From Eledone cirrhosa (lineage: Eukaryota): a DNA stretch of 64,000 nucleotides. The stretch covers positions 77,934,001 to 77,998,000 of the forward strand of contig OZ024743.1 in NCBI GenBank assembly GCA_964016885.1, given 5' to 3'. Position 1 is the stretch's first letter. Every line of letters starts with the position of its first letter. Position numbers and translations under genes: made by a program. Under the pieces are notes generated by a model. The model did no database searches, was not told the DNA's origin, and saw nothing but the letters and a program-made list of their open reading frames with translations. Shown here piece after piece: positions 1 through 64,000 of this stretch.

Positions 1-284
1 TTTTATATATATATTTAAAAGTTGAATTTAAACGATGTTTGCAAGAACTGAATAAATTGTTCCTCAAATTAATAGAGTTCTTACTTTTTAGTATAAAGAT
101 TATTTCTTCGACACAAAGGGAACAATTTTTGGATAAAGCAGTGTATGAAGGAGCTTTGGAGATAATATTCCAAAGTAAAGAATAGATAATGTTCTTTGTT
201 TTCAGGTCCCATAGTAAGTTAGATAGAGAAGTTGAAGATTTTTTACCAATATTTGTAAAAGAACATTTATGGTTATTAAAACAT
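1..284 (-). mobile_element. Naiad-type Penelope-like element, C-terminal GIY-YIG endonuclease fragment (runs off the window)
   Basis: Minus translation FNNHKCSF...STSLSNLLWDLK...CSLCVEEIIFILKSKNSINLRNNLFSSCKHRLN aligns by eye with the endonuclease end at about 47760-48050. Confidence 0.85.
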
Positions 285-1680
285 TTGTGGTTTCTAAATA
301 TATATATATATATATATAAAATGTAATATACGACTTATCTCTTTTACATAATGTCTTCTATATCCATATATGATTCATATACTTAATTTATTTTCTATTA
401 TCTCTACTTCACATATATATTATTACACCTATCGATAGATTATTAAATTCCTTTATATGACTGCTTGAAACTCCTTTAAGAAAATTTTTTTCTTGAAAAA
501 CTTACTGAAGGGTATCAGAAAATATTTTGAAAATTCATTTGAAAGATATAGGAAAACTATATTTTTATATTCTTATATTTTCAAAGTTTTTAATATATAT
601 ATCCAAATGTTTATATATATGTGGAAAAACATATGGTTTTTTAATATATATGTAGAGTAACCTATGGTTTATGCTTTAAATATATTCTTAAGAAAATTTT
701 TTAAATGTTCTAACTTTATAGCATGTAAATTTATGACTTTGTATAAAATAACATAAGGTTCATGTTCTAATTACATTCTTAAGATAGAAAATTTAACTTA
801 ACTTTATAGCATTTAATCCTTAGAGTCATCTGAGTTCTTTAAAAAAAATCACTTATAACTTCCTTTACGTTCCTTTACTGTTCTTATAATATAACTAAGT
901 GGTTATTCTTTTGTAAACTCTAGAAAATTTTCCATAAATTTAGAATTATTTGGATATTTTAAATTTTTGACTTACAACTTTTAATAAAATAAACTATACT
1001 AGATTTGCTCTAAAATAATATATATTTTTTAATAATTTATAATCCTTAACATACACATTTAAACTAATTATTAAATTATTAAATTAAACCTTTAATCTAA
1101 TTTTTTCCACCTAACATTATAAATATTATAATCAAAACATAACGAATCCTGCATTATAAATATCATTCCTCCACACTATTCTCATTTCTTCTTCATTTTT
1201 TCTTTTTTCCTCTCACGTAAATATACTTACGCTGTATTTGTCCTTTGTAACTAATATTTTCTCTCACTTAAAAATATAATTACGCTCTTCTCTTCACACT
1301 ATTTTCACTGTCAAAAATATATATAATCGCTCCTTTTTTTCTTTCTTTCTTTCTTTTTTCTTTCTCCCTCACATATCACCTTCTTCCAACATTTTAATTT
1401 AAATAAACCGTTATCTTTTCAACCTCTCAGACACTCATTTGCATACTCAATCATAATTTTCTATCACCCTCAATAAATGTAATATCTCCACTATCCAAGA
1501 AGCTCCAACCGTTAAGGTTGTCTTTTTTAAGGGTATGTCAATATTTATTTATAAAACAAATCTGTATTGTATTTTATCTAATGAAAGCGCACCATAATTT
1601 GCCTTGGTGGCCCTTGAAATATGTATAATAAAATAAATATGGTTTTATAAATATAGTTTCCATTTGTTCATATATTGTAT
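285..1680 (+). mobile_element. Inverted pseudo-LTR of the Naiad-type element, ending in a degenerate hammerhead
   Basis: 1520-1680 resembles the pLTR end at 49570-49726. The hammerhead core is mutated to CTAATGA at 1578. Confidence 0.6.
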
Positions 1681-1686
1681 ATATTG

Positions 1687-3363
1687 AAAACCAGCAATTT
1701 CTATGGATTACCAAAATCCAGCAATTTCTATGGATTACCAAAAATTCACAAATCCATAGAAATCCAAAAGGGTAAAATACATCATACATGGAAGCCCCAA
1801 ACCGACAGACTTAAAATTACGCCCCATTATTGCTGGCCCAGCCTCAAGCACACAACGTCTTAGCAACCTATTAGACATCATACGCAAACCCCTATGTAAA
1901 AAAATTCCAAGCTACATCAGAGATGATATGGAATTCCTTAACTATATCCCCCAAAAAGTACACCAGGATACAATCCTAGTCAGTTTTGATGTAATAAGCC
2001 TGTACACTAACACCCCACACGACCTAGGGATTGAAGCTGTGGACTTCTGGATTACAAAACACTCAAGTCACATTTCAGAAAGATTCCCCAAAGAATTCAT
2101 CTTGGAAGGACTTAAATTAGTATTGGAAAACAACCACTTCCTCTTTGACAACGAACTTTATCTACAAATAAAAGGAACAGCCATGTGTACCAAAGTGGCC
2201 CCTACATATGCAACGCTCGTTATGGGTCACTTAGAGGCAAAATTATATTCCCAACTACAGATAACATTCAGTCACGACTTCGCCTTCTACATTAATAAAA
2301 ACTGGAAACGTTACCTAGATGACTGCTTCATCTTCTGGAACAGAAGCCAAACAGACCTACAAAAATTTTATTCGATCCTAAACAGGCTTCATGAAGCCAT
2401 ACAATTTACTATGGAATGTAACGAAAAGGAACTGCCCTTTCTAGATATCCTCATCATTAAAGAAGGGGAAAATATCATAACGGACCTATTTTGCAAACCC
2501 ACTGACACACACCAATACTTAAATTTCTGGTCAGCACACCCCTCACATACGAAAAGGAACATTCCCTTCAACATGGTAAGGCGCATCTGCACTATAGCAA
2601 CACACCCCGTACTACAAGAAAAAAGATTATGTGACCTGAAAGAATTCCTTAAAAAACAAAAGAATACCCGATGAAACTCATCAACGCAGCCATCTCCAAG
2701 GCTAAGAACAGCCCAATAACAACACTGAGAAAACCAAACCCACAACATAAAAAAGAAAACCCTGCTATCTCTTTTGTCATCACTCACAACCCAGGGAACA
2801 TCAACATTATGAAAACTGCTAAGCAGTATCTCCCGATTCTACAGCAATCTACCAAATTGAATGCACTCTTAAAAAACACGCAGATAATTTATAGCAGACG
2901 CCAAGCACCCAACCTTAAAAAACTAATTACCAAGGCAAAATTTACGACCAACATGGAATCAATGCAAGTGACGAAATGCGGGGACCCTAGATGTGGAACC
3001 TGTGAACTCATCGAAGAGGGCAAACAGTTGTCCTTCAAAAACCATGATAATTTCAAGGTCAATGCAAACATGAACTGCAAAACGAAAAACCTAATATATT
3101 GCGCAACATGTCCACAGTGTAAAGAGTATTACGTTGGGGAAACCGGAACGGGATTACATGATAGAGTCCGGGTACATAAACAACAAATTAAAGACCCCAC
3201 AGTCAGAAATACCACATGTAGCGCACACTTTGCATCATGCGGGAAGGGAAAATTCACAATCTTCCCTTTCTTCAAGATATGGTCGGATAACGAACATTTC
3301 CGCAGATATAAAGAAGAATTCTTCATTGAAAAATTTAAACCACTACTGAACACGAAAAAATGA
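1687..3363 (+). mobile_element. 5'-truncated Penelope-like element (Neptune-type), RT plus GIY-YIG, frameshifted
   Basis: ORFs 1928-2674 (SFDV..LY, GTAM, RYLDD, PFLD) and 2671-3363 (CGDPRCGTC linker, LIYC...YVGET, R...H, E, LN). Confidence 0.92.
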
Positions 3364-3413
3364 ATTAACACTCGGAGGTAAAATTCCATTTCACTACCCC
3401 CCCCCCCTCTTCT

Positions 3414-3559
3414 TATGTGTACACATGAATATCTGAGTGAACAGTGAGACACACATATATGTGTGTAGGTATGTATGGATGTATGTACGTGTGGGTATAT
3501 ATGTATATGGGTGTGTGTATATATATGTATGGATGTGTGTATATTTGTATGTGTTTGTG

Positions 3560-3607
<48 letters not shown>

Positions 3608-3749
3608 TATATGTTTATATGTGTGTATGTATATGTATGTATCTATATATATATGTGTGTGTGTGTATGTGCATATATGTATATATGTGTGTACATATGT
3701 GTATATTTCTGTATGTGTATATGTATGTATGTATGTAGATGTATGTATA

Positions 3750-3818
<69 letters not shown>

Positions 3819-3877
3819 ATATGTGTCTTTATGTGCTTGTGTGTACACACACACATATATATATATGTGTGTATGTA
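3414..3877. repeat. (TA)n/(TG)n compound microsatellite
   Basis: Direct reading; it explains the YI/VC-rich spurious ORFs. Confidence 0.95.
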
Positions 3878-4561
3878 AAATCTAATATATGTATTAACTT
3901 GTTCAGGTTGTCGAGAACAATACATAGGCCAGACCAAAAACAGCCTCCGCCAACGCATGACTGTCCATAGATCCCAAATTAAAATACGGGAATACAGGAA
4001 AATACCACTGAGTGAACACATTGATACCTGTGCCACCCAAAATCATCCCAACTTCAGAATCTTTCCCCTCTACAAATTTAAAGATAATGCCACCCACACC
4101 CAGCGCATCAGCAAGGAATCTTACTTCATTAACAAATACAGACCCCGTCTAAACACTTCTCCCTAAGACGAACCCACAACATACACACGTCAACATACAT
4201 ACCTACATCAGCACACATCTCTACCCATATATAAACACAATGACACACGTAAACACACATGCTCTATGGTGCAATACAAAAAAATATATGTGCATATATA
4301 TGTATGTATATATGTATGTATATATATATATATATGTAGTGAATATATCTATGTGTGTATATATATATAGTGAATATCATTTCACACCTTTTATTGTTAA
4401 GATTTTTGATGTTCTATTAAGAGAATTTGATTTTACTGAAAAAATCGAATAATGTACACCATTTTACCAGGGGGAAAAAAATACTGGTCCACCCACACAC
4501 ACACACACACACATATATACACAAACACATACACACGCGTACATCAACATACAAAGAGACT

Positions 4562-4596
<35 letters not shown>

Positions 4597-4741
4597 TTCT
4601 CCGTATAAGACAAAAGCTGAAAAATATCTTTTGACCTTCGAATGACTCTGCTATACACACACACACACTTATCTTAATAGCCATTTGACACACATCGCTG
4701 CTGGCCATTGTCGCAGCATCGAACACCTTACTACGACTACT

Positions 4742-4799
<58 letters not shown>

Positions 4800-5314
4800 A
4801 CACACATACACACACATTTGTTGTGAAAGAGTCATTTCTCAATCTTGGCGCAAAACCAATTTTTTATCCACATGACCTCTACCGACCAATCAAAATTGTT
4901 TTGACCAAGAATTTTTGCTGGAGCCACTTTTTTAACATAAAAACAGTCTTGGCGCAAAATCAACTTTTTACATTCACATGACCTCTACCGACCAATCAAA
5001 ATTGTTTTGACCACATGCATTTTTGCAACACAAAAATAACGCTGGAGCCACTTTTTTAACATAAAAACAGGTAGAATTACCAAAACTAATCAGATCAGAG
5101 CAAACAGCACGGACACTCTATCTCAAAATTATTTTTGAAAAGCATTTAGAAATGCGCAACCGGTAAAAACTTAAAAACTTAAAACCACAACTGAATACTA
5201 ACCCATACAATCACTAATACTCTTTTATTCCTAATTAAACTGTGAACAATTTGTCAGCATTTTCTATTCCGTTTACCAATATATAATAACTTGTGTGTTA
5301 CACCTCTATTCTTT

Positions 5315-5320
<6 letters not shown>
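3878..5320 (+). mobile_element. Penelope-like 3' fragment (GIY-YIG end plus pLTR), same family as 50713-55822
   Basis: ORF 3957-4166 is almost identical to the end of ORF 51761-52225. The downstream pLTR matches parts of 54672-55822. Confidence 0.9.
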
Positions 5321-5353
<33 letters not shown>

Positions 5354-5480
5354 ATATATGTATGTGTGTATGTATGTACTTGTATGTGTATGTATGTATA
5401 TATATATGTGTATATATATATAGATATATGTATATGTGTATATGTATGTATATGTGTGTACATATATGTATGTATATATG

Positions 5481-5529
<49 letters not shown>

Positions 5530-5960
5530 ATGCCTCTTTCTCTATATATATATATGTATATATATGTATGTGTGTGTGTGTGTATGCATGTATGTGTGAA
5601 CGGAGGTATATATACGGACATATGTATATATGTGTGTGTGTGTGTGTGTACACGTGTGTGTGTGTATATGTGTGTGCGTATGTGTGCGTGTATGGGTATA
5701 TATGTATATTTAGTTATGTATCTTTATGTGTGTATATGTATGTATATGTATGTATGTATATATATATATACCCATGTGGAGGTATGAGTACATATTCGTG
5801 TGTGTACGTATGTGTATATGTGTTTTTATATGTGTCTTTATATGTTTTTGTGTATGTATGTGGATGTATATGTACATGGGTGTGTGATTGATGGTGTGTG
5901 CCTATATATTCCTACATATGCCCGTGTGTGTATGTACGTATATACGCACATATGTGTGTG
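5320..5960. repeat. (TA)n/(TG)n compound microsatellite
   Basis: Direct reading. Confidence 0.95.
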
Positions 5961-7016
5961 TTGAACAAATGACTAATTTTGGGATGGACGTAGAAAAATT
6001 CTTCAGAAAAAAATAATTGTTTACAAACTTGGCAGGTGCGATTTGCCTGTGACCATTCTCAACACAAAGGAATCCCCTGAATAAAGGAATTTTTCGAGAA
6101 TGACCGGGGCAGGCCGCACTTGCTACATTTCTCCCCACCCAACCTTACTCACCGTCTCAACTCATTACTGCTATTAACACTTTTTCAACACACCTACACC
6201 ATACACTTATTAAAAGGGGGAGAAAAAACCCCCAAAAAACCCCAAAAAACCCCACCACACCACAGGCATGTTAAATCCCTATATATAGAACAACACACCA
6301 CATACACATCAGTTTGACAAGCGCACCTCAGCGTGAAAGGTCGTTCTAAAAACGAAATAATACCTCCTACGTTAACCAAGAACTCCTAACACCTAACTTA
6401 ATTTATAAAATAATTTTTTTTTAAGAAAAACATTTTTTTTCTAATCCGGAAAAAAATTCTTTTTGGATTTTGTGAAGAAAATAAATTTGTTGAAAGCACA
6501 AGTGAAGCCATTTTTTCTTCCCCCCTGTCTTAATATACATAACTGTACCAAGGATTACACACATTTTCCAATATATATATATATATATATATATGTTTAT
6601 GTTTGCTTAGAATGGAAGGGAAATTGTTTATAAGATATTTCAAATACAAATATTAAAATTAAAATGAGCTTTCTTATTTACTACAAGTAGGAACAGCACC
6701 TGCCTTCCAGGAAAATTTCTGCTAATATATATGTTACCAGAGGGAATGTCCAGACATTATGTATTCTGTACAATACATAAGCTTTGCACAATGCTTGTAA
6801 CATATATAATGTATGAGTATGAACTCACATTAACATATTTGAATGTGAATTTTATTTAATTTTGTTTACCAGTATTTATTTCCTAGAGACACAGACATTG
6901 GTTTTTATATGGAGATAAAATATAAGTATTTATGAATTTATAAAAACTGGGATTTTTTAATATATTCAAGAGAATATTGCTCTTCTTTTTTTATCATGAC
7001 ATTTCATTTACATACA

Positions 7017-38491
<31,475 letters not shown>

Positions 38492-39077
38492 GTTTAATAC
38501 ACAGTTTTTTTTTTACCTAGAAGAATACTTCAGAGAAACAAAACAGCAATTAACTCTTGTTACTATATATTTTATGATATATTTATAAATACAGAATATA
38601 ATATTAACATGATATACATACAAGCTGTGGAATAGAGAATTGTATGTCCTTCGTAGAATACTTGAGACTGACAAAACAGTAATTAACTCTTTTGCTACCA
38701 TTTATTATATGATATATTTATAGATACAGAATAGAGGCTTTACCTCACATAATATCTCACATAACATTTACAATACTCTTTATATACTATTGTATTTTCA
38801 CAGTAAAGGCTTTACCTCACATAACATTTACATTACTCTCTATATATTATTCGCCACGTGTTGACACGAGGGAAAAAAAAAAAAATAACAAATCGACGTT
38901 GGATGACAGTAAGCACACCCAAACTATAAAACAGCAACATACACACCTGTCTATATGTAGCATACACATATATACACACAAAGTGAAAATAAATCAGACT
39001 ATTTAGTGTGAGAGACTATACTAAAAGTATCGTAAACTCCAGTAAAACCACTGACTTCATTTCTGTTTAACATGGGT

Positions 39078-39125
<48 letters not shown>

Positions 39126-39168
39126 CTTTTTTTTTTTAAATTATACATACATGCGCAGATCCTTTGGG

Positions 39169-39234
<66 letters not shown>

Positions 39235-39800
39235 AACGAGTAAGACCCCGACGGCTAATTCTATTTACCCACTCTACTACCCTAAGTATTGAGTACTTTG
39301 GTGCGTTATGGTCCACCTGGTTCCTTACCACATTTTCTTCGTTATATATATATATATACATACTTTTTTTTTTTTTTTTATTAAATAAATAATATTATAA
39401 ATGCTTCGGTAACACTATAAAGGATGATACAATGAAAGATATATTCTTTTAATGTTACAATATTAAAGAAAATGTAAAGGAAGGGGTGAACAACGGAGCC
39501 AACACCAGAGCAAAAGAAAGCAACGTCGCGAGTACTGGGAAACCTCTCTAATGATTTTTGAGGCAAGCCAGCACACTCTCGACGTTGCCTCCGGGTGATG
39601 GCGAGGATGATGCGCTGAAACAGCCAAGCACCCTTGCGAGATTCGCCAGTCGAGCCTAATTATACATACATGCGCAGATCCTTTTGTACACACACACAAT
39701 ATTTAGGAAAACGGAAACAAAAATACACAAAAAACAAACATTTTATTGCTATCGTAATCAATTGTGCTAAACCTATATTGTTTAGATTCTGTGTTTTTCT

Positions 39801-40161
39801 ATGGATGGGCAGAAATAATAAACTTGCCATGGTGATATCTATGGATGAAGTTTTCGACAAAACTGGTCGATGTTCCAAAATAGAGCATTGTCCAGAAAAT
39901 CACACCTGCCATATTTGTACGGAACCCGAAAACTCGCTCCGTAATTGCTGGGTCGAATGTGGAACCTGTCACATCACTGTCTTCTTTCAATGCGCCACAG
40001 GCTTCCGGAGGATCCCAGGCCCCAAAAAGAGACATCATATTGCCATGATGGATGGACTCTGGGAGATGGTCCAGCTAAAATCTTGGTCCTTTCAGTACCT
40101 CGCCTGTGTGCCTGTCTCCACCAATGGTATTGAAAAACAACAACAACAAAAAAAACGATGA
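39801..40161 (+). pseudogene. Degenerate PHD-finger-like ORF, possibly a retroelement ORF1 remnant
   Basis: CHIC...WVECGTC...FFQC...WSFQYLAC spacing resembles a PHD finger but lacks the His and one Cys. Confidence 0.4.
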
Positions 40162-40332
40162 CTGTATCTTCCTTTACCATTGTTACTGAGCAACGGCAAA
40201 AACCTATGACACTGGCTTCTGCTGCTATTCCTGTGGAAGAACATCAGAAACAACAACAACCCTTTGTCTTCCGCTCCCAGTACATCTCGACACCAACAAC
40301 CGACGACTGTGTCTTCCTCTACAATTCCCGTG

Positions 40333-40382
<50 letters not shown>

Positions 40383-40457
40383 TTCTGCCGTAGATGATTC
40401 GTCGTGTGCTAGAGACATCGTTTGTAGTGGATAATCAGAAGGCTGTGTGTCTGTTTT

Positions 40458-43188
40458 ACGGGGTCACCAGTTGTAACAAATATTGAGTTGCAACGGATAG
40501 TGGATAGATGGAATTATAGCGAAGATACTGGGTTGTATGAATGTAAAAAGGAGACATGGTTTGTGTGTATAATATTTAATCAAGTATTTAACAGTATAGT
40601 TGACATGTCAATGAATAAACGAAAGAATGAAGCAAAGTTAGTAGTTACCGTTTTGATTGCCAGGCAAACGCGAGACGCCTGGCGAAGGCCAGGCGCCGGA
40701 AGGGCAAATGAGAGGGAGAGAGCTTAAAGTTGTTAGTTTTATAGGGTTCTGACCGGAAGTTACAGAAAGGGTTCTACTTCCCGTCTAGATGTTGTTAATC
40801 TATTGGGGTTGTGAGTCACAACAAGGGAGGCCACTGCTACATAACCTCCCGCCAGAATTTTAGAATATAAAAATCGAATGAAATATGTAGCAAGTTGGCG
40901 AGAATGTTGTAAGAGGCATGAAAATTACGACAAAAGAATGTTTGCAAAAATCAATGATAAATATCAAGGTAGCCAACCGCTCTTGGCCAGAGAACGACTG
41001 GACATCTATCTATCCATCACCCAAAGATACAATGTAATAAAGTAAGAGAAGAGCTCAAAGTTCAAATGTACAAAATATAGTTCACAGGTGTGCAATCACA
41101 TGACAGCAGGAAAGAAAGTGTGTTCCAGAGAATGAATGCAGGTGGTTTCTGTTCTGTGGTATATCGTGAAATTTCCAACCTCCGAATGGATTTTCTCACA
41201 GGAAGAGTGCTGCAAAAATAAATTCTCTGGCTTGTTCTACTGGTTTTGGTTGTTGGTGAAGCTGTGTTGCTGTTGATGTTGTTGTCTCGCGGAGTGAGCG
41301 TATTCGGTGTTTAAATTCCCAGTAAAAAATTTTTTTTCGGAAAAAATGAGTTGCGCAAAGTGCTAGAAATAACAGCCGAAGTTGATGGTCGATGTTGAGA
41401 ATGCGTTGACCTGGAAGGGTCAAGAGGCCAGCGACCAAAGAAATAAGCATTCTGAATAAATGCGCAGTTTTCAACGGCAAATTTATGTGGTAAATTTTTA
41501 AACCGGCAAATAGGAGAATATAGCTTAAGGCTGAAGAATCCTTGGCGAGAAACGTTATCTCGGGCGTGCGGCTATCTCTGTGAGTCGAGATATCTCCGTG
41601 AGTTGAGAATTTGTGCTGCCTACACGTGCCAATACAAGGTTAAGTTAGGTTGAAAAAATAATATTTCTAACGCGCGAGAAAATGATAGTGCAAGTGTGAA
41701 AGTGACAATGATGAAAAAGAAAGGCTTCACTTAGCATAATTATTGGTGTGAACTTTGGAAAAAAAAACTTGAACGATGAAGAAAACGATGAAAAAAAAAA
41801 AGGCAATGGTTCATCGAAAATAAATGTTCCTGTTGAAATGTTTTTTAAAAAATATCAAATTTCTTTTTTTTTGTTTTGTTTTGAAAGTGTTCGTTGTAAG
41901 AAACGAGAAACTTATATATATATCGTGAAATGCGACAGTTAGTTGATGCGTGAGAGAAAAAGCCTGTCTGTGCGAAAATTTCACATGTGCGTGGTGTGTT
42001 CGTTTCTTTTACTGAGTATTTTCATAGTTTGTCAATAAATTTGCTGTGTATTCGTAATGTTACTCACACAACACCAGAATCTGCTATTTTTTTAATTTTT
42101 TGGGGGTGACCACTTATAGCGATGAACGGCTGCGTGTTCGTATCACGTCAGGGTTACCAATATAGCGAAGATACTAGGTTGTATGAATGTAACAAGGAGA
42201 CATGGTTTGTGTGTATAATATTTAATCCAGTATTTAACAGTATAGTGACATGTCAATGAATAAACGAAAGAATGAAGCAAAGTTAGTAGTTACCGTTTTG
42301 ATTGCCAGGCAAACGCGAGACGCCTGGCGAAGGCCAGGCGCCGGAAGGGCAAATGAGAGGGAGAGAGCTTAAAGTTGTTAGTTTTATAGGGTTCTGACCG
42401 GAAGTTACAGAAAGGGTTCTACTTCTCGTCTAGATGTTGTTAATCTATTGGGGTTGTGAGTCACAACAAGGGAGGCCACTGCTACAGAATTGTTGGTATG
42501 ATGGTTTCAATGCAAAGAATAATACCAGGATTGTGTTGTTACAATGTTTATTTTATTATAACAATATTCAATTTGAATATTAAATAAAATCTATAACACG
42601 AAATATTCGTACAATAATTCGGTGGCTCTTCGAGCCACGTACATACGAGTATCACAGAATACGATTATAATATAATTTGTACAGTATCCGAAAGATACAA
42701 TGCGAATGACAGAAATGGTGCGTGTATGAATGTAAACAGTGTGAACTTACTATGAATGCGTGTGTGCGTATTACTATACTTTCTTGATTTAGCAGCAGTA
42801 GTAATAACTAAGTCAGGCGTGTGAGAAATACTGACAGACGTTTTTCGGAAGGGAGATTTGTCAGAGTAGGTGAAATGTCCGTTCTTGTCCGTGGTAACAC
42901 TTTTTATGTCGGGGCGTAAAGAAGACTTGTATTTATAAGGGTTGAAGTTAGAAGGATAGATATATCCTCTGACCTTTGGTTAGTATATCCCAAGGGTTTG
43001 GTTTTCTAGGCGTAAACAACTCAGAAAGATTGATATATCCTCTGACCTATTTTCTGCCAGGCGTAAACACCTCTGACCTGTGTTTAGAATCTCCCAAGGG
43101 GTTGGTCTGTCGAGCGTAAACCACTTACCACGGCTTGTCCCAGAGGCGGGAAGCTCAGATTCGGTTTCGAATCTTCACCGCTGTTATA
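40458..43188 (-). mobile_element. LTR of a retrotransposon (TATAAC...TTACA) followed by a tRNA-Trp PBS, interrupted by a smaller LTR element
   Basis: 42487-43188 and 40472-40514 join across the GAAT TSD. PBS TGGTGACCCCG at 40469-40459. TATAAAT and AATAAA lie within the LTR. Confidence 0.65.
40515..42486 (-). mobile_element. Non-autonomous mini LTR retrotransposon (TRIM/LARD-like, Gypsy-type signals)
   Basis: LTRs 40515-40841 and 42161-42486 (TGTAGC...GCTATA; about 5 differences by eye). 4-bp TSD GAAT, PBS TGGTAACCCTGACGTGAT and a short GGCGGGAGG purine tract. No gag/pol recognised. Confidence 0.9.
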
Positions 43189-43490
43189 ACCCTTTCTCTA
43201 ATCATTTGCGCTAATATTCTCTCTGCCACTTTCATAACCTGATCCATCAGCTTTATGCCCCTATAATTGCTCCTCTCTGGGGCATCACCTTTAACTTTGT
43301 AGCAATTTATGAGAATAGTACTGCACCAGTCTTTGGGTATGACACCATCATATATAACTTGATTGATGATGCGTGCAACCAGTTTAATGTCTACCTCACC
43401 TGATGCCTTCAACATCTCAGCAACTATCCCCGACGGTGCAGCGGCCTTACCATTCTTCATTTCTTTAATTGAGGAAGGAGTGACCAGCAC
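43189..43490 (-). mobile_element. RTE LINE RT N-terminal fragment
   Basis: KNGKAAAPSGIVAEMLK...KGDA..RSNYRGIKL. Confidence 0.8.
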
Positions 43491-43712
43491 TACGTTGTTT
43501 GGTATTATTACGAAAGGGTGTAGCAGAGAATCCCGCGTGAAGTAACAGCTCGGGTGGAAACTGCTTACCTCGAAGATTCATTCGCCATCGTTCTTATTAA
43601 TGCTCCGTTTAGTTGGTATTTGTTGGTCTACAGTTAGATTAATGGCGCCAAAGGGTTATTGTTTATTGGCAAGAAGTGGCAACTGGGCTGGCTTGCCTCG
43701 CTTATATTATAT

Positions 43713-44350
43713 ATTAAAATAACAGATTAAAGTTTAAGCAAAGAATCGCTGCTTTCACCCTTAACGAGATCTTCTGAAACGAAAAAAAAATCAATCTGTG
43801 AACGCAGAAATAAATATTTCGAAAAACGTTGCAACCGACGGAAAACAGGAAGACGATACTTAGATTCGTGAAGACGTTCCCTGGCGATGAACGGAAAAGG
43901 CGAAGATAATACGTCGTTAGTGGAGCGCTGAGAACAATTACACGCAAAACCAAAACCACGTTTATGGTATAAACGAAGTCGTTGACTAATATTCTATTTA
44001 AGAAACCGAATGATTCTTGGCTTCAGAGTTAAGAATAATTGTTTCTACGTTTGGTAGAAGGCCAGCAATTATCCAGTGCATTACTGGTACTTTATTTTAT
44101 CGACCCCGTAAGCATAAAAGGCAAAGTTAACCCCGGCGGGATTTGATAAGAATAATGTAAATAAATTAGTAGAACGAAAATAACAGAGTTATTAAAATCA
44201 ATAATAATTAAATACTTATATACACGCATCTAATACGTACATACACGTGCATACGCGAACACACCCGCCATGAATGTATATACATGCAGGTACACATAAA
44301 CACGCTGCTCCACTAACGACGTATTATCTTCGGTTTTTTCCGTTCATCAC
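43713..44350 (-). mobile_element. pLTR-like repeat with a variant hammerhead at 43723-43798; matching copy at 61795-62105(+), partial copies at 10235-10350 and 25636-25697
   Basis: About 300 bp of similarity in inverted orientation. Internal inversion 44306-44350 vs 43885-43927; ends in (TA)n. Confidence 0.65.
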
Positions 44351-44395
44351 CATATATATATATATGTGTGTGCCTGTATATATGTATATATATGT

Positions 44396-44486
<91 letters not shown>

Positions 44487-44488
<2 letters not shown>

Positions 44489-44925
44489 TTTCTTGGTGAG
44501 GAGGGCGACTTTATCGGGAGAGATGACCCCTTAACCTTTGTCAAGGCAGAATTCTAGGAGAAGGAAATCTCTGATATAACACCTGCAACCCTGATGGTAT
44601 CCAATGATGTTGACTTGTTCTTCTTTTTGGTAAATATCATCTTGATTACGAGAGTGGGACTGGCTTTGTGCAGTGCCTTTGCTCACTATAAAAGCTTCAC
44701 GGCACAGGCATTGCTTTATATCTGGAGATCTCTCTGCACTTGTCGTCACATGGTACCATGGGCCCAGCACTATGTGTCAATAATTGTCACAAGTGTAGTG
44801 TTTGTACCAGAGTTTTCAAGTCGCTGGCTGGACTAAAAAGCCACACTCGTTCAGCGCATCGGTAGGGGTTCTCCTACATGGATATAAAGTAGTGGCCGTA
44901 CTCGAAAACGAGTTGGCAGCCACCA
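44487..44925 (+). mobile_element. Short RTE-like remnant between (TA)n tracts, ending in a C2H2-like motif
   Basis: 3' translation HKCSVCTRVFKSLAGLKSHTRSAHR* followed by a short 3' end. Confidence 0.5.
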
Positions 44926-44994
44926 TATATATATATATGTATATATATATATATGTATATGTGAATGTTGATATATAAGTTTGTGCGTATAGCC

Positions 44995-45051
<57 letters not shown>

Positions 45052-45057
<6 letters not shown>

Positions 45058-45536
45058 ATTAAATAAATGGAAAACTATATTTATAAAACCATATTTATTT
45101 CATTATATATATTTCGGGGATATCATATTAACAATATGCTATGCCTTCATCAGACAAAATACAATATAAACAGTTTTATAGATAAATATATTCGACATAC
45201 CGTAATAAACATCGACTTCATTTGAAGAGGTTTACGCTAGCAGTGAAAATACAGAGAGAGAGAGAAAGAAAGAGAGAAAAAAAGAGAGAAAAAAAAGAGG
45301 GAAAAAAAAGAAAGAAAGACAAAACGAAGAAAAGGAAGAAAAAGAAGAAAAGAAAAAGAAGAAATGCATGGAACAAAATAGAGAGATGGAAAAATAGATA
45401 AAGCGAAGAGCTTCATGTAAAGAGACAGAAAGAAATATATATATATATAGAGAGAGGAAATAGAGATAGATACATATATATATATAGAAAATTAGGTAGT
45501 GGGAGGTCTTTTTGAGTAAGTGTATCAATGATACAT

Positions 45537-45571
<35 letters not shown>

Positions 45572-48500
45572 GCTCAAGTATTAATGTAAGGGAGATATAT
45601 AGAGAGATATAGAGAGATATATAGAGAGAAAAAAATTTAAAAATAGCCAGACATATTCGAGGCGTAGAAAACCCTATGTTTTAATGTATTAGTATTTATA
45701 AAACTTACACTACATTGTAAATATCAGTATTCCTGAATGAAACAAGTATTCACAATGTGTGAAAATTCATTATCTTATGTTTAGTTTTAAAAAATTCATA
45801 TGTTTATGTGACAGCTACAAACATCAATGTGAATCCAACTGATTCACTCTGCAAACTCTAGGTTACCGGAAAAACATTCTCAATGTGGTATAAAAATTTG
45901 AGCGTATTATTATTCTTGCGATTACTCTACAAGATTATCTATCAAGCAGAAATAGAGAGCAGATTTCAATATACTAATCAAAAATATATATTATATTAAT
46001 ATAACTAATAGATAAATCTGACTCTTTTATAACGAGAATCAGGTGGCGTGCATTCCACTTTGATAAATCTAATGCAGACGAAAATATCTCGGACTTAAAC
46101 AAAGTTTTCAAATCTAAAAGAAATCCACCCCCTAACAAACTTTTATCTGACTTTGAAAACGATATAATTTCTATCATACAAGGGGTCAAATTCAAGAGAA
46201 ACTTTAAAGGCCAGGAATATCTGAAAGGCATTAAGGATAACATTGAGAGCTTAGAGAAAACTGAGAAGATCTTGGTGAAATCTGACAAGACCAACAACCT
46301 CTATGGAGTGCGGAAAGACATGTATAATGGCCTCATACTGAAAGAGCTGAGGAAAAAATACAAGGTAGCAGATAAGGCCGAACTAGAGAAAATGAATGTT
46401 GAAGCATCTTGTATAATGCATGAGTTGGAAATTGAGAACAGAACACAACCTTTCGTGCCCAGGAAACCGAAGATCAATATGAAGGACCACAAGAGGAATT
46501 TTGAAAATGACCTGCCAGTTAGATTGATCGCACCTTCAAAATCGGAGCTGGGCAAATTAAGCAAAAACATTCTTGACAGGGTGATACAGCAAATTAAGAA
46601 CTTGGATTGTGTATCTAACCTGAGCTTGTGGAAGGGAACTGGAGAGGTTGTTGAGTGGTTTAGGCAAATTAAATATAACAATAATAATAGGTTTATTCAA
46701 CTTGATATAGCTAACTATTATTCTTCTATTACCCCTAGTCTACTAAATAAGGCACTAAATTACGCATTCAAACATACGGACCTAACTAGCAAAGAAATGC
46801 ATATTATATTATCGGCTAGGAAAACTTTGATAGAATTTAATGACAAATTATGGACCAGAGCAGATAGAGATAGCAATTTTGACATAACTATGGGATCTTC
46901 CGACTCAGCTCAGGTAACTGACCTTGTGGGCTTATTTTTAATCAACTCGCTACATAGGAAAATACCTGGTACTACCGGAGGTTTATATAGGGATGACATG
47001 CTTTTACTTATTAATAATAATAACCCTGAACTAAATAGAAAATGTAAACAAATTACAAAATTTTTTAATTACTTTAACCTTAAAATAGAAATTGAGAACA
47101 ACCATAGAATAGTCAATTTCCTAGATATAACATTAAATCTCAACACATGTCTCCACTATCCTTTTCACAAGTTGAATGAAAACTTAAACTATGTCAACTT
47201 TAACTCTAACCACCCCAGATCTGTCAAAAACACTATAGTAAACTCAGTCCAAAAACGTATCTCTAGGATCTCGTCGAATAGAAAGATTTTTGACGAAAAG
47301 GCCCAGTACTATAATGATGCACTAGCTAGGGCAGGGTATGCTGATAAGATTGTGTACATAGATAATGATAGACAAACTAAACAAAGTAACAAATTTGGTT
47401 TGCCCCCCCTTTCTCACTAAACATTAAAACCCACATCGCTAAATTATTTTTCAAAGCTCTTGATAATCGCTTCCCTAGAGCACATAGGTATCACTCAATC
47501 TTCAATAGGCATACAATTAAATTAACCTACTCATCCACCAAAAATTTAGCACAAAATATTAATAGAATAAATAATAGGAACTTAAAACCTACTGATCATA
47601 GCATAAATAATATACAAGTTAACAAATGTAACTGTAGAGATAGATCTAAATGTCCGTTAAATAACAACTGCTTAGTTAAAAATATAGTATACAATTGTAA
47701 TGTTAATACTGACTCTAATTCTTTTAACTACGTCGGTTCCACATCGACGGAATTTAAACTTCGCTATAATAACCACAAGAATTCTTTCACAGATCCAAAT
47801 AAAAAATCTTCAACGGCACTATCAGGCGTACTCTGGCAACTTAAGCTAGATAACGTTAGATATTCGACGGCTTGGAATATAGTCTCAAGAGGGATTCCTT
47901 TTAATTCATCCTCTGAGACATGTGACCTCTGCGCAGAGGAGATATTCTTTATACTAAAATCTAAAAATTCCCTTAACCTACGGACAAATTTATTCAGTTG
48001 TTGCAAACATAGATTAAACTCAACGTTTAAATATAAATTTAAATTTAAAATGTAGTATATTTAGTTTGATTTATATTTATATGAGAACTAGCCGATAAAT
48101 TTTTTTGATTCCTAAATTTTTGATTCCCTCTTTTTACTCTTTTTATTGTTTATTTTATTTTATTTATTTTTATTTTTATCTAAACATTCCTCATGAAAAA
48201 TTAAGCTACCCTAAAAGCCGATGCTCCAAATTTTTTGAATTAACCTTACACTAGATAAACTTCTATATTAAATATAGGAACATATGTAGACATAATTGGA
48301 CATCATAATCTTTTTGAGATGTTCTTTGCTAGATGTGATTTGATAGATAATTTTTGGCTTTGTCTTGTAATGAACTTGGCAATATATTGTCAATTAACTT
48401 TGAAGGGTTGTTCTTTGTGGTTTATTTTTATTTTTATTTTTATTTTTATTTTTATTTTTATTTTTATTTTTATTTTTATTTTTATTTTTATTTTTATTTT

Positions 48501-49207
48501 TATTTTTATTTTTATTTTTATTTTTATTTTTATTTTTATTCTTTTAGTATTGTAGTATTCTATAATATTTTTTATTTTTTATTTTTATTTTATTTTTAAT
48601 ATGTTTAATTATCTTTAATATGTAAATTTTTAATACGTAATATTTTTTAATACGTAGTATTTTTAATATGCAATATTTTTATTATGTAATATTCTTTCGT
48701 AATATTTTTTTAGTTTTTCTATTCTATATTTTTACTTATTATTATTATTATTGTTATCTTTTTATTTTTAGTTTTGTTTATAATATAATATATATTTTTG
48801 ATTAGTATATTGAAATCTGCTCTCTATTTCTGCTTGATAGATAATCTTGTAGAGTAATCGCAAGAATAATAATACGCTCAAATTTTTATACCACATTGAG
48901 AATGTTTTTCCGGTAACCTAGAGTTTGCAGAGTGAATCAGTTGGATTCACATTGATGTTTGTAGCTGTCACATAAACATATGAATTTTTTAAAACTAAAC
49001 ATAAGATAATGAATTTTCACACATTGTGAATACTTATTTCATTCAGGAATACTGATATTTACAATGTAGTGTAAGTTTTATAAATACTAATACATTAAAA
49101 CATAGGGTTTTCTACGCCTCGAATATGTCTGGCTATTTTTAAATTTTTTTCTCTCTCTATATCTCTCTATATCTCTCTATATATCTCCCTTACATTAATA
49201 CTTGAGC

Positions 49208-49242
<35 letters not shown>

Positions 49243-49811
49243 ATGTATCATTGATACACTTACTCAAAAAGACCTCCCACTACCTAATTTTCTATATATA
49301 TATATGTATCTATCTCTATTTCCTCTCTCTCTCTATATATATATTTCTTTCTGTCTTTTTACATGAAGCTCTTCGCTTTATCTATTTTTCCATCTCTCTA
49401 TTTTGTTCCATGCATTTCTTCTTTTTCTTTTCTTCTTTTTCTTCCTTTTCTTCGTTTTGTCTTTCTTTCTTTTTTTTCCCTCTTTTTTTTTTTCTCTTTT
49501 TTTCTCTCTTTCTTTCTCTCTCTCTGTATTTTCACTGCTAGCGTAAACCTCTTCAAATGAAGTTGATGTTTATTACGGTATGTCGAATATATTTATCTAT
49601 AAAACTGTTTATATTGTATTTTGTCTGATGAAGGCATAGCATATTGTTAATATGATATCCCCGAAATATATATAATGAAATAAATATGGTTTTATAAATA
49701 TAGTTTTCCATTTATTTAATATTGTAAATATACTCCAAATATTTGTCGAGTGCTTTTATATCAGTTATAAATATTTACTAGTTGTAACCCAACAATTTTA
49801 AATATAACTTT

Positions 49812-49815
<4 letters not shown>
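45052..49815 (+). mobile_element. Naiad-type Penelope-like element with about 945-bp inverted pLTRs, in (TA)n
   Basis: Inverted repeat 45052-45998 vs 48780-49726. RT ORF about 46004-47420 (KSDKTNN, QLDI..YY, MGS, LYRDD, NFLD). Frameshift near 47390, then IWFAPPF, CNCR..CP...C, IVY...YVG, CDLC and LN.R....CKH to the stop near 48054. Confidence 0.93.
49617..49682 (+). ncRNA. Type I hammerhead in the Naiad pLTR (matching inverted copy at 45096-45161, minus strand)
   Basis: tattttgt-CTGATGA-a-gg...catatt/aatatg...cc-GAAA-tatata-TA-atgaaata, with a palindromic stem III. Confidence 0.65.
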
Positions 49816-49873
<58 letters not shown>

Positions 49874-50398
49874 GGGCGTCATATCCGAGAGACAAGCGCC
49901 ATATCCACTATAGAATATGCTCAAAGATTCCAATGAATAGATCCGAGCATTTTATATCAACTAGAAATTGATTGACATATATATATCTAAAATAAACACA
50001 TGAAACAATCACAGGGGAAAATTTGTAAAGTGTGTGAGCACACACAGCTAGGTAGGTAACTAATTAAAGTTTAACTAGAAATTCAAATTTAGATAACCTT
50101 TTAAAATGATTAATCTTCCTTGTATATATTTCATTAAAGAAATATATTTCACCATTAATCGGTAAATCACAGTAGTCAAATTACGTATTTTCAACAAGGG
50201 AGAAGATTTAACTATCTGTGTTTAAACAGCAAATGCAAATCTGCGAATGACCCATAGCAAGTGTTGCATTTTTTAAAAAATACACACATCGTACCAGCGT
50301 CATCCCAGTGGCATGAATAGGATTATCGACAGCTAGAAATAGCAGCCGAGTCCTTTCAACTGAGTTAACTCTACAATTAGGAGGCCGTATATATATCC

Positions 50399-50487
<89 letters not shown>

Positions 50488-50638
50488 CTTATATATTTGA
50501 TATATATTTATCCTTATGGAGTCCTCTTTGGATTTATTATTATTCACATTTATTATTATTACTATATATATATATATATATATAGATATATATATAGATA
50601 TATAATAAATAGATATATATATAATATATAATATATAT

Positions 50639-55957
<5,319 letters not shown>

Positions 55958-55974
55958 AGTATATATATTTTGTT

Positions 55975-57325
55975 TCTAGGGTGGGTAAAATTCCCGAGAT
56001 CCATGGACGAGTTCTCTCCAGCGGTCTCTGTCCTTCATTATCGCTGCCATATCCTGCGTCTCCAACAGACTAGTGTCTGTCCTTATAGCATCAACATACG
56101 TTAACCTTGGTCTTCCTCTTCCAGTGTGTTCATGTAGGGGCTCCCACAGGAGCACTGAGTGCAATGTCAACTCTGGATACTGGTGAGCATGTCCAGCTAA
56201 CCTCAGTCTCCTCTGTGTCACTTTTGAGCTGACTTTTGGGAGGCTTCCATACAGCTTTGAGTTTTTTCATCCTCAGAGTATACTGATTAATGTTCAGAGC
56301 CATCATTAGCATTCTCGTGTAGCACCCATCCATCATCTGAGTGAGTTTCTTGGTCAGTGTCCAAGTCTCAGACCCGTACAGCAGCACAGACTCCACTACA
56401 GCAATGAAGAGGTGGATTTTCAGGTCTTTACGTAGGTCTGAATTCCACACCGATCTCAAGCTGTGGAACGCCGCCCAGGCTTTGCTCTTCCTCTCAACCA
56501 CATCATCATCCGTATTCCCAATCTTTGCTCCCAAATACAGGAAGACCTCAACCAATTCTAGCGGCTTCCCGCCTACATTAGTGATCCCATCTGGCTTCTC
56601 AACATTCTCTACCAGATATTTTGTTTTAGTCTCATTCATTCTCAGCCCCACACTCATCGACACGGTCTCAACCTCCTGCATCAAATCCTCTGCCTCCTTC
56701 ACTGTATTTGTCACCAAAACTATGTCGTCGGCAAATTCAGCAGCCGATATATTTTTCGCCTTAACTCTCCTGCTCTGAGCCGGTGCTACAGTAAAGCCAG
56801 AGTCTTGGTGTTTGTTCAGTGCAAGGCGCATACAATAGTCCACTACGATGATGAAAAGGTAGGGAGCCAATGTATCTCCCTGGAGCACTCCAGCCAGTAT
56901 CTCAAAGAACTCTGTCACCCATCCCATCAGGTGTAATGACTTGGGCTTTGGTGTTGGTGTAGAGCAGTGATATCAGGTCCACTATCTTCTTCGGGATTCC
57001 ATAAGCCTGTAAGATCTTCATCAGGCAGTAACGGTCCACAGAATCAAAGGCCTTCCTAAAGTAAATGAAAACCATGACCGCAGGAAGGCACTTTGCTCTA
57101 GCTCCCTCTAATATCCTCCTCAGCATCAGGATGTGACTGGTTGTTAATCTTCCCTCTCTGAAGCCATTCTGGTTGTCCCTGAGCTTCTTCTCCATCTCAG
57201 GCTGGATCCTGTTAAGAATCATCCTGTTGAGGGTCTTTGCCACAAGTGACGTCAGTGAGATCCCCCTGTAGTTGTTGGTGTTAGAGAGATCTCCCTTCTT
57301 TGGCACTGGGACGATGTTACTGATA
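55975..57325 (-). mobile_element. RTE-clade LINE, 5'-truncated RT and 3' end
   Basis: NYRGISL, KAFDSV, GVLQGDTLAP, FADD and RRLRLAGH motifs. Confidence 0.9.
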
Positions 57326-57326
57326 T

Positions 57327-57357
<31 letters not shown>

Positions 57358-60300
57358 CTAGAAATCTAGCTCGGCGTTGCTCGGGTTTGTTCATTTGCTA
57401 TGAAAAGTTATATACAGGTAAACATGGCTTGAAAGCGAATAAGCTTATCAATTAAGTGCATAAGCAGTTGAACCGGTTATTAAATGTTACGAACCAATTA
57501 GCATTTTCGACAATCAATGATCGGTTAATAATCTTCCAATAGCGAATTTAGTAAACCAAAGTTGCAAGATCGTGGCCCTGATGCCGCTGGGTGTCAGATC
57601 TGTCCGCCATGGGTGACCCTACCAGGAAATAGTTTTCCAGACAGCATAGCTCCAACACCTCCAACACCTGCACCAACATCTATAGCACCTCTTTGTAGAC
57701 GATATTGCGTGTCATCCCTTCAGCAAAAAGTCCATTCCTGCTCCCTACGCGGGAACAGGAAACATAAAGTTGGCCATGGGAGAAGCATGGCTCCCACAAA
57801 TGGATGCCCGCCACCAACAATGTTTGCCCTTGTGACTTGTTAATGGACATGGCAAAACATGGTCTCACGGGGAATTGGGATCGCCGGAAATCGAACGGGA
57901 TATCTGACGCCGAGGGGAAAAGGTTCATCCTTGGAATGAAAACATTCTCCCCTCTCCCGCACCCCGTTACAATGGTGGCCTCAATCAAGTGGGGCGTCAG
58001 TGACTTGACGACCATGCGAGTACCGTTGCACTGCTTTGGTGGACGCAAGTTCCTTATTAGCATAATGGGAGAGCCAACCCGAAGTTTAAGAATGTGAGGT
58101 GGGAGCCCTGGGGTCTCAAGGGAATTTAATAACTCAACCCGATAATTAACGATATCGTCGGTGTCTGACGTCCGGTCGATAGATTTGAAAATGTGCTCTT
58201 TACCGGGAATCTTCTCAATCAGCTGCTCGTTAATAAAATGAACGATAGTATTTTTCGGAACAAGTATGGCTCTTTCGCCGAGCCAATCGAGGTTTTTAAA
58301 ATTAGATGAGACATTAGGAAAAACTGCTTTCCAAAGATTAGAAGGGCTGCTCACAATGTTGCACAGGGAGTCGATTGCTATGCCACCCTTGTCATCCGCA
58401 GGGACCTTGCCATCACTAGGTGCTTAAATGTTCTGAGCAAATGCTGCAGACATGTTGTCACCATGCAAATGAGCACGCATATTTGTGCTCAGGTAAACAT
58501 TTTTCACCTGGAGCCACAACATGGACGACTTAAGACAGGCACGCACTTCATCAGCTCTTGTCCCTTTGGGGATGACAGGCAGCGTTTGCCGAAAATCCCC
58601 TGATAGCAGAAGGGTTACGCCACCCATAGGAGCCGTAGAATCCCTTATGTCTTTCGGGGTGCCGTCCAATGCCTCAAGGGCACCCTTGTGTGCCATTGTG
58701 CACTCATCCCAAACAATGAGGCAACATTTTTTGAGAACCAAAGCTTCGTGTGAACTCTTGCTGATATTGCATGTTGGTGTCTCAGTTTTTACTAAATCCG
58801 AGGGGAGTTTAAAGGTTGAATGTGCTGTCCTGCAAAGTAGCAGCGATCCCGGACGATGCAAAGTCCAACGCAATTTTTTCTCCTGACGAATCTTAGCGAG
58901 AATCAATTTCGTTACAAAAGTTTTTCTGGTACCCCCAGGAGCATCGAGAAAGTAAATACCCAATGATAGTTAAATAGGCCAACCTTTGGTCCGACAGAAG
59001 TTTGGGATCATTTTCTTCTAAGTATTGGGAAAGAGATTCGATGTCATATGCTGTTTCCCGTAACAAATCCGGGGCGAACGTGTTAGCTTCCACTCTGACG
59101 GTTGACGGCAAGCCATACGTCGCCAACTAACTCCCACCCATGTCGAGGAGGGCGTCCTCGATATCAACGAGTGCCCTGTTGTAGATAATGTCGCTGTAAC
59201 CAACTTCCACTGAAGGATACTGCAGATGAGCCAGGCGTAGGAAGTCCTCAGGCATAAAGTCTCTGTACTTGACCCATAAAGATTTGGGATCACCCAATTC
59301 ACACTTTTGAAGCAAAATGGCAAAGAGTTCCCGTAGACCTTTAGGTGATTTCAACAAAGCACTCTCTGCTAAAGTGGAATCCCATTGCGAATCATCTTCC
59401 AAAAGACCACGCTTAAAGCAGACTTCCCGGTACGTATCACATATTTCTCCATCAACAGTTTTGAGGTCCTGAAAACTTTGTGGGCATACAACTTCATGCA
59501 GAAGAAGGCGGAGATGAAAGCATTCATGCTGACTTGTGGGCACAGTGTAAACCATTCCAAGACAGCTGTCAAATTTTGCACCAGGATGTCTTTCAACAGC
59601 CTGACCTGACTTTCTTCGCACCCAAGTGTTTTTCGACCATATAAAGCAGGATGGAACCTGGGGGTACACAATTGTTTGCACAAATGTATCGAACTGGCAA
59701 AGTTTGAAGAAACCCGTCAGAGTGGTCTCTTTCTGATCAGCGGCCAACTTGGCGGCGGTTTGGTCCGTAAAGTAAACCCTTTGCCCATTTTCAAAATATA
59801 CTACAAGCTGTACGATGGCGGGGTGCGGTTGGTGTAGGGGTAAACCAATAGGCGCCAAAAAGCTTCATTGCTACTGATGTACGGCCCCGTCAGGCATTCT
59901 GTGACCTCGTCCCTGCTATTTTCAGCTTGAAATGCGAACATTGCGGCATCAGAGCCCTTATTTACATATTTGCATATGTATTTTATTTACTTGATGGAGT
60001 TGCAAAACTCAACGTTGATGTGGGCAGTAAGGGACCACCCATCTATTGTCGACTTGACCTCCCTTTACTGTTGTGATGAAGCCACCGTTCTCGGGCCGTC
60101 TCCGCCTGTACAGGGGTACCCGTCGCCACCAGTCTGAGTCTGGTCAACAAATGTTTTGGGGTATCCCTTACTGCACGACCCCCCTTTCAGACACGTGTGA
60201 TGCTCATTAGGACCCGACGCACACGGACCATGTTAGCTTTGACGATATCATGTAATTCCTGGTCAGTTGCTGGGTTAGGGTTTTCAGCCGAAATGAAGCT

Positions 60301-61020
60301 GTCTATGGTATTTGAATTGATTTTATCAACTAACCAAATCAAAATGTGAGCATGTGGCAGCCCTCGTTTTTGCCATTCGACGGTGAACATGTCACATTTT
60401 ACAGCCCCAAATACCTGACCCTTTTTGATTAAAGCCATGAGTTTAGCCAGTTTCAGTCTGAACACTCTGGCAATGAGGTCATGTCTGTTCGAAAAATTTT
60501 GCCCAGGAAAAAGTTCACGGGTTACATTCCGATTCATATGTCTATAGCATTAATCTATTATATGAAGTGTTATTTTGCGGGTTGCTATTTGCAATAAGCC
60601 GATTGAAAATGCCCAAGATAAGCCGTATGTCAATACGGAGCGCTCAATACGGAACGCTCCACTGCAGTGTTGTCATATAGGGAGTGAAGAGCGACAGAGA
60701 GAGTAAAGCAATTAAATTATAAAGAGAGGGAATATACGGAACGCTCCATTTGATCATACACATTCTTTCTCTCTTTGCAGTGTTGTCATATAGGGAGTGA
60801 AGAGCGACAGAAAGAGTAAAGCATTTAAATTATAGAGAGGGGGAATGATCATGATCGATTTTTGCCCTTATTTTTGATGGATTTGACATTTTTTTGCTTC
60901 ATGATCTTTTCCTGACCAAAAGTAATAATTGTCCCGACTTTGAATAGAATCCGTTGGAAATTATGGACGTGAATCCGTTACAAACCTTAACACACACATC
61001 CTCAGATTTATATATATAGA
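57358..61020 (-). mobile_element. Helitron with decayed Rep-Pif1 helicase
   Basis: A|TCTATATATA 5' end; 3' hairpin cccgagcaacgccgag followed by CTAG|T. Rep motifs VEWQKRGLPHAH and ICKYVNKG; helicase motifs DAPGGT, WDE, GDFRQTLPV, NKSQGQT and HGQLYV. Confidence 0.93.
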
Positions 61021-61022
61021 TT

Positions 61023-61722
61023 TCTATATATTAGTTTTTTTTCAACAACGTCAGTATTCCGTGTGTCATAATTCTTGATTATCATTGGTTCATAGGTTTC
61101 AAAGGACTCCGCCCACCTCAACGACGCCAAACTTAAATTAATATGCATAATGCCAATGAGGGAGTGAGAAGGGAGAGTAAGAAACAGAGAGGCAAAGTGA
61201 ACGCTGTAACTATTACCATGTGTGCGTGTGTATGTACGTGCGCGAATGTTTAAAATTCGAATGAAGAAAAACGGGCCGAACAGCGCCATCGGAACGCCGA
61301 ACTTCAGAGGCGAAGACGTGCCGCCATGAATGAAGAGGAGCTGGCTGAACAACACCAACGAAACACTGGAGCCAAGCAGCGACGGCGTGCTGCGAAGGTT
61401 GAAGACGAACTGGCTGAGCATCATCTTTTACAACCACGTCTATGCAATGATACACGTTTTACAGTCAGGCATAAGATGAACCATCTCCTAGAGGTCACTA
61501 TTCTAGGTGGGAGCACCTAGAATTGTTCATATACTATGCACAAACAGTACAACGAAGAATCTGGTATATCTGGAAATTTTTTTTTACTGTTTTCTGTATC
61601 ACATAGACACCACGGACTCGCCTCATACTGTAACCAGACAAACATCCAATACAGTCATTTTCTCTTTTACCTATCTTCTCTTACCATCTGTTTACCCGGG
61701 CGAAGCTGGGTACGTCAGCTAG
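61023..61722 (+). mobile_element. Short non-autonomous Helitron
   Basis: TCTATATATT start; 3' cccgggcgaagctggg-tacgtcag-CTAG|T; charged-repeat remnant ORF 61326-61520. Confidence 0.65.
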
Positions 61723-62121
61723 TATATATAATATTCGTTCTACTAATTTATCATTTTCGTTTTACTAATTTATTTACATTATTCTTAACTCTCAAGCCGA
61801 GAATCATTCAGTTTCCTAAATAGAATATTAGTCTAACAACTCTATTTATACCATAAACGTGGTTTTGTCTTTGCGTGTAATTGTTCTCAACGCTCCACTA
61901 ACGACGTAATATCTTCGCTTTTTCCGTTCATCGACAGGGAACGTTTCCACGAACCAAAGTATCGTCTTTCTGTTTTCTTTCGGTTGCAACGTTTTTGAAA
62001 TATTTAATTGTGCTTTCACAGATTGATTTTTTTAGTTTCAGAAGATCTCGTTAAGGGTAAAAGCAGCAATTCTTTGCTTAAACTTTAATCTGTTATTTTA
62101 ATAAATATTATATATATATTA

Positions 62122-62223
<102 letters not shown>

Positions 62224-62231
62224 TAATATAC

Positions 62232-62755
62232 ATTCATGTATACATCGCTCTGAAATAGCGATGTATACATGAATATATGTATAGTATATTTGGCAATATA
62301 CTGTATGCTTAATTAAAAACATTTTGAAGACCTTGCGCTATTGTTTGTTGAAAAAAGAAGTAAGTGACATAGTCACTACTTTAAAATAATAGCTTAAGGT
62401 CTTCAAAATGTTTTTAATTAAGCATACAGTATATTGCCAAATATACTATACATATATTCATGTATACATTGCTATTTCAGAGCACCAATCCTAATTTTCA
62501 ATATATGCTGGACCAGCAATCGTTCTGTATAATCAGTTCCTGATTATTACTGGAATTCTATAAGAATCCAGTATCTATAATTTTCAACAAACATCGGCGA
62601 GTGCTAAGCTCTGATGATCACCAACAGTGTGAAACAGATCTGTCAGCTTATCTCCCTTTGTTTGTTGAAAAAAGAAGTAAGTCACATAGTCACTACTTTA
62701 AAATAATAGCGGAAGGTCTTCAAAATGTTTTTAATTAAGCATACATACAGTATAT
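62232..62755 (+). mobile_element. Retrozyme-like mini element: 317-bp-period direct repeat plus a 5' inverted arm
   Basis: Direct repeat 62341-62435 vs 62658-62755; inverted repeat 62247-62342 vs 62388-62483; adjacent to (TA)n. Confidence 0.8.
62605..62650 (+). ncRNA. Type I hammerhead ribozyme with canonical core and GUC cleavage
   Basis: taagct-CTGATGA-tcac caaca gtgt-GAAA-cagatctg-TC-agctta. Stem I is extended by ttcaacaaaca/tgtttgttgaa. Confidence 0.88.
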
Positions 62756-64000
62756 AAGCACAAGGCCAGCAATTACCCAGTACATTACTGGTACTTTATT
62801 TTATCGACCCCGTAAGGATGAAAGGCAAAGTTAACCTCGGCAGGATTTGAACTCAGATTGTAAAGGGACGTAACTATGCTAGAAAGCATGGCGTCCAACC
62901 CTCTACCGATACTGCCAATTCACACGATAGATAATGATTACAATATTTGTGAGTAAAGACTCTAGTCCCACACTTTTGAAGGTTTATTATAACATCCTGT
63001 GGCTCTTTTGAGCTTGCGCATTTTTCATGTCTAGTTTAATATTTTTTTTAAGGCATCGATTGTAATAACTCTAGTTAAACATGATATATATTAATAATAA
63101 ATTATCGTTGTAATGTAATTAGATTATATAATTGTTATTATAAATGATCTTATAAATATGAGTGTAAGATGTATAAAAATATTTTCAGACTTTTAATATA
63201 AACAACAACAAAAAACAATCAATATTAAATCAATATATTATACATAATAGAAAACATAAAATAAATAAACAATATAAAAATAAATTATTTACATACAATT
63301 GCAATTATCAGTCTATATAAATTTTCTTTATTCCCTGAGCAAATTAATGAGATTTGTTCTTATTGCCCATAATTTGATGACTTTTTGGAGTGTATTAAAA
63401 GATAACAACAATTTGTGATTAAATTGTTATCTTAAGCAACGCCCTTTTTAATAGTTGTTGGCTGAGCGAAATTGGAAAAGCCTATGAGCAAATATTTTAA
63501 AAAATACACAAACTACATTTCCCTGTAATCGGAACTCTGCCTATACTCGATTGCAATATATAAAGAGGAACAAGATACAAAGATATATTTCTTTATTTGG
63601 CACAAGGGCGCAAACAAATGGGACATTACAGAAGATGAATATACGCTATTTTGAAGTGTTTAAAATTTTTTTACAAACAAAAATTTAGAATCGTTTTGTA
63701 CAAATGATAAATTAAAAAATATTTGTACAAACTTTTACGATAGACTTTCATCTTATCTATTGACCGCCTAACCCTAACCCTAACGTCAATATATTACATT
63801 TGTTTTAAAAATAGTTAATATGAATTTAAAAAAATCATATAACGACGAAATAACAAAAATAAATGAACTAGGAAAACAAACAAAAAAACATGGCGGATGC
63901 TTTTGAGCAACACTTACTCTGATTGGTTGAAAATTAGCCAATGGCATGTAATCACCACGGCCACGGTCAGACCTTGAAAAAAAAATTGACGATCTACACA

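What the first reader, a model, noticed from the sequence alone, without database searches (positions are those of the whole stretch)
62232..62755. About 317-nt retrozyme-like unit with a canonical hammerhead (candidate cephalopod circular RNA)
Seen: a 317-bp-period terminal redundancy (62341 vs 62658) with no ORF. It holds a clean type I hammerhead at 62605-62650 (6-bp stem I, CUGAUGA, GAAA, palindromic stem III ACAGAUCUGU, GUC site) plus a distal stem-I extension, with a 5' inverted arm next to (TA)n. Established: metazoan non-LTR retrozymes are small type I hammerhead repeats that yield circRNAs and are thought to use Penelope-like RTs. Inference: this is a copy of a circular RNA template of about 317 nt.
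Basis: partly seen in the sequence, partly recalled or inferred. Interest (0 to 1): 0.75.

Follow-up and report, generated by a model that had tools for sequence, protein, structure and literature searches.

The report
Hammerhead retrozyme riding Hydra Penelope enzymes
This is one aged copy of a widespread, protein-free 317-letter repeat that carries a predicted self-cutting RNA motif; its mirror-image insertions in TA repeats suggest that a Penelope-type enzyme copies one, probably circular, RNA from two start points at once, although cutting and circles are untested.

Summary
In detail: 317-nt period, type I hammerhead at 62605-62650, inverted 5' arm beside (TA)n. One correction: stem II opens with a U·U mismatch, and Rfam scores it below threshold. 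The unit is a dispersed non-coding family with two sister subfamilies whose stems covary. It is not a pseudo-LTR: none of 88 loci has a coding element running directly into it. Arm 3' ends sit at two sites 35-45 nt apart, mostly on (TA)n. In two-armed copies the arms use different sites in 52 of 56 cases. The young sister family forms arrays of up to about 28 near-identical units, often with locus-wide variants, which fits rolling reverse transcription of one monomer, though some arrays are mosaic. Two insertions pair a retrozyme arm with a truncated Hydra-clade Penelope-like arm; this is suggestive only. No RNA data were available. Verdict: new member of the animal non-LTR retrozymes, with useful mechanistic footprints. 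This scan noted similar two-armed retrozymes on other DNA before.

The parts
62101..62230 (.). (TA)n microsatellite at the left end; inferred target site
   Evidence: in a 40-locus sample 39 have a (TA)n run within 330 nt downstream of the cut site, and 48 of 73 outer arm ends in 49 loci join (TA)n
62227..62249 (+). 23-nt sense piece of the unit (u110-u132) folded back on the left arm, with a 3-nt overlap
   Evidence: sequence; repeat family D4
62247..62346 (-). Inverted left arm (unit positions u44-u143 on the minus strand)
62341..62657 (+). Full 317-nt unit of family A; non-coding, 32% GC; 8 differences from the family majority, none in the hammerhead
62446..62462 (+). Site 1: AU-rich position where many family copies end on (TA)n; inferred reverse-transcription start
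62491..62500 (+). Site 2: second fixed 3' end, 35-45 nt downstream of site 1; 340 exact unit-(TA)n junctions genome-wide (subfamilies A and C together)
62397..62542 (+). Central region (u57-u202), 77% identical to sister family B; holds both end sites and small covarying hairpins; candidate RT-binding element (inferred)
62581..62671 (+). 13-bp basal stem (62581-62593 with 62659-62671, or with 62342-62354 in a monomer or circle) closing the hammerhead; its sequence differs between families A, B and C but stays paired
62605..62650 (+). Type I hammerhead motif, predicted cut after C62644; U·U at the base of stem II; palindromic stem III, likely dimer-active
62658..62755 (+). Partial second unit (u1 to about u94). 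In the duplicated locus 280 kb away it runs to u120 (site 1); the window lacks about 1.06 kb here

Best explanation
This is an aged copy of a dispersed, non-coding, hammerhead-bearing 317-nt repeat family that is likely pasted into (TA)n microsatellites by a Penelope-like RT/endonuclease, probably of the Hydra clade, copying a unit-length and probably circular RNA from two internal start sites at once. Steps: (1) Shown: family, structure, and partial-tandem or two-armed inserts with fixed 3' ends on (TA)n and variable 5' ends. (2) Inferred from known retrozymes: multi-unit loci are transcribed, hammerheads cut (probably as dimers), and monomers are ligated, with the basal stem holding the ends together. 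(3) Inferred: a Penelope-like protein cuts both strands of (TA)n, and each free 3' end primes on the same RNA, one at site 1 and the other at site 2. (4) Inferred: each RT runs through the cleavage junction, sometimes many times, and the two cDNAs join 5'-to-5' by 0-5 nt of microhomology. The window copy has an intact ribozyme motif but only one hammerhead, so it is probably a dead end rather than a source.
For: Family: 42 near-full matches at 91-100% among 40 scored of 3168 candidates; 251 exact 26-mers of the hammerhead 3' half, control 0. Structure: 90.4% of cells pair, 43 cells show two-sided changes, 0 of 500 shuffles reach either value, and slid controls pair at 31-45% (related sequences inflate such counts). 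The basal stem is 10-15 bp in 21 of 26 rows, with different sequences in A, B and C. Ends: 56 of 58 arm ends in an unselected 40-locus sample, and 60 of 75 in the first 48 loci, fall at site 1 or 2. Pairing: two-armed copies with both ends at a site use different sites in 16/18 and 15/17 (A), 10/10 (C; the query favoured site 2) and 11/11 (B). Family B: 13 loci with up to about 28 units per locus; 8 of 13 carry a variant in every unit, and in 4 of 13 it is private to the locus. In family A, rare variants are shared within a locus at 32/439 (tandem) and 12/139 (inverted), against 25/11559 across loci. Not a pLTR: no coding element runs directly into the unit in 88 loci; 0 of 19 and 0 of 11 other copies of two Hydra families carry the unit, apart from one weak 49-nt AT-rich match. 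Partner: hybrids L031 and L183 join a unit arm to a 5'-truncated Hydra arm with 5-nt and 3-nt microhomology. The L031-family ORF has RW, DKT, CxCX5C, CxxC and CxH motifs and a (TA)n end, the Hydra features listed in PMC8557442 section 11. Internal RT initiation at two adjacent sites, and cutting and extension of both strands, are shown in vitro for a Poseidon PLE (PMC11167929).
Against: No expression, cleavage or circle was observed. Some family-B arrays are mosaic: the same double change recurs 10 units apart (L126), another 5 units apart (L133), and L138 and L139 are mixed, which a single monomer circle does not explain. In PMC11167929 the unprocessed RNA was the main substrate and hammerhead mutants still inserted. 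In the Li et al. preprint, 8 of 9 tested Xenopus dimers did not cleave. Most rare variants in family A are not shared within a locus. The hybrids are 2 of 88 loci; by my rough estimate (about 2% Hydra ORF coverage nearby), about 0.5 would be expected if 5' joining deletes target DNA into a neighbouring element, so they are not significant under that null. The central region shows no similarity to the four Hydra elements compared, so the matching partner family was not found. Octopus Naiad PLEs also prefer (TA)n, though they are described as remnants in cephalopods.
Confidence: 0.7

Rival explanations
1. Same element and same Penelope-like enzyme, but the template is a linear, uncleaved multimeric transcript from a tandem source array; circles are absent or a by-product.
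For: Mosaic and periodic variants in B arrays. Hammerhead cleavage was dispensable in vitro for a Poseidon PLE. U·U at the stem II base and a weak monomer stem III predict slow cleavage; the axolotl HHR_Amex2 with the same U·U cleaved 22% as a monomer.
Against: Four B loci carry variants fixed in every unit (both arms where present) that no other B array among the 13 examined shares. Arms end at internal sites and pass the cleavage site many times. The closing basal stem is kept across three subfamilies.
Confidence: 0.2
2. The unit is the pseudo-LTR of a coding Penelope-like element whose 5'-truncated copies dominate.
For: The insertion anatomy is that of PLEs. Vertebrate retrozymes are often homologous to pLTRs. 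Hydra ORF pieces lie within 4 kb at 8 of 40 loci.
Against: No sense ORF runs directly into the unit in 88 loci. The one sense ORF ending about 820 nt upstream (L172) is separated by a microsatellite. Exposed 5' flanks share no common upstream sequence beyond scattered pairwise repeat matches. The L031 Hydra family and the window's own Hydra copy carry different hammerheads. The 13 family-B loci found are all (TA)n-bounded arrays. Only 88 of several hundred or more family-A copies were inspected.
Confidence: 0.06
3. A DNA-level minisatellite or fold-back repeat spread by recombination, with a vestigial hammerhead.
For: The window locus itself lies in a segmental duplication. Periodic variants show that some DNA-level duplication occurs.
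Against: Fixed 3' ends, variable 5' ends, paired use of two end sites, (TA)n targeting on many contigs and covarying RNA stems are not expected of satellites.
Confidence: 0.04

Closest known systems
Metazoan non-LTR retrozymes (Cervera and de la Pena 2020, PMC7229834, sections 14-17 and passages read, supplement not readable; Li, Clavereau, Pollet bioRxiv 10.64898/2026.07.22.740005, parts 1-3 of 5 read, supplements closed)
   Same: Non-coding 310-317-nt low-GC unit with one type I hammerhead per unit, found as monomers to multimers, structured, coexisting with PLEs; U·U at the stem II base as in axolotl HHR_Amex2.
   Different: No RNA or cleavage shown here. No cephalopod case in the text read. 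The two-armed layout, paired use of two 3' sites and hybrids with a named PLE clade were not described in what I read; those papers propose the PLE link from co-occurrence and pLTR homology.
Hydra-clade Penelope-like elements (Craig et al. 2021, PMC8557442; abstract, section 11, passages and supplement search hits read)
   Same: (TA)n targeting, partial tandems, inverted 5'-truncated arms, type I hammerhead near the 3' end, alternative 3' ends.
   Different: The unit has no ORF and no detected sequence similarity to the four Hydra elements compared; it is a passenger, not a member.
Poseidon PLE of Anolis, in vitro (Frangieh et al. 2024, PMC11167929; parts 1-2 of 4 read)
   Same: Two internal RT start sites that bracket a 30-40-nt tail; both DNA strands cut and extended; AT-rich targets.
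   Different: That study saw no strand difference in start site. Here the two arms of one insertion use different sites in 52 of 56 cases, and the template is a non-autonomous RNA.

Membership tests
Animal non-LTR retrozyme | Short (about 150-400 nt) low-GC unit with one type I hammerhead | tested here: met
   317 nt, 32% GC, motif 62605-62650; Rfam only sub-threshold
Animal non-LTR retrozyme | No coding capacity, no LTR/PBS/PPT layout | tested here: met
   Longest ATG ORF on the circle is 30 aa; copies are partial tandems without LTR layout; PBS and PPT were not searched separately
Animal non-LTR retrozyme | Tandem copies with two or more hammerheads, dispersed in the genome | tested here: met
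   Met by the family (L005, L008, L010, L017, L025 and others). The window locus itself has one hammerhead and would count as a monomer-type copy under the Li et al. criterion
Animal non-LTR retrozyme | Conserved RNA structure | tested here: met
   family B is out of register in alignment A2 at stems I and III, so its pairs there were judged by eye
Animal non-LTR retrozyme | Self-cleavage in vitro | not testable with these tools
   bench assay needed
Animal non-LTR retrozyme | Expressed as monomeric linear and circular RNA | not testable with these tools
   no RNA holder listed; only contigs of unknown kind were available
Penelope-like element (Hydra clade), autonomous | RT plus C-terminal GIY-YIG ORF ending in the unit as pLTR | tested here: not met
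   0 of 88 loci
Penelope-like element (Hydra clade), autonomous | Partial tandem or inverted insertions with (TA)n preference and an optional tail | tested here: met
   it works like one
Rfam hammerhead clan CL00010 | Score at or above a family's gathering threshold | tested here: not met
   HH9 19.4 of 52 bits, E 0.01; none on 10 kb

The most novel reading that the evidence does not exclude
A dimeric Hydra-clade Penelope RNP cuts (TA)n and primes both DNA ends on one circular hammerhead RNA at two different internal sites, rolling round it to write mirror-image arrays. That would name the enzyme that mobilises animal retrozymes, explain the one-sided 30-40-nt Penelope 'tail' as paired use of two start sites, and make family B a currently active circRNA retroelement.
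Probability: 0.4. Interest if true: 0.75.

Novelty: new member of a known kind. Interest (0 to 1): 0.52.

Why it matters
Which reverse transcriptase spreads animal retrozymes, and whether the circle is the real template, is proposed but unproven in the papers read. This superfamily gives concrete reagents and predictions: a 310-nt young family, two mapped start sites, a (TA)n target, natural Hydra copies with long ORFs in the same genome, and a pairing rule (52 of 56) that speaks to how Penelope-like elements make tails and inverted arms. The element class itself is known, and the scan has noted related families elsewhere.

Tried and rejected
RNA evidence: the look-up of sequencing runs listed no RNA holder, which is no evidence either way. 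Three contig sets of unknown kind from one sample (X1-X3) hold the family, with loose (TA) ends near both sites, but cannot show expression, starts or circles. No contig bridged the L183 hybrid junction, which is inconclusive. Pfam found no family for four Hydra ORF pieces, so the clade call rests on motifs compared with PMC8557442, not on a tree. Rfam miRNA hits over 62215-62440 are far below gathering scores and only reflect the inverted arms; rejected. L065 (unit joined to Hydra 3' UTR sequence on both arms) could be a later DNA-level inversion and is not counted among the two hybrids. The A-next-to-B locus L066 has (TA)n between the two and is read as independent insertion. The first (TA)-run distance measure is blurred by TA runs inside the unit, so one search is used for end sites; its coordinates are BLAST ends extended into the TA run. 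Rows dropped before counts: duplicate loci, and the paralog L002; two-armed copies with an end at neither site (9 of 27, 1 of 18, 2 of 12). Literature searches found no paper on cephalopod retrozymes or on paired start-site use. A term search of an O. vulgaris repeat paper (PMC13282606) found no 'ribozyme' or 'retrozyme'. The supplements of PMC7229834 and of the bioRxiv preprint could not be read and may list cephalopod cases. A search of earlier scan notes by sequence found nothing.

Full report
Observation. A strict pattern occurs once in the window and never in 100 shuffles. The unit folds at z -5.9 and the ribozyme domain at z -4.2. It is not fully canonical: stem II starts with U·U, Rfam gives only a sub-threshold HH9 match, and the stem III palindrome favours a dimer. 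The axolotl retrozyme HHR_Amex2 has the same mismatch and cleaves weakly as a monomer and well as a dimer (PMC7229834 section 15). No call names the organism; 'octopus-like' is recalled from genome size and composition.

The locus. Window 56407-64442 is duplicated 280 kb away at 97-98% identity. The paralog runs to unit position 120 and has a C-to-T change in the CUGAUGA core; the window lacks about 1.06 kb, including the last 26 or so nt of the element. The window unit differs from the family majority at 8 positions, none in the hammerhead. With only one hammerhead, it is probably an inert copy.

The family. A genome search gave 42 near-full matches at 91-100% among 40 scored of 3168 candidates, 37 exact 37-nt cores and 251 exact 26-mers, with controls at 0. 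Two sister subfamilies turned up. C is older and about 85% identical to A. B is 310 nt, with a different hammerhead and 77% identity over the central 146 nt. On 26 copies, 90.4% of cells pair and 43 change on both sides, with 0 of 500 shuffles as high and slid controls at 31-45%; the number of pairs with two-sided change (8) is not above shuffles (91 of 500), and relatedness inflates these counts. A basal stem next to the hammerhead keeps 10-15 bp in 21 of 26 rows with different sequences in A, B and C. In a cut monomer it would hold the two ends together (inference).

Insertion anatomy. Copies are partial tandems, often with an inverted arm; 5' ends vary and 3' ends do not. In an unselected sample of 40 loci, 56 of 58 arm ends fall at site 1 (about u106-122) or site 2 (about u151-160); in the first 48 loci, 60 of 75 do. 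One site-2 junction with (TA)n occurs exactly 340 times. In two-armed copies with both ends at a site, the arms use different sites in 16 of 18 and 15 of 17 (A), 10 of 10 (C, where the query favoured site 2) and 11 of 11 (B); each p is about 0.001 or less against a 50:50 null. PLEs are described with partial tandems, inverted arms and a 30-40-nt tail at one end (PMC8557442 passages). A purified Poseidon PLE cuts and extends both strands and starts at two internal sites that bracket the tail (PMC11167929). The pairing here suggests that both cut ends prime on one RNA at different sites (inference). An earlier scan note on other DNA spoke of two fixed start points at once (e1-8807022); I ran the pairing count after reading it.

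Template. Both sites lie 120-170 nt past the cleavage site, and copies run back through it, so the template is a ligated circle or an uncut multimer. Family B has 13 loci, 11 of them two-armed, with up to about 28 units at 99-100% identity. Eight carry a variant in every unit, and four of these variants are private to the locus, as expected if one monomer is copied round and round. In family A, rare variants are shared within loci far more often than across loci (32/439 and 12/139 against 25/11559), but most are unshared later mutations. Against a pure monomer circle, L126, L133, L138 and L139 show periodic or mosaic variants, and uncut RNA was the main substrate for the Poseidon PLE. I put the circle at about 0.7 given the retrozyme reading.

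Not a pseudo-LTR. No RT/EN ORF runs directly into the unit in 88 family-A loci. Exposed 5' flanks share no common upstream sequence, and the one sense ORF ending about 820 nt upstream is separated by a microsatellite. Other copies of two neighbouring PLE families lack the unit (0 of 19, apart from one weak AT-rich 49-nt match, and 0 of 11), and the first family has its own hammerhead repeat. Only a fraction of all copies was inspected.

Partner. At L031 a six-unit arm ending on (AAT)n joins, through a 5-nt microhomology and a 44-nt PLE piece, head-to-head to a PLE that ends on (TA)n. At L183 a 1.4-unit arm joins a 5'-truncated PLE of another family through 3 nt of microhomology. Natural copies of the first family have ORFs of about 800 aa with RW, DKT, CxCX5C, CxxC and CxH motifs, the Hydra-clade features listed in PMC8557442 section 11. 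These hybrids look like ordinary two-armed inserts with one arm from each RNA. They are few: chance coincidence of two 5' ends is unlikely, but about 0.5 would be expected if joining deletes target DNA into a neighbouring element (my estimate). The L183 junction could not be confirmed in other data. The partner whose terminal repeat resembles the unit was not found.

Comparison and verdict. The element meets every sequence-level feature of animal non-LTR retrozymes; cleavage and circular RNA are untested. It works like a Penelope-like element but is not one. Searches found no cephalopod retrozyme paper and no account of paired start sites; unread supplements could change that. The scan has reported similar octopus-type retrozymes on other DNA, though not this sequence. 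Verdict: new member of a known kind, interest 0.52. Its value lies in the mechanistic footprints and in family B as a test case.

Noticed in passing
G000 C20:18.983-18.991 Mb (L125), C4:190.43-190.44 Mb (L126-L127) and 11 other loci: Very young 310-nt hammerhead family B: mirror-image arrays of up to about 28 near-identical units between (TA)n runs; the best candidate for current activity.
   Followed up: yes
window 46005-48055 and 49600-49868: Degraded Hydra-type Penelope-like element (54% identity to the L086 ORF over the RT part) with its own hammerhead near 49626 before (TA)n; 48781-49273 looks by eye like an inverted copy of about 45530-46020.
   Followed up: partly
window 5-283: Minus-strand fragment matching the Hydra endonuclease C-terminus.
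   Followed up: no
window 56407-64442 and L034: Segmental duplication, 280 kb apart at 97-98% identity; the window copy lacks about 1.06 kb at 62755.
   Followed up: partly
window 62755-62920, also 37397 and 44058: Short interspersed repeat right after the element; SINE-like by recall, not tested.
   Followed up: no
L067, L075, L078, L144, L145, L159, L169, L139:9050: Another very common hammerhead type with AT-rich stem I and a long stem II, ending on (TA)n; probably terminal repeats of further Hydra families.
   Followed up: no
L069-L087: This Hydra family also has two alternative 3' ends on (TA)n, about 95 nt apart, both downstream of its hammerhead.
   Followed up: partly
L065:4325-5193: Family-A unit at the axis of an inverted repeat, joined on both arms to Hydra 3' UTR sequence, next to another Hydra ORF remnant.
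   Followed up: partly
L066:1881-2500: An unrelated perfect 310-nt direct duplication just upstream of the family-B array; the matching length is unexplained.
   Followed up: no
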